This document shows, one piece after another, positions 1 to 64,000 of a stretch of DNA of 64,000 nucleotides. Every line of letters begins with the position of its first letter. The first letter of the stretch is position 1. The translations under genes were made by a program, and so were the position numbers. Source of the DNA: an uncultured Candidatus Saccharibacteria bacterium (GTDB taxonomy: Bacteria > Patescibacteriota > Dojkabacteria > J137); the NCBI GenBank assembly GCA_964607415.1, contig CAZSKK010000002.1, positions 224,585-288,584 on the forward strand, given 5' to 3'. The notes under the pieces were generated by a model. The model was not told the origin of the DNA. It saw only the letters and a list, made by a program, of their open reading frames with translations, and searched no databases.

Positions 1-144
1 TGTTAAGTGGGCAATTATATCTTTAACGCTCCACTCTCCAAGAACTTTTATTTCTGAGATTTGCCCATTACCAAGCTGAGAAAGAACTTTTTGCATCCGA
101 TTATGACCGGAAATATGATCTTGAATTATTTGTTGTTTAGACAT
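1..144 (-). CDS. Partial CDS (N-terminal part only, continues beyond window start); DinB/YfiT-like hypothetical protein
   Basis: Reverse-strand ATG at 142-144 gives MSKQQIIQDHISGHNRMQKVLSQLGNGQISEIKVLGEWSVKDIIAHLT; open to window edge; not in ORF track (truncated). Confidence 0.3.
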   Translation of the reverse strand, partial: MSKQQIIQDHISGHNRMQKVLSQLGNGQISEIKVLGEWSVKDIIAHLT

Positions 145-251
145 AAACAAATTATACAAATTAAAATGATTTATGCGAATTAATTACTAACATTCTTTTT
201 TTAATCTATAATAATTTTAACCAATTATTTAAACCTACTCTTTATCTTTTT

Positions 252-950
252 ATGGATCATAAGTTTACTTATTTATTAATGGGCTTACTATTCTTCTTAG
301 TCTGGATAGTTTTATTTGTTTGGAAAAAATATTCCAGAAAAGAAATGCTGATTGCATCTACACTTTGTGCTGCAATGGGACCCTTATCTGATGTTTTGTA
401 TACTCAAGATTGGTGGCATCCCAAAACTCTTACAGGTACACAAATAGGGTTTGAAGCCTTGATTGTCGGGGCAGCTCTTGGTGGTATTGCCTCAGTTATA
501 TTTATAGATATATTTAAGAAAAATATAAAAATACCAAGGAAATCTAAAAAAGATACAAAGCTGCAAAATATTAATCTTGCAATTATAATAATTAGTTCGC
601 TATTAATCTTTTTTGGGACCTTCTTTGTCTTAAATCTTAATAGTCTTATAGCTACATTAATAACTTTTATTGCTGGTACATTTTTCATGATTTTTAAAAG
701 ACCTGATCTTTTTTGGGACTCGTTCTTAAGTGGAGTGCTGCTTTTAATTGTTGCTTCAATTGTTTATACAATTCTAGAAATTTTAACCCCAGGGTGGATA
801 GAAGCTTTTTGGGAATTTAAAAATATTCCAGATATTATTATCCTTAATTTACCTGCAGATGATATTCTGTGGTACTTTTTTGCTGGAATGTTTCTTGGGC
901 CACTTTATGAATTTTGGCAAGGAGGGAAAATAGTAAGTATTAGGAAGTAA
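252..950 (+). CDS. Hypothetical polytopic membrane protein
   Basis: 232 aa ORF with several hydrophobic helices; no recognisable motif. Confidence 0.45.
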   Translation: MDHKFTYLLMGLLFFLVWIVLFVWKKYSRKEMLIASTLCAAMGPLSDVLYTQDWWHPKTLTGTQIGFEALIVGAALGGIASVIFIDIFKKNIKIPRKSKKDTKLQNINLAIIIISSLLIFFGTFFVLNLNSLIATLITFIAGTFFMIFKRPDLFWDSFLSGVLLLIVASIVYTILEILTPGWIEAFWEFKNIPDIIILNLPADDILWYFFAGMFLGPLYEFWQGGKIVSIRK

Positions 951-981
951 TGGCTTCCACTGTTCCTATTTACTCTTACTC

Positions 982-2127
982 TTAAATAATTATAAGCTCC
1001 TCCTCTGCCCTAGTTACTGCCGTATAAAGCCACCTTCTCCACATTTCATCATCCATTTTGGCAAATCTTTCTTGAAACAAAATTACTCGTCTTGCTTGAC
1101 TGCCTTGTGCTTTGTGTACAGTCATTGCATAGCCAAAATCAAACAAATCCCCTTTTGAATATTTTGCACGCTCTTGTGTAAAATTTTGCGATTCAGAATT
1201 ATTAAACTGATTTGCTGCAATTAAACCTTTATAAACACTGTCCGCACCATCCATATCGATTTCAGCGTAATACCATTCTGGCTCTGATTTAACAATAACT
1301 TTTATGCGACCAAGCATTCCATTAAAAATCTGCTTCTCATGATTATTTCTTAAGCAAATGACTCTATCTCTGGCTTGCGGTTCAGTAGTTTCAAACTCAA
1401 GCGCCTGACGAATGTATTTATTTAATTTAACCCTTGTTGTATTGTATCCGCAAAGAACTAATGTATCGTCTTTAAAGTTTCTTAGCATATCTCCTAAATC
1501 TGGATCATTACGTTCCATTTTTTTTACTGGCCAGGTAAAATACTCATTTGGAATTTCACCCTTTTCACGAGCAACAATCGAAAGGTTTATGATTGGATTA
1601 TCCTTAGCTTGCCTGTGTATTTCCTCCAATTTAATTACAGGATTTTCCATAAGATTAAAATTTCCCTTAATAGGTGGAAGCTGACCATGATCCCCTACTG
1701 CAATAATTGGTATTTGATAGGTAAGAAGATCTCTCCAAAGTGCTGAATCCACCATAGAAGCTTCGTCTACAATCAAAAGGTCAAACGGAACTTCATCTTT
1801 TTGTTCCCACCCTATAATTTGTTCTTCATTATTTACAATTGGCGAATACATTAGCGAATGAATTGTGCTGATTGAATCTTGTGGAAAAAGTGATTTGCTA
1901 TCAATAATTTTGTTTTTAAGAACACGAGTAGCTTTACCTGTATAGCTTACAAAAGCTACCTTAAGATCTTTATTCTTTTCATTCAGCTGATTACGAAGAA
2001 TGGAAATCAGAGTTGTTTTTCCTGTACCAGCAAAACCACCTAAAGTTATAAATTGAGGTTTTGCTGGGTCAGAAAACCAGGTTAATAATTTTTTTAGAGC
2101 GATTTCTTGATCGTGAGACAGGTCCAT
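982..2127 (-). CDS. RecD-like / PIF1-like ATP-dependent DNA helicase (SF1, AAA_30 + UvrD_C_2 architecture)
   Basis: Walker A GGFAGTGKTT, DEASMVD (Walker B/motif II), GDHGQLPPI, C-terminal YAMTVHKAQGSQ typical of RecD2/TraA-like helicases. Confidence 0.85.
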   Translation of the reverse strand: MDLSHDQEIALKKLLTWFSDPAKPQFITLGGFAGTGKTTLISILRNQLNEKNKDLKVAFVSYTGKATRVLKNKIIDSKSLFPQDSISTIHSLMYSPIVNNEEQIIGWEQKDEVPFDLLIVDEASMVDSALWRDLLTYQIPIIAVGDHGQLPPIKGNFNLMENPVIKLEEIHRQAKDNPIINLSIVAREKGEIPNEYFTWPVKKMERNDPDLGDMLRNFKDDTLVLCGYNTTRVKLNKYIRQALEFETTEPQARDRVICLRNNHEKQIFNGMLGRIKVIVKSEPEWYYAEIDMDGADSVYKGLIAANQFNNSESQNFTQERAKYSKGDLFDFGYAMTVHKAQGSQARRVILFQERFAKMDDEMWRRWLYTAVTRAEEELIII

Positions 2128-2204
2128 TGTTTATATGATAAAATCCACAAGCCTATAAATTATACACCACTTGAAGCTTTTGAATTTTATTATTAATGAT
2201 TTGA

Positions 2205-2564
2205 GTGATGTCAGATTCTCAAGAGCTCCCAAGTTTTAAATCTTTTCAAGATTTTGTAGAAGATTTTAAATACAACTTGCCCGATGAATTTACAATGGAA
2301 GTGACTAGAAACTCAGGAGATATTGAATTTTTTAAAATTGAAGTTAGTATTACTTGCAACAAGGATATCTATCATGATAGCTATTCAATGTTAGAGTTAA
2401 TGAAAGAAATCTTTATTACGCAAGCTTTAAACTTTAAAGGTGCTATAACCCTACCTTTCAGTAATGAGGTTACTTCGAAAATAACAATAAGTCCTGTAAA
2501 AGGCCATAGCTCTTTAGTTCAGCATTTGAAATTACAATTCAGCTGCTCGTTTGATATTTCGTAG
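2205..2564 (+). CDS. Hypothetical protein
   Basis: 119 aa ORF, no recognisable motif. Confidence 0.3.
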   Translation: MMSDSQELPSFKSFQDFVEDFKYNLPDEFTMEVTRNSGDIEFFKIEVSITCNKDIYHDSYSMLELMKEIFITQALNFKGAITLPFSNEVTSKITISPVKGHSSLVQHLKLQFSCSFDIS

Positions 2565-2597
2565 CCATATATTCGGCTAATTTTTCAAAGGTTATTT

Positions 2598-2650
2598 GGT
2601 ATTAATAATTTTTTTAAAGCGATTTCTTTGTCTTGAGATAAATCTATTTG
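2598..2650 (-). pseudogene. Fossil 5' fragment of a second RecD-like helicase gene (codes MQIDLSQDKEIALKKLLIPNNL then stop)
   Basis: About 50 nt near-identical to helicase 5' end at 2076-2127 (ttaataatttttttaRagcgatttcttKRtcNtgaga); translation mirrors MDLSHDQEIALKKLLT. Confidence 0.5.
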
Positions 2651-2674
2651 CATATTTAGTGCTAAAATTTCAGC

Positions 2675-2998
2675 ATGGAACCACAAATTATAGATCAAGA
2701 GCTGACAGATGGCTCACTTACTGTGCACGAAATTTTTAATGATGGGAATTTAAGCGGCGCAATCGTTATTCTTAAAGGAACTAATAGATGTATTAGGCAT
2801 AAAGAAGCTGATGCAACCTACTTAGTAATAAAAGGTGAAGGTCTATTTAATGTAAATGGGGAGGAAATATATGTTGAGAAAGGCCAACTAATTACAATTC
2901 CCAAAGGCACGTTTTATTTTGATAAAGGGAACATGACAATGCTTGCAGTAAATGAACCTGGTTTTGATGCTAAAACTATAGAATTTTTAGAAAGTTAA
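2675..2998 (+). CDS. Cupin-domain protein
   Basis: 107 aa; two-motif cupin pattern (G..H.H......Y.V.G.G ... G....P.G..H). Confidence 0.5.
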   Translation: MEPQIIDQELTDGSLTVHEIFNDGNLSGAIVILKGTNRCIRHKEADATYLVIKGEGLFNVNGEEIYVEKGQLITIPKGTFYFDKGNMTMLAVNEPGFDAKTIEFLES

Positions 2999-3614
2999 AT
3001 TCATCTGTTTTTTCTAAAATCCTTGTATGTCCCACTACATTGGTTTTCAAGTTTTCTGTAGATTTTCTTCCGTCTATCAATGATGAATTCGGAAGTATAT
3101 GATTATCAAACTTAGGGTAAAAATTTAAAACCTTAGCTTTTGGATTAGGCTCAATAAACTTACTAACATTCTTTTTATTAAGCTGAATCAAGTTAAAAAT
3201 TCTAAGATTAGAAAATATTGTACCCTTATACGGACAGCTTATTGTAATCAAAGTACTAATTCTATCTACTAAACTATCTTTACCCAATAAAGCATTCCCA
3301 ACAATTGAACCTTTGCTATGAGAAAGCACCACTACATTTTTTAAATTATTTCTTAAAATATAGTTTTCAATTTTTTCAATATTTGATTCAATAGTTCCTA
3401 AGCTACTGTATCCAATTTGAGTATGTATTTGAAAACCTAATAGATTTAAATTGTCAGAAAGTGATTTTAGAAAAACCCAGCTTTCAGTAAAACCTGGGAT
3501 TACAATCAAATCTTTATCTCCTTCTTTATAGCTGTTTGGGATTCGCAAGAATAAAGTCAGAAAATAATTTTTAGCAATTAAAATGTACTCTAGAAAAATG
3601 TAATAAATAAACAT
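2976..3614 (-). CDS. Alpha/beta-hydrolase fold protein (lipase/esterase, PGAP1-like)
   Basis: VVLSHSKGS nucleophile-elbow-like motif; size and pattern of small lipases. Confidence 0.45.
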   Translation of the reverse strand: MFIYYIFLEYILIAKNYFLTLFLRIPNSYKEGDKDLIVIPGFTESWVFLKSLSDNLNLLGFQIHTQIGYSSLGTIESNIEKIENYILRNNLKNVVVLSHSKGSIVGNALLGKDSLVDRISTLITISCPYKGTIFSNLRIFNLIQLNKKNVSKFIEPNPKAKVLNFYPKFDNHILPNSSLIDGRKSTENLKTNVVGHTRILEKTDEFNFLKIL

Positions 3615-3636
3615 TTTGCAATTATTATTAATAAAT

Positions 3637-4350
3637 TTATAATTTCTTTACATCGGTTTCTCTACTCTCGTCAAAATTTTCAATTATGCCTTTAAGCCCT
3701 AAAATAAATTTATCGATGTTACCTGGATCAAAAATTGCTTTTGCAGCATCTAAATACTTTTCATGGTCAGGATAAGGATGTTCTTCTTTAGTTATAAAGT
3801 TAAACATTTCTGAATCCAAAACTACATTATTAAAAATTTCGGCCATATCCCAGTAAATTCCTGAATCAGGATCCAGCTCCGAAAAAATCTCGGGGAAAAA
3901 TTTTTGTGTATATTGGTAAAAGAAAAAATGCATTAATTCATGCGCAATTATTCCTTTAGCGGATTCACCTCTAAAATAAATCATAAATGATTCATCCTCT
4001 AAAAATCTTGGAGAAAAAGGATTAAGTGTAATAAAAACATCGTATTCTCCTTTTAAAGCAATTTTATTTTTGAACAAACGATTAGAAACAGTCCAAAATC
4101 TTCCTGAAACCTCATTCCAATTTTGTTCAAATTTGTCTACTGCTTGTCTAATCTTAGATAAGTTCCTACTATAAAATTCAGCTAAAAACTTATCAATATC
4201 TTCTTCTTCAATATTTTCAATTTCTGGATAATGCTCTATAAATATTTGTTTAAAATCAAAACCACCACCAGCTCCAACTTTCAGGAATTTTTTGATCATT
4301 TCTACATCTAATTCTTCGTCAATTTTGAATGTTAGTTTTGGTGTTTTCAT
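3637..4350 (-). CDS. HExxH zinc-metallopeptidase-like hypothetical protein
   Basis: IIAHELMHFFF HExxH motif in a 237 aa soluble protein. Confidence 0.4.
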   Translation of the reverse strand: MKTPKLTFKIDEELDVEMIKKFLKVGAGGGFDFKQIFIEHYPEIENIEEEDIDKFLAEFYSRNLSKIRQAVDKFEQNWNEVSGRFWTVSNRLFKNKIALKGEYDVFITLNPFSPRFLEDESFMIYFRGESAKGIIAHELMHFFFYQYTQKFFPEIFSELDPDSGIYWDMAEIFNNVVLDSEMFNFITKEEHPYPDHEKYLDAAKAIFDPGNIDKFILGLKGIIENFDESRETDVKKL

Positions 4351-4512
4351 TCACCTAGTATACATCATCATGTCCACCAAGTTTAAGCAGGATAATTATT
4401 ATTGATTCACTTTTTTCTATACACCACAAAATTCTAATATCTCCAGCGACTCGTAAACTCAAGATATTGCACTCTCACTTTTTTGTATTAGTCAATGCTA
4501 TAATTCATCCAT

Positions 4513-4586
4513 GCACTTGTAGCTCAACTGGATAGAGCACAACTTTGCGGAAGTTGAGGTTGGAGGTTCGAATCCTCTCAAGTGTA
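4513..4586 (+). tRNA. tRNA-Arg; anticodon reads GCG in loop TTGCGGA
   Basis: 74 nt cloverleaf: acceptor GCACTTG/CAAGTGT, D-arm GCTC-AACTGGATA-GAGC, anticodon stem CAACT/AGTTG, T-arm GGAGG-TTCGAAT-CCTCT; strong similarity to bacterial tRNA-Arg D and T arms; CCA not encoded. Confidence 0.8.
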
Positions 4587-4599
4587 ATTTATAAATCAT

Positions 4600-5934
4600 A
4601 TGAAAAGGCTTTTTCGAAAACTCAACTTCCCCGATATTCTAGTTTTTATTACTAGCACTGCATTTATATTTTCACCTCTGATTGTTGATTTTGATTCACT
4701 ACCAAAAGGTTGGGAACTTCCAAAAGTTTATTTTTGGGTAACTTTCAGTTTGGTAATGATCCTTGTAATCTGGATTTACAAAACGTACATGTTTTTAAAA
4801 AATCCTGATTCAAAGATAAACTACAGCTATTTTTTGCTCTTAACATTACTCTTAATCTTATTCTTGTCCACCAGTCTATCCGAATACGGTCGTATAATTT
4901 TTCCTGATAATAATCCAAATCCTATACATCAACTAATCTTTAACCTCAAATCTGAAACCTCAAGCCTAAGCGTAAACATGTCTTTGTATGGGAACTCATT
5001 TAGGGACCAAGGATTTATTACTTTCCTGTTTTTAATTTTATTTTTCTGGGAAATTGGAAAATTTGTAAACAATCGTAACTGGCATTTTGTTTCCATGGGA
5101 TTTATACTTTCTGCCAGTTTTCAATCAGTTAAAGCTATTCTTGAATTTTATAATTATGCCAAAGTTGATCCCGACCGTTTAAAAGAAGGAATGTGGGTTT
5201 TTGGTTGGTTTGGCCAATCAAATTTTTATGCAGGCTTTTTACTTATTGCAGTTATTTTTAGTACATACTATTTAAGATCTAAAAACTGGACTTTAAGATT
5301 AAGCTTTATTCCTGTTACAGTTTTTCTAAATATAACACTTTGTCTTTCCTACTCTAGTTGGGGGATTATATCGCTTGCATTAACTATAGGATTAATAATT
5401 ATTTATGAACTGCTTCCAAACAAACTTTACCCCTTATTTTTATGTGTACTTGGCATAAGTTTTCTTGTTTTGTATAACTGGTTTATTGAAAAAATAGAAC
5501 AAGAATCGGCATTGAGGGTTATGATTTGGGACAATGCATATGAAATTTATATTAAAACTCCCGTTAAAAATCCTACTCCGGAAAACGCAAGATTGTTTTT
5601 TTTAGGTTCTGGCTTTGATACTCTTGGAGAAGTTTTTAGATCAAAAGGAAGATTTGAAGGATTATATATTGATAGAGGGCACAATTTTTTAATTGATATC
5701 ATAGTTTCTGGTGGAATACTTGGTCTAACTTTTTTTACAGGCATTCTTACAAAAATCGCATTAAAATTTAAAGAAAACTTAAACAATAGAATGTTTAGTT
5801 TTACTTTAATTGCTTTAGTTGCCTGGATGTTTAGAAGTTTTGTGCATGAAAATGGAATAATCAACATCGTGCAATTCTTCATGCTGCTTTCGATTTTAGT
5901 AAATTTTGAGAATGATAATCAGGGCAAAAGTTAA
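4600..5934 (+). CDS. Polytopic membrane protein, possibly O-antigen ligase/Wzy-like
   Basis: 444 aa with 10 or more predicted TM segments. Confidence 0.4.
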   Translation: MKRLFRKLNFPDILVFITSTAFIFSPLIVDFDSLPKGWELPKVYFWVTFSLVMILVIWIYKTYMFLKNPDSKINYSYFLLLTLLLILFLSTSLSEYGRIIFPDNNPNPIHQLIFNLKSETSSLSVNMSLYGNSFRDQGFITFLFLILFFWEIGKFVNNRNWHFVSMGFILSASFQSVKAILEFYNYAKVDPDRLKEGMWVFGWFGQSNFYAGFLLIAVIFSTYYLRSKNWTLRLSFIPVTVFLNITLCLSYSSWGIISLALTIGLIIIYELLPNKLYPLFLCVLGISFLVLYNWFIEKIEQESALRVMIWDNAYEIYIKTPVKNPTPENARLFFLGSGFDTLGEVFRSKGRFEGLYIDRGHNFLIDIIVSGGILGLTFFTGILTKIALKFKENLNNRMFSFTLIALVAWMFRSFVHENGIINIVQFFMLLSILVNFENDNQGKS

Positions 5935-6133
5935 TACAAAATCTAAAAAGACTGACGTTATTAATGTCGGCGACAATGAATTTATCGTAAGGTTTAATGC
6001 TCTAAGAGAAAAAGGCAAAGCAAACGAAAAGTTAATTGAACTACTTTCCGAATATTTTGGAGTTTCTAAATCTCAGATAAAAATAGTTTCAGGGTTTACA
6101 AGCAGCAATAAGATAGTGAATTTAGAAAATTGA
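5906..6133 (+). CDS. yggU: DUF167 / YggU family protein
   Basis: 75 aa; pattern IRAKVNTKSKK...GDNEFIVRFNALREKGKANEKLIELLSEYFGVSKSQIKIVSG matches UPF0235. Confidence 0.55.
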   Translation: MRMIIRAKVNTKSKKTDVINVGDNEFIVRFNALREKGKANEKLIELLSEYFGVSKSQIKIVSGFTSSNKIVNLEN

Positions 6134-6198
6134 ATATTTGAATTTTGAAATTAATTCGAATTTAGTTATTTAGGATTTAGAATTTCCAGTGTAGCTAG

Positions 6199-7941
6199 TT
6201 ACATACGCTCTACCGTCTCAATTCCAAGAAGATTTAAACCATTTTTTAGAACAATACTGGTAGCTTGAGTTAGGGCAAGGCGCGCTTGTCTATCCTGTTC
6301 TGTTTCTGCTTCTATTACTCTACATTCGCTGTAAAATCTGTTAAAACTTTCTGCAAGTTCGAAAAGATAAGTGCAAATTATGTGTGGTGTAATCTCAGTA
6401 CCAGCTTTAAAAGCAGTTTCTTTATATTCATCCATTTTCTTTAATAAATATAGTTCAGGTTCAGAATTTAAAACTGCATCTAAGTTGCCTGGAACTTTAG
6501 CTTCCTCAATTTCAGCCTTTCTTAAAATTGATTTGCATCTTGCATAAGAGTAAAGAACATACGGTCCCGTGAAACCATCAAAGCTTAAAAATTGCTCCGG
6601 ATCATAACTAAAATCCTTATGAAACTCATGTGATAAAACCAAGAACTTTAGCCCAGCCATTGCAACTGCACTAGATATCAACTCCTTTTCGTCTTCATCA
6701 TATTCCGCAATTTCATCAATTTTTTTTCTTGCTACATTTTTTATTTCATTCAAAATGTCCATGCCTTTAACTGACTCTCCCATTCTTGAACTGAATTTTT
6801 TACCTCCTCTTAACATCCAACCAAATGGTATGTGTTCATACCTGCCAGTAAACTTAGAATCTATAAGTTCCAAAACCTTAATTACGGCTTTAAAATAGTC
6901 TTTTTGTTCTACAGAAGTTGTTACTATTCCTTTAAATAAATCTGGATATTCTTCAAACTTTTTATAAGCAAGGGCTAAATCTTTCGCAGAATAGGTTGGA
7001 TTTCCGTCTTTAGTTAAGAAAACCCAATTATTTAAGCCAATTTTTTCACCTCTATAAATTATTGCACCCTCACTTTCTTCGAATATTTTTCCGCTGTATT
7101 TTTGAACTATTTTTACACCCTCCTCGTAAACCTCACTTTCGGGATATTGTCTATCGTAAGTTATTCCTAAAGTTTTCCAAACTGCATCTTGATGCAGAAT
7201 GCTGTATTCTCTAAGTTTTTTGTATGTTTGCGTTTCTTTGTTATCAACTTTCAAATATATATCCTTATTTATATGTCTTATTTCTTCTTCCGCTTTTTTA
7301 TTTTCTTTAAAAGCATTTGATCCTTTTACATAGCAGTTATCAATAAGTTTCATTCTTTCATGAGCTTCCATTGAATCAAAATTTTCTGGAACTTCAGTAT
7401 GTAAAAAACCCCAAGTGCATTTGGCGACATGCATTCCAACATCTCCAAAGTAATTGGCTTTTATAACATTGTATCCAAGGTTTTCGTGAAGTTTAACCAT
7501 AGAAAGCCCAGACACTGCACTTTTTAAATGACCAATGTGAAATGCTTTGTGAGTATTGGGCTGGCCAAATTCAATCATTATTTGTTTATCTTGTCCCAAG
7601 TTAGATTTACCAAAGTTTTGATCTTGAAGGATTTCTTTAACTATTGATTTAGAATGAATTCTCTTGTCTTTAAAATTCAAAAAACCACTTATAGATGAAG
7701 CCTCTTCAGTAATCGAATTAATATCTAGAAAAGAATTAACTTTTTCGGAAAGTTCTTTTGCAACTTCATTTGGAGATTTTTGCAGAATACTTGCTAATTT
7801 AAAAGTTACAAAAGTCCAGTCACCATGTTCACTGTTTTTGGGTCTTTCTAGAATAACAGGATCTTCGTAGTCAAGAGCATATAAATCTTTTATAGAAGAC
7901 AAAATTAGCCTTCGTTTTTCTTGAACAGATTTATCTTCCAT
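6199..7941 (-). CDS. argS: Arginine--tRNA ligase
   Basis: Class I HIGH motif (AFHIGHLKS), 580 aa, ArgRS N-terminal add-on domain and typical C-terminal ...ETVERM. Confidence 0.95.
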   Translation of the reverse strand: MEDKSVQEKRRLILSSIKDLYALDYEDPVILERPKNSEHGDWTFVTFKLASILQKSPNEVAKELSEKVNSFLDINSITEEASSISGFLNFKDKRIHSKSIVKEILQDQNFGKSNLGQDKQIMIEFGQPNTHKAFHIGHLKSAVSGLSMVKLHENLGYNVIKANYFGDVGMHVAKCTWGFLHTEVPENFDSMEAHERMKLIDNCYVKGSNAFKENKKAEEEIRHINKDIYLKVDNKETQTYKKLREYSILHQDAVWKTLGITYDRQYPESEVYEEGVKIVQKYSGKIFEESEGAIIYRGEKIGLNNWVFLTKDGNPTYSAKDLALAYKKFEEYPDLFKGIVTTSVEQKDYFKAVIKVLELIDSKFTGRYEHIPFGWMLRGGKKFSSRMGESVKGMDILNEIKNVARKKIDEIAEYDEDEKELISSAVAMAGLKFLVLSHEFHKDFSYDPEQFLSFDGFTGPYVLYSYARCKSILRKAEIEEAKVPGNLDAVLNSEPELYLLKKMDEYKETAFKAGTEITPHIICTYLFELAESFNRFYSECRVIEAETEQDRQARLALTQATSIVLKNGLNLLGIETVERM

Positions 7942-7965
7942 AAAATACTTGGTTAATTAGTTAAC

Positions 7966-8568
7966 TTATAACAACTGCTTTTTAAACTTGTTTTTAAATA
8001 CCTTCCCATGCCCTGGAATAATCCAGTCGGCAATTTCTAAAATTTTCTTTCTTGATTCTTTTAAAGTCTCCATATCTTTAGCATATGGATCTTCCAAATT
8101 TATTAGCTCATCGTATTCATATTCATCCTTTTGTTCACCATCCATCCACCATAAAACATCCATTGCTACAACATAAATTCCTTTTTCTGTTCTTATAATT
8201 GGCGATGAATGTTCATAGGTATGCCCTGGCGTTTGTATTGTCTCAATATTAGTTCCAGGAATATTTCCTTTAAAAAATATCTCTCTATCTCCAACGAAGA
8301 TAGTCTCGTAATCATAAATTGGTTTATCAGGAAAAAGTCTTATATTCAAAAAATGGTCTGGGTGATAATGTGTTAAAAATACAATATCAATATCTTCAGG
8401 TGTCAGTCCTTCCTTTTTAAGTGAACTTAATAAAAGCTCTTTATTGGCACCTGGGTCAATTAAGACTTTTTTATCATTAGAATACACAAGAATTGATGTA
8501 GGGCTTGCGAAAACCTCGCCATCTTCCATTCTTGCATAACCTTCAATTAGAATTTTGAATATATCCAT
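7966..8568 (-). CDS. MBL-fold metallo-hydrolase
   Basis: LTHYHPDH (HxHxDH) motif. Confidence 0.8.
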   Translation of the reverse strand: MDIFKILIEGYARMEDGEVFASPTSILVYSNDKKVLIDPGANKELLLSSLKKEGLTPEDIDIVFLTHYHPDHFLNIRLFPDKPIYDYETIFVGDREIFFKGNIPGTNIETIQTPGHTYEHSSPIIRTEKGIYVVAMDVLWWMDGEQKDEYEYDELINLEDPYAKDMETLKESRKKILEIADWIIPGHGKVFKNKFKKQLL

Positions 8569-8639
8569 AATAAAATAATTTGTTAAACTAGTCTTCAGTT
8601 AACTAGCCACCACAAATTAACAAACGAACTAAACACTAG

Positions 8640-9983
8640 TTAACCTTTCAGATTATTCTTCAACGCCTTTTCCATAGCATCCTGATCCGTAAACGGATAT
8701 TCAATTTTCCCAAAGCATAAACTTAACTCGTGTCCTTTTCCTTCAGTAATAACTATATCCCCTTCCTTTGCAAGTTTAACTGCAAAATCAATTGCATCAA
8801 ACCTGCAGTTTACACTTTCCTCGTCAAATGTAAAAACTAATTTTCCTTTTTCATTCAAGTAATTTTTGTAGTCATTATTATACTGTTCAGAATTTGCAAA
8901 TCTAGCAATTAGTTTTGCACCACCAGCTTCCGCTCCCCTTATAATCTCACTATTGATTTCTGCTAAACTTTCAGTTCTAGGATCTTCTGCTGTAACAATA
9001 ACAATATCACTTAATTCACCAGCTGCCTTACCCATTGTAAATCTTTTTTCCTTATCTCTTAAACCTGCAGATCCAAAAACAACAATCAGCTTGGATTTTT
9101 TATCCATAAGGTTTCTTGCTGTTTCCAAAGAGCTTTCAAGTGAATCTGTGTTATGTGCAAAATCCACAATAGCCATAAACGGTTCTTTTTGTATAACCTC
9201 CATTCTTCCTTTAACACCACTAAAGCTTCTTAGCGCATCGGAAGTTTCTCTCAAGCTTATCTTTAAACAAGTCGCAACATTGATCGATGCTAATAAATTT
9301 TCAAGATTGTATTCACCGATTACAGGAACTTCAAAAAGTTGGCCTGAGTAAACAAACCTCAACTGATTTTTCTCTATGGTTATGCTTTGCAATTCATTTT
9401 TAGAATAAATTATAAAATTTTTATCTTTACCCTTAGCTTTTGCAAAATTATTCAAAAACTGATGTGATTCTTCATCATCTCTATTAACAATAATCGTACC
9501 TGTTGGTTTAAGGCTACCTATTAGCCTAGCTTTCGAAGCAGCATAACTTTCCCAGGTTTTATGCCAATCCAAGTGATCTCTCTTAATATTTGTATAGACT
9601 GCATAATCAAACTTTATTTTCCCCAACCTTCCTTGAGCCAAAGCATGAGAAGAAGATTCAAGAACTAAATATTCAACTCCCTGCTCTACCATTATCTTCA
9701 TTATTTTTTGTAGCTGAATTGGGTCAGGTGTAGTTACATGAAATCCAGTATCAATAATCTGACTTTTTGTCCTTGCTCCAATTGTAGATATTAAACCGAC
9801 ATCCAAGCCCGATTCTTTTAATATGTGATAAATCATACTTGAAGTTGTGGACTTACCTGAAGTACCAGTCACACCTATAATTTTTAGCTTTCTAGCCGGA
9901 TTACCGTAGTATATGGATCCAAGCATTGAGCGCATAATCCTAAACTGTCTTTTTATTTTTTCTGGTAAAAGTTTTTTTATCAT
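8640..9983 (-). CDS. murE: Mur ligase family protein, MurE-like (UDP-MurNAc-tripeptide synthetase)
   Basis: IIGVTGTSGKSTT P-loop, VDFAHNTDSLE (DYAHTPDAL-like) motif. Confidence 0.6.
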   Translation of the reverse strand: MIKKLLPEKIKRQFRIMRSMLGSIYYGNPARKLKIIGVTGTSGKSTTSSMIYHILKESGLDVGLISTIGARTKSQIIDTGFHVTTPDPIQLQKIMKIMVEQGVEYLVLESSSHALAQGRLGKIKFDYAVYTNIKRDHLDWHKTWESYAASKARLIGSLKPTGTIIVNRDDEESHQFLNNFAKAKGKDKNFIIYSKNELQSITIEKNQLRFVYSGQLFEVPVIGEYNLENLLASINVATCLKISLRETSDALRSFSGVKGRMEVIQKEPFMAIVDFAHNTDSLESSLETARNLMDKKSKLIVVFGSAGLRDKEKRFTMGKAAGELSDIVIVTAEDPRTESLAEINSEIIRGAEAGGAKLIARFANSEQYNNDYKNYLNEKGKLVFTFDEESVNCRFDAIDFAVKLAKEGDIVITEGKGHELSLCFGKIEYPFTDQDAMEKALKNNLKG

Positions 9984-10624
9984 TTTAAATTTAATTCTTT
10001 TAATAAATTATTTGAAACCTCCTGGATAGAAAAAGAGGCATCCAATTTTAGCAATTTATTCTGTTTTTTGTACTTTTCTAAAATATTTTCGTTATTCTTT
10101 TTAAATTCCTCTAATCGCTTTAAAATTGCCTCAGGCTTGTCATCCTCACGTTGAATCAATTTTGTACCGCACTTATCGCATACGCCTTCAACCTTAGATG
10201 GTTTAAATATAGTATGATAGTTCTGGTTATCCTTAGGACAAATCCATCTGTTGGATAGTCTTTTGATAGCCTCATCTGGACTTAATTCAAAGTACACAAC
10301 TTTTTCCAAAACTTTTCCAGAAGATGATAAAGTGCTGTCTAAAAGCTCCACCTGTTCAGGAGTTCTTACAACTCCAGTAAAAATTACTTTATCAGTGTTA
10401 ATATTTTTAACTTTATTTCCAAGAATTTCATACACAATTTCATCCGGAACCCATCTTCCTTGATTGACATACTTTTCTGCTTCTATGCCTAATGGTGTTT
10501 TATTCGCCATTTCTGCACGGAGTAAATCCCCTGTAGAAACTATCTGATATCCAAAGTCTCGAGCTAAAACATCTGCCTGCGTATCCTTTCCGCTTCCAGA
10601 AGGCCCTATGAATAATAAGCTCAT
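9980..10624 (-). CDS. adk: Adenylate kinase (zinc-lid type)
   Basis: FIGPSGSGKDTQ P-loop, CPKDNQNYH...CDKCG lid. Confidence 0.95.
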   Translation of the reverse strand: MSLLFIGPSGSGKDTQADVLARDFGYQIVSTGDLLRAEMANKTPLGIEAEKYVNQGRWVPDEIVYEILGNKVKNINTDKVIFTGVVRTPEQVELLDSTLSSSGKVLEKVVYFELSPDEAIKRLSNRWICPKDNQNYHTIFKPSKVEGVCDKCGTKLIQREDDKPEAILKRLEEFKKNNENILEKYKKQNKLLKLDASFSIQEVSNNLLKELNLK

Positions 10625-10628
10625 ACAA

Positions 10629-11354
10629 TTAGTAGATAATAAATAACCCAGTAAGTATTAAAAAAAAGAATGCTAAGCCAAATAAAAGAACCGCTATGTA
10701 ATAAGCACTATTATCAATAAAATCATCAAATTTATTTCTGTATGTTCCTATTGAATGTTTAAAAATCAAGCCCAAAACCAACCCCGACAAAAAACCTCCA
10801 AGGTGTGCCCAATTGTTTATACCAGAACCAGGAAAAAGCCCAACAGAAAAAGCCAAAATAACCGCAGGAAATATATCCCAGAATGTAAACGGTAAATCAA
10901 AACCAAATCTCTGTTTTCTGATTGTACCTCCAATCAGCAAACCAGCAAAAGCGAAAATTGATCCCGATGCTCCAAGGCTAAACACTGAGTTGTCTCCAAT
11001 TGTATAAATCAAGATTGTTATTATAGATGCTCCAACCCCTCCTAAAATGTAAGTTGCAAATAATTTTCTGCCTCCATAAAACACTTCTACTATCTGTCCC
11101 AATCTATAAAGTGAATACATATTCAAAAGAAAATGTAATATATCTATATGAAAAAAATTTGCAGTTATTATTGAATAAAAATTTGAAAGCTCTCCCCTAG
11201 AAACTACTATACCCCCAAAAAGTGAAAAATCCGTTTGAGTAAAATAACGAAGATCAAAAAATACCTGTGCAAATATTGCCAGAACAAAAATTAAAAAGTT
11301 CCAGAATAGTAAAAAATTTAGAGCACTAAGTTGTATCTTAATATCTACCTTCAT
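10629..11354 (-). CDS. Rhomboid-family intramembrane serine protease
   Basis: GASGSIFAF (GxSG) and AHLGGFLSG catalytic His in TM helices. Confidence 0.85.
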   Translation of the reverse strand: MKVDIKIQLSALNFLLFWNFLIFVLAIFAQVFFDLRYFTQTDFSLFGGIVVSRGELSNFYSIITANFFHIDILHFLLNMYSLYRLGQIVEVFYGGRKLFATYILGGVGASIITILIYTIGDNSVFSLGASGSIFAFAGLLIGGTIRKQRFGFDLPFTFWDIFPAVILAFSVGLFPGSGINNWAHLGGFLSGLVLGLIFKHSIGTYRNKFDDFIDNSAYYIAVLLFGLAFFFLILTGLFIIY

Positions 11355-11409
11355 GAAAAATCACTAATGATACTAATGATTATACAATATTGATAAGGGA
11401 AGAAGAACA

Positions 11410-12189
11410 CTATTCTGTTCTTAGCATCTCTGCGACCTCATTAGATCTAGTGTGAAGAAGATTATACAAAGGCATTGCCTCTTGACAGAAATTTTTGCAA
11501 CTAAACCTATCATCAGACAAAACCTCTTGAACATTATGAAGCTTTGGCGAACTTAAACTTTTGTATTTAGGGTTAGGTACAATTTCAATTCTAGCGTTTT
11601 TAGAGATTATGTAGTAAGCCAACCCTCTTTCTTTTTTTAATATAGAATAATCTATTTCTTTATTATTTTTTCCAGAAACTTTACTAAAAACAACGGGATA
11701 TGCTTCTGTATTTATAAAAGTGTAAAGATATCCAGTTGGCACAGCAAACTTCTGCCCCTGTACTAAATCTATAAGTTCCATCTCTTCTACAGTTTTTTCA
11801 AATTCATATGGATCATCATTTTTTAAATTCTTCTGAAGAACTATTGTTAACTTTCCTGTTAAAACTTCGACTAAACAATCAAACTTATTTTCAACGTACT
11901 CACTGTGATAAACGTGGGTCCTAATGTACTCTATTCCCAAAAGCCCGTAAGGAATCGTAATAATATCATAGGTTAACTTATCAAACGCACCGTTCCCGTT
12001 TGTAATGTCTTTGTGATGGCTATAAACAAGTTCAGGATATTTTAAAAACTTATTTAAAAGTATTGGAACCATTTCTGAAAGAGGTACTTTTGTGGTATTT
12101 CCACAATTAAGACAATCATCGAAGTAAATTGCTACTTTCTCAGCATCGAATTTTATAGGAAGACCACTTACTCCTGATAAATCTATCAT
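11410..12189 (-). CDS. Hypothetical protein (possible cupin-like fold)
   Basis: 259 aa; THVYHSEY motif; co-directional with rhomboid-adk-murE. Confidence 0.35.
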   Translation of the reverse strand: MIDLSGVSGLPIKFDAEKVAIYFDDCLNCGNTTKVPLSEMVPILLNKFLKYPELVYSHHKDITNGNGAFDKLTYDIITIPYGLLGIEYIRTHVYHSEYVENKFDCLVEVLTGKLTIVLQKNLKNDDPYEFEKTVEEMELIDLVQGQKFAVPTGYLYTFINTEAYPVVFSKVSGKNNKEIDYSILKKERGLAYYIISKNARIEIVPNPKYKSLSSPKLHNVQEVLSDDRFSCKNFCQEAMPLYNLLHTRSNEVAEMLRTE

Positions 12190-12417
12190 ATTAATTTACT
12201 TAACGATATTTTAAGCTTCAAGAAGCTATAAATTTTTTGGCAGTAATACTTTCGAGTGCAACAAAATTGAAGTTGAGTTCATTATAGTAGATCTGTTTCA
12301 CGGTGTCAAACAAAATGAGTGATAGTGTTTACTGTATTAGATATAGAGTTGTCTTTCTATTCCTTTTTTACATTTCTCGAGTCTTAAAAAATACCTTTAA
12401 AGAGACGCTTTAAAACT

Positions 12418-13515
12418 TTAATCAGTTTTTAACTTCTCCCATATTTTCTTTTCTTCTCGTGAAAGTTTTTCTGGAATTTTTACTATAAGTCTAACGTATT
12501 GATCCCCATTTCCATTACCCCTGAACCTTGGGCCACCTTTGCCTTTAAGTCTTAGTACTTTTTCAGGTTGGGTTCCTGCAGGTATTTTCATTCTTAAGCT
12601 CCCATGAACCGATGGAATCTCTACCTCTCCGCCCAAAACTGCAGTAACAACATCAATTTCCTTATCCATATAGATATCATTTCCCTTTCTTTCCAAAATC
12701 GGGTGTGAAACTACTTCAATCGTTACAAACAAATCGCCATATGCTCCTCCATTTCTACCTGCATTGCCTTTATCTTTAAATCTCAGAGTAACACCATCTG
12801 GTATTCCAGCAGGTATTTTTATAGCAAAGTCTTCTTGCTGTCTTACAGTTCCCTTTCCTTCACAACTATCACACTTTTCTGCAATTTCCTGGCCAGCACC
12901 TTTACAGTTAGTGCAAGTAGTTGCAACTTGCATTGTTCCAAATATCGTTCTTTGCAAAGTTACTGTTTGCCCTGTACCGTTACAAACTGAACATGTTTTT
13001 AATTTACCCTCTTTAGCTCCAGTACCAGAACATTTATCACAAATTACTTCTCTTGAATAACTAATAGTCTTTTCGACTCCAAAAACTGCTTCCAAAAATT
13101 CTACTTTTAAAGTTACTTCTAAATCTGCGCCCACTTTATTTCGAGCTGCTCTTGAAGATGCGCCAAATCCACCAAAACCATTACCAAAAAAACCTCCCAA
13201 AAGATCCTCAAGCCCGCCCAAATTTCCACCAAATCCTTGCCCAAAATCTTCAAAACCACCCATTCCCCCTGAATATCCCCCTCCTCCAAACGCTTGAGTT
13301 CCTGCAAAGCCATATTGATCATATGCCGACCTTTTTTGGTCATCTGCCAAGATCTCATATGCTTCTTGTAGTTCTTTAAATTTATCCTCAGCATCTGCTG
13401 CTTTGTTTCGATCTGGGTGCAGTTCTTTTGCTAGTTTTCTATATGCTTTTTTTATTTCATCTTTCGAAGCACTTTTTGAAATACCAAGTACTTCATAGTA
13501 GTCACGTTTTGACAT
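12418..13515 (-). CDS. dnaJ: Chaperone DnaJ
   Basis: J-domain with HPD (ELHPDRN), G/F-rich linker, four CxxCxGxG zinc-finger repeats. Confidence 0.95.
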
Positions 13516-13843
13516 AAATGTTGTAAATTTGTAAAGTCTTTAAGTTTTTAACGTTATAACATTGTAACTTTACAACGTTAAGATATTCTCTTAGCGAAGA
13601 CACGAGCATTATATCATTAGCAACGTTACTCGTTAAGTGCCAATAAAGTGTTAGCGCGTTTCGCTTTTATAGGTTATTATTAAATCAATTTGTTCACAGT
13701 TAATTAGAAAGCTCATTAATTAACCTTAATCAACCTTTTACAAGCTAACTCTATTAGTTTATGACTAATCTCTGACTTCTGCTTTCCAATTTCTTGTTTG
13801 TTTCAAATTTAGGATTTAGAATTTTGCATGTTAATATATTCTA

Positions 13844-14974
13844 ATGAAGAACTTTAGAAACATATTTTCTTGTTTTTTTGGTTTTGTAATGATTATTGCA
13901 GGATTTATTCTTGTTATATATTTTTTTGTAAAAGAAGAACCAGAGATTCAATCAAAACAAATCGAAGCCTTCGAAATAAAAAGTCTAATTCCATCAACTA
14001 TAACCTTATTCGAAAATCAAATAAGCTTATCTCCTGATTCAAAATATTACACTTTTTTAACAGCAGATGGACTAAGTTTAAAAAATTCTAAAATTTGGCT
14101 TATTAACTCTACAGGAAAAGAGCTCCAACCAATCGCTTTTGGTGAAGAATATAAAAACCTTACTTCACCTTCGTGGGACCCAACCAGTACAAAGATCGCG
14201 TTTTTAAAAGTTTTTCCTTTTGAACTTTATATTCACGATATTAAATCAAAACAAACCAAGTTAATCTATGATGAGAACGATCATAAAGAAGATAATGTTT
14301 TAAATCCGAGCCTTGGCTACGGCAACAAAGCATACCTACTTTGGCTAAATAATAATGAGATTGAATTTGAAAATAATAAACCAATTGAAACTGAATACTA
14401 CTCTATCAATATTGAAACTAAAGAAATAAAAAAAACAAGTAGAAAGAAAGATGTCAAAGTTGAAACCAAAAGAACTGATATTAACAAATTCTTCTTTAGC
14501 CAAAGAGATATAGCATGGAGAGAAGCACAACTTGGAGGATGTGAGAACGAAACTTTTGAATCTGCTGGCTGTACCGTTAGTGCTGCTAGCATGCTACTTG
14601 CGTACTACAATTACGATACTAATCCCGTTGATTTAAATAGCTTTCTTACTAAAAATGAAGAGCAAGGTTACTTTGAAGGGTGTTTAGTGCGTTGGAACAT
14701 TTTACCTAATTACTCCGAAGGGCTAACGCTTAAAGGAGTTTATTTTAACGAATTTAATATTGAACGATTGGATTATGAGATATCAAAAGGAAATCCTGTT
14801 TTAATTGGATATAACTACGTTTCTTTTACTGGAATACCTCATTGGATTATGATTGTTTCTAAACAAAATGGACAGTATATGGCACTAGATCCATGGGATA
14901 CATACCCCCGCCTAGTTGCTTATACAAAATACGGCGACAAGTTTGACCATATGATAGTTTACGAAATGGAATAA
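13844..14974 (+). CDS. Membrane-anchored protein: TolB/PD40-like beta-propeller region fused to C-terminal C39-like papain-fold cysteine peptidase domain
   Basis: N-terminal TM; repeats SPDSKYY../SPSWDPTSTKIAF; C-terminal AGCTVSAASMLLAYY (Cys), IPHWIMIV (His), ALDPWD. Confidence 0.5.
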   Translation: MKNFRNIFSCFFGFVMIIAGFILVIYFFVKEEPEIQSKQIEAFEIKSLIPSTITLFENQISLSPDSKYYTFLTADGLSLKNSKIWLINSTGKELQPIAFGEEYKNLTSPSWDPTSTKIAFLKVFPFELYIHDIKSKQTKLIYDENDHKEDNVLNPSLGYGNKAYLLWLNNNEIEFENNKPIETEYYSINIETKEIKKTSRKKDVKVETKRTDINKFFFSQRDIAWREAQLGGCENETFESAGCTVSAASMLLAYYNYDTNPVDLNSFLTKNEEQGYFEGCLVRWNILPNYSEGLTLKGVYFNEFNIERLDYEISKGNPVLIGYNYVSFTGIPHWIMIVSKQNGQYMALDPWDTYPRLVAYTKYGDKFDHMIVYEME

Positions 14975-14989
14975 GGAAGGTATAATTCT

Positions 14990-16234
14990 GTGTTTAAATT
15001 TGGATTTATGGATAATGTTTACATGCCTAAAGAAGTTGATGAAAATTCAATTACACCTATTCTCATACCTTCTGCGACTCAAATAGTAGACAATGTTTGC
15101 TCGTTCGGCTGGTCTAATAATCCTGATAATTTGATGCAATCAATAATTAACCTCTCTGCCCTGCTAATCTCTTATGATACTGTAGCTCTAAAAGGCTCCG
15201 ATTTTGACAAAGCTGAAGCAACAGTAACAGAAATATTAAGTAGATTAGGATATAGTGTTGTTAAGCACGATCCTATTTTTTCTAAAACTTCTAACTTTGG
15301 TCGCGTATTACATTTGTGCCCCCCTCACGATCCATATGAAAATCGAGAAAAACCCATAGAACTTGCCGTTCATTTTCATTTGGACACAGTAGGTTTTGGT
15401 GGTAAATATGCAAGAAATATTCCCTACATAGATAAAAATAATAATATTCTTGGAAGAGGATCAACTGATGTTAAATGCTTAACTGCAGCTGCACTACATA
15501 GCTTGGTAGAAATTTATCAATACTGCCCCGATAAATTGCCTCACGTTGTTGTAACTCTTGATGAAGAAGCTGGCAATCTTTATTCAGGCGAAACCTTAAG
15601 GTGGCATCTGAAAAATTTAAAAAATATTATCGATATAGAACCATCCTCCAATATTCATGGAGCAGTTTTAAGAGAAATTGCAAGAACGCATACGTTAATG
15701 ATAGAGTTTGATCCTTTGCAAAATGAATCTATTCAAGAAGCTATTCTTAACTTAATACCCGAATTCACCTACAGGCACTTAACTTTGCGTCAAAATCAGT
15801 TAACGCTTGTTTTTGACTACTCTTCTTATACAAGTCTACTAAATTGCAGTTTTGTTCAAAAGTTCAACATATTACGCGAAAAATATGGGTTTGAGGTTAC
15901 TGAATGGGATAATAAGCCGTATGCGGTAAAAGAAAGCAACCTGTTCAAAATAATAAAAGAAGAATTAAGTACAACGATAATTCCTCAACTAAGACCTGCA
16001 ACAAATCATATGTTAACAGTAGCAACAGATGTAAATGGGTCTACCTATATACCCTCCGGGAACTTCAACACTGCCGCTATTATAAACTTTCCTGAAAAAA
16101 CAAATGTTGTTGTTTTAGGATCGGGTGAAATGGCAGAATGTAGGCATGCAATTAGTTCAGAGGCAGCATCTGCTCAAGAGATCTATGATTTCAAAAGTGT
16201 TTTCACAAGATCCCTAACAAAATTCGAGCCTTAA
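14990..16234 (+). CDS. M20-family metallopeptidase (ArgE/DapE/CPG2-like)
   Basis: HFHLDTVGFG and GRGSTDVKC metal-binding motifs. Confidence 0.7.
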   Translation: MFKFGFMDNVYMPKEVDENSITPILIPSATQIVDNVCSFGWSNNPDNLMQSIINLSALLISYDTVALKGSDFDKAEATVTEILSRLGYSVVKHDPIFSKTSNFGRVLHLCPPHDPYENREKPIELAVHFHLDTVGFGGKYARNIPYIDKNNNILGRGSTDVKCLTAAALHSLVEIYQYCPDKLPHVVVTLDEEAGNLYSGETLRWHLKNLKNIIDIEPSSNIHGAVLREIARTHTLMIEFDPLQNESIQEAILNLIPEFTYRHLTLRQNQLTLVFDYSSYTSLLNCSFVQKFNILREKYGFEVTEWDNKPYAVKESNLFKIIKEELSTTIIPQLRPATNHMLTVATDVNGSTYIPSGNFNTAAIINFPEKTNVVVLGSGEMAECRHAISSEAASAQEIYDFKSVFTRSLTKFEP

Positions 16235-16328
16235 ACCTTTCTATAAATACCCCAGTCATTTTTTACTTTTTCTAAGTTATAAAGGATAAGCAAAGGCTCA
16301 ACCACCATATTGAATTCGATGCCAAATT

Positions 16329-16838
16329 TTGGTAACATTATCTAGTTATTTGTTTTGTATGGCTGACAACTTATATGATCCTAACAAACCTACTGTGCTA
16401 ATCGTTGAAGATTCAGGGGCTGAAAGGTCTTCAATGTTTTTGAGAATCAAGACCTTAAAAGACATTGGTAAAATCGATGTGGGAAATGTTTTTGCACCAA
16501 TAAGCTTTAGCGAATTGGAATCAACAATACAAACTGTAAAAGAAAATAATCCTTCACAAATAATACTTTTATTGGATCACGATCTTGGAGGATATGGTTG
16601 CGAGTTTTGCAACGGAAGAACAATAGGAGAAAATTTGGCCAATTATTTTGAAGAAGTCCCTGTTTTCAAAATAGGTATTTCTGATGACCCGAATAATCAG
16701 ATGCATGAAGACCGTTACGTACACTACTACCTGGGCAAAAGTTTCACAACTAAAGGCTTGGAGCCAGCTTTGAAAGAAGCAAACACATTTTTTGAAAATT
16801 TTGGCTCTGAATCAAATGAATTAAATAGTCCTAAATAG
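16329..16838 (+). CDS. Hypothetical protein with receiver-like (CheY-like) N-terminal domain
   Basis: VLIVEDSG ... IILLLDHDLGGYG pattern; weak. Confidence 0.3.
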   Translation: MVTLSSYLFCMADNLYDPNKPTVLIVEDSGAERSSMFLRIKTLKDIGKIDVGNVFAPISFSELESTIQTVKENNPSQIILLLDHDLGGYGCEFCNGRTIGENLANYFEEVPVFKIGISDDPNNQMHEDRYVHYYLGKSFTTKGLEPALKEANTFFENFGSESNELNSPK

Positions 16839-17651
16839 CTATCCTTTCCTAACAACCACAAAGTGGCTTATTCCAAACCAATGAAATGGAGTTCTTTCTA
16901 ACGTAAAGAAGATTTTCTGCAATAGTTTTCCAATAAAACCAAACCTTCGCACTGCTCCATCAAAACCAGGAAAAATGTGTGAGTGGTAAACTAGTTTCCA
17001 GTCTCCAACTCCCTGCTTTGAGTTAATATTTCTTTTCTCGTTGTTGAAAAGTCTTTTTATCTCACCATTTGTATAATTTCTAACATGTGGGGCAAATTTT
17101 TTTTGAATTATTTTTGGTAGCCAAGGCAAAAATGGAATGTTCCCCCAATAGTATCTACCTCTAAAAAACATTCCATGAGTTTCAAATGGCCAACCGCTAT
17201 TAGGCGTAAAAACTATAAACACTCCTCCTGGTTTTAAAACCCTATATACTTCCTCCACTGCTTTTTTATCATCTACCACATGTTCCAAGACCTCGTTTGA
17301 AAAGACAATATCAAAAAAGTTATCAGAAAAATCCAAATTTTCGGCGTAACAGATCTTTACGTTCTTTTCGGGTATTTGTTTTTGGGAATTTTCTTCGTAA
17401 TTCTTAGTTCGTAATTCGAATTTCTTAATTGAATCTGGGTCAACATCAAAGCCGTAAACATTTCTAGGATCAGTAAATTTAGCAAATTCGTACATCCAAA
17501 CTCCTTCGCCACAACCTTGATCTAAGATTATTTTATCTTTTAAAACTACTTGTTCCAAAATTAAGTTCAATCTTCTTTGAAAGCCATTGGAAAAAGCAGT
17601 TCCAGGTTTTCCTAGGTGGGCAAATTTGGGGTCGGAAATAAATTTTTTCAT
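16839..17651 (-). CDS. Class I SAM-dependent methyltransferase
   Basis: ILDQGCGEGVW (motif I) and VLKPGGVFIVFTPN. Confidence 0.8.
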   Translation of the reverse strand: MKKFISDPKFAHLGKPGTAFSNGFQRRLNLILEQVVLKDKIILDQGCGEGVWMYEFAKFTDPRNVYGFDVDPDSIKKFELRTKNYEENSQKQIPEKNVKICYAENLDFSDNFFDIVFSNEVLEHVVDDKKAVEEVYRVLKPGGVFIVFTPNSGWPFETHGMFFRGRYYWGNIPFLPWLPKIIQKKFAPHVRNYTNGEIKRLFNNEKRNINSKQGVGDWKLVYHSHIFPGFDGAVRRFGFIGKLLQKIFFTLERTPFHWFGISHFVVVRKG

Positions 17652-17661
17652 GGTAAAAAAG

Positions 17662-17690
17662 TCGAATATGGAAATATTGAATATAAAATT
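17662..17690. repeat. GAATAT x3 array (left), inverted partner at 18008-18036
   Basis: gaatatgGAAATATTgaatata versus atattcCATATTCaatattc on opposite strand. Confidence 0.5.
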
Positions 17691-18007
17691 ATACTTTTTT
17701 TGCTGTTTTATTAACTAACCCTTGTAATTAAATTGAAACTAAATCAATATTATCAGAAATTGTTGCCATTTGCTCATCGTTAATAAAATTTAGTTCCTTT
17801 GATTTCAAAAGCTGGCTCAAAAATTCTTGAAACGATCCTTTTCGCAATGTAGTAGAATCTAATTTCTCTATACGTTTTCCTGCCATAGCTGATCTTTTAA
17901 TTTGATCTATCAGGGAAAATATTTCTGTTTTAAGGATACGATTTTAGAAGTTTGTAGACTTGAAGAGTAAGCTCATAAATTAGCAAAGGAGTATTTTTAA
18001 TAGATTT

Positions 18008-18036
18008 GTGATTATATTCCATATTCAATATTCTTA
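18008..18036. repeat. ATATTC x3 array (right), inverted partner of 17662-17690
   Basis: Reverse complement carries GAATATTGAATATGGAATAT. Confidence 0.5.
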
Positions 18037-18085
18037 TATTAATAAGTTAATGCTAGAATAATAGTGCAAATACGGCTAGAATGCA

Positions 18086-20383
18086 TTGTATTGCATCAAA
18101 AAATTTAATATGGCACGACGCAAAAAAAAGCACATAACATACGACAGTAAAGAAACCTCTTCATTCTTGGGGCTAATATGCATTCTAGCAGGGTTATTCT
18201 TCTTTATTTCGATCTTTACAGTATCCGAAACAGAAAGTAATCTTTTTATGCGAACCAAAGATATTTTTGGACAATCTACAATTGTTACTGCTCTTTTCTT
18301 AACTAATTTAGGTCTCTACTTATTAGGTACAAGATTACCTTTTACAAAAAAATTAAGCTTAATAGGACAATTTGCATTAACTTTAATTATTCCAGCACTT
18401 TTAACAAGTTTTTCAACAACGCCAAGAGAACTTTCTAGATTGGCAGGTAACGATGTTTTAGGAGGCCATGTGGGTTACTACTTTGTGCAAACCATTTTTG
18501 GAGATAAGTTCCCAACAGAGCCTGCAACTAAGTTTATTCTTCTTCTAGCCACTTTAATAATGATTCCTATTGCATTTTCAATGTCTGTTAGCGAAATTGT
18601 CAGTAAGTTGGAAGTAATTTTTAAGTGGCTGGGCAATACCATCAAAGTAATTTTGATTGAAAGAAATGAAGAAAATCCTGAAAAATCTAAAAAACAAAAA
18701 TTACAAGAAGAAGAAGTAAAAGCATCAACATTTGGCGATTTTAATAAACTTCTTGTAAATAAAAAACTTGAACAACAGCTGAAGAACGATCAGTCTAAGG
18801 TTGAACTGACATCTCATAAAACACTTGATATTCAAAAGCCGGTTGATAAATTACCTAAAAAAGATATTGATATTACTGATGTAGAAATCAAAGAAGCAGA
18901 AATAGGTGATGAAGGCTTAAAATCTGATGAACTTAAGTTTCCAGCATGGAAACTACCTCCGTTAAGTTTGCTTTTACCTTACAAAAAAGAGAAACCTAAC
19001 GAACCATCTATACAACAAAATGCAAGGATAATTGAACAGATCTTACAAAGTTTTGACATTGAAGCCAAGGTCGAAGATGCATTTATTGGACCCTCTGTTG
19101 TGCAGTACGCTCTTAACATTCCTTTAGGAATTAATGTTAAAAAAATTAGTAATTTAAACGAAAATATAGCTCTTGCTTTAGGAGTAGATTCCAAAGCAGT
19201 AAGAATTGAATCTATTCCCGAAACTACATATTTAGGTATTGAAATTCCAAGAAGCAAAAGGGATCTTGTTAGATTCAAAGAGCTTATGGATTCTGAGTCC
19301 ATGGAAGGATCTAAATATCAATTACCAGTTCCTATAGGAAAAGACATTAATGGAGAGCCAATAATTGGTGCAATTGAAAAAATGCCTCATCTTTTAATTG
19401 CTGGGGCAACTGGATCGGGTAAGTCTGTTGTTACAAACTCATTTATCTCATCTCTTTTAATGAAGAAAACTCCAGACGAATTAAGACTAATTCTTGTTGA
19501 TCCAAAACAAGTTGAATTCTCTGACTATAATGGGATTCCAAACTTATTGGCGCCTGTTATTACTGATATGAACCTTGTTCCAACAGCACTTGAATGGGCA
19601 GTGGGAGAAATGGAAAAACGCTATAGTATTTTAGCAGGAGAACAAGTTCGAAATATTGAAGGATATAATGCTAAAAAAGGCTTTGCAAGTATGCCTTATA
19701 TTGTAATAGTAATCGATGAAATGGCAGATATGATGTTATCTGGAGAACGTGCAAAGATTGAAATGGCGATTGTAAGATTAGCCCAAAAAGCTAGAGCTGT
19801 GGGAATTCACTTAATTCTTGCGACACAGAGACCTTCAGTAAATGTTATTACAGGTATCATTAAAGCAAATATTCCAGGTCGAATTGGAATGAGCGTTACA
19901 AGTAGTACAGACTCGAGAGTTATTTTAGATAGAATTGGTGCAGAGAGTTTGATGGGACATGGAGATTTATTATTCAAAGCACCAGATAAGACTAAATCTG
20001 CAAGGCTTCAAGGATCGTTTATAGATCAAGAAGAAGTCATAAGAATTGTTGAATTTATAAAATCACAATCACCTGAAGTTGAATACCTTGATTTTGAAAA
20101 AATTAAAAGCAAACATGCAGTTGGATCAGATGATATGTCTACAATTTCAGGAATATCTGAAAGTAATATGTTAGAGCAGGCAATTAGAATAATTGTTCAA
20201 AGCAAAAAAGGATCTGCTTCATATTTGCAAAGAAGATTAAACATCGGGTTTAATAGAGCGGCAAGACTTTTGGAAGAACTGGAAGAATTGGGTGTAGTAG
20301 GACCTGCAAATGGAAGCAAACCTCGAGAGGTTTTGATTTTTGATGCAGATGAATTTCTTGCAAATATGAGAGGAGGAATCTAA
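18086..20383 (+). CDS. ftsK: DNA translocase FtsK/SpoIIIE
   Basis: N-terminal TM segments, GATGSGKSV Walker A, VIDEMADMM, ATQRPS, C-terminal gamma winged helix (ASYLQRRLNIGFNRAARLLEELEELG). Confidence 0.95.
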   Translation: MYCIKKFNMARRKKKHITYDSKETSSFLGLICILAGLFFFISIFTVSETESNLFMRTKDIFGQSTIVTALFLTNLGLYLLGTRLPFTKKLSLIGQFALTLIIPALLTSFSTTPRELSRLAGNDVLGGHVGYYFVQTIFGDKFPTEPATKFILLLATLIMIPIAFSMSVSEIVSKLEVIFKWLGNTIKVILIERNEENPEKSKKQKLQEEEVKASTFGDFNKLLVNKKLEQQLKNDQSKVELTSHKTLDIQKPVDKLPKKDIDITDVEIKEAEIGDEGLKSDELKFPAWKLPPLSLLLPYKKEKPNEPSIQQNARIIEQILQSFDIEAKVEDAFIGPSVVQYALNIPLGINVKKISNLNENIALALGVDSKAVRIESIPETTYLGIEIPRSKRDLVRFKELMDSESMEGSKYQLPVPIGKDINGEPIIGAIEKMPHLLIAGATGSGKSVVTNSFISSLLMKKTPDELRLILVDPKQVEFSDYNGIPNLLAPVITDMNLVPTALEWAVGEMEKRYSILAGEQVRNIEGYNAKKGFASMPYIVIVIDEMADMMLSGERAKIEMAIVRLAQKARAVGIHLILATQRPSVNVITGIIKANIPGRIGMSVTSSTDSRVILDRIGAESLMGHGDLLFKAPDKTKSARLQGSFIDQEEVIRIVEFIKSQSPEVEYLDFEKIKSKHAVGSDDMSTISGISESNMLEQAIRIIVQSKKGSASYLQRRLNIGFNRAARLLEELEELGVVGPANGSKPREVLIFDADEFLANMRGGI

Positions 20384-20445
20384 TTTTCAATTTTATAAAG
20401 ATCAATTTACACTATAATTTATCAGTAAATTCTTTATGCTTACAA

Positions 20446-20595
20446 ACCACATAATCTACATAGTTCTAACCTTCATAATTGGCCTTTTAACTGGCTGGTC
20501 CTCAGTAGGGTTTTATAAGAAAGCAAAAAAAACCTTGAAGTTGTTACGTGTAAACAAAAATAACCCTGAACTAGAAAACCTTTAATATAGATAAA
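20446..20595 (+). CDS. Possible small membrane protein (49 aa)
   Basis: MLTNHIIYIVLTFIIGLLTGWSSVGFYKKAKKTLKLLRVNKNNPELENL; one TM plus basic tail; below ORF-track cutoff. Confidence 0.2.
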
Positions 20596-20619
20596 TCTAG
20601 TGAAATAAGGAATTGTCAT

Positions 20620-20802
20620 TTACTTATTCAGATGCTCTTCCAAGCCCGGAGAAATCAGGTTAGGATTTGTGATAGGGTTTATGGTAAGCTCGAATTTGGA
20701 TCTACTTCCGGTTGAAATCTGATAAACTTCCCAGCCTAAAGTGAATACTAAGGCCAGAACTCCTATTAGAATTAGATATAACCAGGACTTGTTTAAAGAC
20801 AT
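20620..20802 (-). CDS. Possible small membrane protein (60 aa)
   Basis: Single TM helix LYLILIGVLALVFTLGW. Confidence 0.2.
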   Translation of the reverse strand: MSLNKSWLYLILIGVLALVFTLGWEVYQISTGSRSKFELTINPITNPNLISPGLEEHLNK

Positions 20803-20901
20803 AAAAGTTAAATAACGATTTAAGATTCAGAATCCAAGACTAAAAATAATGTTACTATTAAATGAATATTCCTATGACAAATATATCTGCCCTCTTTTCC
20901 T

Positions 20902-21540
20902 CTACTGCTCTAGCAAACTTTCACGCCAAAAATACTCTACTTTAAATGATCCCATAAAAATATTATTGCTTATCGGTTTTCCAGTTTGCTGATCCGTAGC
21001 CACCTGAAATGATACATTAACGATATTGTAAATTCTTTTTGAATTTTCAAGTGAGTCCATAAATTTTAAAATACTATCCTTATCTCCCTGAATTGAAAAT
21101 CCAACTTCTTGTGCTTGAACATTAGGTGTGACTGCAAATTCTGCATCTGGAGTTTGCCTTCTTGTTCCAGCTTCTGCAAAGGTTATACTTCTTAAGACCA
21201 AATTGTTCAAGGTTGCCAGCTGATTAATTTCAGAAACCGCATCTTTTTGATCAAGCTGATTAGAAAATACATTATCGAAAATCTCTAATGTTTCCGCTTT
21301 TTCAGATTCTTGCAGGGTTAGATTTTTAAGTGTATTTAACTTAGTTTCAAGCTGAAGTATGCCTTCGTCTCTTTTTTTATTCTCTTCAAATTGGCCAAGA
21401 ACGGAACTAAAAGCAGGGATAACCCCACCTATCAATATTACTAGAAGAAATAAAAATGTTATCGCTGCAACAAAGTAAGTTTTATTCTTACTAGTTTTCA
21501 GGTATTGCTCTAACGTATATCTAGGTCTGAATTCTGCCAT
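20902..21540 (-). CDS. PilO-like type IV pilus assembly protein (TM + coiled coil + periplasmic domain)
   Basis: Architecture and size; directly downstream of a PilN-like gene. Confidence 0.4.
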   Translation of the reverse strand: MAEFRPRYTLEQYLKTSKNKTYFVAAITFLFLLVILIGGVIPAFSSVLGQFEENKKRDEGILQLETKLNTLKNLTLQESEKAETLEIFDNVFSNQLDQKDAVSEINQLATLNNLVLRSITFAEAGTRRQTPDAEFAVTPNVQAQEVGFSIQGDKDSILKFMDSLENSKRIYNIVNVSFQVATDQQTGKPISNNIFMGSFKVEYFWRESLLEQ

Positions 21541-21571
21541 ATATGAACAAGTTTTAACACCTGCCTTTCCA

Positions 21572-21603
21572 GAGAATGCATATTATGCATTTCGAATGCA
21601 GCT
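21572..21603. repeat. Family A dispersed element copy 1 (GAGAATGCATATTATGCATTtCGAATGCAGCT)
   Basis: One of 4 near-identical copies; contains inverted repeat GAATGCATA-T-TATGCATTC; shares 50 or more extra nt of similarity with copy 2. Confidence 0.8.
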
Positions 21604-21706
21604 AGCTTAGCTCCATTCAACAGCACAATGGCTGTCTCGAGTCGATTTCTGAACTTTGTTTCAGAATCGGATGAGGCAAATTAAATAATTTTTCTACTCA
21701 ACAGCA

Positions 21707-22279
21707 CTATATTTCTTCCCTTAATCTATTTTCTTTATTGATTATTGCTACTAAGACATATTTTCCAGTGTTCGTTTCCACATCTTCACTTTCAACAACT
21801 AAATTATCAATATAAGCGCTGGAGAAAGTTGGCGATGATTCCATTGACGCTTCTATTCTCTTTAAAGATTCAAGATCTATAGAACCCGAAACAGATACTT
21901 TGTCCGAGCTTACAGTTACATTTAAGTCTGAAGACGAGTTCCCTAGATACGAATAAACTTCTGTTAATATTTGCGAATATTTGTTTGTCTGATTCCACAA
22001 AAGCCTGTAGTCCGAATCTTTAGCTTGAATTTCCCTGAATTTAGGCTCCTTTTCCAGTGCAAAAAATTTCACTTCATTATTAAGTTGCTCTATTTTCTTA
22101 TCTTTACTCTTAGCCTGAGTATCAACTACTATTTTAGAGACAAAAGCAATAACAACAAGAATTTCCGTAAAAATGATAACAATTCTTGCTCTTTGAATTA
22201 GCCAGTCATAAATCTTATCCCACACGGTTAAAGGTGGTACTTCTGGTTTTAATAAATTGAATATTCTTTTTTTAGCCAT
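21707..22279 (-). CDS. PilN-like type IV pilus assembly protein
   Basis: Short cytoplasmic N-terminus, single TM, coiled coil, periplasmic domain; 190 aa. Confidence 0.4.
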   Translation of the reverse strand: MAKKRIFNLLKPEVPPLTVWDKIYDWLIQRARIVIIFTEILVVIAFVSKIVVDTQAKSKDKKIEQLNNEVKFFALEKEPKFREIQAKDSDYRLLWNQTNKYSQILTEVYSYLGNSSSDLNVTVSSDKVSVSGSIDLESLKRIEASMESSPTFSSAYIDNLVVESEDVETNTGKYVLVAIINKENRLREEI

Positions 22280-22393
22280 AAAATGTAAAGCAAAATCAAA
22301 GCTTTAACTATATAATAATACAAAACAGAAATAATTTTCTAATAAACTTAATTTTTTTAATTTTTGAAACAATAAAATATACTAGTGCTACAG

Positions 22394-22435
22394 TAGTAAT
22401 TCATTGCAGAACAGTTAGCTAGCAACGAATTACTA
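22394..22435. promoter_or_regulatory. 14-bp inverted repeat (TAGTAATTCATTGC-N14-GCAACGAATTACTA) in divergent intergenic region
   Basis: 13/14 complementary arms between pilN-like start and ORF 22457. Confidence 0.3.
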
Positions 22436-22456
22436 TTTACCAAGATTATTTGTATA

Positions 22457-23278
22457 ATGCTATTTGCTATGAGCTATTTGTACACTTTTGACGAAAAAAG
22501 AAAACCAATCACATTAGAGTCAATTTCTAAAATTTCTGATGAAATTTTAGAAAGCTTAGAAGTACTTATTAATTTTCTGGAAAATGAACTTAATCATAAC
22601 CTTAATGATTCTTCGGCAAAACGTTTTAATAATGCTCAGATAAATTTTCCAGTTATTTTGGAAGAGGCATTCTTAGACTATCTCGCTGAAAACATAACAA
22701 TTCAAAGTGATTTCGGCAATGGTTTTAATCCTTTCCAGTACGATTCAGCAGCTTCAGATTCATTAAATGCTATAATTATTATCGATAAAGCCAGTAAAAC
22801 TGTTGTTAAAGCTAAAAATGTCAGATTTAACAGTTTGAAAATGTTTGATACTTTTTTACTGATAAAGATTAAAGAATTTTTGCTAGAAAACAGAATAAAC
22901 GATTTTTTATTACAAAGAGAAAGCAACAATATTGCAGTAGGAGAGTCTGTTTGGACTGCAAAGTATAGTACAGCCAATCTTGATGAGAGTTTAACCATAA
23001 AACTGAAAAACGAGTCAGTAAAGATGATAGATTTTACGGAATTGCAACCAGACAATGATTCAACGGTCAAGTTTGGGGCAGTAAGCAATGATTTAGAGCC
23101 AATAATTTATATTTTGCATGGAAATCAGTTGGACTATCTTACCGCTGTAAAAAACATGATGAAAAGTTTTGTTAAAAGGACTAAAATACAAGAAGTCGCA
23201 AATAAATATAAAATTTCTATTACAACTATAACAAACGATAAACAAATCGAAAGATTTGATCCTATAAGGAATGACTAA
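22457..23278 (+). CDS. Hypothetical protein
   Basis: 273 aa ORF, no recognisable motif. Confidence 0.3.
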   Translation: MLFAMSYLYTFDEKRKPITLESISKISDEILESLEVLINFLENELNHNLNDSSAKRFNNAQINFPVILEEAFLDYLAENITIQSDFGNGFNPFQYDSAASDSLNAIIIIDKASKTVVKAKNVRFNSLKMFDTFLLIKIKEFLLENRINDFLLQRESNNIAVGESVWTAKYSTANLDESLTIKLKNESVKMIDFTELQPDNDSTVKFGAVSNDLEPIIYILHGNQLDYLTAVKNMMKSFVKRTKIQEVANKYKISITTITNDKQIERFDPIRND

Positions 23279-24017
23279 ATCTACAAAACTAAAACTTTCT
23301 GTTGTAATCCCTGCTTTTAACGAAGAAGAATCACTGCCGAAAGTTATTAAAGCTTTAAAAAAACAAACCTTCAAAGATACTTTTGAAATAATTGTTGTTG
23401 ATAATAACTCTATAGATAAAACAGCAAGCGTTGCCAAAAAGCTTGGAGCAAAAGTCGTTTTTGAGCCGAGAAAAGGTACTCGTTTTGCTTATGATGCTGG
23501 AATGAGGGCCGCTACCGGCGAAATTATTGCAGTAACCAATGCAGATGTTAAACTACCAAAAAACTGGCTTTCCACTTTATTAAAATATTACGAAGATCCA
23601 GAAGTTGTTGGCGTAGGGACACATATAGATTTTTATAACTGCCCTAAATATGTTAACTTCATTTGGTATGTTATTAAGGAATTGGGTGATATTGCATTAA
23701 AAACAGGTTTACTTGAAGTTAAAGAAAGAACATTTTGGGGTCCTTCCATGTCTTGCAGAAGAGATGTCTTCTATAAAGTAGGTGGCATCAACCAAGGAAG
23801 TGATACAAATGAAGATTACATTTTTACACAATTAATTAGGAAACACGGCAAGGCTCCTTATGTTTATGATACAACTGTTTTGATCGATGGCAGAAGATAT
23901 GCAGGTGGATTATTAAATGCTATTTCTAACTGGGCAAATGGCATTGGGCTGAACTCGCTTTCTTTAATGTTCAGAAAAAAATCAGTAATTAAAAACTTCA
24001 AAGACGTAAGACGCTAA
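23271..24017 (+). CDS. Family 2 glycosyltransferase
   Basis: LSVVIPAFNEEESL ... VVDNNSIDKT GT2 signature. Confidence 0.85.
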   Translation: MTKSTKLKLSVVIPAFNEEESLPKVIKALKKQTFKDTFEIIVVDNNSIDKTASVAKKLGAKVVFEPRKGTRFAYDAGMRAATGEIIAVTNADVKLPKNWLSTLLKYYEDPEVVGVGTHIDFYNCPKYVNFIWYVIKELGDIALKTGLLEVKERTFWGPSMSCRRDVFYKVGGINQGSDTNEDYIFTQLIRKHGKAPYVYDTTVLIDGRRYAGGLLNAISNWANGIGLNSLSLMFRKKSVIKNFKDVRR

Positions 24018-24256
24018 AATCGTAATTACAAAGCTACAAATTTTCAAGTTACAAACAATTTTCAACTAACTCGAAATCAGGAGTAACTCATTAGTGTCAC
24101 TTCGAACCAACCTTTGGCAGGATGAGAAACAGGCACTTAATGGCTTTTTGTGTATCGTTCTCGTCAAAGCCAATGCTTTGCTCGACTGCACATCATTAGC
24201 CACTCTCAAAGCTACTAACCTAAGCTCTTTTGCTCTCTTCCTCTTTACCTCAATTG

Positions 24257-25672
24257 CTACTCTTCGTCTTCATTGTCCGCACACTCGTTAATTCTTGCAA
24301 TAATATTAACAACTTGTTGATTAAATCCATCTTGTATCATCATTTTACTTCTAACTTTATCAATTGCATGTAAAACAGTTGTATGATCTTTTCTGTTAAG
24401 AAAATTTGCAATTTGTTCAAGTTTATAATTAAATTCTTCTCTTAAAATATACATTGCTACTTGCCTTGCCAATGCTAGCTCTTTTGTCCTTCTTGGACCT
24501 TTAATATCTTTGACTGTTAAATTAAAAGCTTTAGCAACTTCTTTTAAAATTTTTGGTAATTTTACCTTTTCTCTTTTTGCTTTTGTATCTAAGCCTAAAC
24601 AGTGTGCTACCTCTTCCATTGTAAGCTCTCCTTCAGGTTTCATTTGATTAAACAGGCTTACTTTTTGAAGTGCGCCTTCCAATGCCCTTATATTATCTGG
24701 TATCGACCTTGCAACAAATTCAAGAATTTGATTATTTAAACTAAAACCGAATGACTCCGATTTTCTATTTACTATTGCAAGTCTCATTTCATAATCAGGC
24801 GTTCCAACATCAACAACCATGCCGCCCTGCATTCTTGATCTCAAACGACTTTCAAGATTTTGTATTTCTTCCGGTCGCCTATCTGCAATCATAATGATTT
24901 GCTTTCCAGCGTTATACAACTCGTTAAAAGTATTAAAAAATTCCTCCTGAGTTACTATCCACTTTGAAATTAATTGCATATCATCGATAATCAAAACATC
25001 CACAGGTCTATACCTATTTCTAAATTTCTCTTGTTGCCCTGTTTTAATTGCTCTAACCATATCATTCAAAAAACCTTCTGAACTTGTATATACTATTTTT
25101 CTTTTTATATTTCTTTCTAGAATTGATCGTCCGATTGCTTGTGCAAGATGTGTTTTTCCAACTCCAGTTTTCCCGTAAATAAAAAGTGGATTATAAATCT
25201 GACCTGGTCTTTCAATTATTGCTAACGACGCAGCATGAGCAATTCTGTTAGGATTTCCAACTATGTAGTTAGACATCGAATATTTTGGGTTTAATCCTGA
25301 TGCAACGACTTCATCCAGCACACTCCCCATAATCCCATTTTCAGCAGAAAGAATAGAACTAGAATCTACATAAGACCTGCTGTCTTCTTGAACGATAGAA
25401 GATTCTATCTGAGATTGTTGATAAACCTCAAAAACTGGTATAAGGCTATCGCCATATACATAACTGATAGTGTCTTTAATAAGGTTGTCGTATCTAACTT
25501 TTAGCCACTCTGAAGTATAGGGATTAGGTACTCCAATAACAGCCTTTTTCCCATCCACTTTTATTAATTTAGTATCCTGAAAAAAAGTTTTGAAGGTTGC
25601 TGGAGCATCTAGCTTGATCTCTATTTGAGCCAATGTGGTTTTCCAGAGCTGGTCGTGTTCACGTACTTTCAT
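24257..25672 (-). CDS. dnaA: Chromosomal replication initiator DnaA
   Basis: AAA+ GKTGVGKTHL, DDMQ, C-terminal DNA-binding domain KELALARQVAMYILRE..TTVLHAIDKV. Confidence 0.95.
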   Translation of the reverse strand: MKVREHDQLWKTTLAQIEIKLDAPATFKTFFQDTKLIKVDGKKAVIGVPNPYTSEWLKVRYDNLIKDTISYVYGDSLIPVFEVYQQSQIESSIVQEDSRSYVDSSSILSAENGIMGSVLDEVVASGLNPKYSMSNYIVGNPNRIAHAASLAIIERPGQIYNPLFIYGKTGVGKTHLAQAIGRSILERNIKRKIVYTSSEGFLNDMVRAIKTGQQEKFRNRYRPVDVLIIDDMQLISKWIVTQEEFFNTFNELYNAGKQIIMIADRRPEEIQNLESRLRSRMQGGMVVDVGTPDYEMRLAIVNRKSESFGFSLNNQILEFVARSIPDNIRALEGALQKVSLFNQMKPEGELTMEEVAHCLGLDTKAKREKVKLPKILKEVAKAFNLTVKDIKGPRRTKELALARQVAMYILREEFNYKLEQIANFLNRKDHTTVLHAIDKVRSKMMIQDGFNQQVVNIIARINECADNEDEE

Positions 25673-25968
25673 AAAATTGATTTAAAAGAGTAACTAAAAA
25701 AGATCAGAAAGTTGAAATTTCCTGATTCTTTATCCAAAAGGGTGCCGCATAAAGGATTTGCACGACTTTGTAATGAAAATTTCAAGGTAGTAGACTAAGG
25801 ATATATCCACGTGGATAACTTGTAAAGATCCTATAGTCGAATAAGACTAGATTGCTTTATAGGTCAGTAAATTTTCTTATTGGCCATTATAAAATTAGGT
25901 GGAATATTTTAAATATTCTTATCCTACTTCATTCTACCAAATAGTAGCTAATGTGCTAAAATTTTCTT
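25673..25968. promoter_or_regulatory. Candidate oriC / dnaA promoter region with DnaA boxes
   Basis: TTATCCAAA (25729-25737); palindromic pair TATCCACGTGGATA (25804-25817); TTATCCTAC (about 25939); AT-rich. Confidence 0.5.
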
Positions 25969-26247
25969 ATGAACGACACCGATAGAATAAAAAAACTTGA
26001 AGAAGAAGTAGCCAAAATTAAACTTCGAAATATCAAGGTAGAGCAAAATAAAGCATGGGAAACCAGCATCCATAGGAAATTAATAATCACAATTCTAACA
26101 TACGTAGTAATGTGCCTTATCATGAGCCAGCTTGATGTTGAGCGTTTTTACTTGAGTGCAATTATTCCGACGCTAGGATTTGTTTTGTCATCGCTTTCTC
26201 TTAACTTCTTTAAACGAATTTGGATAAAATACAGCAGTAAAGCCTAA
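25969..26247 (+). CDS. Hypothetical small membrane protein
   Basis: 92 aa, two hydrophobic helices. Confidence 0.3.
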   Translation: MNDTDRIKKLEEEVAKIKLRNIKVEQNKAWETSIHRKLIITILTYVVMCLIMSQLDVERFYLSAIIPTLGFVLSSLSLNFFKRIWIKYSSKA

Positions 26248-26402
26248 GAGACTTAGAGGAGGAGAACGAAAGAGCATTAAAGGTAGATAAAATGTGCTTC
26301 AGTTCACTTGCCAGCCTTTTAGAGGCAACGAGCGAAAAGAATCATATTTCATGTTTATTTTTAGCTCTATTATCATAGCTATAAGCTAAATGCTTTTTAA
26401 TC

Positions 26403-26732
26403 ATGGATCATAAAATTAGTAAATTTTCTTTGCTATATTCGATTTACAATCTACTTGTTTCTTTGCCTAAAGAGCTTGCAAAACTGCTGATAAAGTTCTA
26501 CCAATTCTTTCTCTCATTCGACAATTCGTTCTGGGCTAAATGGGTTAACATGCCTGTTTGTATACACTACCCTACTTGCTCTCAGTACACTTATGAAGCA
26601 ATAGATAAATTTGGAGTTATTAAAGGTTCCGTTATGGGGTTTTTTAGAATCATAAGATGCAACCCTTTTTCAGAAGGAGGATACGATCCGGTGCCAGAGA
26701 AATTTAGTATAAGGAAGAGCCCAACTAGTTAA
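26403..26732 (+). CDS. yidD: Membrane protein insertion efficiency factor YidD
   Basis: [19 protein letters not shown]...[16 protein letters not shown]. Confidence 0.8.
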
Positions 26733-26790
26733 CGTGTTTACGCGTTATGATTTTACGGGTTTTAAATAATAAGCAGGCTTTATTCGCAGA

Positions 26791-28074
26791 TTACTTATTA
26801 CCGAGAAGTTCATCTTCAATCCTCAAAAGTTCGTTATACTTTGCAACTCTATCTGTTCTGCTTGGCGCGCCGGATTTAATTTGACCACAACCTGTTCCAG
26901 TTGCAAGATGAGCTATAAATGTATCCTCAGTTTCGCCACTTCTATGAGACACAATGTTTTTCCAACCTGCATTTAGACTTAATTGCATTGCTTCAAGTGT
27001 TTCCGAAACAGTGCCTATTTGATTAACTTTAACTAAAAGCGCATTACATGCTTTTTTATCTATGGCTTTTTGAATTCTCTTCGTGTTCGTAACCAAAAGA
27101 TCATCCCCTACAACTTGTTCGAGCTTTGTTCCAAAGTGATTAGATTCTTCCAAAAAATCACTCCAACTTGTCCATGAGTCTTCAGAAAAAGGGTCCTCTA
27201 TCGAAATTATTGGGTATTCTTTTAGTAAAAATTTTATGTTATTAATCCACTCTTTTGTGTCTAAAGTTTTTTTATCCAGTCTAAGTTTATACTCATCATC
27301 CGCTTCTCCCGGTTTATTTTCAACAAAAAACTCACTTGCAGCAAAATCAATTCCAATAGCAATATCAACTCCCGGAACAAAGCCTGCTTCCTCTATAGCT
27401 TCAATTAAAAAATCCAAAGCTTCCTTGTTTGATTTTAATTCTGGCGCAAATCCCCCCTCATTTCCAACATTTGTTGAAAACCCTTTTTTCTTTAGCAAAT
27501 CTTCTAATGTGTGGAACACTTCAGAGCCTATTCTTAGTCTCTCAGAAAAAGGCAAATCAACAACCGGTATAATCATAAATTCCTGAATATCTAATACCCA
27601 ATTTGCATGAGCTCCACCATTTAAAATATTAAACATAGGCCTTGGCACTTTTGGTGTACTTCCAAAAAGCTTTGCAATATATTGGTAGGTGTCAAGATTT
27701 GATTCTTTAGCAAGTGCGTTGGTGAATGCCATTGAAAGCGGAAGGATTGCATTCGCACCAATATTTGATTTATTCTGAGTACCATCAAGCTTAATTAAAA
27801 ACTCATCCAATTCTTTAACTGAACCAAAATCTACATTTAAAATTTCTGGTTTTACTTTTTGCTCAAGGTTGTTTACGGCATTTAAAACCCCTAGGCCTTT
27901 ATATCTTTTTGGGTCTGCATCTCTAAGCTCAAGCGCTTCGTGCTCACCTGTTGATGCACCGCTTGGGGTTATACCCCTAGCTTCAATTTTTCCATCAAGT
28001 ATAATATCAACTTCAACTGTTGGATTTCCTCTGGAATCTAGAACTTCTAGTGCATTTAGGTTTGTAATTTTCAT
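26791..28074 (-). CDS. eno: Enolase
   Basis: N-terminal LEVLDSRGNPTVEVD, 427 aa, conserved SHRSGETED. Confidence 0.95.
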   Translation of the reverse strand: MKITNLNALEVLDSRGNPTVEVDIILDGKIEARGITPSGASTGEHEALELRDADPKRYKGLGVLNAVNNLEQKVKPEILNVDFGSVKELDEFLIKLDGTQNKSNIGANAILPLSMAFTNALAKESNLDTYQYIAKLFGSTPKVPRPMFNILNGGAHANWVLDIQEFMIIPVVDLPFSERLRIGSEVFHTLEDLLKKKGFSTNVGNEGGFAPELKSNKEALDFLIEAIEEAGFVPGVDIAIGIDFAASEFFVENKPGEADDEYKLRLDKKTLDTKEWINNIKFLLKEYPIISIEDPFSEDSWTSWSDFLEESNHFGTKLEQVVGDDLLVTNTKRIQKAIDKKACNALLVKVNQIGTVSETLEAMQLSLNAGWKNIVSHRSGETEDTFIAHLATGTGCGQIKSGAPSRTDRVAKYNELLRIEDELLGNK

Positions 28075-28079
28075 AGGGT

Positions 28080-29474
28080 TTATATCTTAATTACTTCAAA
28101 TAAATTTGGAAAGAAAGGTGTTTCGTCTAACGGAGCTTTAGAAACTAATAAAATTCTATCGCCAGTTGTCACAATGTTTAACTCTTTACATTTATCAATA
28201 ATAATCTTAATTGCTTCATCTCTATCTGTTCCCACCGGTGCAATGCTAAAAGCATCATTAATACCCTTATAAATCATTGCAACCCTTGCACTAAATTCAT
28301 CAATTACCAATGCGTATATAGGCTGCTTTATTGCATGCCTTCCAATAAGTCTTGCAGCCCTTCCTGTCCTTGAAACAGCAATCACTTTATCAATTGAGTT
28401 TCTCATGTTTATGCATAGCTCTGCTGCAGACTTTGATATTGCATCAATATCTTCACTAACATCTAAAGCCCTGCTTTTAATAATTTTAGGCTCTAAACTT
28501 TTTTCAACTTCAAGTGCAATTTTTGATAAAAATCTAACTGCCTCCACAGGATATTTTCCCGCAGAGCTTTCCCCGGAAAGCATAACTGCATCTGTTCCTT
28601 GCATTATTGCTGTGGCAACATCATTAGCCTCTGCTCTTGTTGGTCTTGGATTAATGGTCATAGATTCAAGCATTTGGGTTGCGGTAACCACAGGTTTGCC
28701 AGCTGCATTACATTTTTCAATTAGTAATTTCTGAATCATAGGAACTTTCTCTAATCCAAGCTCAACTCCCAAACCTCCCCTTGCAATCATTATTCCATCA
28801 ACTATATCAAGAATCTGGTCAATATTATTTACACCTTCCATGTCTTCAATTTTTGCAAATAATTTCATTGCGCTATTACCAAGAAAGTCTTTAATATATT
28901 TTGCTGATGATGCATTTTGAACAAAAGAAGCTGAAACTATATCCCAGCCTGTTTTGATTGCATGGTTTAGATTCAGCTTATCCTTATCTGTTAGTATATC
29001 TACAGCAAAGTTTCCTCCAGGAAAATTTAATGCCTTTCCTGGCTTTAAAACCTCTCCAAAAATTACTTCACAAATCATCGTAGTGCCCCTAATTTCCTTG
29101 ATAACCATTTCTACGTCTCCATCGCCTATAACTACTCTTTGACCCGGTTTAACAAACGAATAGACATTTCTATAGTTAGCAGGATATATTTCTGCCGATT
29201 CATCATTCCCAATTTCTAAAATGTCTCCTGGCCTTATACTTTTTATCTCTGGAAATTTATTCATTCTAACCTCAGGACCTTTAACATCAATCATCAATGA
29301 TACTTTGCTGCTAACGTTTTTGACTAATGCTTTTACCTTATCAAGTTCATCCGGATCAGCAAAAGCTCCATTAACCCTTGCACAATTCATTCCAGCACCT
29401 ATCATCTGTCTCATTACTTCTTGGTCCCAAGTAGCGGGACCTATTGTACATATAATTTTTGTTTTCTTTTCCAT
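28080..29474 (-). CDS. pyk: Pyruvate kinase
   Basis: KTKIICTIGPAT N-terminus, 464 aa. Confidence 0.95.
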   Translation of the reverse strand: MEKKTKIICTIGPATWDQEVMRQMIGAGMNCARVNGAFADPDELDKVKALVKNVSSKVSLMIDVKGPEVRMNKFPEIKSIRPGDILEIGNDESAEIYPANYRNVYSFVKPGQRVVIGDGDVEMVIKEIRGTTMICEVIFGEVLKPGKALNFPGGNFAVDILTDKDKLNLNHAIKTGWDIVSASFVQNASSAKYIKDFLGNSAMKLFAKIEDMEGVNNIDQILDIVDGIMIARGGLGVELGLEKVPMIQKLLIEKCNAAGKPVVTATQMLESMTINPRPTRAEANDVATAIMQGTDAVMLSGESSAGKYPVEAVRFLSKIALEVEKSLEPKIIKSRALDVSEDIDAISKSAAELCINMRNSIDKVIAVSRTGRAARLIGRHAIKQPIYALVIDEFSARVAMIYKGINDAFSIAPVGTDRDEAIKIIIDKCKELNIVTTGDRILLVSKAPLDETPFFPNLFEVIKI

Positions 29475-29734
29475 ATAATTCTTTAAACATAAATATTCTA
29501 CAAAAAAGTTAGCGTGTTTGCGAGTTTAAGTGTTACCGAATTCTTAATTTTAGTTTTTAGCTAATTGCTTTCTGCTAAATGCTAATAGCTTATGCATTAC
29601 AACTCAATGAATGATTTTTACTATTCTGCCCTCAATATTCCTATATTCCTATCACAAACTATTCTAAAACTCTCCTCCAAACACAATCACCTTTTGCTAT
29701 TACTTGAAAAAGAAATCAACGAAAACACAACAAA

Positions 29735-29758
29735 ATTTATCAACAAAACTTATCCACC
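29735..29758. promoter_or_regulatory. DnaA-box pair upstream of dnaN (TTATCAACA, TTATCCACC)
   Basis: Two close 9-mers matching TTATCCACA consensus in AT-rich region upstream of dnaN. Confidence 0.4.
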
Positions 29759-29863
29759 TGATTAAAATCCCGGAATTTAATGCTATAATTACAAAGCAAA
29801 AAGAATATACACATATTCTTTGTTCCTAATACTATAACTTCTAATTTATAAATATATTAAAGT

Positions 29864-31015
29864 ATGAAAGTAACAGTAAACCATGAAAAGATAGCAAAAA
29901 GCCTTTCCTATATAAGCAAATCTGTTAGTCAAAAACCAAATATTCCTGTTCTATCTAATGTACTTTTTGTAAGTGAAAAAACAGGGGTAATGCTTTCTGC
30001 TACGAACTTAGACATGAGTTTACAAATGTGGATACCTGCAAAAGTAGACGAAGAAGGGTCTACAACTATTTCAGCAAAATACTTTGCAGATTTTGTTTCT
30101 GCGACAACCGGCGATAATGTGGATATTGTTTTAAAAGATAATGTTGTAAATGTGCAAACAAAATTCTCAAAGGCAAGTTTTAATACTATTGCTGCACAAG
30201 AGTTTCCAGTGCTTCCAAAAGCAAAAGGCAGTCCATTGTTTTCTATTGATACTGCAGAGTTTATAAAGTCATTAGAGAAAGTAAGCTTTGCCTGCTCAAC
30301 AGATATCTCTGCAGGTAAAATTCAGCAATCTGGGATTTTATTTGAGTTTGATAAGGAAGTGAATGACAAAATTACATTTGTGGGACTTGATAGTTTTAGA
30401 CTTTCAAAGAGGGATTCAAAGATAGCTGATCTTGATAAAGACTTTCCAAAAAGTGAGATTATAGTTCCTTCTAAATATTTAACAGAACTGTCAAGAATTC
30501 TTTTGGATAATCCTAAATTAGATAAAATTGATGTATTTTTGAGCGAATCAAAATCTCAAATAATATTTAAAGTAGAAGATTTGGAGTTTAGTGTAAGGCT
30601 AATTGAAGGGCCATATCCTGACTACAAAAGAATACTTCCAGACTCTTTCTCCTATTCTTTTGAGGTGAAAAAAGCAGAATTTGAAAAATCCATAAAAGTT
30701 GTAAATACTTTTGCAAGGAGTAATTTAGGTAATAAAACACTTTTTGATTTTGATGTTGAAAAATCTAACTTAAACTTAAAATCAGCAGTCGCAGAAGTTG
30801 GAGAAAATGAAACTACGTTAGAAATAGAGAGAGTTGATGGGGCAAGTGACCTTAATTCTGCATACAATTTGAGATATCTTCAAGATCTTGTTTCCCATGT
30901 GGATGGGGATACAATTCGTTTTGAGACAAAAGGACCTCTTGCAGCTTCAGTTTTTAAAGATAAAAGTGACCCAACGTTTATGCATTTGATAATGCCATTA
31001 AGACGTGAAGCATAG
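29864..31015 (+). CDS. dnaN: DNA polymerase III beta sliding clamp
   Basis: 383 aa; start MKVTVN..IAKSLSYISKSVSQKP..PVLSNVLF typical of DnaN. Confidence 0.9.
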   Translation: MKVTVNHEKIAKSLSYISKSVSQKPNIPVLSNVLFVSEKTGVMLSATNLDMSLQMWIPAKVDEEGSTTISAKYFADFVSATTGDNVDIVLKDNVVNVQTKFSKASFNTIAAQEFPVLPKAKGSPLFSIDTAEFIKSLEKVSFACSTDISAGKIQQSGILFEFDKEVNDKITFVGLDSFRLSKRDSKIADLDKDFPKSEIIVPSKYLTELSRILLDNPKLDKIDVFLSESKSQIIFKVEDLEFSVRLIEGPYPDYKRILPDSFSYSFEVKKAEFEKSIKVVNTFARSNLGNKTLFDFDVEKSNLNLKSAVAEVGENETTLEIERVDGASDLNSAYNLRYLQDLVSHVDGDTIRFETKGPLAASVFKDKSDPTFMHLIMPLRREA

Positions 31016-31116
31016 AAGCGTTATAAAGTTTCAATATTACATCGTTTTTGAAATTTTTTGTTTAAATTTGAACTCTTTGCAACGTTGGTAGATAATGGTT
31101 TAGTTATAACCGAAGT

Positions 31117-32184
31117 ATGAATTTAAGCCTTTCAAAGTTTGACGACAAAGATTCAATTGTTTGGAATGAATTGAATAATTCTTCAGAACATTCAACTTTT
31201 CTTACATCTTTAGAATGGATAAGGTTTCAAAAGAGTTTGGGTAGAGAAATTGAACAATATTTTATTAAAAATGAAAACGATCCTATAGGAATTTTATACG
31301 TTGAATTTCATAGAAGGAAAATAGCAAAATATGCTTATGCTCCTTATAACCCAATAATTGACTGGAAAAAACTTGGGCTAGAATTTAACGATCTGTCTGT
31401 AGATTTAGTATTCACTTCTCTTAAACCTTTTTTTAAACAAATAATTTTAGAAAAAAAAGTCAATGTTTTTAGATTTGACCAATTCGTAGAAAGAAAATAT
31501 ATAAACGGTTTCAAGAAAGCTGGCTTTAAAAAATCTTTAGCTATAGGACAATCTAAAGATTCATTAATACTAGATATTTCAAGATCTGCCAATGAAATTA
31601 AAGCTGGAATGACAAAAAAATCCAGGTGGGAATTAAAAAAGGCCTTAGAAAACGATTTGGAATTTATAATTGCTTCAACGGAAGAGCACGTTAAGGAATT
31701 TTCAAAGTTAATGAGTGAAACAACTTCTAGAAAAAATTTTGCAAACTTTGATGAGGATCATTTTTTAAAAGAGTTTCGTTTTCTAAAGTCTTTTGGCGTA
31801 ATCGATATTTTTCTAATAAAATATAAAAATCAGTATACTGCTGCGGCATTATTTAATTATTTTAATAAAAGTGCAAATTATACACATGGGTGCTCTACTT
31901 CGGATAAGGAACTGCAAAAAATTAGTACCCCAAGGGCATTGCACTGGAATATAATAAACTACCTAAAAACAAAAGGATTCGAAACATATAATATGTGGGG
32001 AGTAATTCCAGACGGTGTAAAAAAACATTCTCAAATGGGTGTATCCAATTTTAAAAAAAGCTGGGGAGGAAAAATTCTTCCTTTAACAGGAGTTTTAGAG
32101 ATTTATAATAATCCTCTAAAATACTATTTTACAAGATTTTTAGAATACTTTTTGTATAAAAAAGATAGATATAAAGACAATTAA
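31117..32184 (+). CDS. FemAB-family (FemX-like) aminoacyl-tRNA-dependent peptidoglycan peptidyltransferase homolog
   Basis: AALFNYFNKSANYTHGCS ... LHWNIINYLKTKGFETYNMWGV matches FemX core (YMYAGS...YDLGGIE region). Confidence 0.65.
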   Translation: MNLSLSKFDDKDSIVWNELNNSSEHSTFLTSLEWIRFQKSLGREIEQYFIKNENDPIGILYVEFHRRKIAKYAYAPYNPIIDWKKLGLEFNDLSVDLVFTSLKPFFKQIILEKKVNVFRFDQFVERKYINGFKKAGFKKSLAIGQSKDSLILDISRSANEIKAGMTKKSRWELKKALENDLEFIIASTEEHVKEFSKLMSETTSRKNFANFDEDHFLKEFRFLKSFGVIDIFLIKYKNQYTAAALFNYFNKSANYTHGCSTSDKELQKISTPRALHWNIINYLKTKGFETYNMWGVIPDGVKKHSQMGVSNFKKSWGGKILPLTGVLEIYNNPLKYYFTRFLEYFLYKKDRYKDN

Positions 32185-32197
32185 TAAATTTAATTTT

Positions 32198-32629
32198 ATG
32201 AAGGTAAAGATAAAAAGAGTGCATCCAGATGCAAAAATCCCTGAATACAAAACAAGTGGTGCAGCTGGCTGTGATATCTATACTATAGAAAAAGTAAACA
32301 TTAAACCTGGTGAGAGTCTAATGCTAAGAACAGGACTGGCATTCGAATTTCCAAAGAACTACTTTTTGATGATTGCACCAAGATCTTCTTTTGCATTAAA
32401 AAATAACCTTGATATACCAAATTCAATAGCTATAGGCGACGCAGATTACCGTGGTGAGTATTTGCTTGCAGTAAGAAATTTAGGCGGTAAAGAAATCACT
32501 ATAGAAAAACATGAAAGAATTGGACAAGTTTTGTTTATTCCAATTGTGCATGCTGAATTTCTTGAAGTTGAAGAACTGACTGAATCAAAAAGAGGTTCAG
32601 GTTCTTTTGGGTCTACAGGCAAATTCTAA
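32198..32629 (+). CDS. dut: dUTP diphosphatase
   Basis: IGDADYRGEY and RGSGSFGSTG motifs. Confidence 0.9.
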   Translation: MKVKIKRVHPDAKIPEYKTSGAAGCDIYTIEKVNIKPGESLMLRTGLAFEFPKNYFLMIAPRSSFALKNNLDIPNSIAIGDADYRGEYLLAVRNLGGKEITIEKHERIGQVLFIPIVHAEFLEVEELTESKRGSGSFGSTGKF

Positions 32630-32656
32630 ATAGAAGTTTTTAAAATTAAAAAAATT

Positions 32657-33547
32657 ATGCATTTACTTCAAAGTGAGTTCTGGAGAAAAGTAAAAAAGCA
32701 GGAAGGGAATGATATTTTTGATTTGAATGGAATATTTATTCAAACAACAAAAATACCTTTTCTTAAGAAGTATGTGGGATATATTCCAAGAGCCAATCTT
32801 AAAGATATTAATGTGGAAGTGCTAAAAGAATTTAGCAATAAAAATAATATTATTTTTATTAAAGTTGACCCTGTTAACTTAGCAAACGAAAAATTTTCTG
32901 AACTTGATAAATTAAAAAAAGTTAAAGCAGTTCAGTTACAAAGTACTGTTGTTTTAGATACTTCTAAATCTACAGAGGAACTTTTAGTAAATATGTCAAA
33001 AAATCATCGTTATAGTGTTAGGTACGCAGAAAAGAAAGGAGTTAAGGTAAAAATAGATTCTTCACAAGAAAGTTTTGAAGTATTTTTAGCTCTTTATAAA
33101 AAAACTGTTTCTAATAAAGGATATTCAGCTAGAAGTGAAGAGTATATTAAAAAAGTCTGGAAAACAGCGATTAATTATAACAATAACTTAGATTTAATTT
33201 TTATAGCTACAGCGTATTCTGAAAAAACTCCAATCGCCAGTGCGTTAGTAGTCAAATTTGAAAATACCTTATACTATTTATATGCAGGGAGTGATGAACG
33301 ATATAGAAATTTGATGCCTGGATACGCAGTTGTATGGGGTTTAATAAAATTTTGTAAAGAAAAAAACATAAAGTTTTTGGATTTAGTTGGCATAGAAGAA
33401 GATCAAACGTCTGGATTTAGCAGGTTTAAAGTAGGTTTTGGCGGTGAAACTATAAAATATAAGGAAAGCTTTGATTTAATAATAAATCCAATTTTATATA
33501 AACTATTTAATTTGGCAATGACCTTAAGAAAAAGGTTTAGTTTTTGA
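32657..33547 (+). CDS. FemAB-family (FemX-like) peptidyltransferase homolog
   Basis: LYYLYAGSDERYRNLMPGYAVVWGLIKFCKEKNIKFLDLVGIE closely parallels FemX IWYMYAGS..YAPYAVQ..YDLGGIE. Confidence 0.7.
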   Translation: MHLLQSEFWRKVKKQEGNDIFDLNGIFIQTTKIPFLKKYVGYIPRANLKDINVEVLKEFSNKNNIIFIKVDPVNLANEKFSELDKLKKVKAVQLQSTVVLDTSKSTEELLVNMSKNHRYSVRYAEKKGVKVKIDSSQESFEVFLALYKKTVSNKGYSARSEEYIKKVWKTAINYNNNLDLIFIATAYSEKTPIASALVVKFENTLYYLYAGSDERYRNLMPGYAVVWGLIKFCKEKNIKFLDLVGIEEDQTSGFSRFKVGFGGETIKYKESFDLIINPILYKLFNLAMTLRKRFSF

Positions 33548-33631
33548 AGAAATAATACTAGTTAGATTCAAGAATTGATTTATCTTTCAATTCAAAAAAT
33601 CTCATGAATCCTGAATTATTATTCTAAATCT

Positions 33632-34879
33632 ATGAAATATCCAATATTTATTGCTGCATCACCAAATACTCAAGTAGATGATTTCTTGCTTAGCATAAGA
33701 AAACTTTTAAGTCCATGGACGTGGAATGGTTTAAATGATGTTTTAAAACTAGAATCAGAACTGAAAGAGTATATTGGAGTAAAAAATGCAGTTATCACTG
33801 ATTCTGGAAGAAGCTCGCTTTATCTAGTTCTAAAAACATTGAATTTAAAATCAACAGATGAAGTATTACTGCCCTCTTTCACTTGTTTAGTAGTGGCAAA
33901 CGCCGCTCATTACGCTGGGGCAAAATTAAAATTTGTTGATACATCTAAGGATGATTTCAATTTCGATCTTGAAGACTTGAAATCTAAAATTAATAAGAAC
34001 ACTAAAGCTATTCTGGTTCAGCATACATTTGGTAAAAAAATTGATGTAGAAAAAATAAAAGAACTTATCTCTAGATTTGACCACAAGATTGTTTTGATTG
34101 AAGATTGGGCTCATAGTTTAAAAAGAGATGAGAAACTTTTAGGGGATGTGGCGATTCTCACTTTCGGAATTGAGAAGCTGATTTCTGGCGTAAGGCTTGG
34201 TGCTGTAGTCACCAATGACGAAAAATTGAATTACAAATTACGAGAGTCTATCTCAGCCCTTCCTAAATTTCCGCTAAAAAAGAACTTGGTTTCTATTTTA
34301 AACCCAATTTTCTGGTTTTTAGCAAATCCATTACATGTTGTAGGAATTGGAAAGTATTCGATTGGAGCAGTTGTCCGAGGACTATGGAGAAAGCTAGGTT
34401 TTTTGGGAATAATGATAGAAAAACAAGAACATAAAGCAGAAAAACCCGACTGGTTTGCATGTAAACCTTCGAATTCGTTGGCTTCTTTGGCTAGAAATCA
34501 GCTTAAAAAACTTGATAAATTTAATGCCGAAAGATCTAAGATTGCTAGAACTTATCATGAAAAACTTTTCGCAATCTCTGATGAAGTTGAATTTAACGAG
34601 CAAAGGGTATATTTAAGATATCCGGTTTTACTTAAGAATGAAGAATCAAGAATGAAGATTTGGAATACAGCAAAAGAGCAAAGAATTACTTTAGGAGATT
34701 GGTATATGGTTCCACTTTATTCTAAATATGTTAATCAAAAAACTTACAAAACTTTAGGTTATGATCCGAAACAAACACCAGTTACAGTTGATAAGTGTAG
34801 AAGAGTTTTAAATCTTCCAACAGGGATAATTATTTCCGAGAAAAGAGCCAAATCTTTAACAAGCAAAATTTCTTCTTAG
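33632..34879 (+). CDS. DegT/DnrJ/EryC1/StrS-family PLP-dependent aminotransferase
   Basis: N-terminal pattern and TFGIEKLISG (SFxxxK lysine) motif. Confidence 0.7.
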   Translation: MKYPIFIAASPNTQVDDFLLSIRKLLSPWTWNGLNDVLKLESELKEYIGVKNAVITDSGRSSLYLVLKTLNLKSTDEVLLPSFTCLVVANAAHYAGAKLKFVDTSKDDFNFDLEDLKSKINKNTKAILVQHTFGKKIDVEKIKELISRFDHKIVLIEDWAHSLKRDEKLLGDVAILTFGIEKLISGVRLGAVVTNDEKLNYKLRESISALPKFPLKKNLVSILNPIFWFLANPLHVVGIGKYSIGAVVRGLWRKLGFLGIMIEKQEHKAEKPDWFACKPSNSLASLARNQLKKLDKFNAERSKIARTYHEKLFAISDEVEFNEQRVYLRYPVLLKNEESRMKIWNTAKEQRITLGDWYMVPLYSKYVNQKTYKTLGYDPKQTPVTVDKCRRVLNLPTGIIISEKRAKSLTSKISS

Positions 34880-34925
34880 GATAAGATTAAACTAGAGTGT
34901 TTTATATCCAATTGGGATAAAAAAT

Positions 34926-35279
34926 TTAGGCTTCTATGTCTTCGTAAACACTATGTGCCACAAGAGTATATTCACCGTTAAACTCGTTATCAAAGTAGCT
35001 TTGAAATTCTTCAGAAACGTCTTTAACATTTGCCAAGCCATAGGTGTAAAGTTTTCCCGTGTACATATGAATCACTTTATTTTCAGCAAGCTCAAACTTT
35101 AATAATTCCATATTTCTTGTTTCCCGATCAAACATTGTTACTTCAATTTCCGAACATCCTTTGTCTAGACCTTTTTTTAATGCTTGAACTATCTGTGTGA
35201 ACTCTATTTTTCTAAAGTTGAGCGCTACAGTTGCTTCATGTTTTTTCCCAGGAAGTTCAAGAATTTGAGTCTGATTCAT
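34926..35279 (-). CDS. Hypothetical protein
   Basis: 117 aa, no motif. Confidence 0.3.
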   Translation of the reverse strand: MNQTQILELPGKKHEATVALNFRKIEFTQIVQALKKGLDKGCSEIEVTMFDRETRNMELLKFELAENKVIHMYTGKLYTYGLANVKDVSEEFQSYFDNEFNGEYTLVAHSVYEDIEA

Positions 35280-35355
35280 AGGAGAGAATTAAAATATATA
35301 CCAAAGTATACAACAGCAAAAAAGGGAGTACAATTTGAAGAAAGTAGCGAAAGTT

Positions 35356-36567
35356 TTAATTTATGAAATTCAAATACTGAATTGAGACCCATCCACTCTT
35401 TCCATCACCTAAATCAATTTTGATATATCCATTTCCGGCATCTTCGAGCATAAAAAATCTTTGCCCTGGAGATACTCTTCCAGTTTCAGATGCAACACTA
35501 GAAGCATCAGATCTAACTCTTAAATAGCCAAGTTCAGTATTTCGTACCTCTACTATCCTTTTGGATGAGGATTGAAGATTTAAGGTAAGTTCAACAATAG
35601 TATTGGTAAGCTTGTTCCCATTGATGTTTTTGATTTCAAAACTCTCAGTTTTACTTCCAATAAACAAAGGAGCTTTTAACTTAAACTGGAATGTACCTTC
35701 TCTTCCTGGCAGTAAGGTTTCCCCATCAGTCATCAAGGGAATTTGAGTTGTGCTCAACCACTCATTGTTAAGAAAAAAAGAACTAGTTGAATTGTCTGTT
35801 TTTGAAAGTACAATTTCAGATTGTGTCCCAGAGTAAATTGCATGCTCACTTGTGTTTCTGATTGTTACTGATCCAATCACTTCTGTACCTGGTTCTACAC
35901 TGTCAGTAGGTAAATTTTTAGAAGAAAGTTCGGCAGAGTAAGATTTTTGTATAGGTGCGTAGCTTTGAGTTACAAAATTTTTAATCTCATTTAAGGATAA
36001 ATTCCAGCTGCCAATCACATCACTTTTTTCTATACTTACGGTTCTCGTGGCTGAATCTTTAATAAACTTGATAGAGCTAACTTGAATGTTTTCTGGTTTT
36101 ATAGAATTTGTATTTGCAACTTCTAAAGAAAGATTTTTCAAAGCTATCATAGATCGTGGATCAAAGTTACTTGCAAATCTATCAGAAAGGTAAGCAATTA
36201 CAACGGGATTTCCTTCAATACCAGAAATATTAATCCTTCTCTCATCTCCTCCTGAATTCCCTTCAAAAATTTTACCTGTTCTACTAACGATATAGTGAAA
36301 AGGAATATCATTAAATCCCAGTCTTTGTATTGTGTAATAGTATAAACCTCTAAACCAGGTAGTATCATTAGTATCCAGTTCTTCTGTTGGCGGGAAAATA
36401 GGCACAATCAAAATTTTATTTGGAGAAGTAAAACTTGTATCTTCTTTTGTAATGCTAGTATCTAAGTTTACTTGTGATAAAGTAACAAGATTTGCAGCAC
36501 TTACCAAGTTTGTACTTGCTGCAAGAATCAATAGGGATATTGTAAGTAAAAAAATTTTTTTCATCAA
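35356..36567 (-). CDS. Secreted protein with C-terminal SH3b-like domain
   Basis: Signal peptide MMKKIFLLTISLLILAAS; C-terminal GYIKIDLGDGKSGWVSIQYL. Confidence 0.4.
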   Translation of the reverse strand: MMKKIFLLTISLLILAASTNLVSAANLVTLSQVNLDTSITKEDTSFTSPNKILIVPIFPPTEELDTNDTTWFRGLYYYTIQRLGFNDIPFHYIVSRTGKIFEGNSGGDERRINISGIEGNPVVIAYLSDRFASNFDPRSMIALKNLSLEVANTNSIKPENIQVSSIKFIKDSATRTVSIEKSDVIGSWNLSLNEIKNFVTQSYAPIQKSYSAELSSKNLPTDSVEPGTEVIGSVTIRNTSEHAIYSGTQSEIVLSKTDNSTSSFFLNNEWLSTTQIPLMTDGETLLPGREGTFQFKLKAPLFIGSKTESFEIKNINGNKLTNTIVELTLNLQSSSKRIVEVRNTELGYLRVRSDASSVASETGRVSPGQRFFMLEDAGNGYIKIDLGDGKSGWVSIQYLNFIN

Positions 36568-37487
36568 ATTAAACTTAAATAAAGTGTTAATCCAAGCTTA
36601 TCATCAATTTCTCCTTTTTTTATTGCTAAATCAAGATCAAAAAGTTTTTTAGAAAAATTTTTTAAATCATTTACTGAAAAGCGTTTTGCTTTTTCTAATG
36701 TTTTGGATAATACAAATGGATGAAGCTTTAAAACTTCGGGTCTTATTTTATTTTCAATACAATAAATGGCTTTAGATAAAATATTAATTTCTCTATTAAT
36801 CATAGCAATCAAGAATTGCGTATTGTCCTCAAAGCGGCTTAATTTTTCAAATTCTAAAAGAGCACTCTTGGCATTTCTTTCGCCAAAACTATCTAAAAAC
36901 TTCCATATATCACCCTTAGCGTTCAAACCTAATAAAATATTTAAATCATCATCAGAAATAGTTTTGCTATCTTTATTTAACAGAAAAAGTCTAATTTTTT
37001 CAATTTCATTTTCTAAAAACCATTTATTATCACCAATCCGCTCTAATAAAAAATTCTTCTGACTAAAAGTTAAACTAATTTCTTTCTTTTGAATTAGGCT
37101 ATCTAGCCATTTCAAAATTGCTCTAGGTTTTTGGAGTTCAAATGTATAAATTAAACCTTTATCCTTAGTTAGTTTAAAAATTTTTGAACGAGCATCTATT
37201 TTATCATCTTCCCAAATTAAAATTTCGTACTTTGAAAGAGTTTCAAAATTTTCAACCACATAAGTCTCTAGTTTCTTATTACCACTTAATCTTTTTAGTA
37301 AAATTATAAAATTTTCAGAGAACATACCTATCCCTTCTAACTCGTCAACAAAATTTTGAATGTTAGAAATAGAAGCTGCATCTATAATTTTTAATTCGGA
37401 AGCAGTTTTTTTTGCAAGTGTTACCACTTCTTCTTTTACTTTTTTATAACTTTCGTATGTGTCTTGTCCTGAAAAAAGATAAATCAT
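36564..37487 (-). CDS. holA: DNA polymerase III delta subunit
   Basis: MIYLFSGQDTY start and C-terminal LHPF...IKKGE pattern of HolA. Confidence 0.6.
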   Translation of the reverse strand: MIYLFSGQDTYESYKKVKEEVVTLAKKTASELKIIDAASISNIQNFVDELEGIGMFSENFIILLKRLSGNKKLETYVVENFETLSKYEILIWEDDKIDARSKIFKLTKDKGLIYTFELQKPRAILKWLDSLIQKKEISLTFSQKNFLLERIGDNKWFLENEIEKIRLFLLNKDSKTISDDDLNILLGLNAKGDIWKFLDSFGERNAKSALLEFEKLSRFEDNTQFLIAMINREINILSKAIYCIENKIRPEVLKLHPFVLSKTLEKAKRFSVNDLKNFSKKLFDLDLAIKKGEIDDKLGLTLYLSLI

Positions 37488-37488
37488 T

Positions 37489-38325
37489 TTAAAAAAGATT
37501 GGCCTTAACTTCTAAATTTACAACAACTTGCCCATCTTGAATATCTATACTTTGAATTTTATAGTTTTCATTAAAATCAACAAGTTGATTAAATATTTGA
37601 TCCGCATTTCTGTCTTCTGATCCAAAATCTAATATATTTAAAGCAACGTCACTAATTGCTTTGTTAACAAAAGAAGGTAACCCTACCCTATTTGTACCTA
37701 TTTTGTTAATTTGTAGTTCGTTAGCATTATTCTTTGAGATTTCTATAATACCCCAAAGCGGTTCGTTGTTTTCTATTTCATCTAAATTCCACAGTATTCG
37801 AATGGTATTTAACTTGGTATCGATAGTTAGATTCTTCAGCTGAGGAATATTTTTTCTTCCAATTGCAGTTAGTTGATTTTCAGTAATTACTATTTGATTA
37901 TCACCAATATTATCGATTTGATTATTTAGCTCAGCTGTAGCATCTTCATAAGAAAGATTATTAAATTGCTCAACATTTATGTCATTATTCAAAAAATCAA
38001 CAAATCGTTTCCACAAAGCATCTGGTTTTGCGATAACTAAATATAAAAGTCCTACAATTAATAATATTAGTACTAAACAACCGCCACATCCAAAAGTTCT
38101 GCAACCACACCCAGGTATGCAACCATTTCCATTTTTGCCTCTTTCTACATATACTATTTCCTTTTCGATTTCTTTCGAGGGTTCGGGTTTTCTTTTTGCT
38201 TCCTTTTTAGGTGTGTTTTCAATTTCATCAGCCAGGTTATAGTCATTAAAAGGGATTTCTTTTACTGTTGGACTATTATTGGCTAAATCTTTATTATTTT
38301 TAAGAGAAGAGTTGGTTGTATTCAT
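37489..38325 (-). CDS. Hypothetical membrane-anchored protein with Cys-rich segment
   Basis: GNGCIPGCGCRTFGCGGC followed by TM helix; co-transcribed with holA. Confidence 0.35.
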   Translation of the reverse strand: MNTTNSSLKNNKDLANNSPTVKEIPFNDYNLADEIENTPKKEAKRKPEPSKEIEKEIVYVERGKNGNGCIPGCGCRTFGCGGCLVLILLIVGLLYLVIAKPDALWKRFVDFLNNDINVEQFNNLSYEDATAELNNQIDNIGDNQIVITENQLTAIGRKNIPQLKNLTIDTKLNTIRILWNLDEIENNEPLWGIIEISKNNANELQINKIGTNRVGLPSFVNKAISDVALNILDFGSEDRNADQIFNQLVDFNENYKIQSIDIQDGQVVVNLEVKANLF

Positions 38326-38466
38326 ATTTGTAAATATGTTTATGAATAAAGAAAAAACTTGTAGTCATTTAAAGCAGAAACAAGTGAAAATTATTTTGAT
38401 TGTAAACAGGTAATTGTTTATATTAGTATATCAGATTTGATGTAGAATATAATTAATTCAGGCATT

Positions 38467-39102
38467 TTGATATTTAATTTTGAGTCAGCAAACAGCGGAC
38501 GAAAGTCTTGTGTTTGTTGCAAAGTGTTAAAGTTACAACGTTTTAAAGTTAAACTTTTTAACTTAAGAATTTTTATGAGACAAACAATAATCTGGCTAGT
38601 ATTAGGAATCATGATTTTAGCATTCACAAGAGTTTTTGTGGGTAGTATTTCACCTTTTAAAGAGGGTAATCTGAATGAATTAATACAGTCCAAAGAAATT
38701 GGACCAGAAGAATGGGAGAAGTTAAATACAGAAATAAATATAGCAATAGAGAGGGGTCTAATTTTTGAATATCTTTCAGTTAATGCATACATCGGGGCGT
38801 TTTTGGTTTCACTTTCGCTTTTTTGTATTTTTACGTCAATCCACCTATCTATAGATAAACTATTTTTTAAAGATTTTTATGTGCGAGCATCACTGTTTGA
38901 TGCAACTCGTAGATCCTTTCTATTTGTACTAGCTATAAACGGAATTATTTACCTGCTTTTATATAATACTGAAATTTACGTTGTATTAGTTACTCCACTT
39001 TTAGCGCTAATTGTTGAAATTTTATTTACAAAATATGTAAAAGAAGTATTTGTTCAAAAGGTTAGAAGAATAAATGAGCTGTCCAAAAAACCTTCGGTTT
39101 AA
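38467..39102 (+). CDS. Hypothetical membrane protein (start possibly internal Met near 38575)
   Basis: Multiple TM helices. Confidence 0.35.
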   Translation: MIFNFESANSGRKSCVCCKVLKLQRFKVKLFNLRIFMRQTIIWLVLGIMILAFTRVFVGSISPFKEGNLNELIQSKEIGPEEWEKLNTEINIAIERGLIFEYLSVNAYIGAFLVSLSLFCIFTSIHLSIDKLFFKDFYVRASLFDATRRSFLFVLAINGIIYLLLYNTEIYVVLVTPLLALIVEILFTKYVKEVFVQKVRRINELSKKPSV

Positions 39103-39117
39103 TTTAGTAGTTTTTAA

Positions 39118-39163
39118 GCCTCGCCCCGGCCTCCCAAAGCTTGGCCACCCTCTCCTTTAGGAT
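39118..39163. repeat. Family B GC-rich palindromic element copy (abuts family A copy 2)
   Basis: gcctcGccccGGCCTcccAAAGCTTGGCCacCCTCTCCTttAGGAtga, parallels tsaD-internal element gcctcAcccaCCAGCCTAAAGGCTGG..CCTCTCCTgccAGGAGaagg. Confidence 0.65.
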
Positions 39164-39194
39164 GAGAATGCATATTATGCATTCGAACGGAGCT
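39164..39194. repeat. Family A element copy 2
   Basis: GAGAATGCATATTATGCATTCGAACGGAGCT; downstream about 50 nt similar to copy 1 (..AGCTA-NNN-TAGCT..AGCACAATG..). Confidence 0.8.
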
Positions 39195-39251
39195 AAATTA
39201 GCTGCACTCAAAAGCACAATGTGTTTTTTCGGGTGAGACGACCTCAGATTC

Positions 39252-40127
39252 TCAAAATGTGCTGTATTCAATTCCATCAGGCACTTTGATTTCTTTTCCT
39301 CCTACAAAAACAGCTGTGGCCCAAGCGTCAGCCTGAGTTGCAGTTTTAGCCTTAACAAAAACTGTTTTAAAATTTTCTGAGGGTTTTCCTGTCCTTGGGT
39401 CAATCAAATGATGAAACTGTTTAACTTTTCTTGCCCAAGAACCTGAAGAAGCTAGAGCCTCATCTTTTAAATTAATCTTACCAACAATCTCGATTTCATT
39501 TTTTTTGTTCATGATTTTTAAGCCCACTTCCCAGGCTTTACCTTTTTCGTTAACACCCATTGCCAAAATATCTCCTCCTGCATCAATTAAAAAGTTACTA
39601 AAGCCTTTAGCTTTTATCTTTTCACTTGCACAATCAATTGCATACCCCTTTCCTATCCCACCAAGATCAATCTTTTGGTTTTTACTTAGCTGAACACTTT
39701 TTTGTTTAGGGAAGAGTTTTATATCTTTGTAGCTAGGTCTTTCGTTCTTTATTTTTTCAACATATTTATCTAAATCCGGATTATCAAGTTTTGAAAAATT
39801 GTAGTTTTTATCGTATCCATAAACTTCTAAAAAATCTATTACAGTTGGGTCAAAAGTTCCTTTGCTTTCATTTGCAATTTTAATCATCGTTTCAATAAGT
39901 ATAAAAAATTCATCGGTAATAGAAACAATATTTCCGGCGTTTCTATTTAGGTTGGAAAGTTCACTGTTTTCATTAAATCTTGTGTATTGTTTTACAATTC
40001 GATCAAATTCAGAAAATCCATCTTGGATTGCATCAAGTGCTTCAACCGTTGATTTATCTCCACGTACAATCTTTATGGTGATTATAGTATTCATGAAATT
40101 CTTTTCCAGTTGGACAATTTTGCTCAT
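39252..40127 (-). CDS. apbE: FAD:protein FMN transferase (ApbE family)
   Basis: TFDPTV and IDLGGIGKGYAID motifs. Confidence 0.8.
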   Translation of the reverse strand: MSKIVQLEKNFMNTIITIKIVRGDKSTVEALDAIQDGFSEFDRIVKQYTRFNENSELSNLNRNAGNIVSITDEFFILIETMIKIANESKGTFDPTVIDFLEVYGYDKNYNFSKLDNPDLDKYVEKIKNERPSYKDIKLFPKQKSVQLSKNQKIDLGGIGKGYAIDCASEKIKAKGFSNFLIDAGGDILAMGVNEKGKAWEVGLKIMNKKNEIEIVGKINLKDEALASSGSWARKVKQFHHLIDPRTGKPSENFKTVFVKAKTATQADAWATAVFVGGKEIKVPDGIEYSTF

Positions 40128-40280
40128 TGTTTGACAATGGTTTAAATAATGAAATAGAATGAAGATAAATAATCATAGCACAAGGTTAACTAGTTAATTA
40201 GTAAAGCAGTTAATTTTTAAAACTAATTAACTAGCCATCAATTAACAAATTAACTAGTAATCTACTTTAACTATTAAAAC

Positions 40281-40916
40281 TTGCCTATGTCAAAATTCAC
40301 TCGTGAAGCACTACCCTATTCTTTCGATGCCCTGGAACCATTTATTGATGCCAAAACGATGGAAATTCATAGCGAAAAGCATCATCAAACGTATACGGAT
40401 AAATTAAATGCTGCATTGGAAGGTAAACCTGAATTTCAGGATTGGAGTATTGAGGTTTTGCTAAGAGATTTAAATAAATTACCTGAAGATATTAGAACTG
40501 TTGTAAAAAATAATGGCGGAGGTTTTGTAAATCACAATATTTTCTTTTCTACTTTAAAAAAGAATGAAGGTGGAAACCCGGTTGGAGAATTAGCAAAAAT
40601 GATAGAAGGAAAATTCGAAAGCTTTGAAAAATTTAAAGAGGAGTTTACTCAAACCGCACTTGGGGTCTTTGGATCAGGCTGGGTTTGGCTTGCTTTAGAT
40701 GAAAATGGAGAAAACCCTCATATTCATGGTCTGCCACTTCAGGAAAATCCTTACATGCATAAGCACCTTCCAGTTTTAGGGTTGGATGTTTGGGAACATG
40801 CCTATTACCTAAAATATCAAAATCGAAGACCAGAATATGTTGAAGCTTTTTGGAACGTAATCGATTGGGAAAAGGTTAATGAAATGTACCTTACAGCTGT
40901 TCAAGGATGGAAGTGA
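40281..40916 (+). CDS. sodA: Fe/Mn superoxide dismutase
   Basis: LPYSFDALEPFIDAKTMEIHSEKHHQTY, DVWEHAYYLKYQNRRPEYV. Confidence 0.95.
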   Translation: MPMSKFTREALPYSFDALEPFIDAKTMEIHSEKHHQTYTDKLNAALEGKPEFQDWSIEVLLRDLNKLPEDIRTVVKNNGGGFVNHNIFFSTLKKNEGGNPVGELAKMIEGKFESFEKFKEEFTQTALGVFGSGWVWLALDENGENPHIHGLPLQENPYMHKHLPVLGLDVWEHAYYLKYQNRRPEYVEAFWNVIDWEKVNEMYLTAVQGWK

Positions 40917-41005
40917 TATAAGATAGGAAGCTCAGAGATCAAATAACAAAATAATAAATAAATTTAAATTTTCAATTTTAAAATTATTTTGAATTACTTT
41001 GTGCT

Positions 41006-41629
41006 TTGTTATTAAACCTGGTAATTACTTTAGCTTTTAAAGCCTTTCGTATGCCACGATTCCTAGGTAGAGCAAGATCATCAAAAGCTGCCCCAAAACC
41101 TTTTGGAGAAGCAGATATAATTTTTCTTCCGGGTTATTCAGTTAAAAATAAATCGGAACAAGATAATATTGCTAACTTTTTAGGTAAAAAAGGTTTAAAT
41201 TCATATAAGCATAGATGGGCTCATTGGGAAAACGAATCAGTTAGTTTTAGTAGAACAAGAGAATTGGAAATTATTAAGTCGAAATTGCCTAAGAATGAAG
41301 AGTTTGGGATAATCGCAAAGTCTATTGGAACAATAATTGCGGCAGAACTTTTAAGCCAAATAAATAAACGAAGAGTCAAGTTTGTTGTTTTGCTTGGAAT
41401 TCCAATCAACAATCTAAAGTCATCAGATGTATTGAAATTTATAAACACTTTTAAAAATTTAGGAGTTCCAATTCTTTGTATTCAAAATTCAGAGGATCAA
41501 TTTGGCGATATTGTTCAAGTTCAGGATCTTTTGAAGGAAGTGGAATATGATCAAGTTATAAAAGATGCTGAAGGTCATAGCTACAACTATCCTGAGGATA
41601 TATATAATTTTATTTCAAGTGTGTTTTAA
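41006..41629 (+). CDS. Alpha/beta-hydrolase-like protein
   Basis: IIAKSIGTIIAAEL nucleophile-elbow-like segment. Confidence 0.35.
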   Translation: MLLNLVITLAFKAFRMPRFLGRARSSKAAPKPFGEADIIFLPGYSVKNKSEQDNIANFLGKKGLNSYKHRWAHWENESVSFSRTRELEIIKSKLPKNEEFGIIAKSIGTIIAAELLSQINKRRVKFVVLLGIPINNLKSSDVLKFINTFKNLGVPILCIQNSEDQFGDIVQVQDLLKEVEYDQVIKDAEGHSYNYPEDIYNFISSVF

Positions 41630-41630
41630 T

Positions 41631-41661
41631 AAAAAACTACGCACCTTTGGTGCGTAGTTTT
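41631..41661. terminator. Bidirectional rho-independent terminator (AAAAAACTACGCACC-TTT-GGTGCGTAGTTTT)
   Basis: Perfect 12-bp GC-containing stem flanked by A-run and T-run between convergent genes. Confidence 0.75.
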
Positions 41662-41697
41662 AGCATATAACTTTATCGGAGAAGATACTAGATAGAA

Positions 41698-42189
41698 TTA
41701 ATTAAGATCAGGAATAACAACTCCAAGCTTCTCTAAACTTTGAATAATTTCTGCAAGATCGTTAAGTTTCTCGTCAAGTAGTCTTGATTTTCTATTTATT
41801 TCTCTAAGTGCTAAAATCTTGCCTAAAATAGGTAACTCTGCTGTGTTTTGACTAGCAATAGCTACTTCACTAATCCACATATTATAAAAACGAACTGATT
41901 CTTTTCTCGCATTCAATAATTCATGCGATAATCTACGCTCGATTTTAGAAGGATCTACAAAAACATTTTCATTACTTGTTTCTAAAGGTAAGGGGATTTG
42001 GAGACTAGTTCCAATTACTAAAATAAGTTCTGGCTTTGTTTTCAAATCTGAGATAGGTCCTGTAAAAATCTCTCTTTGTCTAACTGAACAACCGGAACCT
42101 TCAGCTCTAGTGTTAAAATCCTGAATAAATGTTCCCACTTCTTGTAAGGTATTAGATGTTACTTCAACCTGAGGATCTAAATTAGACAT
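41698..42189 (-). CDS. Hypothetical protein with C-terminal coiled coil
   Basis: 163 aa. Confidence 0.3.
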   Translation of the reverse strand: MSNLDPQVEVTSNTLQEVGTFIQDFNTRAEGSGCSVRQREIFTGPISDLKTKPELILVIGTSLQIPLPLETSNENVFVDPSKIERRLSHELLNARKESVRFYNMWISEVAIASQNTAELPILGKILALREINRKSRLLDEKLNDLAEIIQSLEKLGVVIPDLN

Positions 42190-42336
42190 AAAGTATGATT
42201 AATAAATACTGACTGTATTATATATACATACAATTATACTGTCAATAGAATTGTGTAGTTTTAAAATAGAGTTAATAGGTCAATTCAATTTTTGATTTTC
42301 TCGACAACTTAATACGTTCTCTCGTATAATTCAACC

Positions 42337-43569
42337 ATGAATAAATTAATTACCACCTTGGCAATAGACACATCTTGTGATGAAACTTCTGTAGCTGTAG
42401 TTAGAAACTTTACAGTTCTTTCAAACGTACTTCCTACTCAAATTGAATTTCACAAAAAATACGGTGGAGTAATGCCATCAGTTGCAAAATTAGCTCATAA
42501 AGAAAGAATTGATAATGTTGTGATTGAAGCTATCAAAAAAGCAAAAGTTGATTTTTCAGACATAGATGCAATTGCAGTAACAATTGGGCCAGGCCTTGCA
42601 ATTGCTTTGGAAGTTGGAATTGAAAAAGCAAAAGAACTAGCAAGCAAATACAATAAGCCTTTGATTACAGTTAATCACATGGAAGGACACCTGCTTTCGG
42701 CATTCGCCGAAAGGAAAGAAGCCTCACCCACCAGCCTAAAGGCTGGTCCCCCCTCTCCTGCCAGGAGAAGGGTTGAGGGAGAAGCTTCCTTTCCAAATCT
42801 GGGAATGCTGGTTTCCGGAAATCATACTGAAATTATTTTAATTAAAAACTTTGGCGAATATCAAAAAATTGGCGAAACGCTTGATGATTCGTGTGGAGAA
42901 GCGTATGACAAATGCGGCAGAATGTTGGGCCTTGGTTATCCTGCAGGCCCTGTTATTTCCGAATTTGCAAAACAAAACCGAAAAAATATGGAGCTTGGAA
43001 TTGCAAATATAAATAATTCGGTACATGCTTGGGCAAAAAATAAAAAAACTAAAGCCTACTACTCTCTTCCAGTTAGCATGGCAAAGTCTAATGATTTGAA
43101 CTTTAGCTATTCTGGATTAAAAACCGCATTTAAACAGCTTGTAACAAATGTAAGTGGTCAAAATATTTCGTACGAAGATCAACTTTCAGGTTCAATTAAT
43201 TTAAATAAAGAACAAATTATGGACCTTTGTGTAATTTTTGAACATGCAGCGTTAAGCCAGATTTCAATAAAGTTATCCAAGGCAATAAAACAATATAAAC
43301 CAAATGAAGTGTGGCTTGGTGGAGGTGTTGTTGCCAGCACAAGATTAAGATCAATTGTTAGAAGTTTATGCAAAGATAATAACGTGATTTTAAGGGTTGC
43401 AAATACAAAAAAACTTTTTGGTGATAATGCTGCAATGATTGGTGTAGCAGCGAATACCAGAATTATGCTTCAAGATTCAAGAATTAAGAATTTTGAACAT
43501 TCTCCGGCATACGGGATTTTTTTAAAAGACTTTCATTTAGTGGATAGAGATCCAAATCTTTCGCTTTAG
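42337..43569 (+). CDS. tsaD: tRNA N6-adenosine threonylcarbamoyltransferase TsaD, with about 21-aa in-frame insertion
   Basis: TLAIDTSCDETSVAVV, VNHMEGHLLS, VSGNHT, GYPAGP; 410 aa versus about 340 typical. Confidence 0.9.
   Translation: MNKLITTLAIDTSCDETSVAVVRNFTVLSNVLPTQIEFHKKYGGVMPSVAKLAHKERIDNVVIEAIKKAKVDFSDIDAIAVTIGPGLAIALEVGIEKAKELASKYNKPLITVNHMEGHLLSAFAERKEASPTSLKAGPPSPARRRVEGEASFPNLGMLVSGNHTEIILIKNFGEYQKIGETLDDSCGEAYDKCGRMLGLGYPAGPVISEFAKQNRKNMELGIANINNSVHAWAKNKKTKAYYSLPVSMAKSNDLNFSYSGLKTAFKQLVTNVSGQNISYEDQLSGSINLNKEQIMDLCVIFEHAALSQISIKLSKAIKQYKPNEVWLGGGVVASTRLRSIVRSLCKDNNVILRVANTKKLFGDNAAMIGVAANTRIMLQDSRIKNFEHSPAYGIFLKDFHLVDRDPNLSL
42721..42783. repeat. Family B GC-rich nested-hairpin element inserted in frame inside tsaD (encodes ASPTSLKAGPPSPARRRVEGE)
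   Basis: CCAGCC-TAAA-GGCTGG and CCTCTCCTG/CAGGAGAAGG hairpins, outer CCTCACCC/GGGTTGAGG, flanked by ggaaagaagc/gcttcctttcc; GC-rich island in AT-rich gene. Confidence 0.7.
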
Positions 43570-43581
43570 CTTCACGAAAAT

Positions 43582-43597
43582 TTGTATTGCAATACAA
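43582..43597. repeat. Family D palindrome TTGTATTGCAATACAA (copy 1; copy 2 at 59605-59620)
   Basis: AATTTGTATTGnnATACAATG shared 20/22 between two sites; hairpin after tsaD. Confidence 0.6.
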
Positions 43598-43604
43598 TGC
43601 GGCC

Positions 43605-43642
43605 ACAATAGATTTTTGATAAGCTTATCAAAAATCTATTGT
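43605..43642. repeat. Perfect 38-bp palindrome ACAATAGATTTTTGATAAGC|GCTTATCAAAAATCTATTGT
   Basis: 19-bp arms, no spacer, centred on AAGCTT; intergenic between tsaD and four-helix-bundle gene. Confidence 0.85.
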
Positions 43643-43702
43643 AGAATAACAAAATCCGAATGACTAATAACTAATTAAATTTCAATTTAATATAAGCTGC
43701 CA

Positions 43703-43718
43703 GACTCGAGCTCCGAGT
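43703..43718. repeat. Left inverted repeat (AGACTCGAGCTCCGAG) framing four-helix-bundle gene
   Basis: 14/16 complementary to 44092-44107 (CTCGTAGCTCGAGACT). Confidence 0.6.
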
Positions 43719-43729
43719 TACGAAAATTT

Positions 43730-44098
43730 ATGCAAGATTTTAGAAAACTTAAAGTATGGGAAAAATCCCATATTTTGACCAAAGAAATATACGAAGTGAC
43801 AAAATGCTTTCCTAAACACGAAATGTTTAGCTTAACTAATCAGGTTAGAAGGTCCGCTAGCTCAGTACCTACAAATATAGCTGAAGGTTCGAATAGATCA
43901 AGTGATAAGGAATTTATTAGATTTATAAATATTGCAATAGGTTCAATTACGGAGACTGAATATTTGATTTTACTTTCTAATGAGCTGAATTATATTAATG
44001 AAATTGAAAGATTTCATCTTATAGAAATGATAGTTGAAGTTAGAAAAATGCTAGTCAGTTTGAAAAATAATTTACTTATTAAATCTCGAAGCTCGTAG
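43730..44098 (+). CDS. Four-helix-bundle protein of the 23S rRNA intervening-sequence type
   Basis: KLKVWEKSHILTKEIYEVTKCFPK...SLTNQVRRSASSVPTNIAEG pattern typical of IVS-encoded 4HB proteins. Confidence 0.7.
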   Translation: MQDFRKLKVWEKSHILTKEIYEVTKCFPKHEMFSLTNQVRRSASSVPTNIAEGSNRSSDKEFIRFINIAIGSITETEYLILLSNELNYINEIERFHLIEMIVEVRKMLVSLKNNLLIKSRSS

Positions 44099-44107
44099 CT
44101 CGAGACT
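44092..44107. repeat. Right inverted repeat framing four-helix-bundle gene
   Basis: Overlaps the gene's stop codon; partner at 43703-43718. Confidence 0.6.
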
Positions 44108-44114
44108 AGCTAAC

Positions 44115-45632
44115 ATGTTATCCAAATTATATACAGCAACCCTAATCGGTCTTGACTGCAAGATTGTTGAGGTGGAAGTTGATTATCGAAAAGGAAATAC
44201 ATACTTTTCAATTGTCGGTCTTGCAGATAAGTCTATACAGGAAGCAAAAGATAGAATTCCTGCAGCAATAAAAAATAGTGGCGCTGAGTTTATTCCAATG
44301 AAAATTGTAATGAATCTGGCACCAGCGGAGCTCACAAAATCTGGCCCTAGCTATGATCTTCCTTTAGCGCTAGGATATTTAATTGCATCAGAGCAAATTA
44401 ATCTTGATCCCGAAAAGAAAATTTTTATTGGAGAATTAGCACTGGATGGAACTTTAAGGCCGGTTAATGGAATTCTACCAATTACAGATTCTGTTAAAAA
44501 ACTTGGTTTTACTGAAATATATTTACCAGAAGATAATGCAGTTGAAGCTTCTTTGGTTAAAGACATAAAAGTTTTTGCACTTAAAAATCTAAAACAATTA
44601 ATGGATCACTTTAATGGCAATAATGAACTTTCAGAATTTGTAGCCAATCCTAAAGTATTTGAAAAAGAACGAAATTATCAGTTTGATTTTAATCAAGTTC
44701 AAGGACAAGAGCACGCTAAACGAGCTTTGGAAATAGCAGCAAGTGGAGGTCATAATGTCTTGATGAGTGGAGTTCCTGGCTCAGGTAAAACTTTACTTTC
44801 TAGATGTTTTTCAACAATCTTACCAGACATGACTTTTGAAGAAAGTATAGAAGTTACAAGAATTTACAGCGTTTCGGGTTTAACTTCTAATAAAAATCCT
44901 TTAATTACTGATAGACCTTTCAGAACGCCACATCATACAAGCTCACAAGTGGCTTTAGTTGGGGGTGGAGGCCAAATTAAACCAGGTGAAATTTCGCTTG
45001 CGCACCGTGGCGTACTATTCCTGGACGAGTTTCCTGAATTTTCTTCCCAAGCCATTGAAGCTCTGCGGCAGCCTTTAGAAGATAAGATTGTCACAATCTC
45101 AAGGGCATCTGGTACTTTAACATTTCCAGCTAGCTTTATTCTAATTGCTGCAATGAATCCGTGTAAATGTGGCCACAAAGGTGATCCAGATAAACATTGT
45201 ATATGCACTTCTCTAGAATCCACCCGATACTTAAAAAGAATTTCGGGACCAATTCTTGATCGTATTGATCTTTTAATAAAAGTTCCAAAAGTTGAAAATA
45301 ATAAATTGTTTTCGGAAGCAAAAGCTGAAAGTTCAGAAGCAGTTCGAAAAAGAGTTCAAGTTGCCAGGAATATCCAGCAAGAAAGGTATAAGGATTTAAA
45401 TATTTATTGTAATGCAGAGCTTAATCAGAAAGAAATAAAAAACTTTATAGAGCTAGATAAAGAATCTAAAGATTTGTTAGAGCTTGCGGTTAATAAAATG
45501 AATTTATCGGCAAGAAGTTACTATCGTTTGCTTAAGGTTTCAAGAACCATTGCCGATTTGGAAGGTTCTGAACAAATTTTAAATAAGCACATTGCTGAGG
45601 CGCTGAGTTATAGAGTGGAAATTGGGAATTGA
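44115..45632 (+). CDS. comM: YifB/ComM-family Mg-chelatase-like AAA+ ATPase
   Basis: N-terminal Lon-like domain, GVPGSGKT Walker A, 505 aa, C-terminal ChlI-like region. Confidence 0.9.
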   Translation: MLSKLYTATLIGLDCKIVEVEVDYRKGNTYFSIVGLADKSIQEAKDRIPAAIKNSGAEFIPMKIVMNLAPAELTKSGPSYDLPLALGYLIASEQINLDPEKKIFIGELALDGTLRPVNGILPITDSVKKLGFTEIYLPEDNAVEASLVKDIKVFALKNLKQLMDHFNGNNELSEFVANPKVFEKERNYQFDFNQVQGQEHAKRALEIAASGGHNVLMSGVPGSGKTLLSRCFSTILPDMTFEESIEVTRIYSVSGLTSNKNPLITDRPFRTPHHTSSQVALVGGGGQIKPGEISLAHRGVLFLDEFPEFSSQAIEALRQPLEDKIVTISRASGTLTFPASFILIAAMNPCKCGHKGDPDKHCICTSLESTRYLKRISGPILDRIDLLIKVPKVENNKLFSEAKAESSEAVRKRVQVARNIQQERYKDLNIYCNAELNQKEIKNFIELDKESKDLLELAVNKMNLSARSYYRLLKVSRTIADLEGSEQILNKHIAEALSYRVEIGN

Positions 45633-45774
45633 TAAATTTACCTAATTAAACTAAGTCCTCTAATTAATCTAAGATCATCAGCAAGTATTTTAGTTTAGCC
45701 TAAATATGTGAGTAGACGTTGAGATTTTTTTGGTCAATTAGGTTAATTAGTCATTAGGGTACTTACTTATTGGT

Positions 45775-45804
45775 TTGACAAAATCGTCCCATAGGATATA
45801 CAAT
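45775..45804 (+). promoter_or_regulatory. Putative sigma70-type promoter for ABC transporter gene (TTGACA-N18-TACAAT)
   Basis: Perfect -35 and 5/6 -10 about 60 nt upstream of start. Confidence 0.4.
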
Positions 45805-45863
45805 ATCTTCAATATCTAATTCCCTCAAAGAAAATCATTGATTGAAATTAAATCCATAAACTT

Positions 45864-47678
45864 ATGGCTGAAATTCAGGAAGAAAAAAAAGCTTCTAAAA
45901 ACCTTATAGGTAATACGATTTGGGTTCTTAAGTTGAACTTAAAACACGCACGCTTCTTATTTATCACAAGATTAGCGGGCTTTATAAATAATCAATGCTA
46001 CCCAATTGCAAGGTCATTTGTGATGGGGTTGATAATTGATTGGGGTATTAAGTATACTGCCGACGATGCGCACGATTCTAAGTATATCTACTACTCAATG
46101 TTAGCCTTTGGCGCTTTGTACTTTGTTAATGGGACTATTAATGTACTAAATAACTATGGTGAAAATGTTGGAAGATTTAAACTGAATTATCTAATTCCTG
46201 AAACACTCCTATATAGAAAACTAAATGCTCTGAGCAATGCAGACCTAGAAAGCCCAAAAGTTCAGAATATGGTTAGCAGATATAGAGACAATAGATATAT
46301 CATAAGTAATTTGAGCCAAAATTTGTTAAGAATCACTGCAATTCTGGTTGTCTTTAGTATAACTGCGGTACCACTATTTACAGTGCTTCCAATAGTAACA
46401 ATTCTGCTAATTTTTACTTCAATACCAGGATTGTTTGCAAATAAAAGAGCGATAAACAAACTTTGGGATTTGGATAAGGAGACTACAGTAGAGAACAGGA
46501 AAGCCTGGTCAATGGTTTATCAGATTTCTTCACCTGAAACATTAAAAGAAGTTAGGCTGGTAGGTGCTTTTGACTACATAAAAAAATTCTTTGAAGATTA
46601 TATAGAACTTTTTAACAATAAGCGTAAAGAGATTTATACAGTATGGTCAGTTTTTGATGTAATAAGTACCATATTGACTGGAGGCACCATTCTATTTGGT
46701 ATTTATCAATTGATTGAGCTTGTTAATACAGGAAATATTACCATTGGGCAAGTTACATTTTTCATCGGAGCTTTGCTAAATCTTGGGGGAAATATTGACA
46801 GCTTTTCAGCCCAAATTACTGACATATCAGCTTCTAGCATAAGACTAACAGAGATTAGAGAATTGTTGGAAATGCCCGAAGAGGATGATGAGAATAAAAA
46901 AGATATTGCTCTTCTGTCTGAACCACCATCTTTAGAAATAAAAGATTTAACATTTTCATATCCTGGCGCAAAAGCAAAAGTTCTTAAAAACTTAAACCTT
47001 AAAATTAAACCAGGTGAAAAGATTGCAATCGTTGGCGAAAACGGAGCTGGTAAAACAACATTAATAAAACTTTTAACAAAGATATATCCAGTTTCCAAAG
47101 GAGAAATTTTAATTAATGATGAAAATTTAAATGGGATTTCAACAAGCTCATGGAATAATAGTCTTGGAGTTCTTTTTCAAGACTATAATACTTATCCAGA
47201 TTTGACTGCTTTTGAAAATATAGCAATAGGAAGAATGACTGATGAAATAGACTACGAAAAAATTACAGATGCAGCCAAAAAGGCCGATGCACATGACTTT
47301 ATAATGGCATATGAAAATAACTACTCTCAAATTTTAAGTGAAAAATATGAAGGTGGAATTAGACCTAGTGGAGGCCAATGGCAAAAGATTTCTATTGCAA
47401 GATTCTTTTACAGAAATGCTCCAATTCTAATTCTGGACGAGCCTACTGCTTCAATTGATGCTGTATCGGAAGCAAACATATTTAATAGAATTTATAAATT
47501 TATTGAAAACAAAACTGTAATTATTGTTTCTCACAGATTTTCTACTGTACGAAATGCAGATAGGATTATTGTTTTGGATAAAGGAGAAATTGTTGAAGAT
47601 GGATCGCATGAGGAGCTAATGAAAAACAAAGGCAAATATTACGAGGCATTTACATTACAGGCAAAGGGATATAATTGA
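45864..47678 (+). CDS. ABC transporter, fused permease/ATP-binding protein (exporter type)
   Basis: Six N-terminal TM helices; GENGAGKTTL Walker A, PSGGQWQKISIARF signature, ILILDEPTASID. Confidence 0.85.
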   Translation: MAEIQEEKKASKNLIGNTIWVLKLNLKHARFLFITRLAGFINNQCYPIARSFVMGLIIDWGIKYTADDAHDSKYIYYSMLAFGALYFVNGTINVLNNYGENVGRFKLNYLIPETLLYRKLNALSNADLESPKVQNMVSRYRDNRYIISNLSQNLLRITAILVVFSITAVPLFTVLPIVTILLIFTSIPGLFANKRAINKLWDLDKETTVENRKAWSMVYQISSPETLKEVRLVGAFDYIKKFFEDYIELFNNKRKEIYTVWSVFDVISTILTGGTILFGIYQLIELVNTGNITIGQVTFFIGALLNLGGNIDSFSAQITDISASSIRLTEIRELLEMPEEDDENKKDIALLSEPPSLEIKDLTFSYPGAKAKVLKNLNLKIKPGEKIAIVGENGAGKTTLIKLLTKIYPVSKGEILINDENLNGISTSSWNNSLGVLFQDYNTYPDLTAFENIAIGRMTDEIDYEKITDAAKKADAHDFIMAYENNYSQILSEKYEGGIRPSGGQWQKISIARFFYRNAPILILDEPTASIDAVSEANIFNRIYKFIENKTVIIVSHRFSTVRNADRIIVLDKGEIVEDGSHEELMKNKGKYYEAFTLQAKGYN

Positions 47679-47808
47679 GGTGAAGAGCTTAAGAGCTAAT
47701 GAGGTTTTCAGATTTCCTCTCCCTTAGGGAGAGGACTAAGGTGAGGGCTTAAGAGTCGATGTTTTTTATAACCTCACCCTCCCCTCTCCTTAAATGGAGA
47801 GGGATTTG
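47677..47808. repeat. Family B GC-rich elements, two tandem units
   Basis: Unit 1 GGTGAAGAGCTTAAGAG...CCTCTCCC-TTA-GGGAGAGG; unit 2 GGTGAGGGCTTAAGAG...CCTCACCC..CCCTCTCC-TTAAAT-GGAGAGGG. Confidence 0.75.
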
Positions 47809-47953
47809 AATTAAACTTTCTAATTCACCGATCAACTCTCATTTAGGAGCAATGCTTTTCGCGGATTGAAACAGTTCAACCACTCTACCAATAATTATTT
47901 TTTGTTACTTTTTTTCTTTTCGCTCGTATAATTAGTAGATTAAAAATTCACAT

Positions 47954-48430
47954 GTGAAAGAAAAAGAAATAGATGTTTTGAATGCATTCAGAAAATACAA
48001 TTCTTTGATTTACAACTACATCTATTTTAGAGTAGGAAAAAATAAGGAACTTGCAGAGGATTTAACGCAAGAAGTATTTTTAAAAGCCTTTAATAACAAA
48101 ACAACATACGATTCTAAAAAAGCATCAGAAAAAACTTGGTTATTTATAATAGCCAGAAGCACAGTGCTGGATAGCTATAAAAAACCTGAACAAGAATTAA
48201 TTAGCTATGAAGAACTAATCGGGAAATATGATGAGAATAATTTACAAAAAATCACACTGGACATAGCTTTAAAGAAAATGAAACCTATGGAAAAAGAACT
48301 CGTAGAAATGAAATATATTTTAGGCTTAAAAACTAAAGAAATTGCAAAAATTATTGGTAAAAGTAATTCTGCAACTAAAGTTTCTGTAAGAAGAGCTTTT
48401 TATAAGTTAAAACAAATTTGTAATGAATAA
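47954..48430 (+). CDS. ECF-type RNA polymerase sigma factor
   Basis: Region 2 (AEDLTQEVFLKAF) and region 4 HTH (LGLKTKEIAKIIGKSNSATKVSVRRA). Confidence 0.75.
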   Translation: MKEKEIDVLNAFRKYNSLIYNYIYFRVGKNKELAEDLTQEVFLKAFNNKTTYDSKKASEKTWLFIIARSTVLDSYKKPEQELISYEELIGKYDENNLQKITLDIALKKMKPMEKELVEMKYILGLKTKEIAKIIGKSNSATKVSVRRAFYKLKQICNE

Positions 48431-50105
48431 TCTTAAATTAAAAAAGAGTTTAAAAAATCTTTCTCAAAATCCGGATAGAGAATGGCTTGAAAAAACTGAT
48501 TTTCTGCTTTCACAGCTGGAAAAGCCAGAAAAAACGCATTCTATATTTTATTTTGGAAAAATGAAATTAAAAATAATAGTATTAATATTATTTATGCTAG
48601 CTTTTATGGGAAGTGCTTCTGTATATTTTTTTGTAAATTTCAACACAAAAAATTCTAACTCAGAATATTTATCCCAAAATGAAAAAAAGGATTTTTTTAA
48701 GCAGCTTATAGATAATTCCTCGAATATCTTTAGCTCAAACACTGTATTTGGTTCAGAAACTGAAGATGGAGCATATTTTTACAGTAAGGACTCTGAATCA
48801 AATTTAAGACATTCTATAGTCGATGTAAAAAAAGGTCCAAACGCTAGTTATATTTGTGACGAATACATACCAACGCCGAATGATTTTAACTACACGCAAG
48901 AACAGTATGAGTTTAAAAATGATTATGGAATAGACTCGTTAGATTTTATTAAGTACAAAGATTCATACATTTACTTCGAAAGTTTTATAATAAACGATGA
49001 TTTGAATGATGAATCAACAATTTATCGTGGAGGCGAATATGGATTAAAATACATTTATACTTACGATAATCAACAAAGACATAATTACTTAGATTTTGAA
49101 GAAATAGATGAAAAAAAGTTTTTAGATTCACTCTATGATCAATACACTTTATCAGAAATGTATAAAGATAAATCTACTAATAAGATGATTATCGAAAGCC
49201 AATTTAAAGGTCCAAGATGCGATTTTGATTATTATGACTCCGAAGATCCTACCTTTATAGAAGTGTTGGAAGTGGATTTGGATAATTTTGAACTTACAAA
49301 ATCATCACTTTATAAAAATGAAAAAATTGAAAAAAATCTTATTGTTCAAAAATCCTATAAAGTTGAAAAATATAATGCAAAGAATATAAATTTTAAAGAA
49401 CTTTTGCAATCATTGACTCCTAAAGTTGAGTTTAAAACAGAAATTGATAGCTATAGTACTGGAGAGCCATCAGCAACTGTTGAAACAGAATTAAGCTATT
49501 TAAAAGGATTAGAACTTGACTTAACTTGGATGGAAAATGATAAAAAGGCAAGCTTTTTTTCAGGATCATATCAACAAGTTGAGGATGATACGTTAAGAAT
49601 AGCCTTAACAGATTATAATTTCTATCCAAATGATGACTTGGGGGGATATTTATTCAATACGGTATTAGGGAAGTATAGAAACGGAAGACTGGAAAAAGCT
49701 ACAATCAGTCATTGCTTTGATAGTATTTGTAACGATCATGCAGAATTTAAGATTTATAGAAGCGACGTTTCCCAAAGTAAATTCGATTATTCAGGCGATA
49801 TGGGTATTTTTAAAGAAAGTCAAACTCAAGTAAGTTTAAGTATAAATGGTAGCTCTAAAGCCGCGGATTTAATTAAATACTACATTGTTAAAGAAGGGCA
49901 AGGAAATGTAAATTTATGTAACGAAGAAAAATGCTGGGGACCATACTATAGAATTCTAGTAGATCTAAGCAACACAAGTTTTATGGTTATTGACATTAGT
50001 TCTGAAACTGCTTTGAATACTGTCATAAATAGTAAGTATAAAGTTTATTCATCTGTGAGAGAAGAAGATAGGGACAAACTAAAAGAATTGATAGGCGGAA
50101 TTTAG
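48423..50105 (+). CDS. Putative anti-sigma factor: single-pass membrane protein with large extracytoplasmic domain
   Basis: Overlaps sigma gene by 8 nt; N-terminal cytoplasmic segment, one TM (IIVLILFMLAFMGSASVYFFV), about 480 aa outside. Confidence 0.4.
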   Translation: MNNLKLKKSLKNLSQNPDREWLEKTDFLLSQLEKPEKTHSIFYFGKMKLKIIVLILFMLAFMGSASVYFFVNFNTKNSNSEYLSQNEKKDFFKQLIDNSSNIFSSNTVFGSETEDGAYFYSKDSESNLRHSIVDVKKGPNASYICDEYIPTPNDFNYTQEQYEFKNDYGIDSLDFIKYKDSYIYFESFIINDDLNDESTIYRGGEYGLKYIYTYDNQQRHNYLDFEEIDEKKFLDSLYDQYTLSEMYKDKSTNKMIIESQFKGPRCDFDYYDSEDPTFIEVLEVDLDNFELTKSSLYKNEKIEKNLIVQKSYKVEKYNAKNINFKELLQSLTPKVEFKTEIDSYSTGEPSATVETELSYLKGLELDLTWMENDKKASFFSGSYQQVEDDTLRIALTDYNFYPNDDLGGYLFNTVLGKYRNGRLEKATISHCFDSICNDHAEFKIYRSDVSQSKFDYSGDMGIFKESQTQVSLSINGSSKAADLIKYYIVKEGQGNVNLCNEEKCWGPYYRILVDLSNTSFMVIDISSETALNTVINSKYKVYSSVREEDRDKLKELIGGI

Positions 50106-50116
50106 GTTTAAGCTCA

Positions 50117-50165
50117 AATGCGGAAATGCATCATTGATATTTTAATCAGGTTGCATTTCCGCATT
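50117..50165. terminator. Long hairpin AATGCGGAAATGCA-N21-TGCATTTCCGCATT downstream of anti-sigma gene (no U-tract)
   Basis: Perfect 14-bp arms. Confidence 0.4.
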
Positions 50166-50217
50166 AACAAGAACATTGAAACTTAAATGCTTTTTAACTT
50201 TCTAAAACAAACAACCC

Positions 50218-50248
50218 GAGAATGCATATTATGTATTCGAGTGCAGCT
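50218..50248. repeat. Family A element copy 3
   Basis: GAGAATGCATATTATGtATTCGAGTGCAGCT. Confidence 0.8.
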
Positions 50249-50271
50249 CATAAATAGAACCACGTTAAAAA

Positions 50272-51021
50272 TTACTGCGATTGTCTTCTAATACATACAA
50301 CCCACTCCCCTTTCGGTGTTGTACTATTAAGGTATTTAAGCACTTCACCCACACTACCCCTAATTGTTTTTTCAAACTTTTTTGTAAGCTCACTACTTAT
50401 TGAAACCTCTAAATCTTCACCAAAGTTTCGTTTAATTATCTCAAGCGTTTTCTTTATTCGAAAAGGTGATTCGTAAAAAATTAATGTTGATTCAGTTTCA
50501 ATAAATTTTGACATATTTTTAACCATCTTTCCTTCCGTTCTTGGTAAAAATCCTAAAAATACAAATTTATCTGTAGGTAGTCCTGACAAAACCAAAGCAG
50601 AAACAAGAGCAGTTGGTCCAGGAATTGCCTCAACTTCAAAACCATGTTTTGCAACATCCCTAATTAGTTTAAAGCCTGGATCGGAAATTGCTGGCATTCC
50701 AGAATCTGAAATTAAGCTTACATCATTACCCTGCTCCAAAAGCAAAAGTATTTTATTTACAACTTTGTCGTGATTTTGATCGCGATATGAAATCAAAAAT
50801 TGATTTTTTTCTAAAGAAGTTTCAAGCTCAATCAAAATATTTGTAAAACGATTTACAAAAATGCTCCTAAGCTTTTGATAGTTTCTTGTATCTTCAGCGA
50901 GTATTATTTTTGAAGACAGAAGTTCTTTAAGTGCTCTTAAAGTAATATCCTCGATATTACCGATTGGAAGTCCTATGATTTTTAACTTTCCTTTTTGGTT
51001 TGGATTTGAATTCTGCTTCAT
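50272..51021 (-). CDS. rsmI: 16S rRNA (cytidine1402-2'-O)-methyltransferase RsmI
   Basis: LKIIGLPIGNIEDITLRALKEL...AEDTR tetrapyrrole-methylase-like N-terminus. Confidence 0.85.
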   Translation of the reverse strand: MKQNSNPNQKGKLKIIGLPIGNIEDITLRALKELLSSKIILAEDTRNYQKLRSIFVNRFTNILIELETSLEKNQFLISYRDQNHDKVVNKILLLLEQGNDVSLISDSGMPAISDPGFKLIRDVAKHGFEVEAIPGPTALVSALVLSGLPTDKFVFLGFLPRTEGKMVKNMSKFIETESTLIFYESPFRIKKTLEIIKRNFGEDLEVSISSELTKKFEKTIRGSVGEVLKYLNSTTPKGEWVVCIRRQSQ

Positions 51022-51577
51022 TCTCTATAAACTTAAGTATATCATTGTTTGTTAATAATCTTGTGTCTGAACATTGATTAATTAGTGCGTAACTTGGTTT
51101 ATAGCCAAACCCAACATATTCTATGTGTTTACCGAGCTTTTGAGCCTTTTTTATTGCCGGAATCAAGTCTGTATCGGAAGAAATAATTAGTGCTATGTCA
51201 TAAAGATCTTCATATGCACCAGCTAGAATATCTACAGCAAGTTGAACATCCACACCTTTTTCATGGAAGGATCCATTGGAATGCAACATGAATCCTTTTT
51301 TTATAATGAATTGCTGCTTTAAGAGATTACTAAAAAGTCTTTGTTGGTTTGAACGAAGCTTTTGGCCTTTTTTATCACTCACTTCAGCACGAATTGCACC
51401 AACATAATAACCCTTGAATGAGATTTTTTTATTTGAAGGACTTAAAAACTCGCAAAATTTACCGTAATCAAAGCTGGTTAAATTCAGGCTTTCTGACGTT
51501 ACATTTCTCAATTTATGGTACAAATTGCTACCATCGATGTAAATTGCTACTCTTTCTTCCATAATTAAAAATCCCAC
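50957..51577 (-). CDS. NYN-domain (LabA-like) protein
   Basis: VAIYIDGSNLYH ... ALISSDTDLIPAI; 65-nt overlap with rsmI start. Confidence 0.7.
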   Translation of the reverse strand: MGFLIMEERVAIYIDGSNLYHKLRNVTSESLNLTSFDYGKFCEFLSPSNKKISFKGYYVGAIRAEVSDKKGQKLRSNQQRLFSNLLKQQFIIKKGFMLHSNGSFHEKGVDVQLAVDILAGAYEDLYDIALIISSDTDLIPAIKKAQKLGKHIEYVGFGYKPSYALINQCSDTRLLTNNDILKFIENEAEFKSKPKRKVKNHRTSNR

Positions 51578-51650
51578 CGAGCATTTAGAATAAATCTAAC
51601 TACTGGGTGGGGGGTTTTAGTTAAGATAATTATATCACATTAAACCGTGT

Positions 51651-52835
51651 TTAAGAAACAAGTCCTGTAATAAACTCTTCATACTTTGGATATATTGATT
51701 CCCAGGTGTAATTCTTTATTAATTTTAAATTTTCTTCAATCATACTTAATCGTAAATCTTTATCTTTTAGAACAATTTTCAAAATCTCTACAAGTTTATC
51801 TATATCCCAATAATCAAAAGTATACCCATTAACACCTTCCTTAATTAACGTTGAACTAATTTCATTTTGCTTGGAAGACAAAATTACATTTCCCTTTGCC
51901 ATTGCTTCCATTAATGCAATTCCTGATGCTTCCCACTGACTTGGTAGAATATTAATTTGAGAATGTTTATAAAGTGCATCATCTCTTTGCTCATCTGATG
52001 GCGAAAATATGAAAGACACTTCTTTTTCTAAGTTAAATTTTGTTACAAGTTTTTTTAAATATTCTGTATGTTCAGTTTGTCTGCCTAATGCCCAGAATTC
52101 AAATTCAGGAATATTTTTATTTTTCTTTTTGATTTCGCCAAGTGCTTCAATTACATACTGCACGCCTTTATACCTTGCAAATCTCCCCAAAAAACTGATT
52201 ACAACTTTACCATCAATTTTTGGTTGATAAATTTTAGATTCAATATAGCTTTTATCAATTCCGTTTGGAAACACAATGATTTTATCTTTAGGAATTTTGT
52301 ATTCAGAAGTCATCCAGTTATGTTGTTCTTCGTTTACTGCAATTACATAATCGTAAAGCCATGGAAGAATTACTTGTAAGACCATCGTATAATATTTTTT
52401 TGCCATTCCCCTAAAACCAGTTGAGTCGTTTAAAGCCATAAAGGGCCCGTGAGGAGTACATACAAATTTTGTACTCGGACTGACTAATTTTTTTATACAT
52501 AAACACATCTCTCTCCAAATAAACCCAATTCCTGATGTGTGAATTACATCAAATTTATTGCTTAAAAGAGAAGGTAATAACATTGGATAAAAGCCCATGT
52601 ATAATTCTTCGTTGATTGCCCAGTTTCTAATTATTTTCATTCCATCAATCGTTTCGCGATAAGGAGGAAGTTCATCTCTAAACTTAATATTTGCAGTTAA
52701 AACTGTAACATCAAATTTGTCTGATTTAGCTGCACGCGAAGCAAATGCAAACATGTTAGATTCAGCACCACCTTTAAAAGGATGGAAGCGCTGGATTACA
52801 TAACCGATTTTAATTTTTTCAGATTTCTTTGCCAT
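51651..52835 (-). CDS. Family 4 (GT-B) glycosyltransferase
   Basis: EASGIALMEAMAKGNVILS motif. Confidence 0.8.
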   Translation of the reverse strand: MAKKSEKIKIGYVIQRFHPFKGGAESNMFAFASRAAKSDKFDVTVLTANIKFRDELPPYRETIDGMKIIRNWAINEELYMGFYPMLLPSLLSNKFDVIHTSGIGFIWREMCLCIKKLVSPSTKFVCTPHGPFMALNDSTGFRGMAKKYYTMVLQVILPWLYDYVIAVNEEQHNWMTSEYKIPKDKIIVFPNGIDKSYIESKIYQPKIDGKVVISFLGRFARYKGVQYVIEALGEIKKKNKNIPEFEFWALGRQTEHTEYLKKLVTKFNLEKEVSFIFSPSDEQRDDALYKHSQINILPSQWEASGIALMEAMAKGNVILSSKQNEISSTLIKEGVNGYTFDYWDIDKLVEILKIVLKDKDLRLSMIEENLKLIKNYTWESIYPKYEEFITGLVS

Positions 52836-52984
52836 AAATTTAGATGATTATATCATTCATTGACTACTTATTTTTAACATCAAAGTCTCAAAGATCAAAA
52901 TAATAATAAAATTCAAATAGAAAGTTTTTAGTTTTAGATTTGTTAACTGGATATTATTTTGAGAACTTTGATGTTTGTTATTAT

Positions 52985-53851
52985 TTACTCTTTCAAAAAG
53001 GTAACAAAGTTCTCAAAAATCTGCCTGACATTGGCTGGCTCATTTCGTTCTCCTCTCTTTCCATCAGGAGCTAGAAACGGACAGTCAGTTTCAAAGAATA
53101 TTCCAGCTTTATAAAAATCCATTGGTGAATAATCTTTGATTTTCTTTCCTAAAATCTTTTTGTAAATCCCTCTTAGTTCATACGCATTTTTGAAAGTTAT
53201 TATTCCATTTACCCCTAACCCACAACCTCGATCAATAATTTCTTTGGCAGTTTTGTAATCTCCAGTGTAGGAATGAAAAATTCCTAACACACCTCTAAAA
53301 GATTTCATAACTTTTAAACATTGTTCTTCTGCTCCCCTTGAGTGGATAGACAATGGCAATTTGTGTTCTTTTGCAAGATCAATATGCATTTCAAAAAGTT
53401 TTTGTTGATCTTTTTTTATCTTGTTGAACTGGGCTTTATCAATTTCACCACTATCAAGTTTTTCTTTAATCCAATAGAAATCCATGCCGGTCTCACCTAT
53501 GCCTTTGATTAAATCTTTATTGTTTAAAATAATTGCATTCAAATATTCGGCTTTTGTTTCTACCCAATTTTTATCAAAAGTCTCGGTTAAAGTAAGACTT
53601 GAACCAGGAATTAAAACTTCAGGATCAATCCCGATAAACGAATAAACTACTCCTGGATTATTTCGTGCAATATCAATTGATAGTTGACTGGAAGAAATAT
53701 CTGTTCCAATATCAAAAATCATTTTTACATCATTTTTTAAAGCTCTTTCTATAACCTGATCTCGATCCAGGTCAAAGTTACGTGAATTAATATGGGCATG
53801 TGAATCAAAAATTAAGTTATCAGAAAAAAAACCGCTGATATGAGATGCCAT
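52985..53851 (-). CDS. tatD: TatD-family metal-dependent hydrolase
   Basis: FDSHAHIN start and ETDCPFLAP motif. Confidence 0.85.
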   Translation of the reverse strand: MASHISGFFSDNLIFDSHAHINSRNFDLDRDQVIERALKNDVKMIFDIGTDISSSQLSIDIARNNPGVVYSFIGIDPEVLIPGSSLTLTETFDKNWVETKAEYLNAIILNNKDLIKGIGETGMDFYWIKEKLDSGEIDKAQFNKIKKDQQKLFEMHIDLAKEHKLPLSIHSRGAEEQCLKVMKSFRGVLGIFHSYTGDYKTAKEIIDRGCGLGVNGIITFKNAYELRGIYKKILGKKIKDYSPMDFYKAGIFFETDCPFLAPDGKRGERNEPANVRQIFENFVTFLKE

Positions 53852-54090
53852 ATTATTAAGAAAGTTAATTAAATAACCAATTGTATCAGTAATTTAAGCA
53901 TATTTAAAATCGAAACTTATTGCAAGCAAGAGTTAATAAGTTAACATTTATATTAAGCCATGTGATTTCAATATGTTGTGAGCTAAACGAAATACTTCTT
54001 TTAGCTTTATTGAAGAACTTTAAAATTAAATTGCTTTAAATGTGATCTTTTGTTAAAATTTACCACGATTTACTAGATTTAAATTAATTT

Positions 54091-54345
54091 ATGGCAAATA
54101 CATCTTCCGCAAAAAAGGCAATCAGAGTATCTGAAAGAAAAGCAGTTGTTAACAAAAGGCTTAAAGTTGCTTACAAATCAGCAAGAAAGGATTTTGTTAA
54201 GGCAGTAAAAGAAAATGATACAAAAAAAGCCAAGGAACTTCTTACGGCTGTATACAAAAAAATAGATAAAGCTGTCAAAGGCAATGTTATCCATGCAAAT
54301 ACAGGTGCAAGATACAAGTCAGCAATGGCTAAAATGTTAAAGTAG
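54091..54345 (+). CDS. rpsT: 30S ribosomal protein S20
   Basis: MANTSSAKKAIRVSERKAVVNKRLK.. Confidence 0.9.
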   Translation: MANTSSAKKAIRVSERKAVVNKRLKVAYKSARKDFVKAVKENDTKKAKELLTAVYKKIDKAVKGNVIHANTGARYKSAMAKMLK

Positions 54346-54369
54346 GTTTTTCAAAAACCCTCAATCAAA

Positions 54370-54924
54370 ATGTCCAAATCATTTATTAAAATTGTAGATG
54401 CATCTATTCTGCCAGCTAGCCTTATGATTTTAAGTAAGGCTATAGGAATTTTTGTACTTACTAAAATTCTTGATATTCCAATCAGCTTAACGCAATATTC
54501 CGATAACCTTTTTTCGATTGGAGGGCAATCTCTAAGCCTTACAGACGTTAAATTCATAACTTCGTATTCAGATCTGATAATGTATACAGTATTGGCTATT
54601 ATATTCTCTCTTAACATTTTCAGAGCTATTTATCTTCATAATTCACACATTAAGCCAACTTTAGTTACAAAACTTGCGGACAATAATCTTTTAAATTTAA
54701 TTAAAGATTCATACGAGATTTATCATTCTGCAACAGCTTGGCTCGGTTTTACGGTTTTGGCAAATGCTGTTATTTTGGTAAATGTAATAAATGGAGTTAC
54801 TTACTTATGGGTTGGAATTTTGACTGTTATTATCAGTGCTTTGCTTACAGTCCTACTTCTTCAAGATGTTCATAAAGAAATTGAAAATATCAAAAAACAT
54901 CCAGGGCAGTATAATTGGAGCTAA
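54370..54924 (+). CDS. Hypothetical membrane protein
   Basis: 184 aa, 4-5 TM helices. Confidence 0.35.
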   Translation: MSKSFIKIVDASILPASLMILSKAIGIFVLTKILDIPISLTQYSDNLFSIGGQSLSLTDVKFITSYSDLIMYTVLAIIFSLNIFRAIYLHNSHIKPTLVTKLADNNLLNLIKDSYEIYHSATAWLGFTVLANAVILVNVINGVTYLWVGILTVIISALLTVLLLQDVHKEIENIKKHPGQYNWS

Positions 54925-54992
54925 ATAGCTTTCAGCTCTCAGCCTTCGGGTTTTGTGTTTCAGATAGCTAATAGCAGACAGCAGAAAACTCG

Positions 54993-55300
54993 TGGTATAA
55001 TTAACAAAACGTAGAAGGAGCAAAGTACATTTTTAAGGTGACAAAAGAGATTTCGTGTTAGCTGAAAACGAAACGTACTTAAAAATCGAAACTACACTCC
55101 AGAGAAAAGAGCAGAACAGCTAAAGGGCTGTAGAGGTAAAGAGCATGCTCTATCACTCTTAACCTCTATACCTCTAAAGCTCAGTAAACCTCTTCGGGTA
55201 AGCCCGTTATTGCTGTCATCAAGAGTCTAGTATCTTCACTAGAAATTGAGGTGGTACCGCTGAGAAATCAGTCCTCATAAATATAAATTCGAAATCAAAA
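54993..55300 (+). promoter_or_regulatory. T-box-like leader upstream of tyrS, with extended -10 promoter TGgTATAAT at 54993-55001
   Basis: AAATTGAGGTGGTACCGCTGAG (55243-55264) matches T-box consensus AAUUAGGGUGGUACCGCG; UGGU bulge would pair the ACCA end of a tRNA with discriminator A (assumed for tRNA-Tyr); UAC (Tyr) codon followed by A at 55025-55028 in stem-I-like region. Confidence 0.5.
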
Positions 55301-55463
55301 ATCTGAAATTAGAGACACCCTTCGAAAAGCTCAAGGAGGTACATACATACTGTAATTTATGTTTGTTATTTCGTAGTTTCTGATTTAGTATTTATTTAGA
55401 GTTTCGTATTTCTAATTTAGAATTTCATTTTTACTCTTACATTTTTAATTTTAAATTATCACT

Positions 55464-56585
55464 ATGACAACTCAAGAAAAAGTTGAACTAATAAAATCCA
55501 TTGCAAAAAACGGTGGGGAAATAGTTGGCGAAGAAGAACTAGCAAAAATCTTAGATTCAGGCGAAAAACTATACACATACGATGGATTTGAACCGTCTGG
55601 GCAAATGCATATTGCGCAAGGAATTATTAGGGCTATCAACACAAACAAAATGATTGAAGCAGGATTTACTTTTAGAATGTGGGTTGCAGATTGGTTCGGA
55701 TATATTAACAATAAAATGGGTGGTGATTTAGAAAAGATAAAAACTGTTGGAAATTATTTCATTGAAATTTGGAGAGCTTCTGGAATGGATCTTGATAACG
55801 TTGAATTTTTGTGGACTAGCGATTACACGGGAGATACAAATTACTGGTCAACTGTAATGAAAGTTGCAAAAGCGCTAACTTTAAATAGGGCTATAAAAAC
55901 AACTGAAATTATGGGTCGAAGCGAATCTGATAATCTAAGTGCTGCTCAAATAATTTATCCATGTATGCAAATTGCAGATATTTTTTACGTTATGAAGTGT
56001 CAGGTAACTCAACTTGGTTTAGATCAAAGAAAAGCAAACGTGATAGCACGTGAGGTTGGTCCAGAACTTGGTTACTGGAAACCTGTGATTGTAAGTCACG
56101 GAATGTTACAAGGATTGGGTACTCCTCTACCAAAAGATATTGATGCAACAGAACGAGCTATCTCTATGAAAATGAGTAAGTCTAAACCAGATACAGCTAT
56201 ATTTATGACTGATTCAAGGGAAGAAATTCAAAGAAAAATCACAAAAGCGTTTTGCCCTGAGGGTCAAGTAGAAGAAAACCCTGTTTTAGATTACTGTAAG
56301 CAAATTATTTTTGAAGCTAAATGGCTAAAAAGAGAAACTCCTTTACTTACCAATGGAACGTTTGAAGTAAAAAGACCAGAAAAATTTGGGGGTGATATTT
56401 CTTACGGAAGTTATGAAGAACTTGAGAAGGATTATGCCGGAAAAAAATTATTCCCACTTGATTTAAAAAATGCAGTTATTGAATATCTGGATCAATTAGT
56501 GGCTCCAGTTAGATCTCATTTTGAAACTGATCCAAAGGCAAAGGCACTTTTGGAAGAAGTAAAAAGTTATCAGGTAACAAGATAA
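55464..56585 (+). CDS. tyrS: Tyrosine--tRNA ligase, archaeal/eukaryotic type
   Basis: YDGFEPSGQMHIAQG, KMSKSKP, and C-terminal KAFCPEGQVEENP...KRPEKFGGDISYGSYEELE..LFPLDLKNAV collinear with Methanocaldococcus TyrRS. Confidence 0.9.
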   Translation: MTTQEKVELIKSIAKNGGEIVGEEELAKILDSGEKLYTYDGFEPSGQMHIAQGIIRAINTNKMIEAGFTFRMWVADWFGYINNKMGGDLEKIKTVGNYFIEIWRASGMDLDNVEFLWTSDYTGDTNYWSTVMKVAKALTLNRAIKTTEIMGRSESDNLSAAQIIYPCMQIADIFYVMKCQVTQLGLDQRKANVIAREVGPELGYWKPVIVSHGMLQGLGTPLPKDIDATERAISMKMSKSKPDTAIFMTDSREEIQRKITKAFCPEGQVEENPVLDYCKQIIFEAKWLKRETPLLTNGTFEVKRPEKFGGDISYGSYEELEKDYAGKKLFPLDLKNAVIEYLDQLVAPVRSHFETDPKAKALLEEVKSYQVTR

Positions 56586-56605
56586 TTCTAAAAATCAAAA
56601 GTGTA

Positions 56606-56641
56606 GAAAGCGCGGCGTAAAACGTCGCGCTTTCTTTTTTG
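56606..56641 (+). terminator. Rho-independent terminator of tyrS (GAAAGCGCGGCG-TAAAA-CGTCGCGCTTTC + T-run); also family C palindrome copy 1
   Basis: GC-rich perfect stem followed by TTTTTTG. Confidence 0.8.
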
Positions 56642-56808
56642 TCTATTTGGGTATTTATACTTAAAAGAGTTAAAATGATTTGTTCGCAGTTTTTAGTTTT
56701 TAGATTAATATTACGTTTACACTACTAGAATCTCTTACTTATAAATATTTTGTAAAACAGGTCTTATTCAAATTTGACCCAGAAGCTGTTCACAATCTTT
56801 TCACAAAT

Positions 56809-57843
56809 TTGGGCTTTAAGCTTGGTAAATACAAACTTACAAGAAAATTTACAAAACTTCTTTTTGGTTATTCAAACAAAACTTTAAATACAGAAGTCGC
56901 AGGAATAAAATTTGCAAATCCTATTGGACTTTCTGCAGGTTTTGATTATGAAGGTAAGCTTACAAACACTCTGCCAAACATTTCTTTTGGTTTTGAATCA
57001 ACAGGAACTGTAACTAATCATTTATACGAAGGTAACAAAAAGCCTAGACTTGTAAGATTAAAAAAATCCGAATCATTACTTGTAAACAAAGGATTTAAAA
57101 GCTCTGGAATTAGGCATTTTCTAGAAGAGATCACTTTTAAAGAGAAATCTTTCAATGTTGGAATTTCCATTGGAGCAACAAATTCCGAAGCTACCTCTAC
57201 TCCAGAGACACAAATTCAAGACATAATACAATCGTTTAAATATTTAAATAACCATAAAAAAGCTAAACATTTTGCATATTACGAACTGAATATTTCTTGC
57301 CCAAATGTTCTAGGTTCCGGAAGTTTAGCCACACCAATCTATTTGGAACAAGTACTTTCAGCACTAAATAAAATTAACCTTAAAAAACCTTTGTTTGTAA
57401 AATTTCCTTTAGAAATTGATTGGGAAAAAGCAAAAGAACTAATTCAAATAATGATTGAGCACAAAGTTTCAGCTGTAATTGTTGCTAATCTTCTTAAAAA
57501 TAGAGAAAGTAATAAAATTTCCGATGAAGATAAAGAAAAAATCAAAGACTTAAAAGGCAATTTTTCAGGAAAACCAACTTATGATTTATCAAACGAGTTG
57601 ATTGCAAAAATTTACAAAGAGTTTGGTAATCAAATAAAAATCGTTGGAGTTGGTGGAGTTTTTAATACAAATGACGCTTATGAAAAAATCAAAAATGGGG
57701 CTTCACTTGTGCAGCTAATCACAGGAATGGTTTACAATGGTCCGCAATTAATTAAACAAATCAATAAGGGATTGGTTAAAAGATTAAAGCAGGATAATCT
57801 TCAAAGTATCTCTCAGGCAGTAGGGCTTTATTATAAAGCCTAA
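56809..57843 (+). CDS. pyrD: Dihydroorotate dehydrogenase (class 2, quinone); true start probably upstream (56704-56740) at a non-ATG codon
   Basis: FANPIGLSAGFDYEG, GVGGVFNTNDAYEKIKNGASLVQLITGMVYNGPQL; in-frame upstream residues YKYFVKQVLFKFDPEAVHNLF match conserved PyrD N-terminus but no ATG/GTG/TTG before 56809. Confidence 0.8.
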   Translation: MGFKLGKYKLTRKFTKLLFGYSNKTLNTEVAGIKFANPIGLSAGFDYEGKLTNTLPNISFGFESTGTVTNHLYEGNKKPRLVRLKKSESLLVNKGFKSSGIRHFLEEITFKEKSFNVGISIGATNSEATSTPETQIQDIIQSFKYLNNHKKAKHFAYYELNISCPNVLGSGSLATPIYLEQVLSALNKINLKKPLFVKFPLEIDWEKAKELIQIMIEHKVSAVIVANLLKNRESNKISDEDKEKIKDLKGNFSGKPTYDLSNELIAKIYKEFGNQIKIVGVGGVFNTNDAYEKIKNGASLVQLITGMVYNGPQLIKQINKGLVKRLKQDNLQSISQAVGLYYKA

Positions 57844-58445
57844 CCTTCCACGCCATCAGTATTGTAAGGATAATCGGGATCATTGTAAGCTGTTCTTCTA
57901 TCATTAGGAAGAACTCTTCTAACTTCCAATCCAACACTAGTTCCAAGATCAGCGATTTCAGCAAAGTCTAGCCCTCTTGACTGTTCAAATACTTTCGAAT
58001 AGTCAAAATTAGGATTTGTACCCCGTCTTGATAATTCTATAAACGCTTTAATGAATACCCTTTTTTCTTCTAAGCTTATTTGAAGCAGTAAGTTGCCAGT
58101 AGCAGGTGTTACTAAATAATCGATTAGTGATTCCCAGGCAGGAAGTGTCATGTTAAATAGATAGTTTTCAAAAAGTTCGCCTATTGTTTTAAATTTCCCT
58201 TCGCTATCGCGATGAATATCCATAATTGGAAGTTCCACGGATATTCTATCAGTACCTCTATTAGTTCTTTCCACTAGACTTACAACAAAAATAGTTGGCG
58301 CTGTGTTTAAGTATTCACCTTTTAACCTAAACTTGCTTTCTTGATCTGCAAGATCTATATTAATTTGATTTATAGGTCCATCTTCTCCTAGGAAATGGAA
58401 AGGATCTACGTGTGAAGCTTCGTTGGGATTGCTAGCTGAATTCAT
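57840..58445 (-). CDS. Hypothetical protein
   Basis: 201 aa, no motif. Confidence 0.35.
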   Translation of the reverse strand: MNSASNPNEASHVDPFHFLGEDGPINQINIDLADQESKFRLKGEYLNTAPTIFVVSLVERTNRGTDRISVELPIMDIHRDSEGKFKTIGELFENYLFNMTLPAWESLIDYLVTPATGNLLLQISLEEKRVFIKAFIELSRRGTNPNFDYSKVFEQSRGLDFAEIADLGTSVGLEVRRVLPNDRRTAYNDPDYPYNTDGVEG

Positions 58446-58568
58446 ATACTAAATTTAATAATTGTCCGATTATAAGATATTTAATTGAAATTGCAAATAA
58501 AATTTTTTAAAAAAGGACTAAAACTTCCATCGGTATTAAATTTTCTCATCAAGTAGTATAATTCACTC

Positions 58569-59603
58569 ATGATTAATGATTTTATAGAACAAAATAAATT
58601 GCCAAGATTTAGAGAAAGTCAGTTTGATGAATTTTTTTATCAAAAAGGAATAGAATCTTTTGATGGAATTAAAACCTGGCCAAAAGAATTAAAAGAGAAA
58701 CTCGTAAAGGAAGTAGAGTTTATGTCTTTAGAACTTGATCGTGAATTTGTTTCTAGTGCAAACGACACAATAAAAGTTCTTTTTAAAAGAAAAGTTGATG
58801 GGCAAAGAATCGAAGCAGTTTTAATGAAACACTCTGACGGTCGAAACACAGTGTGCGTAAGCTGTATGGTTGGATGCCCAGTAAATTGCAAATTTTGCGC
58901 CACTGGAAAAATGGGTTTTGGAGGAAATCTTTCCGCAAAAGAAATAATTGACCAGGTTATGTACTTTCAAAGAATCTTGGTAAAAGAAAATCAAAGAGTT
59001 TCAAATGTTGTTTTTATGGGAATGGGAGAACCAATGTTAAATCTTCCTGAAGTTCAAAAAACTATTGCTATTTTAACTGATCCTAAAAAACTTGGACTTG
59101 GACAAAGAAGAATCACTGTATCAACTTCAGGTTATATTCCGCAGCTTAAAAAGCTTATAGATGATGGCTTTAGGGGAAGAATTGCAATTAGCCTCCATGC
59201 ACCAAATCAGGAGCTTAGGCAAAAAATGATGCCTGTTGCAAAACTCTTTTCCCTTGATAAATTAATCACAACCCTGGACGAATATGTAGAGCTAACAAAC
59301 AAAAGAGTAACTTACGAATACATAATGATTAAAAATGTAAACGATACAATCGATAGTGCTAGAGAGCTTGTGGAATTATTCAAAGATAGACTTCATCATA
59401 TAAACTTAATTCCGTATAATCCAATCAAGGAAGAAGATTTTGAAAGATCTCCAGCCGAAAATCTTAGAGAATTTACAACAATTCTTGCAAATGGTGGAAT
59501 AAATTACACAATTAGGGTAACGATGGGCGATGATGTAAATGCAGCCTGCGGCCAACTTGCGGATAGAGAGAATAAGAAAAATATCAGTAGAAAAATCTCG
59601 TAA
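58569..59603 (+). CDS. rlmN: 23S rRNA (adenine2503-C2)-methyltransferase RlmN (radical SAM)
   Basis: CVSCMVGCPVNCKFCATG radical-SAM cluster motif; RlmN/Cfr architecture. Confidence 0.9.
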   Translation: MINDFIEQNKLPRFRESQFDEFFYQKGIESFDGIKTWPKELKEKLVKEVEFMSLELDREFVSSANDTIKVLFKRKVDGQRIEAVLMKHSDGRNTVCVSCMVGCPVNCKFCATGKMGFGGNLSAKEIIDQVMYFQRILVKENQRVSNVVFMGMGEPMLNLPEVQKTIAILTDPKKLGLGQRRITVSTSGYIPQLKKLIDDGFRGRIAISLHAPNQELRQKMMPVAKLFSLDKLITTLDEYVELTNKRVTYEYIMIKNVNDTIDSARELVELFKDRLHHINLIPYNPIKEEDFERSPAENLREFTTILANGGINYTIRVTMGDDVNAACGQLADRENKKNISRKIS

Positions 59604-59604
59604 T

Positions 59605-59620
59605 TTGTATTGGGATACAA
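59605..59620. repeat. Family D palindrome TTGTATTGGGATACAA (copy 2), 35 nt upstream of the RAYT gene
   Basis: Matches 43582-43597 context AATTTGTATTGnnATACAATG. Confidence 0.6.
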
Positions 59621-59654
59621 TGAAATTTTGAAGTAAATTGTGTAAATTCTTCTC

Positions 59655-60218
59655 ATGGGAAATTTGCACACTCATCAAAAAAGGTTTTACGTTGATCAGT
59701 TAGTTTACTTTGTTACAATAAAAACCCTTAATAATTTTCCTTATTTTAAATACAATTTTCTTGCTGATTTATTTATAGCTGAGCTTACACTTTGTCAAGA
59801 GATTAAAAATTTTGAACTTTATGCGTTTAATGTTCTCTACGATCATGTTCATATTTTGTTAAAACCATCCAAAGAATCAAATATTTCGGTAATAATAAAG
59901 TCTCTAAAAGAAAATTTTTCCCGTGATGCGAACAGGATTATTTTAAAAAAGCCAATTGAAGCCGCGGCGTCGACGTCGCGGCTTCACATCGATAAAAATA
60001 TAAATGAAGTGATCAAACAAAAACAGCTTTTTATGCCTAAGTTTGCATGGCAAAAATCATTTCATGATCATTACATTCGGAACTCTAAAGATTTGAAAAC
60101 CCGTTATAATTATACGGTTTTTAATCATTTGAAGCATTCAGAAGATAGGGCTTACACATCAGACTATAAATTTACATCTCTAAATTATTTTGAAATAATT
60201 GACGAAGCGTATTTTTAG
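59655..60218 (+). CDS. REP-associated tyrosine transposase (RAYT) / IS200-like Y1 HuH transposase homolog
   Basis: HuH motif LYDHVHILL; C-terminal WQKSFHDHYIRNSKDLKTRYNYTVFNHLKH (WQ..F.DH.IR..........Y...NP-type catalytic Tyr region); 187 aa; no terminal IS structure seen. Confidence 0.65.
   Translation: MGNLHTHQKRFYVDQLVYFVTIKTLNNFPYFKYNFLADLFIAELTLCQEIKNFELYAFNVLYDHVHILLKPSKESNISVIIKSLKENFSRDANRIILKKPIEAAASTSRLHIDKNINEVIKQKQLFMPKFAWQKSFHDHYIRNSKDLKTRYNYTVFNHLKHSEDRAYTSDYKFTSLNYFEIIDEAYF
59958..59985. repeat. Family C GC-rich palindrome GAAGCCGCGGCG-TCGA-CGTCGCGGCTTC inside the RAYT ORF (encodes EAAASTSRLH)
   Basis: 11/12 complementary arms; GC island in AT-rich gene; related to 56606-56634. 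Confidence 0.7.
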
Positions 60219-61171
60219 CCTTTTTTCCTCACAAACTCCTTGAACTCTTTTTTCAACTCCTCCAACTGATCAAAATTGTATGCTGAAGAAATAACTATAT
60301 TTTTATTAAACTTCTTTAAAGCAGCAACAGCTTTTTTAATTTCTTTTTCTGAAACCAAATCTGATTTTGTTAAAACAATAATTTCAGGTTTTTCGTATAA
60401 ATCTTCACTTATATTCTTAAGCTCTTCTCGAATAAGTTTGTAGGTTTTTACAATATCTTCAGACTCTAAACTAACAAAATGTGCCACTGCTTTGGATCTA
60501 ACAGTATGTCGTACAAATTTTGTTCCCAATCCTCTACCTTCGTACGTACCTTCTATAAGCCCTGGTAAATCCATCAAAATTAAATCATCCATTCTTCCAA
60601 GTTGCGGGTTTATTGTTGTAAATTCGTATGGTGCAACTTTTGCGTCAGCATTTGTAAGCTCTTTTAAAACTGAAGATTTGCCAGCGTTAGGAAAACCAAT
60701 AAATATAATGTCACTGATTAGTTCAAGCTCAAGTGTTGCAAACAAAATCTCACCGTCTTGCCCAGGCTGATGTTTATCTAACGTTGCAACTCCACCTTTT
60801 CGATAATAAAAATTACCGTGGCCTCCAAGCCCACCTTTTAGTAAAAGCTTTTTTTCACCATCTTTTTCTATACATTCAACAAACTGACCATTTTCATCAT
60901 AAATACAAGTTGCTAATGGAACTTTTAAAATCAAATCTTCGCCATTTTTACCAGTTTGATTATTTTTAGATCCTCTTTCGCCATTCTCTGCTTTGTAGTG
61001 CAAATTCATTTTAAAAGGAGTTAGATCGTATACGTGTGAAGAACCAACAAGGTAAACGTTTCCGCCGTTTCCTCCTGTTCCTCCACTAGGCCTTTTTGTA
61101 ATATCAAAATTAACAGAACCACTACCCCCTTTTCCAGAGGTAATTTTAATTTTCACTAAATCTTTAAACAT
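60215..61171 (-). CDS. obg: GTPase Obg
   Basis: Glycine-rich Obg fold (SGKGGSGSVNF, GGNGGNVY) and G-domain GFPNAGKSS, DLPGLIEG. Confidence 0.9.
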   Translation of the reverse strand: MFKDLVKIKITSGKGGSGSVNFDITKRPSGGTGGNGGNVYLVGSSHVYDLTPFKMNLHYKAENGERGSKNNQTGKNGEDLILKVPLATCIYDENGQFVECIEKDGEKKLLLKGGLGGHGNFYYRKGGVATLDKHQPGQDGEILFATLELELISDIIFIGFPNAGKSSVLKELTNADAKVAPYEFTTINPQLGRMDDLILMDLPGLIEGTYEGRGLGTKFVRHTVRSKAVAHFVSLESEDIVKTYKLIREELKNISEDLYEKPEIIVLTKSDLVSEKEIKKAVAALKKFNKNIVISSAYNFDQLEELKKEFKEFVRKKG

Positions 61172-61174
61172 TAT

Positions 61175-61348
61175 CGATTGTTTGAACTCAATAAAATAGT
61201 AATTCCAAGTCCTATTGAAAGAAAGGAACCGAAGCCTATTATAACGCTTTGCATCAAAATACCCAAGACTAATCCTGCCAAAAGGCCTATTCCTAAACCT
61301 AAAGCAATGGTTGGGTTATTTTTAAAAATATTTCTTAAGTTATTCATC
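61175..61348 (-). CDS. Possible small membrane protein (57 aa)
   Basis: MNNLRNIFKNNPTIALGLGIGLLAGLVLGILMQSVIIGFGSFLSIGLGITILLSSNNR; below ORF-track cutoff. Confidence 0.25.
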
Positions 61349-62110
61349 TAGTTTAATTGAATCTTCTAATTTAAATTCTCCCACTTTTGTACGTAAGATT
61401 GCAAGCGTTATTGCTTTATTATCGAGTTTTTTACCGATGTCATTAACCAAGGCTCTTATATACGTTCCACTAGAAACATTAGCTTTAAATCTAAAAATTT
61501 TAAAGTTGGCTTCTTTTGATTTTTCAAAAAATTTTTCCCAGTCTTCTATAATTTCTTCTTGCCTAAAATCACCAGTAACGTTTTGAATTCGATTAATAAT
61601 TTGTTCTTTTAACTCAAATTTTGAAATTTCAAATTCTTTAACAAACTCAATTTTGTGAACTTTAACAAACCTTTTAGGAACAGTTATATTGGAAATTTGG
61701 TTACTTTTTGCCCACCAGTAAAGTGGCCTGCCATTAACTAATGTTGATGAATAAATAGGTAGGGTTTGAAGAATTTCGCCCTCAAAGCTTATTACGATCT
61801 GCTCAATCTCTTTTTTAGAAACGATTTTAGATTTCTCGCCGAATTCAATTTCACCAAGCACATCAAATGTATCACTCTTTACACCGAACATCAGATCAAA
61901 CTCATACTCTTTATCAAGTTCTTGATAGTGGTCTCTATTTTTGCACTCCTCATCTACAAGAATTAATAAAACTCCTTCAGCCATAGGGTCTAGCCTTCCC
62001 GCATACGCAAGCTTTGAATCTTTATATTCTGGAAATTTCTTTTTAAAAAGATTCAAAGCTTCTAATGGCGTTTTGGATATTGGTTTGTAGATATTCACTA
62101 CTTTGTCCAT
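61340..62110 (-). CDS. truB: tRNA pseudouridine(55) synthase TruB (start set at ATG 62108-62110, MDKVVNIYKP, rather than TTG at 62128)
   Basis: AGRLDPMAEGVLLIL catalytic Asp motif. Confidence 0.85.
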   Translation of the reverse strand: MDKVVNIYKPISKTPLEALNLFKKKFPEYKDSKLAYAGRLDPMAEGVLLILVDEECKNRDHYQELDKEYEFDLMFGVKSDTFDVLGEIEFGEKSKIVSKKEIEQIVISFEGEILQTLPIYSSTLVNGRPLYWWAKSNQISNITVPKRFVKVHKIEFVKEFEISKFELKEQIINRIQNVTGDFRQEEIIEDWEKFFEKSKEANFKIFRFKANVSSGTYIRALVNDIGKKLDNKAITLAILRTKVGEFKLEDSIKLDE

Positions 62111-62130
62111 AGGTTTATTATAGCGCAAAA

Positions 62131-62191
62131 ACCCCTCTTCTATTCTCCCCTTTAATCAAAGGGGAGATGTCGAACGTAGTGAGACAGAGGG
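62131..62191. repeat. Family B GC-rich nested hairpin (CCCTCT...CTCCCCTTT-AATC-AAAGGGGAG...AGAGGG)
   Basis: Perfect 9-bp inner hairpin 62145-62166 enclosed by CCCTCT/AGAGGG; between RIO-kinase stop and truB start. Confidence 0.7.
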
Positions 62192-62192
62192 A

Positions 62193-62930
62193 TTAGTTAA
62201 AAGGTACATGCCTAGTAAGAGACAAAGGCGTTGTTCCATGCATAAAATTATCTTTAATCTCCAAAAGCTCTTTGTAATCAATATCAATAAACTTTGAAAA
62301 GAATTTGTAAATATTATCCAAATCTTTTTGTAGTTTTTCTGATGCAAATGGGTTTTTGAAATCTAACATTTGTGGAAAATCAATTGCATAGGCAGAATTC
62401 TCCCACCAAAGGATATTGTATTCAGAAAAATCTCCGTGCACGTAGCCAAGTTTTGTAAGAGCACGTAAAAATTCAAGTGTGTCTAGATAAGCTTTTTTAA
62501 GCTGACTTTTTGATAGGTTTAAATCTACAAGTCTTAAAGCTGGAGCACTTTCTTCTCCTAAAAACTCCATTAAAATTGCATCTTCAATAAAGTCATAAAC
62601 TTTGGGAACTTGAAGATTATATTCATTTAGTTTTTTTAAAATAGAGTACTCTCTATAAGTCCAAAAACTCCGGGTAAACATTTTGCCTTTACGTGTTTTC
62701 TTACGCATTGCCCTTGTAGTAGGTGTATCTTTCATTACATTAAGATCCAGATATTCAAACCTTGATGAATACTTTTGATTTACTTTATAGATTTTTAAGG
62801 CGAGCAACAATGAATCCATTTTTACTAAATGGACTTCTGCTTCTTTTCCTGTTTTTAATTGTCTTATATATTCAAGGTTGTAATTTTTTTCTTTGAACTG
62901 ATTTAGAACCAACGATAAGTTGTTTAGCAT
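62193..62930 (-). CDS. RIO-type atypical serine protein kinase
   Basis: GKEAEVHLV...LALKIYKV (ATP-binding), YVHGDFSEYNILW (catalytic loop), AIDFPQ (metal-binding) parallel RIO1 motifs. Confidence 0.65.
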   Translation of the reverse strand: MLNNLSLVLNQFKEKNYNLEYIRQLKTGKEAEVHLVKMDSLLLALKIYKVNQKYSSRFEYLDLNVMKDTPTTRAMRKKTRKGKMFTRSFWTYREYSILKKLNEYNLQVPKVYDFIEDAILMEFLGEESAPALRLVDLNLSKSQLKKAYLDTLEFLRALTKLGYVHGDFSEYNILWWENSAYAIDFPQMLDFKNPFASEKLQKDLDNIYKFFSKFIDIDYKELLEIKDNFMHGTTPLSLTRHVPFN

Positions 62931-62986
62931 AGGCGTGAAAATTTAGAATTATAAGTAAAAATATGACTCTTTCCCCTCTTGGGAGC

Positions 62987-63017
62987 GAGAATACATATTA
63001 TGCATTCGAGTGCAGCT
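62987..63017. repeat. Family A element copy 4
   Basis: GAGAATaCATATTATGCATTCGAGTGCAGCT; preceded by GC-rich CCCCTCTTGGGAG. Confidence 0.8.
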
Positions 63018-63368
63018 TAATACATTTATGCTTTTTAAGGGTAGTGGCATACAAAACTAAATTTCAGCCACCCTCCTTAATTCTCCCTCAAGGGAGGAGA
63101 AAATTACCAAGAACTAGAAATTGATAGAAAATATTAAGAGGTTCAAACTAGAAGTTTCTAATTACCACCTCGATTTGTGTTGAGTTTTGTTCTGTCATAA
63201 TACAAAGTGGTAAAAAGTAAAGATAGATAATATTAGCAGAATTATGATTCAAGATTCAAGAATAATTTTCAATTCTCAAGTATCAATTTCCAGTAAAGAT
63301 TTTGTGAAAATTGATAATTTCTGCTGGAGTGATAGAATATATTTAGTACTATTTTTTAACCTAGCAAT

Positions 63369-63761
63369 ATGTCTGCAACATTAACTGCACCGTACAAAGA
63401 TTTAGGCCCAAATGGTGATTATCCAATAGAAGCAAACTATGGTATTAGAATCTACGATAATAAGGGAGAAATTATTCCAGGAATAGGCGAAACAAAAGCA
63501 ACATTAAAAGGTGGCTTAAGAACAAATCATATAGGAATTGTACCTTTGCTTGATGGAAATAAAGAAAACATAGGTAATGCAGAAGTTATTAAGATTATTA
63601 TTGCAAAGCCCGAGAATATGGAATTAAAAGATATAAATGCGTGTGGTTTTCAAAGCATTGATGAAGCAATAGCTTATGTTTCTACAGAGCATAAAGAAGA
63701 ATTTGACCGTGATGGAGTAATGACGGTTTATTATTTTAAAGTAATAGAAAAGAATAAGTGA
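63369..63761 (+). CDS. Hypothetical protein
   Basis: 130 aa. Confidence 0.35.
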   Translation: MSATLTAPYKDLGPNGDYPIEANYGIRIYDNKGEIIPGIGETKATLKGGLRTNHIGIVPLLDGNKENIGNAEVIKIIIAKPENMELKDINACGFQSIDEAIAYVSTEHKEEFDRDGVMTVYYFKVIEKNK

Positions 63762-63775
63762 ATATAAAGTGGAAA

Positions 63776-64000
63776 ATGACAGAACAGAAAATTTGAAAAA
63801 TATAGTTCCAAAGTCTCATCCAATCTTCAAAAAATTACTAAGTCTGAAACTAAATCCTGCAGATTACATTGTTTTCGGCTCCACGCCAATGTGGCTTTAT
63901 GGGCTTAAAGATTTATTTAGTGATATTGATATTTTGGCTAGAGGTGAAGCTTGGGCAAAAGCTACTCGATTAGGAAAAGTTGAAATTCCTGCATCTGGTG
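63776..64000 (+). CDS. Partial CDS (continues beyond window end); nucleotidyltransferase-like hypothetical
   Basis: ATG 63776; ...DYIVFGSTPMWLYGLKDLFSDIDILARGEAW... open to window edge. Confidence 0.3.

Follow-up and report, generated by a model that had tools for sequence, protein, structure and literature searches.

What is the short palindrome that recurs between the genes of a Candidatus Dojkabacteria (Patescibacteria) genome, and how did it come to be there? The stretch of DNA analysed here, called the window, is 64,000 nucleotides long, and the repeat is called family A. The initial annotation had offered three candidate roles: a REP/MITE-like repeat, a small-RNA family, or an operator of a dimeric regulator. 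The analysis described below indicates that family A is very probably a mobile REP/REPIN-like element.

Four intergenic copies of family A

A pattern search of the window with the 31-mer GAGAATGCATATTATGCATTCGARTGCAGCT, allowing up to 3 mismatches, found matches at 39164 (2 mismatches), 50218 (1), and 62987 (1), while the chance expectation in 100 shuffles was 0.00. Copy 1, at 21572, has one extra T (GCATTTCGAA) and matches the 31-mer only with a gap. Against an expectation of 0, the four copies that had been annotated are real, one of them being a gapped match. Their inverted-repeat core, the 19-nt sequence GAATGCATA-T-TATGCATTC, was found in all four with no or one mismatch. All four copies are on the + strand and, as had been claimed, all four lie between ORFs.

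The family A unit is AT-rich and about 32 nt long. It consists of GA, a 19-nt hairpin (9-1-9, with a 9-bp stem), and a conserved unpaired tail, (C/T)GARTGSAGCTA, whose conserved part is CGARTGSAGCTA. The 9-1-9 palindrome is present in every unit. A covariance model of the unit, run with the filters off, detected exactly six units in the window (four left units and two right units), and the next-best match had an E value of 0.2. The units and the doublets that they form are as follows.

21572..21604, + strand: copy 1, left unit; GA, hairpin GAATGCATA-T-TATGCATT(T)C with a 1-nt T insertion, and tail GAATGCAGCTA; 42.8 bits
21608..21638, - strand: copy 1, right unit; inverted and diverged, hairpin ACAGC/GCTGT, tail GAATGGAGCTA; 33.1 bits
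21572-21638: copy 1 doublet, 67 nt, left and right units
39164..39195, + strand: copy 2, left unit; 47.3 bits
39199..39230, - strand: copy 2, right unit; reverse complement GAAAAAACACATTGTGCTTTTGAGTGCAGCTA; 46.2 bits
39164-39230: copy 2 doublet, 67 nt, left and right units
50218..50249, + strand: copy 3, single unit with no recognisable partner arm; 46.5 bits
62987..63018, + strand: copy 4, single unit; 44.6 bits

The genes on either side of copy 1 are both on the minus strand. Copies 2 and 3 both lie between convergent genes, adjoining an ApbE gene and a TP_methylase (RsmI-like) gene, respectively, and copy 4 lies between divergent genes and adjoins a RIO1-domain gene. When the sites of a close relative (see below) are included, three of the six family A sites are in a convergent-gene setting. 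The gene next to copy 4 (62193-62930, - strand) encodes a RIO1-domain kinase in a bacterial genome.

Typical REP/REPIN sequences occur in tens to hundreds of dispersed, mostly extragenic copies per genome. In the ~80 kb of the source genome that was sampled, family A has four loci, a modest copy number, and family A words are among the most frequent 14-mers. No further copy was found in the 10 kb leftward (L067) or the 6 kb rightward (L060) of the window.

A likely replication origin lies in the window (region 29475-29863; dnaA at 24257-25672, - strand; dnaN at 29864-31015, + strand). The cumulative GC skew has its minimum at ~29-30 kb, between the pyruvate kinase gene and dnaN, and gene orientation switches there. 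A replication-strand bias of family A was considered, since all four copies are on the + strand, and was rejected: the likely origin falls between copy 1 and the other copies, and thus their orientation relative to replication is inconsistent.

A head-to-head doublet with a conserved hairpin in each arm

Copies 1 and 2 had been described as sharing an extended downstream module. The sharing was borne out (~35 more bases are common to both copies), and what had been missed is that the module is a second family A unit, inverted and diverged. The right arm of copy 2 is identical to the left-unit consensus at 25 of 32 positions, and a match as good was obtained in 0 of 100,000 shuffles. A profile built from the four left arms alone recovers this right arm from the whole window with an E value of 0.014. 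All 10 family A arms, from the window and the relative, can be aligned with one another.

The full family A element is a head-to-head doublet of 67 nt, composed of a left unit, a 3-nt loop, and a right unit, whose tails overlap as AGCTA-NNN-TAGCT and pair together. The doublet is predicted to fold, as single-stranded DNA or RNA, into either three consecutive hairpins or one long hairpin, and its folding stability is above that of shuffles (z -2.0 to -3.2). The folding stability of the two singlets, copies 3 and 4, is not above that of shuffles. These singlets are probably decayed doublets; for known REP families, dimers with unlike stems in the two partners and singletons left over from dimers have been described (PMC3733652). 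The sequence TGCTTTTTAAGGGTAG downstream of copy 4 (63029-63044) may be a remnant of the right arm. Decayed right arms at copies 3 and 4 were considered, and the covariance model detects neither of them; they are a weak suggestion at most.

The doublet is a heterodimer, in that the left and right units keep the hairpin and differ in the sequence of the stem.

Left-arm stem: GAATGCATA/TATGCATTC
Right-arm stem of copy 2 and of the relative's doublet in contig L044: AAAAGCACA/TGTGCTTTT
Right-arm stem of the relative's doublet in contig L055: GGCAGCATA/TATGCTGCC
Right-arm stem of copy 1: ACAGC/GCTGT

Is it the pairing or the sequence that is conserved? Across the 10 arms, 83% of the cells in the hairpin stems hold standard pairs, and the covariance check that had been proposed for the family gave a positive answer: in five of the nine stem pairs, both sides have changed in a compensatory way (11 cells). 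Covariation scored 0.385, compared with 0.214 in shuffles, and 0 of 500 shuffles attained this score. When the partner columns are slid, pairing falls to 18-47%. Since the arms are only 10 in number and related to one another, this covariation is good evidence but falls short of proof. What is conserved is the hairpin within each arm, not arm-to-arm complementarity. The initial annotation had read AGCTA-GCT-TAGCT versus AGCTA-AAT-TAGCT as compensatory variation; this difference lies in the loop only, and the true compensatory changes are those in the 9-bp hairpins.

The differing stems bear on the operator reading, according to which the palindrome would bind a dimeric DNA-binding regulator and the four sites would form a regulon. 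The right arms are palindromic with a different half-site, which a sequence-specific dimeric regulator would not tolerate. In addition, gene ends flank copies 2 and 3, conservation extends beyond the palindrome to an asymmetric tail of 12 nt, and the sites are not conserved in the 93%-identical relative. Thus, an operator is hardly credible here, even though the 9-1-9 palindrome and the position of copy 4 in a divergent promoter region would suit one.

It is also quite unlikely that family A acts mainly at the RNA level, either as a structured small RNA or as a 3′-end hairpin that stabilises or terminates transcripts. Stable hairpins with covariation and the convergent-gene setting of half of the sites are in keeping with such a role, and REPs serve as mRNA 3′ stabilisers in other bacteria (PMC3733652). 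However, Rfam 15 gave no match at the gathering score in the window and none at E <=1 on copies 1 and 2. In simple scans, copies 2 and 4 gave no signal resembling a promoter or a terminator, and no intrinsic terminator (a GC-rich hairpin followed by a T run) at either of them. A separate strong hairpin beside copy 3 (50118-50165) already follows the upstream gene. The copies occur in convergent, co-directional, and divergent contexts, including divergent promoter regions, and in either orientation to the neighbouring genes. Their presence or absence between close relatives, described next, also speaks against an essential conserved RNA gene. If family A is a mobile REP-like repeat, any effect on the host, for example as an mRNA 3′-end hairpin, would be secondary.

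Gain and loss of copies between close relatives

Those homologs of the ApbE protein that bear a name belong to Candidatus Dojkabacteria. A close relative is represented by Logan contigs, whose ApbE protein shares 93% identity with that of the window, as does a flank protein of 190 aa. A comparison of syntenic loci had been suggested by the initial annotation, and it was found that the sites of copies 1 and 2 are both empty in this relative. At the copy 2 site (contigs L044 and L045), family A is absent and there is an uninterrupted GC-rich palindrome, GCCTCACCCACCAGCCTGGAGTCTGGTCCCCCTCTCCTACAGGAGAGGGGCAGGGAGAGAGGCG, of a second repeat family called family B. In the window, the copy 2 doublet sits inside the family B palindrome, just past its central hairpin, and no clear target-site duplication is evident.

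At the copy 1 site, the intergenic spacer is 166 nt in the window and 54 nt in the relative (L055/L056). In a more distant relative (L058), the spacer is 2 nt. Since the site is empty in L055/L056 and the spacer in L058 is so short, the absence is ancestral, and copy 1 was gained in the lineage of the window. The segment concerned is as follows.

21544..21655: 112-nt stretch missing from L055/L056; the copy 1 doublet plus ~28 nt on each side, with boundaries accurate to ~2 nt

There is a possible 2-nt AT duplication at the junctions. Because the 112-nt indel is longer than the doublet, it reflects either the movement of a longer piece or one event nested within another.

The relative has family A doublets of its own, at two loci in 21 kb. 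One (L044:2067-2135) lies between convergent genes, and the other (L055:33-98) lies upstream of pyruvate kinase; the window has no equivalent of either. The intergenic region around L055:33 is too diverged for the insertion boundaries to be placed. These results show that family A copies have been gained or lost at syntenic sites since the two species-level lineages split.

Nine same-species contigs have copies 1 and 3 in identical form. One base within the right arm of copy 2 is the end point of two Logan contigs that come from different samples (L014 at its end, 3924, and L015 at its end, 2466, both equivalent to ~39204 of the window). The shared end suggests that a repeat broke the assembly and that the genome has another, nearly identical copy at a different place. 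Family A repeats matter for short-read assemblies, which they break, as in these two contigs that end in copy 2, and family A insertions are strain- and species-level markers. A gene-level indel was also noted: a 163-aa ORF without a Pfam match (41698-42189, - strand), located between an abhydrolase-like gene and tsaD, occurs in same-species contigs (L014), and the 93% relative (L044) lacks it.

A RAYT gene in the same genome

When the ORFs of the window were scanned against Pfam, one transposase-like gene (Y1_Tnp) was found.

59655..60218, + strand: gene for a REP-associated tyrosine transposase (RAYT), 187 aa; HUH motif in DHVHIL, tyrosine in YNYTVFNHLKH

The protein matches the NCBIfam model NF047646, 'REP-associated tyrosine transposase', with an E value of 1.6e-22 and 80 bits, which is exactly the curated cut-off (80), and the IS200 model gives only 21 bits on the same protein. 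By sequence, its best PDB match is 4er8, the complex of E. coli TnpAREP with REP, and its DHVHIL and YNYTVFNHLKH stretches align with the motifs of E. coli TnpAREP. An AlphaFold model of moderate confidence (pLDDT 68) had 4er8_A as the top Foldseek hit (E 2.5e-7), followed by the ISDra2 and IS608 transposases. Thus, the 187-aa protein has what is expected of a RAYT: the HUH motif, the catalytic tyrosine, a RAYT profile score higher than the IS200 score, and a TnpAREP-like fold. The HUH motif and the tyrosine are conserved among its homologs, which form a moderately large clade (229 representative clusters at E <=1e-10).

The gene is single-copy in the window, and its position is conserved in same-species contigs. 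Its upstream spacer is 51 nt, and its 3′ end overlaps obg. Copy 4 is 2.8 kb away, and there is no family A unit within 2.7 kb of the gene; the 12-mers flanking it are not repeated. A protein search found no ortholog with more than 50% identity, although other proteins of the relative are present in that database, and thus the relative may carry family A copies without this RAYT.

Many RAYT homologs are 200-290 aa in length, and a variable middle (query residues ~100-125) splits their match in two. One homolog, P0139, has an extra PARLRLATKSLAGG in the variable middle loop. This alignment pattern suggests recurrent in-frame insertions into the middle loop among the homologs.

Families B and C and nested palindromes

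The initial annotation placed copies 2 and 4 directly beside GC-rich family B fragments, and this was confirmed.

39118..39162: family B palindrome, left part, interrupted by copy 2; its right end, GGGTGAGACG, is at 39231-39240
62967-62986 and 63067-63099: family B-like fragments around copy 4
47774-47804 and 62129-62192: further family B fragments or B-like hairpins

Family B fragments, together with B-like hairpins (CCCTCTCC...GGAGAGGG), occur at roughly the frequency of family A. Copy 2, copy 4, and L044:2067, which make up half of the six family A copies, are similarly placed relative to family B parts, which suggests either a target preference or a composite unit.

A family B palindrome was also found inside a gene. 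It lies in frame in tsaD (42337-43569, + strand) at 42711-42793 and encodes ~29 aa (ERKEASPTSLKAGPPSPARRRVEGEASFP). The tsaD ortholog of the 93% relative (L044) has no B insert; its two private inserts, of 32 and 16 aa, are different ones.

A third, GC-rich palindrome is called family C. One such palindrome, GAAGCCGCGGCGTCGACGTCGCGGCTTC, lies within the RAYT ORF (59958-59985). Since this stretch of the RAYT encodes a homolog-conserved peptide (EGDTSTCRL-like), it may not be an insertion. A similar family C palindrome follows the tRNA-synt_1b gene (56606-56634), and another (L065:10919-10946) is located within the gene adjoining a distant Dojkabacteria RAYT homolog. A T-box leader (55003-55279, 99.5 bits) was found upstream of the gene (55464-56585) for a class I tRNA synthetase of the Trp/Tyr type.

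The GGGGWSAS motif has been reported in the TIRs flanking RAYT-like genes. The sequences that border copy 2 and the L044 copy on the right (GGGTGAG and GGGGTGAG) resemble this motif, and they belong to family B. Thus, family B or the GC-rich family C could be the true partner of the RAYT.

Is family A moved by the RAYT?

Family A shares several features with REP/REPIN sequences. The unit is a short palindromic stem-loop within the range of ~20-40 nt. Inverted doublets and singlets occur together, with four doublets (two in the window and two in the relative) and singlets at 50218 and 62987. A RAYT gene is present in the same genome. Movement within the lineage is indicated by the empty sites of copies 1 and 2, by the private copies of the relative, and, for copy 1, by the outgroup. 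On the other side, the consensus of the family A unit has neither a GTAG nor a CGTC tag, and the RAYT gene is not flanked by cognate repeats. The two tags define two large REP super-families (PMC3733652), and a key characteristic of RAYTs associated with REPINs is an abundance of repeats at their flanks (PMC5581495). Furthermore, only RAYT groups 2 and 3 have been linked to REPINs (PMC5581495; bioRxiv 10.1101/2021.07.10.451892).

These missing features leave room for another source of mobility. Family A might be a MITE-like derivative of another transposon (of the DDE type or from another IS), or might be mobilised by a non-RAYT enzyme, the RAYT having family B, family C, or no repeat as its partner. 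In favour of such a source, the doublet amounts to a pair of ~32-nt terminal inverted repeats separated by 3 nt, and the copy 1 junctions have a possible AT duplication. The RAYT gene without flanking A units, the GGGGWSAS-like ends of family B, and the restriction of known REPIN associations to RAYT groups 2 and 3 point the same way. I consider this alternative unlikely: no other transposase domain was found in the window ORFs scanned, copy 2 has no clear target-site duplication, and the conserved hairpin within each arm matches recognition by hairpin-reading HUH/Y1 enzymes.

The reading that I favour, and hold to be probable, is that family A is a palindromic repeat of the REP/REPIN kind, mobile but non-autonomous and specific to its lineage, and that it is moved by RAYT-type single-strand transposition. 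Among the roles first proposed, the REP/MITE-like one is supported by the inverted doublets, the hairpin covariation, the empty syntenic sites, and the RAYT gene, and the small-RNA and operator roles did not hold up. E. coli TnpAREP binds, cuts, and rejoins REP sequences as single-stranded DNA. By analogy, the RAYT would bind the hairpin and the tail of the unit on single-stranded DNA, and would cut and rejoin the unit, so spreading the element. Because the unit has no GTAG or CGTC tag and the RAYT gene has no flanking repeats, I infer the pairing of the two from their co-occurrence and from the hairpin-plus-tail design. The chance that this particular RAYT mobilises family A seems slightly less than even.

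A still bolder picture would be a working REPIN-RAYT-type system in a reduced Dojkabacteria genome, in which an untagged, AT-rich, three-hairpin heterodimer is served by one single-copy HUH transposase and prefers sites in family B palindromes, which lie in frame in essential genes. I propose this picture tentatively, as a possibility that is less likely than not.

Distribution and significance

How widely is family A distributed? The exact 20-mer GAGAATRCATATTATGYATT was searched for in 185,579 GTDB representative genomes and JGI metagenomes, which gave chance or coding matches only, none of them with the family A tail. No blastn match to the doublet was found in plasmid and phage collections. 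No family A unit was found in loci of more distant Dojkabacteria (L058/L059, L065, L066, and L071). The distribution of family A looks genus-level.

REPIN-RAYT systems have been described mainly from Proteobacteria, and they are treated as long-lived, vertically inherited replicators within genomes. A search of the full-text literature found no paper mentioning RAYT together with Patescibacteria, CPR, or Dojkabacteria. Family A is a new REP/REPIN-like family, in a phylum for which no described one was found in the literature. Its biology would not surprise a specialist, since new REP-like families turn up regularly. If the assignment is true, a REPIN-like architecture together with a RAYT in a streamlined genome of the candidate phyla radiation would widen the known range of such systems, and it would offer a simple study system with one RAYT and few copies.

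Comparison with known systems

Family A is most readily compared with the REP/REPIN sequences and RAYTs of Pseudomonas fluorescens and Escherichia coli (PMC3116915, PMC3337134, PMC3479197). Both have a short palindromic unit and both occur as inverted pairs with a short spacer as well as singlets. Both are extragenic and polymorphic between related genomes, with a RAYT-type HUH/Y1 gene in the genome. In contrast to these sequences, family A is AT-rich, has no GTAG tag, and has the conserved unpaired CGARTGSAGCTA. Its copy number looks modest, and the RAYT gene is not flanked by it. The host also differs from the proteobacterial ones in having a roughly 1-Mb-class Patescibacteria genome.

The GTAG/CGTC-tagged REP families and the TIR families around TIRYT genes (Di Nocera et al. 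2013, PMC3733652) resemble family A in forming head-to-head dimers, including heterodimers with different stems, which fold as separate stem-loops or as one large stem-loop. In those systems, as here, several repeat families co-occur and some repeats lie within genes. Unlike them, family A has neither tag, and the GGGGWSAS-like motif is found in family B next to it.

Rickettsia palindromic elements (RPE) and other intragenic palindromic repeats lie within genes, as does family B in tsaD, whereas family A itself was seen only between genes. The MITEs Correia (Neisseria) and RUP or BOX (Streptococcus) are, like family A, small non-autonomous intergenic elements with inverted repeats. Family A differs from them in having no clear target duplication, no parent IS in view, and a length of only 67 nt; it also differs from MITEs in that its conserved feature is the hairpin within each arm. 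What is unusual in family A is the host phylum, the AT-rich untagged unit, and the insertion into another palindromic repeat.

Follow-up and report, generated by a model that had tools for sequence, protein, structure and literature searches.

The window, by which we mean the whole 64-kb stretch of DNA that was analysed, contains tsaD on the + strand at 42337-43569, a 410-residue ORF identified by Pfam PF00814 and by its alignment to solved TsaD (E=1.6e-52 against 8iey). PF00814 is present in all homologues of the window TsaD, which keeps 49 of the 49 columns that are invariant across 77 homologues. Within this host gene we identified a GC-rich segment of 69 nt (42721-42789, + strand), which is read in frame as the 23 codons of ASPTSLKAGPPSPARRRVEGEAS and is without counterpart in the L005 sister allele. 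The segment is about 65% GC (0.65 at 42720-42779 vs 0.32 for the window) and forms the largest GC island of the window; one of the three + strand frames across it is free of stops. An earlier note on this DNA had described a GC-rich palindromic element in frame within tsaD, and the position and open frame of the segment confirm that description.

The segment is located in the linker that runs from the HMEGH helix to the strand with which the next TsaD subdomain opens. Solved TsaDs aligned to the window protein leave a gap of 21-22 residues between FAERKE and ASFPNLGML, and the figure of about 21 extra residues proposed previously holds in comparison with TsaDs of the E. coli type. It does not hold among 120 close homologues, in which the loop between NHMEGH and SGGHT is already long and hypervariable (30-85 residues, commonly about 38), with 52 residues in the window TsaD and 47 in a 79%-identical orthologue. 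The TsaD linker is hypervariable in this clade. An AlphaFold model of the protein has a mean pLDDT of 89.9, with residues 131-140 averaging 58 and flanks at 92 or above. The segment is thereby predicted to be a low-confidence linker joining well-predicted domains of TsaD, and the model supports the loop placement that had been expected for it.

The element is built of the blocks CCTCACCC, CCCTCTCC, GGAGAGGG, and GGGTGAGG, and in the tsaD segment it takes the form of two hairpins enclosed by an outer stem that runs from CCTCACCC to GGGTTGAGGG. On the + strand, C-block 1 (CCTCACCC, 42722-42729) is the 5' arm of the outer stem and is followed by hairpin 1, ACCAGCC-TAAA-GGCTGGT (42730-42747). Hairpin 2 (42748-42772) consists of C-block 2 (CCCCCCTCTCCT), the loop GCC, and G-block 1 (AGGAGAAGGG), and TT with G-block 2 (GAGGGAGAAGC, 42773-42785) is the decayed 3' arm of the outer stem. 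Folding bore out the nested palindrome, with hairpin 1 inside the outer stem, and gave z-scores of -2.7 as RNA and -2.9 to -3.8 as DNA. The sequence of hairpin 1 is variable yet palindromic in relatives, being ACCGC-AAG-CGGT in L007 and GTCC-TTCG-GGAC in cyanobacteria. Flanking inverted repeats, also claimed in the earlier note, are present on the + strand as a left arm GGAAAGAAGC (42713-42722) and a right arm GCTTCCTTTCC (42784-42794), but they are largely native coding sequence, the left arm consisting mostly of ERKE codons and the right arm overlapping FP codons. A terminator scan of tsaD gave no terminator-like site.

The element is multi-copy and dispersed, far above chance: the pattern CCTCRCCC N1-25 CCTCTCC occurs three times in the window (39119, 42722, and 47772) and was absent from 100 shuffles. 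The remaining copies in the window are intergenic. One of them is a decayed family member downstream of apbE (39116-39166, + strand, between the ORFs ending at 39102 and 39252), which is 74% identical to the tsaD copy over 43 nt, has identical block spacing (21 nt), and is syntenic with well-preserved copies at L005:3492-3567 and L130:761-830. Two short-form triplex motifs, each fitting the TMECO pattern with at most one mismatch per block, form an intergenic inverted pair at 47715-47747 (+ strand, C-G-G order) and 47771-47803 (- strand); the former is 91% identical to L005:9422-9455, although the locus differs. The earlier note had placed elements at 39118, 47677, and 62131 in one family with the tsaD element. 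The first assignment stands, and the second stands for the 47715-47803 pair as short forms of the same class. The 62131 element has no significant sequence match to the tsaD element and therefore shares only the general layout of C-block, C-block, loop, and G-block.

Searches with the 57-nt core of the element in the window, exact and with three mismatches, returned only the core itself because the family is too diverged, and blastn-short and block patterns were needed. By blastn, the tsaD copy matched intergenic DNA at L005:3494-3553 (84% over 64 nt, E=3.7e-10) and at L130:761-821 (89% over 64 nt, E=1.3e-15). Further copies were found in L005, L007, and L130. The tsaD segment is a DNA-level homologue of dispersed intergenic repeat copies.

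The 1233-nt tsaD gene is identical in four independent assemblies from different runs, with one contig in 18 samples, and an orthologue of 90% identity (P0121/L130) likewise carries the element. The element-bearing allele is stable in natural populations. The window and L130 elements differ by three G/A changes, two non-synonymous and one synonymous, and through all three the window copy pairs less strongly (DNA fold of -22.1 kcal/mol vs -32.5 kcal/mol in L130). G-block 2 reads GGGGGAGAGGC in L130, the fold of which is much better (z of -6.4). The ends of the L130 element, GAAGCCTC and GAGGCTTC, form terminal inverted repeats that are decayed in the window, a weak test for a palindrome.

Alignment of orthologues showed, as anticipated, that the element is absent from L005, but the L005 allele has 54 unrelated AT-rich nucleotides in its place and a loop just five residues shorter. 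The tract in which the window and L005 are discordant begins about 25 nt upstream of the element. Since L005 does not provide a clean empty site, insertion is not separable from replacement by recombination, and we saw no target-site duplication or flanking direct repeat at the tsaD copy. In a qualitative comparison, close relatives thus vary locally, with the element in the window and L130, its absence from L005, and a mosaic tract around it.

Related elements are present in the same TsaD loop of no fewer than three further Dojkabacteria-like lineages, in one case in another frame. The L007 loop has the arrangement CCTCACCC-hairpin-CCTCTCCT-AAA-GGAGAGGG, which is read in the other frame as the peptide LPHPPQAVPPLLKERA, and L006 has a longer relative, the peptide of which includes TSPHPSPDSVEGG. 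Conservation of the element is at the DNA level and not at the protein level. The element-positive TsaDs are 53-61% identical among themselves, and in the relatives nearest to them (65-88% identical) the loop is short, of the AT type, and free of the element, which points to repeated independent gains. In-frame copies also occur within the Pfam domains Dus (Nomurabacteria), FAD_binding_2 oxidase (Gottesmanbacteria), and Pkinase (Rivularia), and near the N-terminus, within that part of a FemAB-family protein of Moranbacteria. The phenomenon is therefore wider than the earlier note had seen, reaching this TsaD loop in three further lineages and additional genes in genomes of the Candidate Phyla Radiation (CPR). 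About three of 20 sampled CPR copies are inside genes. Pattern matches were obtained in both genome and viral collections, and those listed included Cyanobacteria, Bacteroidota, Chloroflexota, Proteobacteria, and about 20 CPR genomes. Some viral contigs, L137 among them, have many copies.

The tsaD loci were sampled for odd-looking loops, and for this reason a preference of the element for tsaD as a hotspot is not established. No such insert was seen in about 140 neighbouring genes, a result statistically compatible with the 3-4% rate among TsaD homologues. Other TsaD sites likewise accept GC-rich inserts. The second tsaD insert of L005 (96 nt) had no further copy among the sequences examined, and its family is accordingly undefined. 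The GC-rich TsaD loop of P0110/L129 falls outside the family of the tsaD element and has a different, ACCT-type tandem-like sequence. The TsaD loop of P0106, known here from the protein alone, reads HSPQPTAHSPLPIAHTS.

Judging from its blocks, the tsaD element probably belongs to the described BoxC/PIT/TMECO triplex-motif class (PMC4666352); as this class has already been described, the element would not be a new kind of repeat. Holder et al. (2015) gave the three-block pattern as CCCTCNCCC N3-6 GGGNGAGGG N3 GGGNGAGGG with one stem mismatch tolerated, found the repeats always intergenic in E. coli K-12, and tied the class to local genomic variability in that organism (PMC4666352). The stretch at 42749-42785 (+ strand) fits this pattern only when two mismatches per block are allowed. 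The elements share with the class the blocks CCCTCNCCC and GGGNGAGGG with short loops between them, a dispersed and multi-copy occurrence with inverted pairs and wide phylogenetic spread, and an association of copies with local presence/absence differences among close relatives. They differ in that the tsaD copy lies in frame in an essential gene instead of between genes, and in that it is a composite palindrome in which the C-rich side has an 18-nt inner hairpin for a 3-nt spacer. The host here is also a CPR (Dojkabacteria-like) genome of 32% GC, and triplex formation by the element is putative. Work by Hoyne/Maher from 2000 is reportedly a source for the class.

We found the analogy to the Rickettsia palindromic elements (RPE) that the earlier note had drawn valid as far as behaviour is compared. 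Like RPE, the element is a dispersed palindromic repeat that occurs both intergenically and in frame within unrelated housekeeping genes; in both, the added peptide segment appears compatible with the fold and the hosts are AT-rich with reduced genomes. RPE (Ogata et al. 2000), in the account given by PMC10969869, are about 100-150 bp long, AT-rich like their host, and have a conserved peptide in each family. The tsaD-type element, in contrast, is 45-100 nt long and GC-rich on an AT-rich background, with an unconserved peptide and varying frames. The hosts, Rickettsia and a bacterium that is CPR-like by the names of its homologues, belong to different phyla, and a sequence relationship is not expected. 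A literature search on palindromic repeats read in frame in CPR genomes turned up no specific report, which is not in itself evidence that they had gone undescribed.

Two other groups of small repeats invite comparison. Intragenic MITEs, of which the same review names ERIC of enterobacteria, QMITE1 of Coxiella, and the MITEs of Anabaena PCC 7120 (PMC10969869), are likewise small non-autonomous repeats that at times form in-frame fusions with host ORFs. MITEs, however, are connected to IS families by their terminal inverted repeats and target-site duplications, and no such duplication was seen at the tsaD copy. REP and REPIN sequences, which are mobilised by RAYT transposases (PMC3116915), resemble the element as short GC-rich palindromes dispersed in many copies, often in inverted pairs. 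REPs are species-specific, RAYT-linked, and extragenic, whereas the BoxC-type blocks are near-identical across phyla.

The best explanation, to which we assign a probability of about three in four, is that a small non-autonomous repeat of the BoxC/PIT/triplex-motif class is represented in tsaD by one copy, which is read through in frame and tolerated in a permissive loop without a host function. The class is built from C-rich blocks (CCTCACCC and CCCTCTCC), their G-rich complements, and a variable inner hairpin. We infer that the mRNA is read straight through, which would give a disordered surface loop of 23 residues, rich in Pro, Ser, Gly, and Arg, that TsaD could tolerate. To survive in an essential gene, a copy would have had to preserve the frame and to fall within a permissive loop. 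G-to-A changes under AT mutation pressure may have caused the later decay of the copy, and the element is probably functionless for the host. As to its spread, the data would fit some trans-acting activity, followed by exchange of alleles through local homologous recombination or gene conversion.

The element could alternatively have been kept or regained for a nucleic-acid structure that acts in cis, such as a ribosome pause at the TsaD subdomain boundary, an mRNA-stability hairpin, or a hotspot of recombination or instability that diversifies the loop. The occurrence of related elements in the same interdomain linker in four lineages could be accounted for in this way, as could a palindromy that, in the window/L130 copy and independently in L006, continues into native flanking sequence, and the link of the repeat class to local variability in E. 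coli (PMC4666352). Between the window and L130, moreover, divergence in the element tract (4/103) is about one third of that in its flanks (28/238), but recent allele transfer explains this low divergence equally well. We nevertheless consider a cis-acting role improbable. The site is without an element in most of the 120 homologues, base pairs are being lost in the window copy, and the lineages differ in the sequence, length, and frame of the element. The same repeats also occur in ordinary intergenic DNA, and GC-rich inserts are found at other TsaD sites.

A further reading, which we consider very improbable, makes the segment a loop native to the protein and maintained by selection, such as a Pro/Arg-rich extension that binds tRNA or a partner, and its similarity to intergenic repeats secondary. 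An open frame, the persistence of the allele across several populations and in the orthologue of 90% identity, and the proximity of the loop to the TsaD active-site helix would all suit such a role. The peptide, however, lacks conservation: related DNA yields unrelated peptides in three lineages, one of which uses another frame, and two of the three changes between the window and L130 are non-synonymous. In the closest orthologue the loop is AT-rich and unrelated, the segment is 84-89% identical in DNA to intergenic copies, and model confidence is low across it.

Strong local structure and complementary flanks could suggest that the segment escapes translation as a small intervening sequence, either excised from the mRNA or skipped by ribosomes, and CPR genomes do carry unusual intervening sequences in their rRNA genes. 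We give this possibility next to no weight, since all cases keep an intact frame and a length divisible by three, and since excision of the 89-nt palindrome with its flanks would cause a frameshift. We know of no self-splicing RNA of 60-90 nt. Rfam gave no match for the whole window at the gathering threshold and none at E<=1 in 42600-42900, which leaves a known structured RNA or ribozyme unsupported. An assembly or chimera artefact, which a GC-rich repeat in an AT-rich metagenome-assembled genome might bring to mind and for which the earlier note had looked to independent assemblies lacking the segment, is refuted by the identical gene in the four independently assembled runs and by the diverged element (three substitutions) in L130 and L131 from other runs.

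A wider reading is conceivable, though we think it rather unlikely. In it, the extreme variation in TsaD loop length could stem from such elements being gained repeatedly, exchanged by recombination, and eroded by AT-biased decay. Recurrence at the TsaD linker might reflect a structural target, namely a small AAA/TTT-centred palindrome at the K-F-P codons, and not tolerance alone. On this reading, triplex-motif (BoxC-type) repeats may be a pan-bacterial and possibly phage-borne mobile element that is routinely accommodated in frame in permissive loops of CPR proteins.

The tsaD finding does not reveal a new mechanism. In-frame selfish palindromes are best known from Rickettsia; since they are present in the Candidate Phyla Radiation as well, some "lineage-specific insertions" of CPR proteins are repeat DNA and not adaptations, with consequences for annotation, alignment trimming, phylogenomics, and structure prediction in CPR genomes. 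To our knowledge, the origin and mobility of BoxC/triplex-motif repeats have been unexplained since the 1990s. For these repeats, the present loci offer datable events of gain, loss, and exchange among genomes that differ by a few percent, and the existence of one essential gene in forms that have and lack the element provides a natural test bed for the movement of the repeat and its cost.

The window's tsaD gene (42337..43569, + strand) encodes a 410-residue TsaD whose best solved relative is 8iey (E=1.6e-52); PF00814 was found in all of the homologues listed, and those with names come from Candidatus Dojkabacteria, which belongs to the CPR/Patescibacteria. A 69-nt stretch (42721-42789, + strand), located between the metal-binding motif HMEGH and the LVSGNHT strand, has about 65% GC, compared with a window mean of 32%, and is the most prominent GC island of the 64 kb. 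The tsaD frame reads this element as ASPTSLKAGPPSPARRRVEGEAS. Stops interrupt both alternative plus-strand frames, so the open frame is not automatic. On the plus strand, the element comprises a CCTCACCC block (42722-42729), the hairpin ACCAGCC-TAAA-GGCTGGT (42730-42747), a second hairpin, CCCCCCTCTCCT-GCC-AGGAGAAGGG (42748-42772), and TT-GAGGGAGAAGC (42773-42785). The in-frame nested palindrome described in an earlier note is therefore present, as are the short inverted repeats said to flank it (GGAAAGAAGC at 42713-42722 and GCTTCCTTTCC at 42784-42794, + strand). Folding of the element exceeds that of shuffled controls (z = -2.7 as RNA and -2.9 to -3.8 as DNA). An Rfam search of the element returned no family, even at E=1, and a scan of the gene found no terminator-like site.

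A strong promoter-like site, TCGACA-18-TATAAT (11/12; 42301-42330), stops 7 nt short of the tsaD start codon (ATG, 42337), which suggests that the mRNA may be leaderless or nearly so. Between an abhydrolase-like gene and tsaD (41627-42348), the window is about 670 nt longer than the sister genome L005, an excess that includes a 163-residue ORF with no Pfam match (41698..42189, - strand); this gap is likewise short in the related locus L130. Directly 3' of tsaD is a 23S_rRNA_IVP-family gene (43730-44098; PF05635 in its syntenic L005 and L130 counterparts). As all three relatives have this gene in the same place, it shows no link with whether the element is present or absent.

An assembly artefact, which the earlier note had allowed for, is rejected, because the 1233-nt tsaD including the element is identical in four contigs independently assembled from different sequencing runs, one of which occurs in 18 samples, and the orthologue P0121, 90% identical (loci L130 and L131, from still other runs), has the element too, with three substitutions. 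All three are G/A changes, two are non-synonymous (R to G and E to G), and all weaken pairing in the window copy (-22.1 kcal/mol, versus -32.5 in L130). These changes argue against constraint on the peptide, and would fit decay of the window copy under AT-biased mutation. The 49 columns that are invariant in an alignment of 77 sequences are all kept in the window TsaD. In its AlphaFold2 model (mean pLDDT 89.9, pTM 0.88), pLDDT falls to 58 over residues 131-140 and to 75 over 141-150, between a helix (114-123) and a strand (154-159), which agrees with the anticipated loop placement and fits a flexible linker at the TsaD domain boundary.

The figure of about 21 extra residues in the earlier note holds against solved TsaDs (21-22 residues) but not among the 120 closest homologues, in which the loop is already hypervariable: the distance from NHMEGH to SGGHT is 30-85 residues, commonly about 38, and 52 in the window. 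The L005 allele (TsaD 79% identical by BLASTP) lacks the element and spans 47 residues, with 54 nt of unrelated AT-rich DNA (LQNSNDEYQNKFQIPNLK) in place of the 69 nt. A repeat-free loop of similar length and sequence, which that note had taken as counting against an insertion, is thus matched by the L005 allele in length but not in similarity. In a three-way alignment (A4) of window 42560-42900, L130 3519-3860 and L005 6221-6550, the flanks of L130 group with L005 (11/238 differences, versus 28/238 with the window), whereas a tract of about 100 nt, from about 25 nt upstream of the element to the FP codons, groups L130 with the window (4/103 differences) and is unalignable between L130 and L005. 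This mosaic ancestry points to recombination or gene conversion over a short tract that includes the element, by which the element-bearing or the AT-rich version would have been exchanged locally. No target-site duplication is visible at the element in this alignment, and simple insertion and tract replacement both fit its presence in tsaD. Elsewhere in L005 tsaD (6690-6785) is an in-frame, GC-rich palindromic insert of 96 nt (PPRSKPQGVPSEKLVIGKEPQQAAEYLSADN) that differs from the element, with an AATAA direct repeat at both sides and clean empty sites in the window (about 43043) and L130; no second copy was found in any sequence compared.

Relatives of the element occupy the same loop in other TsaDs. 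The one at locus L007 (P0042), CCTCACCC-ACCGCAAGCGGT-CCCTCCTCTCCT-AAA-GGAGAGGG, uses another frame and reads LPHPPQAVPPLLKERA; in L006 (P0005) the relative is 100 nt long and has an outer stem of 18 bp (z = -6.3), and L128 (P0078) has a more distant variant. Identity among the element-bearing TsaDs is just 53-61%, and the nearest relatives of each (65-88% identical) have short AT-type loops; independent gains would therefore be the economical reading of these comparisons. P0078 (480 residues, Dojkabacteria) has three separate GC-rich in-frame inserts (L128 10215-10296, 10520-10560 and 11239-11290). One of the three (RPSPLPGEGE) carries the window-element type of block pattern at a different site of the protein; a GC-rich in-frame insert with such a pattern follows residue 69, and a G-rich one lies near the C-terminus.

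Intergenic copies were also found. L005 3492-3567, downstream of apbE, matches the tsaD segment at 84% identity over 64 nt (E=3.7e-10), and the corresponding L130 copy (761-830) does so at 89% (E=1.3e-15). The syntenic window copy (39116-39166, between convergent ORFs) is decayed and keeps the 21-nt spacing from CCTCRCCC to CCCTCTCC. A short-form inverted pair follows an ABC-transporter gene (47715-47747 and 47771-47803); a 91%-identical relative of the short form lies at another locus in L005 (9422-9455), downstream of a Mg-chelatase-like gene. The pattern CCTCRCCC N1-25 CCTCTCC has three matches in the window and none in 100 shuffles. Of the family members proposed earlier, those at 39118 and in the 47677 region stand, the latter as the short-form pair, but the element at 62131 is alike only in general layout, its sequence similarity not being significant.

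Other repeats also occur. A family of about 75 nt (GAGAATGCATATTATGCATTCGA...AGCTGCACTCAAAAGCACAATGTG...TTTTTCGGGTGAG) is present in both orientations (window 39163-39240, adjoining the decayed element at 39116, 50214-50251 and 62986-63017); it appears to be mobile, since an 84%-identical L005 copy (9491-9565) is found at another locus. The intergenic spacers of the three related genomes share an AT-rich repeat that contains AACGTT and is TTTAAACGTTTTAACGTTACAACTTT-like (window 13547-13579 and 38521-38553; L130 1823-1894, 4636-4670 and 8657-8696; L005 2880-2951). A perfect 28-nt GC-rich palindrome in AT-rich surroundings (GAAGCCGCGGCGTCGACGTCGCGGCTTC, window 59960-59987) has no sequence relationship with the tsaD element. 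Rfam hits in the window, a T-box leader (99.5 bits) and a tRNA gene (55003-55279 and 4513-4586), are ordinary features.

The repeat class itself is already known. The blocks CCCTCNCCC and GGGNGAGGG define the BoxC, PIT or "TMECO" intrastrand triplex motif, CCCTCNCCC N3-6 GGGNGAGGG N3 GGGNGAGGG, with 3610 occurrences in 262 proteobacterial genomes; cyanobacteria are rich in other GC-rich triplex motifs (Holder et al. 2015, PMC4666352). The 23 copies in E. coli K-12 are always intergenic, at times in inverted pairs, and have no tie to known mobile elements and no known function; they are associated with local variability between strains (PMC4666352). The window pair at 47715/47771 needs no more than one mismatch per block to fit this pattern, whereas the tsaD copy fits only when two per block are allowed; it is a composite palindrome, with an 18-nt hairpin where TMECO has a 3-nt spacer, and it lies in frame inside a gene.

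GTDB representative genomes contain at least 120 loci matching CCTCACCC N1-25 CCTCTCCT N2-8 GGAGA. Among the matches listed are Cyanobacteria, Bacteroidota, Chloroflexota, Proteobacteria, Verrucomicrobia and about 20 CPR genomes; in these the hairpin mostly extends to CCCC...GGGG past the specified bases, and many share the full tsaD architecture (for example Rivularia, CCTCACCCC-GTCCTTCGGAC-A-CCCCTCTCCTTAATAAGGAGAGGGG-AAG-GGGGGTGAGG). Three of the 20 CPR matches listed are in frame in real genes, encoding Dus (Nomurabacteria), an FAD_binding_2 oxidase (Gottesmanbacteria) and FemAB (Moranbacteria), and one cyanobacterial copy falls in a protein-kinase domain. This block pattern is also frequent among IMG/VR viral contigs (L132-L211 among the matches listed); one 7.3-kb contig (L137) has five copies, all on the plus strand (1895, 3740, 4396, 6595 and 7204). 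Such contigs could either help to spread the repeat or be predicted viral contigs that contain host DNA.

The tsaD element is thus a BoxC/triplex-motif-type palindromic repeat lying in frame within a TsaD linker that is hypervariable and permissive; it is stably inherited and has counterparts at the same site in other lineages. It would be tolerated selfish DNA, read through as a disordered loop, with selection probably purging all copies but frame-preserving ones in permissive loops. A cis-acting structural role or a target preference at the linker seems unlikely, although recurrence at one TsaD linker, the low divergence of the element tract and the extension of palindromy into native flanks would be compatible with it. 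Selfish palindromes in frame in protein genes are known as Rickettsia palindromic elements, which the tsaD element resembles in this respect, and occasionally as ERIC, QMITE and Anabaena MITEs (PMC10969869). Our literature search, of incomplete coverage, found no paper on in-frame palindromic repeats in CPR, in keeping with the earlier note. What is new is the coding location for the BoxC/PIT/TMECO class, the CPR host, and what appear to be repeated gains in one loop of an essential gene.

Follow-up and report, generated by a model that had tools for sequence, protein, structure and literature searches.

Repeats of the BoxC/PIT/TMECO class were reportedly described by Bachellier in the 1990s and by Hoyne and Maher in 2000 and 2002; to our knowledge, no function and no mechanism of spread have been established for BoxC/PIT elements since they became known in the 1990s. 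By CD and NMR, the Escherichia coli motif is a stable triplex in vitro (PMC4666352, Holder et al. 2015), and in vivo footprinting in E. coli detected no stable triplex (PMC4666352). It is intergenic, is tied to local variability and showed neither promoter nor terminator activity (Hoyne and Maher, cited in PMC4666352), and an adaptive role in variability has been proposed by Holder et al. (PMC4666352). The class is recognized by a C-rich arm of ~9 nt, a loop of 3-6 nt, a G-rich arm, a loop of ~3 nt and a second G-rich arm, written CCCTCNCCC N3-6 GGGNGAGGG N3 GGGNGAGGG, in which no more than one triad may be mismatched. The Rickettsia palindromic elements (RPEs) of Ogata et al. 2000 are said to lie in-frame in protein genes of an AT-rich reduced genome and to be translated there as surface-loop peptides. 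RPEs measure ~100-150 bp, are lineage-restricted and have no triplex architecture.

The DNA analyzed here, referred to as the window, is a 64-kb stretch from Candidatus Dojkabacteria with a GC content of 32%. GC-rich hairpin elements were found at every site named in a preliminary description of this DNA, and the evidence presented below makes it likely that they are copies of a pan-bacterial G/C-rich intrastrand triplex motif repeat (BoxC/PIT element/TMECO), with the structure and the cassette origin proposed below.

Three-arm architecture of the elements

GC-rich motifs of the form Y-loop-R-loop-mirror(R) were sought in the window by an ITxF-like scan, with 200 dinucleotide shuffles as controls. 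Third arms were judged by the purine-motif (reverse-Hoogsteen) rule, under which the third arm runs antiparallel to the purine arm and G*G:C, A*A:T and T*A:T are allowed. Five motif clusters were present at three loci (47715-47803, 62129-62195 and 42722-42779, the last in tsaD), compared with none in the 200 shuffles, and relaxed settings added only 42752-42779(+); the scan called the minus-strand cluster at 62.1 kb as 62129-62166. The rule was followed with no mismatches at 47715-47747, 47771-47803 and 62129-62167 and with one mismatch at 42722-42771 and 62145-62195; no class I triplex topology was found in the window. The features are as follows.

39118-39162, unstranded: left part of a disrupted motif (GCCTCGCCCC, hairpin GGCC..GGCC, CCCTCTCC-TTTA-GGA)
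39163-39230, plus strand: copy of "family A", a 68-nt AT-rich palindromic repeat that is unrelated to the motif and nested in it
39231-39240, unstranded: right remnant of the disrupted motif (GGGTGAGACG), placed by alignment to L005, a related Dojkabacteria contig
42713-42794, plus strand: in-frame tsaD insert, residues ~126-152, with flanks GGAAAGAAGC and GCTTCCTTTCC
42722-42771, minus strand: motif in the tsaD insert, standard scan
42752-42779, plus strand: motif in the tsaD insert, relaxed scan
47677-47696, plus strand: partial direct repeat (GAGGTGAAGAGCTTAAGAGC) of the third arm and flank at 47738-47757, overlapping the ABC transporter stop codon
47715-47747, plus strand: triplex motif unit A, TCCTCTCCC-TTA-GGGAGAGGA-CTA-AGGTGAGGG; 9 triads, loops of 3 + 3 nt, zero mismatches
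47748-47770, unstranded: 23-nt spacer separating the inverted units A and B
47771-47803, minus strand: triplex motif unit B, inverted, CCCTCTCC-ATTTAA-GGAGAGGG-GA-GGGTGAGG; 8-nt arms, loops of 6 + 2 nt, zero mismatches
62129-62167, minus strand: triplex motif with different arms, TCTCCCCTTT-GATT-AAAGGGGAGA-ATAGA-AGAGGGGTTT; 10 perfect triads
62145-62195, plus strand: weaker opposite-strand motif on the same hairpin; 1 mismatch, 20-nt second loop
62967-62986, unstranded: fragment of a decayed hairpin (CCCCTC-TT-GGGAG), directly adjoining a copy of family A; fails the three-arm scan
63068-63099, unstranded: decayed motif (CCACCCTCC..TTCTCCCTC-AAG-GGAGGAGAA); fails the three-arm scan

The 64 kb thus hold three intact loci, one disrupted and two decayed. 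In each intact copy a pyrimidine arm is joined by a loop to a purine arm, which is followed by a second loop or a small hairpin and then by a G-rich third arm mirroring the purine arm; all four GC-rich homopurine/homopyrimidine hairpins of the window have a matching mirror third arm. The three-arm pattern of the BoxC/PIT/TMECO class is present at 47715-47747 and 47771-47803. This third arm, overlooked in the preliminary description, is the defining feature of the elements and puts them in that known class, as class II purine-motif members. All elements folded more stably than their shuffles (z of -3.1 to -5.1). The copies matched one another only weakly in an all-against-all BLAST within the window. 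Exact occurrences over the 64 kb were CCTCACCC at 42722 and 47772, CCCTCTCC at 39148, 42751 and 47782, GGAGAGGG at 47796 and GGTGAGG at 47740.

In structural terms, the pyrimidine and purine arms would pair as a Watson-Crick hairpin, the major groove of which could be occupied in single-stranded DNA by the reverse-Hoogsteen third arm, with A sometimes replaced by T; the loop preceding the third arm would be ~3 nt or a small hairpin, variable in sequence. Among 161 asymmetric purine arms in 2.6 Mb of fetched loci, the next arm was a mirror third arm in 79 and a direct repeat in 30. Long second loops were hairpins of differing sequence, of which 38 of 46 folded better than shuffles. The mirror-fashion covariation of the three arms among natural variants points to the DNA triplex itself, and not an RNA hairpin or a G-quadruplex, as the target of selection.

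The E. coli sequence of this class has been read by Kaplan et al. 2016 as a G-quadruplex, and the window elements might by extension be G-quadruplex/hairpin switches that regulate neighboring genes. The E. coli sequence GGGAGAGGG-TTA-GGGTGAGGG has four G3 tracts and does show G4 signatures in K+ (PMC5100583), but four such tracts are absent from the window copies: 47725-47747 offers GGG, GG, GG and GGG, and 62129-62167 two G4 runs. Both nevertheless fit the triplex rule without a mismatch, and the mirror covariation of arms is not something that a G4 requires. We consequently give this reading almost no credence.

Elements at individual loci

The ABC transporter stop codon lies at 47676-47678, and unit A begins 37 nt downstream of it. 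Units A and B had been taken for a tandem pair, but the scan placed one motif on the plus and the other on the minus strand, which makes the pair an inverted one; likewise, the "outer arms" GGTGAGGG and CCTCACCC, previously assigned to one element, each come from a different unit. The sequence at 47715-47747 matches the published pattern, with one C:G*G triad coherently changed to T:A*A on all three arms. The "+ then -" order of the pair is that of the E. coli hrpB-mrcB pair.

The element at 62.1 kb fills the spacer between the RIO and TruB genes. It had been grouped with the others, and it does share their architecture, but its sequence (TCTCCCCTTT / AAAGGGGAGA / AGAGGGGTTT) is different. The asymmetry of its arms at 62129-62167 identifies it as a mirror repeat and not a direct repeat. 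A role for the third arm as the truB Shine-Dalgarno sequence was rejected, since the spacing misfits the likely ATG start. The element reported at 39.1 kb is present but goes on at 39231-39240, being interrupted by the unrelated 68-nt AT-rich repeat; its orthologue in L005 is intact. The weaker fragments at 62967-62986 and 63068-63099 exist as hairpins, but they are decayed and failed the three-arm test.

The tsaD insert reads, in order, CCTCACCC, a small hairpin (ACCAGCC-TAAA-GGCTGGT), CCCCCCTCTCCT-GCC-AGGAGAAGGG and TT-GAGGGAG. In this copy and in that at 39 kb, a hairpin replaces the 3-nt second loop. The tsaD ORF is intact despite the insert, and in the AlphaFold model of TsaD residues 129-141 have pLDDT values below 50. 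Given that the closest TsaD homologue carries an unrelated AT-rich loop of another length at this site, neither an empty site nor clean insertion boundaries can be defined in tsaD. In-frame TsaD motifs also occur in other Dojkabacteria (three Dojkabacteria in all), and in-frame copies were found in loci L126 and L127 and in Bacteroidota genes (LeuS, AlaS and HsdR). The strictly intergenic location of the E. coli K-12 set is therefore not shared by the copy at 42713-42794, and intergenic restriction is a property of the E. coli set that stands outside the structural definition. The motif thus tolerates translation within an essential enzyme, and its presence in a minimal AT-rich Patescibacteria genome means that base composition is no explanation for it.

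The preliminary description had suggested that the elements could act as terminators or mRNA stabilizers, and one alternative account would make them independent, locally evolved GC-rich intrinsic terminators or stabilizers with no shared descent. Several elements do lie at gene ends, all fold stably as RNA, and a termination role was assumed for the CCCTCTCCC..GGGAGAGGG repeats in the genome paper of Enterobacter sp. 638 (PMC2869309). The terminator-like signal in the window, however, amounts to one weak match, the Watson-Crick hairpin of unit B (47782-47803), which is also the only element with a U-rich tail (ATTTGAATTA); a terminator search of 61900-63500 gave no match. One copy lies within the tsaD ORF and one in a divergent promoter region, E. 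coli PIT elements showed no terminator activity (cited in PMC4666352), termination needs no conserved third arm, and L005 has copies of 84-92% identity at non-orthologous sites. Independent terminators are consequently very improbable, and any effect at the RNA level, where transcripts could end in a stable 3' hairpin, would be of secondary importance.

Dispersal and shared descent

One L005 copy is 84% identical to the tsaD insert over 64 nt and sits elsewhere, in the spacer upstream of ApbE; a second is 92% identical to 47713-47747 and lies downstream of a different gene. Element presence and absence also differ between the window genome and L005. These copies and differences argue against elements that are unique to their loci and lack shared descent, and the proposal that the elements form a real dispersed repeat family with shared descent is borne out by the 84-92% identity at non-orthologous sites. 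The repeats are dispersed more widely still: beyond the window loci and L005, the exact 25-nt subtype of unit A was found in 85 metagenome contigs with unrelated flanks, and the motif was found at at least 120 genome loci, in hosts from many bacterial phyla with GC contents of 33-73% and in viral contigs.

The strain-to-strain presence/absence that might have been expected of mobile hairpins was not observed, contigs from at least five samples being identical at 47.7, 62.1 and 63 kb. With no difference among the strain contigs in any window copy, nothing points to recent movement. Target-site duplications were likewise absent: among 69 copies with distinct flanks, the flank repeat length was 1.41, compared with 1.49 in permuted data. 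A MITE identity was not supported, as there was neither target-site duplication nor any terminal inverted repeat beyond the motif itself. Of the REPIN/MITE reading, then, the dispersed repeat family stands, whereas the tests of MITE and REPIN-RAYT membership failed.

The REPIN-RAYT alternative holds that the elements are REPINs mobilized by a REP-associated tyrosine transposase (RAYT), the gene for which occupies 59655-60218 of the window. This gene product is a RAYT homologue by NCBIfam NF047646 (80.0 bits, equal to the cut-off of 80) and Pfam Y1_Tnp PF01797 (31.6 bits), and inverted pairs without target-site duplications are as expected of HUH/Y1 transposition. The gene is nevertheless tightly packed, with a radical SAM gene on one side and obg on the other; its 51-nt upstream spacer contains no elements and its 3' end overlaps obg, and two RAYT homologues in other genomes have no elements within 6 kb. 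The elements also lack a REP-type head, and the family A repeat is an equally good candidate partner for the RAYT. In E. coli, RAYT goes with REPs and is not known to go with BoxC. Mobilization by the window RAYT is accordingly judged improbable.

Some copies are kept at orthologous sites across species, namely at the 39.1-kb site (window and L005) and in the group formed by loci L140, L162 and L163, and such conservation could reflect host function instead of selfish spread. The elements might then be host-selected structural DNA (modules of replication, of recombination or "plasticity", or of translation start) that arises or is kept under selection in each lineage and is not mobile. In keeping with this, the copies are identical across all strain contigs, the third arm has Shine-Dalgarno spacing to DUF559 start codons (see below), and an adaptive role in variability was put forward by Holder et al. 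On the other side, flanks are unrelated at at least 69 loci with the exact 25-nt core, presence/absence varies between close relatives, elements occur in viral contigs and within coding sequences, and position relative to genes is inconsistent (PMC4666352). Host selection without mobility is regarded as unlikely, although it retains a small chance of being correct.

Local changes were seen near elements, as anecdotal and uncontrolled observations: the nested repeat at 39 kb, the replaced loop in tsaD and a synteny break beside an L005 copy. If the elements are triplex motif repeats, the window copies may mark sites of local rearrangement.

A possible origin in DUF559 cassettes

In other taxa, 21 of 28 DUF559 domains had a motif within 150 nt on both sides, compared with a mean of 0.94, and at most 4, at random, and the polarity of the flanking motif pairs was constant. 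The gaps of "+ then -" pairs were bimodal, with a main mode at 0-60 nt (61 pairs) and a second at 300-600 nt (24 pairs); only five "- then +" pairs had gaps of 300-600 nt. Upstream of DUF559 start codons, the third arm of the 5' motif was spaced as a Shine-Dalgarno sequence would be. In the reverse direction, a search that set out from YcjD homologues recovered 3'-end motifs in E. coli, two Enterobacter species and one GC-rich MAG. No earlier report of a link between the motif and DUF559 was found in the searchable literature, and we know of no DUF559 protein with nuclease activity on these motifs.

No DUF559 gene or remnant was found in the window (E-value up to 10) or in ~110 kb of other Dojkabacteria loci, so that a local mobilizer is unproven, and the 23-nt spacer at 47748-47770 holds no DUF559 ORF between the inverted units. 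E. coli genomes without ycjD keep motifs. A filled and an empty pair at one locus were not found; ycjD was considered as such a site and rejected, as genomes without ycjD have the eef efflux island there and no empty motif pair. E. coli ycjD occupies the site of the lost eef operon (PMC12817139).

The flanking of DUF559 ORFs by motifs in other taxa suggests, short of proof, that the window copies are orphan ends of DUF559 cassettes. Inverted motif pairs would originally have ended a cassette of ~0.5 kb encoding a DUF559 (Vsr-like PD-(D/E)XK) endonuclease, in which the third arm of the 5' motif would take the Shine-Dalgarno place. "Empty" short pairs such as 47715-47803, as well as solo units, may be internally deleted or trans-mobilized derivatives. 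The window copies would then be orphan non-coding units, persisting at sites that tolerate them, namely the spacers between genes and a disordered loop on the TsaD surface.

A broader proposal is put forward only tentatively. BoxC/PIT motifs might be the structured ends of unrecognized, domain-wide, tiny selfish DUF559 cassettes, with the third arm of the 5' motif doubling as a ribosome-binding site and the inverted 3' motif often containing the stop codon of the DUF559 ORF; the far commoner solo motifs and short inverted pairs, in the window as among the 23 copies of K-12, might be MITE-like orphans; the nuclease might recognize the triplex in single-stranded DNA; and units might enter protein loops in-frame in compact AT-rich genomes. 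Were the DUF559 link causal, it would explain where the repeats came from and what a widespread domain of unknown function does.

Comparison with known systems

MITEs such as Correia and ERIC resemble the window elements in being small, non-coding, dispersed and possibly non-autonomous derivatives of a gene-carrying element, but the window elements have no target-site duplication and no DDE transposase partner, and their unit is only ~33 nt. With REP/REPIN-RAYT systems they share short GC-rich palindromic repeats, often in inverted doublets without target-site duplications, that far exceed a single candidate enzyme gene, and a RAYT homologue is present in the window. They differ in the absence of the conserved REP-type head, in an unflanked RAYT gene, in a third arm that has no REP counterpart, and in that the gene physically linked to them elsewhere is DUF559 and not a Y1 transposase. 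Like RPEs, they are palindromic repeats of an AT-rich reduced genome with an in-frame copy in a coding gene, although the sequences are unrelated.

Rfam gave no match at the elements at the gathering threshold, and at the E-value threshold only sub-threshold matches to Whalefall-1 (RF01762). The consensus of that family, a CUCUCC/GGAGAG hairpin, ~24 nt and AGGGUGAGGAC, has the layout of the variant with a second-loop hairpin. At 17.3 bits for the window and 18.1 bits for L005, the scores stay below the gathering score of 37, and the elements are thus not members; the likeness in sequence layout suggests that Whalefall-1 may itself be a DNA triplex motif and not an RNA.

The closest resemblance in architecture is to the BoxC/PIT/TMECO elements of E. 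coli, with which the window elements share the Y-loop-R-loop-mirror(R) order, the loop lengths and near-identical arms (CCCTCTCCC / GGGAGAGGG / GGGTGAGGG), as well as inverted pairs right after a stop codon, multi-copy dispersal and neighborhoods that differ between relatives. By comparison with E. coli, the host here is a Patescibacteria (Dojkabacteria) genome of 32% GC, the density is ~1 locus per 20 kb as against 23 copies per 4.6 Mb in K-12, and one copy lies in-frame within an essential gene where those of E. coli are always intergenic. One window copy has different arms (AAAGGGGAGA), and some carry a second-loop hairpin that is invisible to the published search, in which loops are 1-6 nt.

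Three-arm Elements in the Window

By its TsaD homologues, the window belongs to Candidatus Dojkabacteria, a lineage of the Patescibacteria/CPR. The GC content of the window is 28-36% along its whole length. All of the GC-rich hairpins listed in a preliminary description made from the sequence alone were found, and their folds are much more stable than those of shuffled sequence (z values of -3.1 to -5.1). Exact matches to CCTCACCC, CCCTCTCC, and GGAGAGGG occur in the window only at element sites. An intact element comprises, in order, a pyrimidine arm (Y), a short loop, a complementary purine arm (R), a second loop, and a third arm (H), which is G-rich and mirrors R with T in place of some A.

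The window was scanned for this arrangement under the purine-motif rules G*G:C, A*A:T, and T*A:T, with GC-rich arms of at least 8 nt and no more than one mismatch. Matches fell exactly at sites of the preliminary description, and 200 dinucleotide-preserving shuffles yielded no motifs. A third arm accompanies every GC-rich homopurine/homopyrimidine hairpin of the window; looser settings added only the opposite strand of the tsaD copy, and no class I triplex topology was found in the window. Three loci are intact and each carry motifs on both strands; the 39.1-kb locus is disrupted, and those at 62.97 and 63.07 kb are decayed.

Features of the window
47715-47747, +, scan motif and clearest example, TCCTCTCCC-TTA-GGGAGAGGA-CTA-AGGTGAGGG
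47771-47803, -, scan motif
62129-62167, -, clear example (scan match at 62129-62166), TCTCCCCTTT-GATT-AAAGGGGAGA-ATAGA-AGAGGGGTTT
62145-62195, +, scan motif
42722-42771, -, scan motif in tsaD
21569-21642, 39163-39234, 50214-50251, and 62986-63017, family A copies (L005, a related Dojkabacteria contig, has one at 9916-9990)
43730-44098, +, 23S rRNA intervening-sequence protein/bAvd-like four-helix bundle gene, adjoining tsaD
55003-55279, +, T-box leader (Rfam, 99.5 bits), upstream of ORF 55464-56585
59655-60218, +, RAYT (REP-associated tyrosine transposase) homologue
62193-62930, -, RIO-type kinase gene (PF01163)

Identification as BoxC/PIT/TMECO Motifs

Full-text literature searching with the arm sequences turned up Holder et al. 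2015 (PMC4666352), which describes the TMECO intrastrand triplex motif, 5'-CCCTCNCCC N3-6 GGGNGAGGG N3 GGGNGAGGG, known under the older names BoxC and PIT element. In vitro, TMECO adopts a stable triplex of the class II purine-motif type, as shown by CD and NMR; E. coli K-12 has 23 copies, which are intergenic, lie in neighborhoods of unusually high between-strain variability, and include two inverted motifs at each of five sites (PMC4666352). The window elements belong to this known class and are no new kind of element.

The E. coli hrpB-mrcB pair, one of these five sites, consists of a stop codon, a motif (+), a 16-18-nt spacer, and a motif (-), which is the layout at 47715-47803. Given this agreement, the two units at 47.7 kb, previously taken for a tandem pair, are an inverted pair, and what had been called outer arms correspond to the third arm of each unit. 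A direct repeat of ~18 nt (AGGTGARGRGCTTAAGAG) lies on either side of the first hairpin (47677-47696 and 47738-47757), its first copy overlapping the ABC transporter stop codon.

Mirror Symmetry of the Third Arm

The arm GGGAGAGGG is its own mirror image and therefore cannot separate a mirror from a direct repeat, but asymmetric arms can. The 2.6 Mb of DNA fetched contained 161 perfect Y/R hairpins that were GC-rich and had asymmetric purine arms. The third arm following R was a mirror (no more than one mismatch) in 79 and a direct repeat in 30 of the 161, mirror pairs including GGGGAGAAGG..GGATGAGGGG, GGGGGAAGG..GGATGGGGG, and GAGAGGGGG..GGGGGTGAG. The 62.1-kb copy of the window is an asymmetric mirror case in which all 10 triads are correct. 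The T in GGGTGAGGG fits the purine motif (T*A:T), and its complement disrupts the pyrimidine motif on the opposite strand.

Mirror symmetry is irrelevant to templated copying and to Watson-Crick folding. The mirror arms are evidence that the triplex rule itself may be under selection. Because purine-motif triplexes are not formed in RNA, according to literature cited in PMC4666352, the constraint would point to single-stranded DNA. A G-quadruplex reading (PMC5100583) fails for the window copies because they do not contain four G3 tracts.

Mobile Element and Terminator Interpretations

The elements had been likened to MITEs and REPINs and assigned a possible terminator role. Target-site duplications, expected of a MITE, were not found in 69 copies with distinct flanks. 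The terminator role was not borne out, a single weak match being obtained; according to PMC4666352, TMECO showed neither promoter nor terminator activity. A REPIN reading gains from the RAYT homologue encoded in the window (NF047646, 80 bits, equal to the cut-off; Pfam Y1_Tnp match) but loses in that no elements flank this gene or two homologues. Its immediate neighbors are a radical SAM gene and obg, closely packed against it, and no repeats flank it.

Should this RAYT have a cognate repeat, a candidate is family A, an AT-rich palindromic repeat of three hairpins (GAGAATGCATATTATGCATTCGA.. AGCTAAATTAGCT.. AAAAGCACAATGTGYTTTT). One family A copy lies within the 39.1-kb motif, and two others adjoin triplex-type hairpins. 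The RAYT ORF itself holds a near-perfect GC-rich palindrome, GAAGCCGCGGCGTCGACGTCGCGGCTTC, in-frame at 59958-59985, where the protein exceeds the family profile by extra residues; this coding-region hairpin insert is of another type than the triplex motifs.

Comparison among Dojkabacteria and Residence in TsaD

L005 is syntenic with the window at 77-94% nucleotide identity. In L005, the spacer that precedes ApbE contains an element of the tsaD type (64-nt alignment, 84% identity), and a unit of the 47.7-kb type (92% identity) follows the Mg-chelatase gene, beside two genes missing from the corresponding position of the window. A 68-nt family A repeat has split the window copy of the element at the orthologous 39.1-kb site. 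A dispersed family of variable presence, as first proposed, is borne out between genomes. Strains do not differ: contigs of the same species from at least five samples are identical at the elements, so the copies are fixed at the strain level, with differences only between species.

Within tsaD, the position of the window element is occupied in L005 by an unrelated, AT-rich loop that differs in length. Two further Dojkabacteria encode in-frame motifs in TsaD, one in the same loop as the window (L126) and one in a different loop (L127). The window ORF is intact. The AlphaFold model of TsaD is of high overall confidence (pLDDT 83.6, pTM 0.82), with pLDDT below 50 at residues 129-141; the insert is therefore predicted to sit in a disordered loop from the HMEGH helix to the next strand. 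L005 TsaD has two more in-frame inserts that are not in the window protein (7114-7206 and 7658-7703), one GC-rich with a CCGCAGCAGGCTGCGG hairpin and the other a lysine/glutamate-rich AAG/GAA run. Repeat insertions seem to accumulate in Dojkabacteria TsaD loops.

In AT-rich Bacteroidota, in-frame copies occur in HsdR, AlaS, a nitrilase, and LeuS. The in-frame copies that consist of a single motif lie in L060, L088, L016, and L072, loci from AT-rich Bacteroidota and elsewhere, in genes for HsdR (SWI2/SNF2 ATPase), alanyl-tRNA synthetase, a CN-hydrolase, and another long ORF, encoding peptides such as SPSPLGEGWGEG.

Distribution across Bacteria and Viruses

The composite pattern CCTCACC-N0-25-CCTCTCC-N3-6-GGAGAGG was searched in species-representative genomes, where it matched at least 120 loci, and in viral contigs. 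The matches listed include Planctomycetota, Cyanobacteria, Pseudomonas, Xanthomonas, Enterobacteriaceae, Acinetobacter, Bacteroidota, Chloroflexota, Verrucomicrobiota, Acidobacteriota, Bifidobacterium, Omnitrophica, one Moraniibacterium, and viral contigs, with host-locus GC of 33% to 73%. The 47715-47747 subtype (25 specified bases, including loop CTA) was found in 85 metagenome contigs of 32-72% GC. At unspecified positions of its 69 copies with distinct flanks, T stands at -1 in 91% and GGG ends the third arm in 99-100%, and the flanks are unrelated past ~3 nt. The motif sequences shared with the window are pan-bacterial.

Association with DUF559

In a Cytophagales MAG (JADBYQ010000091.1; locus L051, 6629-7083), a DUF559 (Vsr-like endonuclease) domain (PF04480, E = 3e-34) lies between two inverted motifs, the whole inserted in-frame in leucyl-tRNA synthetase (LeuS) between the catalytic and editing domains. 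A search of all 350 fetched loci, translated as six-frame ORFs, found 28 DUF559 domains. Of these, 27 had a motif at 150 nt or less on one or both sides, 21 of them on both; random placement in the same loci gave both-side flanking with a mean of 0.94 and a maximum of 4 (1000 trials). The motifs are physically associated with DUF559.

Cassette polarity is constant. The purine strand of the 5' motif is the sense strand, its third arm ending 2-9 nt ahead of the ATG/GTG, the Shine-Dalgarno position, and the 3' motif is inverted, 13-85 nt past the domain. Adjacent "+ then -" pairs are bimodal, 61 having gaps of 0-60 nt, as do the window and E. coli pairs, and 24 having gaps of 300-600 nt, a range with only 5 "- then +" pairs.

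A reverse test started from homologues of E. coli YcjD without motif selection. YcjD, a relative of Vsr (PMC1189080), matches PDB 3HRL, an "endonuclease-like protein." In E. coli (one intact and one degenerate) and two Enterobacter species, motifs lay at the 3' end; a GC-rich MAG had them on both sides of the homologue. The Enterobacter 3' motif overlaps the ORF end, with the stop codon inside its first loop. Downstream of ycjD in K-12 (NC_000913.3, 1351150-1351420; L350, 11150-11420) are a degenerate motif holding the stop codon, a duplicated ycjD 3'-end fragment, and an intact TMECO. Many Enterobacter contigs terminate exactly at the motif 3' of the DUF559 gene, suggesting that assemblies break at the repeat.

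The DUF559 nuclease may move the motifs. Two observations count against a local mobilizer: neither the window nor ~110 kb of further Dojkabacteria DNA contained a DUF559 gene, and motifs are retained in E. coli genomes that lack ycjD. Of 5426 complete E. coli genomes, 3378 carry ycjD, which stands at the site of the lost eef operon (PMC12817139), as genome comparison here also indicated.

Relation to Known Elements

In ~14% of the matches listed, 13-25 nt separate the third arm from the hairpin, and 38 of 46 such spacers fold better than shuffles. Their sequences vary (GGCCTTCGGCC, GCGCCTTCGGCGC, GTCGGGAATACCTGAC, and others), and the subclass includes the tsaD copy (ACCAGCC-TAAA-GGCTGGT) and the 39-kb copy (GGCC..GGCC). 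The published search could not see this variant because its loops were limited to 1-6 nt.

No paper tying DUF559 or ycjD to BoxC/PIT/TMECO repeats was found in the searchable literature. New relative to the known repeats are their occurrence in a minimal, AT-rich CPR host genome; the recurrence of in-frame copies in TsaD; the second-loop hairpin; the mirror-covariation evidence; and the DUF559 association, through which the origin of BoxC/PIT/TMECO repeats becomes testable. The long-second-loop layout is also that of the Rfam Whalefall-1 consensus (RF01762), a CUCUCC/GGAGAG hairpin, ~24 nt, and AGGGUGAGGAC, with sub-threshold matches at 47713-47748 of the window and 3920-3971 of L005. This "RNA" family may accordingly be a DNA element of the triplex-motif class.

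Follow-up and report, generated by a model that had tools for sequence, protein, structure and literature searches.

A tyrosine-specific T-box sensor placed over an archaeal-type tyrosyl-tRNA synthetase gene (tyrS), and acting on it in cis through a non-canonical output, is in our view the best explanation as a whole for the leader region described here, and we put its probability at roughly 0.6. The region lies in a window of 64,000 nucleotides, by which we mean the whole stretch of DNA that was analysed, and all positions refer to it. Judged by its sequence, the leader before tyrS is a true tyrosine-specific T-box; the sensor is established through homology, while its effect on tyrS expression is something we infer.

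The T-box leader and its parts

The Rfam T-box model RF00230 was matched at 55003-55279 of the plus strand with 99.5 bits, which exceeds the curated gathering threshold of 93, and an E-value of 1e-20; the alignment spans model positions 1-219 of 219, with no truncation. The initial annotation had proposed a T-box-type leader at this place and had named, among other checks, an Rfam covariance search and the folding of stem I and the antiterminator. The search scored above threshold, the alignment places UAC-A in the specifier loop, the local fold gives the bulged helix, and with all recognisable sensor parts present the proposal stands. The extended -10, the T-box sequence, the UAC-A, the AAGGAGG and the tyrS open reading frame had also been located correctly. 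The features are as follows.

54993-55001, + strand: extended -10 promoter element TGGTATAAT, read in the sequence, without a good -35
55003-55279, + strand: T-box leader RF00230 over the full model length (covariance-model match)
55010-55105, + strand: stem I (Rfam alignment and motif coordinates)
55011-55020, + strand: GA/K-turn-type base of stem I, GUAGAAGGAG (Rfam alignment and motif coordinates)
55024-55027, + strand: specifier-loop AGUA (Rfam alignment and motif coordinates)
55046-55050, + strand: AG bulge AGAGA of stem I (Rfam alignment, high posterior probability)
55057-55069, + strand: distal loop of stem I, GUUAGCUGAAAAC (Rfam alignment, high posterior probability)
55093-55096, + strand: specifier, the Tyr codon UAC with the conserved purine A after it, in the stem I specifier loop
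55109-55192, + strand: enlarged stem II hairpin, which the Rfam alignment shows as an insertion of 71 nt (local fold -25.7 kcal/mol)
55195-55206, + strand: stem IIA/B element CGGGUAAGCCCG (Rfam alignment)
55227-55242, + strand: stem III, CUAGU-AUCUUC-ACUAG (Rfam alignment and motif coordinates)
55243-55264, + strand: sequence matching the T-box consensus, AAATTGAGGTGGTACCGCTGAG, read in the sequence
55248-55276, + strand: antiterminator-type discriminator (Rfam alignment; the local fold gives a bulged helix)
55248-55263 and 55268-55276, + strand: the antiterminator strands GAGGUGGUACCGCUGA and UCAGUCCUC (Rfam alignment and local fold)
within 55248-55276, + strand: helix A1 (GAGG/CCUC) and helix A2 (GCUGA/UCAGU) with a GAAA loop
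55252-55258, + strand: 7-nt T-box bulge UGGUACC, with U55255 opposite the tRNA discriminator
55277-55413, + strand: variable AU-rich spacer without a recognisable expression platform, holding the AAGGAGG (MFE and pair-probability folding)
55414-55463, + strand: the 50 nt directly before the tyrS ATG, conserved with L169/L171 (score 48 against 4.2 +/- 6.4 for shuffles)
55464-56585, + strand: tyrS, archaeal/eukaryal-type tyrosyl-tRNA synthetase of 373 aa (profile and PDB matches)
56605-56641, + strand: canonical intrinsic terminator after tyrS, a 14-bp GC-rich stem with a U-tract (terminator scan)

The untranslated gap ahead of tyrS measures 539 nt from the stop of the upstream open reading frame (54924) to the ATG, or about 462 nt from the -10 element, and the transcript is predicted to start about 7 nt downstream of the latter. 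In the contigs L161, L169 and L171 a TGnTATAAT is spaced identically from the T-box, and TATAAT-type elements stand 5' of the T-boxes in L088, L003, L009 and L102. Within stem I the UAC-A is aligned with the consensus specifier position of the Rfam model (GAAa.uucaCC vs GAAAcUACACUCC), and UAC takes the equivalent position in L161, L088 and L163; as is required of a T-box, the amino acid that it specifies, tyrosine, is that of the downstream gene. The AG bulge and the distal loop together would form the distal stem I platform for the tRNA elbow. The T-box of L161, L169 and L171 wholly lacks the stem II/IIA-B block but is nearly identical in the rest, and the stem IIA/B motif CGGGUAAGCCCG recurs in L088 and L003. 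The stretch GAGGUGGUACCGCUG...CAGUCCUCA is identical across the window, L161, L169, L171 and L163.

The enzyme, its tRNA partner and the recurrence of the leader

The tyrosyl-tRNA synthetase (TyrRS) scored 346.5 bits against NCBIfam NF006330 (cut-off 220), 148 bits against PF00579 and only 90.9 bits against the bacterial model TIGR00234, which is under the cut-off of 113.8. Its best PDB matches, from 3vgj and 7ror to 2cya and 1j1u, are named tyrosyl-tRNA synthetases by their depositors, and we take the top entries to come from Plasmodium, Leishmania, Aeropyrum and Pyrococcus; among the 60 PDB matches listed, which give names and not organisms, a recognisable bacterial TyrRS is presumably absent. 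Residues 11-351 aligned to residues 5-304 of the M. jannaschii enzyme 1j1u (E 1.8e-50), and the HIGH-type motif HIAQ and the KMSKS motif are both invariant in the TyrRS alignment. The archaeal/eukaryotic type assigned to the enzyme in the initial annotation is borne out by the NF006330 score, the PDB matches and the 1j1u alignment alike. Homologs of this TyrRS carry the name Dojkabacteria (WS6, CPR), by which the host is taken to be a Candidatus Dojkabacteria bacterium; an archaeal-type TyrRS of Dojkabacteria has already been published (PMC5370408), and to judge from that paper the archaeal-type enzyme is probably the sole TyrRS of the host.

The tRNA-Tyr gene of this genome lies outside the 64 kb, and its features were read from relatives: the tRNA-Tyr genes beside archaeal-type tyrS in L002, L009 and L059 have a GUA anticodon, A73 and C1-G72. 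The TyrRS of L002 is 71% identical to that of the window, and L002 was assigned to Dojkabacteria on that identity; C1-G72 tRNA-Tyr has been reported for WS6 (PMC5370408). With these relatives' tRNAs, U55255 stands opposite A73 and UAC opposite GUA, as T-box pairing demands. A discriminator A had at first been an assumption, which A73 in all three relatives bears out; given their GUA, A73 and C1-G72, the predicted UGGU-ACCA pairing therefore holds.

At least seven other CPR contigs (L161, L163, L088, L003, L009, L059 and L102) have a T-box 5' of an archaeal-type tyrS operon, and the UAC specifier was read in six of them (L161, L163, L088, L009, L059 and L102). Besides tyrS, genes for prephenate dehydrogenase (tyrA), for an aromatic-amino-acid hydroxylase, for an aminotransferase or for tRNA-Tyr occur in these operons; the gene order in L161 is T-box-tyrA-tyrS. 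Because tyrosine T-boxes stand before tyrS operons in so many contigs, we regard them as a recurrent regulon and not as a one-off graft. The T-box on an archaeal-like synthetase is a less unusual graft than the initial annotation had suggested, since the pairing recurs across CPR and T-box control of an archaeal-type synthetase has a precedent in lysK of Bacillus cereus (PMC2916919). A literature search returned no paper that pairs T-boxes with CPR, Patescibacteria or individual CPR phyla.

As a separate observation, L009 and L059 have a tRNA-Tyr gene inside the T-box/tyrS operon, an arrangement which suggests T-boxes driving transcription of their own ligand tRNA and of which we found no description in the searchable literature.

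Expression platform and competing explanations

In the window we found neither the intrinsic terminator with the antiterminator 3' strand as its 5' arm that marks the transcriptional class of T-boxes, nor the sequestrator helix over a Shine-Dalgarno (SD) motif or start codon that marks the translational class. A terminator scan of 54800-56800 (plus strand) found no intrinsic-terminator-like site in the leader and matched the tyrS 3' terminator only, on which both of its overlapping plus-strand calls fall (full stem 56605-56635); because tyrS itself carries a classical terminator, the absence of one from the leader is meaningful. Relaxed scans returned just large, weak, non-conserved domains. 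By MFE and pair-probability folding the antiterminator 3' strand has no consistent or stable alternative partner, and no helix competing with the antiterminator was found in the window or in the close relatives L161, L169/L171 and L163. In the window and in L161, L163 and L169 the antiterminator is retained in the unconstrained MFE structure, whereas L009, L059 and L088, folded in the same way as positive controls, switch to terminators. Classical terminators are present in four distant relatives, and in one, L003, the start codon is masked. Scan and folding agree with the initial annotation, which had remarked on the missing canonical terminator and on a read-out without an obvious mechanism.

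By homology, the extended -10 promoter would drive a leader RNA of about 460 nt in which the stem I specifier UAC-A would read the anticodon GUA of tRNA-Tyr, the distal stem I platform would dock the tRNA elbow, and the bulge UGGU would base-pair with ACCA, the free 3' end of an uncharged tRNA-Tyr (A73); the gene under control is presumably the cell's archaeal-type tyrS. Since the leader of the relatives also covers tyrosine-supply genes, the unit would be a feedback sensor of tyrosine charging. In this best explanation neither classical hairpin-switch attenuation nor SD masking is likely to be the mechanism. In our working model uncharged tRNA-Tyr would still raise tyrS expression in cis by a non-canonical output; as candidates, the tRNA may protect or stabilise the long, AU-rich leader mRNA, or may suppress weak or factor-dependent termination within the spacer. 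It is possible, though we say so tentatively and would not expect it, that a clade of Dojkabacteria with a conserved tRNA-Tyr T-box, without terminator or sequestrator and SD-less, couples charging to tyrS by a T-box mechanism not yet described; the candidates for it would be a tRNA that shields the leader mRNA from nucleases, or one that shields it from termination by Rho or another factor.

Because no competing helix is seen, the leader RNA may also be constitutively 'on', with no switch. An explanation built on this, which we consider unlikely, makes the leader a non-regulatory remnant whose terminator was lost by rearrangement 3' of the antiterminator, leaving tyrS to constitutive read-through or mainly to a proximal promoter. 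The missing competitor helix is consistent with such a loss, as are the four different junction sequences that follow CAGUCCUCA in the window, L169, L161 and L163 and a recombination breakpoint between L161 and L169 that lies exactly 3' of the antiterminator (240/241 identity upstream vs 90.6% in tyrS); since the junctions differ per lineage and the breakpoint falls there, the platform could have been lost recently. Other Dojkabacteria do without any T-box, none being found at the closest loci (68-78% TyrRS identity) by Rfam in E-value mode and a motif scan. Further, significant similarity between the spacers of the window and L169 is confined to the last 50 nt, whose alignment score of 48 was reached by 0 of 500 shuffles; these 50 nt may be a proximal promoter or translation-initiation region, and may contain a second promoter by which the T-box is bypassed. 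What argues against a remnant is the conservation of the sensor well over neutral sites: promoter and stem I are identical to L161 at 105 of 115 positions (91%), against 70% at tyrS four-fold sites and 55-60% in flanking intergenic sequence, and stem III differs from that of L161 by two compensatory pair changes and has an entirely different sequence with the pairing kept in L163, so that the sensor shows what appears to be purifying selection, an argument that draws on three independent sensor sequences in the subclade and that recombination could confound. Moreover, the UAC specifier and the A1/A2 sequences are kept in three diverged lineages that lack the terminator.

That the AU-rich spacer contains a cryptic, weak or long-range terminator, at which transcription is attenuated in the classical way, seems to us quite improbable. 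The candidate helix pairs CUC-A-UAAAUA (55274-55283) with UAUUUA-GAG (55393-55401), followed by UUUCGUAUUUCUAAUUU; it shares 3 nt with the A1 3' strand and has a U-rich tail after it, and terminators are in use in more distant CPR relatives whose T-boxes are homologous. However, this helix would close a domain of about 100 nt and is chosen in neither the MFE structure nor the ensemble, the consensus scan gives no terminator, nothing comparable is conserved in L169, L161 or L163, and the real terminators of this genome are compact and GC-rich.

Translational control, either by masking of the AAGGAGG as an SD motif or by masking of the start codon as in L003, is very improbable in the window. 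The AAGGAGG (55333-55339) had been described as SD-like, a description that we do not uphold: it lies 125 nt before the ATG at 55464, and because none of the 55 genes of the window has GGAG or GAGG upstream, we reject it as a ribosome-binding site. L003 does provide a clear case of start-codon masking, in which CAUCGCC pairs with GGCGAUG at -13.3 kcal/mol (vs -6.9 +/- 2.1, p about 0.01), and in the window, when the 5' strand is blocked, UCAUA (55275-55279) has a probability of about 0.3 of pairing with UAUGA at the start codon. Against this, the complementarity of the antiterminator 3' strand to the start region is at chance level (-5.6 vs -4.9 +/- 1.7 in the window, and likewise in L169 and L161), so that start-codon masking in the window was rejected, and the T-box ends 185 nt ahead of the ATG. 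That the leader resembles the T-box consensus by chance, or represents some unrelated small RNA, has next to no probability in view of the full-length Rfam match with E 1e-20, the specifier cognate to the downstream gene and the homologous leaders 5' of tyrS operons in seven other contigs.

Several origins were considered for the spacer. Because L161 has tyrA between T-box and tyrS, the spacer was aligned to tyrA as a possible eroded copy, and the scores were those of shuffles (local 23 vs 22.8; semi-global 50.2 vs 50.2 +/- 6.8). As a relic of neighbour genes it was searched by tblastn with the proteins of 47, 155, 109 and 184 aa, with nothing below E about 0.1. A degraded tRNA-Tyr, in analogy to L009/L059, was likewise rejected, with three tRNA-Tyr alignments at shuffle level and nothing from ARAGORN or Rfam, and so was a repeat or mobile element in the spacer or the stem II insert, of which the window holds no second copy.

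Significance and comparison with known systems

T-boxes, the textbook example of one RNA reading another, have been described mainly from Firmicutes and Actinobacteria; to our knowledge their outputs are two, a terminator or SD masking. The present findings place tyrosine-specific T-boxes in CPR bacteria, over a horizontally acquired archaeal-type TyrRS with a tRNA partner that has changed to the archaeal C1-G72 identity. Of its tRNA a T-box senses nothing but anticodon, elbow and NCCA end; it would therefore tolerate the C1-G72 identity switch, and this tolerance would explain why the old regulator was kept with the new enzyme. The window's lineage is puzzling in that an SD-less genome conserves a sensor for which no switch is seen: a functional sensor would point to a third mode of read-out, and a non-functional one would offer a snapshot of riboswitch platform loss by recombination at the aptamer boundary.

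The tyrS T-box leader of Bacillus subtilis (Grundy and Henkin) reportedly switches against a strong intrinsic terminator in an SD-using Firmicute with a bacterial-type TyrRS. It shares with the window the UAC specifier for tRNA-Tyr, the bulge base that faces A73, the autoregulation of tyrS and an architecture of long stem I with distal platform, stem II/IIA-B, stem III and antiterminator; the window differs in having no competing terminator, an archaeal-type enzyme, a predicted C1-G72 tRNA and an SD-less CPR host. The lysK T-box of Bacillus cereus is likewise said to use a classical terminator. That T-box stands over a horizontally acquired class I archaeal-type LysRS (PMC2916919), and a T-box leader over an archaeal-type aminoacyl-tRNA synthetase is what the two cases have in common; the LysRS is a second, accessory enzyme of a Firmicute, whereas the TyrRS of the window is probably the sole one.

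With the class II T-boxes of Actinobacteria, such as ileS of M. tuberculosis, the window shares the lack of a transcription terminator; theirs have a discriminator stabilised by uncharged tRNA, a sequestrator helix that masks the SD and a usually short stem I (PMC7583486, PMC11297988), in contrast to the long canonical stem I of the window, with no SD, no sequestrator and a start codon 185 nt off. The glyQS-type T-boxes lack stem II (PMC7583486), as do L161, L169 and L171, which consist of stem I, stem III and discriminator only; unlike glyQS, which has terminators (PMC7583486), the window allele retains and enlarges stem II/IIA-B. Closest in enzyme family and in hosts (Dojkabacteria/WS6, Microgenomates and Parcubacteria) are the archaeal-type TyrRS/C1-G72 tRNA pairs of CPR bacteria described by Mukai et al. 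2017 (PMC5370408), whose tRNA-Tyr features are those that we read in L002, L009 and L059. The words 'T-box' and 'riboswitch' occur nowhere in the text of that paper, and what is added to it here is the regulatory T-box layer.

A tyrosine T-box leader in front of an archaeal-type tyrS

The leader preceding tyrS matches the Rfam T-box family (RF00230) at 55003–55279 (+) with 99.5 bits against a curated value of 93 (E 1e-20, model positions 1–219), in agreement with the initial annotation, which had proposed a T-box leader here, and the match is genuine and well above chance. Across the whole window, two Rfam matches reached the gathering threshold, this one and a tRNA-Arg, and a more permissive E-value scan of the window added none. 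The −10 element, T-box sequence, UAC-A, AAGGAGG and reading frame named in that annotation are all present in the sequence as described, within the following anatomy:

54993–55001 (+), extended −10, TGGTATAAT (sequence)
55011–55020 (+), base of stem I, GUAGAAGGAG (Rfam alignment)
55024–55027 (+), specifier-loop AGUA (Rfam alignment)
55046–55050 (+), AG bulge, AGAGA (Rfam alignment)
55057–55069 (+), distal loop of stem I (Rfam alignment)
55093–55096 (+), specifier UAC-A (sequence and Rfam alignment)
~55109–55192 (+), enlarged stem II hairpin (71-nt insertion relative to the Rfam model)
55195–55206 (+), stem IIA/B motif, CGGGUAAGCCCG (Rfam alignment)
55227–55242 (+), stem III (Rfam alignment)
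55243–55264 (+), T-box sequence, AAATTGAGGTGGTACCGCTGAG (sequence)
55248–55276 (+), bulged antiterminator (bulge UGGUACC, 55252–55258)
55333–55339 (+), AAGGAGG, 125 nt 5' of the ATG at 55464
55464–56585 (+), tyrS, 373 aa (PF00579)

Because the window sequence GAAAcUACACUCC aligns on the Rfam consensus GAAa.uucaCC, UAC occupies the specifier position with the conserved purine next to it. Every feature of the sensor places the element in the T-box RNA family; its expression platform does not conform.

The tyrS product scored 346.5 bits with the archaeal-type equivalog NF006330 (cut-off 220), the bacterial tyrS model stayed below its own cut-off, and the M. jannaschii enzyme is collinear with it in a structure-database match, which bears out the earlier designation as archaeal/eukaryotic-type. 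The best-matching solved structures were named tyrosyl-tRNA synthetases by their depositors; from the entry codes, we take the top ones to be the Plasmodium, Leishmania, Aeropyrum and Pyrococcus enzymes. The nearest named database proteins are labelled Candidatus Dojkabacteria / candidate division WS6, and the nearest loci outside Dojkabacteria (52–61% identity) are titled Roizmanbacteria and DPANN archaea, with several further titles resembling mislabelled bins. Both type and relatives are consistent with Mukai et al. 2017 (PMC5370408), who reported, for Dojkabacteria and further CPR phyla, an archaeal-type TyrRS together with C1-G72 tRNA-Tyr, and made no mention of T-boxes. The window enzyme lacks both the ~83-aa insertion found directly before KMSKS in the related TyrRS P0002 (L169:3463–4833) and the extra PF01588 tRNA-binding (EMAP/Myf-like) domain of many Dojkabacteria TyrRS (P0003–P0007 and others), which is N-terminal in the related locus L163.

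No tRNA-Tyr gene lies within the 64-kb window. Upstream of archaeal-type tyrS, 3 of the 41 related loci scanned carry one (L002, L009 and L059), each with GUA, C1-G72 and A73 and with a variable arm that is long in L002 and short in the other two; L002 is titled Saccharibacteria, but its TyrRS identity of 71% led us to count it among the Dojkabacteria relatives. A73 supports the previously assumed pairing of UGGU with an ACCA end, and we infer that the window T-box would bind uncharged tRNA-Tyr (GUA, A73). T-boxes contact the anticodon, elbow and NCCA end, leaving the 1:72 pair untouched (PMC7583486), so that a switch to archaeal tRNA identity would leave the T-box undisturbed. Homology and structure together show the leader to be a T-box sensor of tyrosine specificity, placed in cis to an archaeal-type tyrS.

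Recurrence and conservation of the sensor in CPR loci

T-boxes also precede archaeal-type tyrS in the related CPR loci L088 (76.5 bits), L163 (43.8 bits) and L003 (40 bits). Locus L161, whose TyrRS is 91% identical to that of the window, has a T-box (88.5 bits), prephenate dehydrogenase (340–1083, PF02153) and tyrS, and in L169/L171 a spacer separates the L161-type allele from tyrS. Locus L102 has a T-box, a biopterin-dependent aromatic amino-acid hydroxylase (348–1100, PF00351) and tyrS. The tyrosine-supply genes in the L161 and L102 operons are notable for CPR bacteria, which have been described as biosynthesis-poor. In L009 (120–417; 67 bits) and the identically arranged L059 (1590–1839), a terminator-bearing Tyr T-box is followed by tRNA-Tyr, an aminotransferase and archaeal-type tyrS. 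The tRNA gene begins 6 nt (L009) or ~25 nt (L059) past the U-tract, and such a T-box would control synthesis of the very tRNA it binds, an arrangement of which we found no description in the literature searched. The UAC specifier was read in L161, L169/L171, L163, L088, L009, L059 and L102. By homology and structure, the window T-box belongs to a recurrent CPR tyrosine regulon; the literature searched contained no paper linking T-boxes to CPR bacteria. Its distribution is patchy, as no T-box was found at many close Dojkabacteria loci (68–78% TyrRS identity), where intergenic regions are short.

L009 (120–160) and L102 (110–150) combine an ultrashort stem I (GGAG-AAAUACC-CUCC), with UAC in its terminal loop, and a strong intrinsic terminator; in reviews, a short stem I is chiefly associated with T-boxes of the translational type (PMC7583486). 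In L059 (1625–1665), a GC-rich hairpin with U6 (UCCGACAUUAUGUCGGAUUUUUU) sits inside the putative leader, with a stem I-like hairpin on one side and the T-box sequence on the other, and could be a second attenuator or an upstream unit's terminator. Other riboswitches near CPR tyrS genes are AdoCbl-II (L002:6456–6527, 43.9 bits), a weak AdoCbl match (L082:4296–4441) and TPP (L020:5359–5470, 63 bits).

Between window and L161, the tyrS products are 91% identical, four-fold sites 70% and intergenic flanks 55–60% with indels, while promoter plus stem I agree at 105/115 positions and stem III shows two compensatory pair changes. In L163 the stems are preserved by different sequences, with UAC and the strands of both antiterminator helices (A1/A2) kept. 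The ~100-nt stem II plus IIA/B block of the window is absent from the otherwise 91%-identical L161/L169/L171 allele, indicating that stem II is dispensable or newly gained or lost in this lineage.

Upstream of tyrS, L161 (1–2376) and L169 (2980–4833) share an identical membrane-protein gene tail and a T-box matching at 240/241 positions, yet their tyrS genes are only 90.6% identical, so that a recombination breakpoint lies right where the antiterminator ends on its 3' side. The sequence after CAGUCCUCA is wholly different among window, L169, L161 and L163, and tyrA is present in L161 and not in L169. The window spacer resembles that of L169 significantly only over the 50 nt immediately 5' of the ATG. 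As candidate origins, we found no significant similarity of the spacer to L161 tyrA, neighbour proteins of related loci, tRNA-Tyr genes or, as a repeat, the rest of the window.

Read-out of the window leader

In L009, L059, L088 and L102, the antiterminator 3' strand forms the 5' arm of a GC-rich hairpin with a U-tract; unconstrained folding prefers this terminator in the first three, and that of L102 was read directly from sequence. In L003 (2940–3010), the 3' strand CAUCGCC pairs with GGCGAUG, tyrS start codon included (−13.3 kcal/mol vs −6.9 ± 2.1 for shuffles), a translational type in which the start codon itself, not the SD, is masked. Window, L161, L163 and L169 keep the antiterminator on unconstrained folding, and with its 5' strand blocked no consistent alternative partner for the 3' strand emerged in these four. 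The read-out is the point where the window differs from known T-boxes.

We tentatively favor a sensor that still functions and acts through a non-canonical output, with a probability of roughly 0.25–0.35 that the mechanism is truly new. That the leader is instead a constitutive remnant is somewhat less probable: the missing partner would fit, and the conservation and compensatory changes argue against a decaying relic, although the sequences are few and recombination may confound them. A cryptic terminator in the leader is improbable. The consensus scan found no intrinsic terminator there, as the initial annotation had noted, and relaxed scans returned large, weak, non-conserved domains only; a strong terminator follows tyrS (56605–56635). 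Translational masking is very improbable, since complementarity between the 3' strand and the start region does not exceed chance and GGAG/GAGG occurs within ~20 nt of the ATG in 0/55 window genes (all ORFs of at least 120 aa, first ATG of each), which removes SD masking as an option. By the same count AAGGAGG, earlier called SD-like, is no ribosome-binding site, and the genome appears SD-less. Some mRNAs may be leaderless, as five window genes have a −10 hexamer (5 or more of 6 positions matching) with its 3' end 6 nt upstream of the ATG. Elsewhere in the window, argS has no T-box (window genes listed: 6199–7941 (−), 24257–25672 (−), 29864–31015 (+)), and dnaA and dnaN are separated by ~4 kb, which makes it probable that the window includes the replication origin region.

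Comparison with known T-boxes

An archaeal-type synthetase gene under the control of a T-box is already known from B. cereus, lysK (PMC2916919). Terminator-less T-boxes are known from Actinobacteria, where they mask the SD (PMC7583486), whereas the window T-box lies in a genome that appears to lack SD usage.
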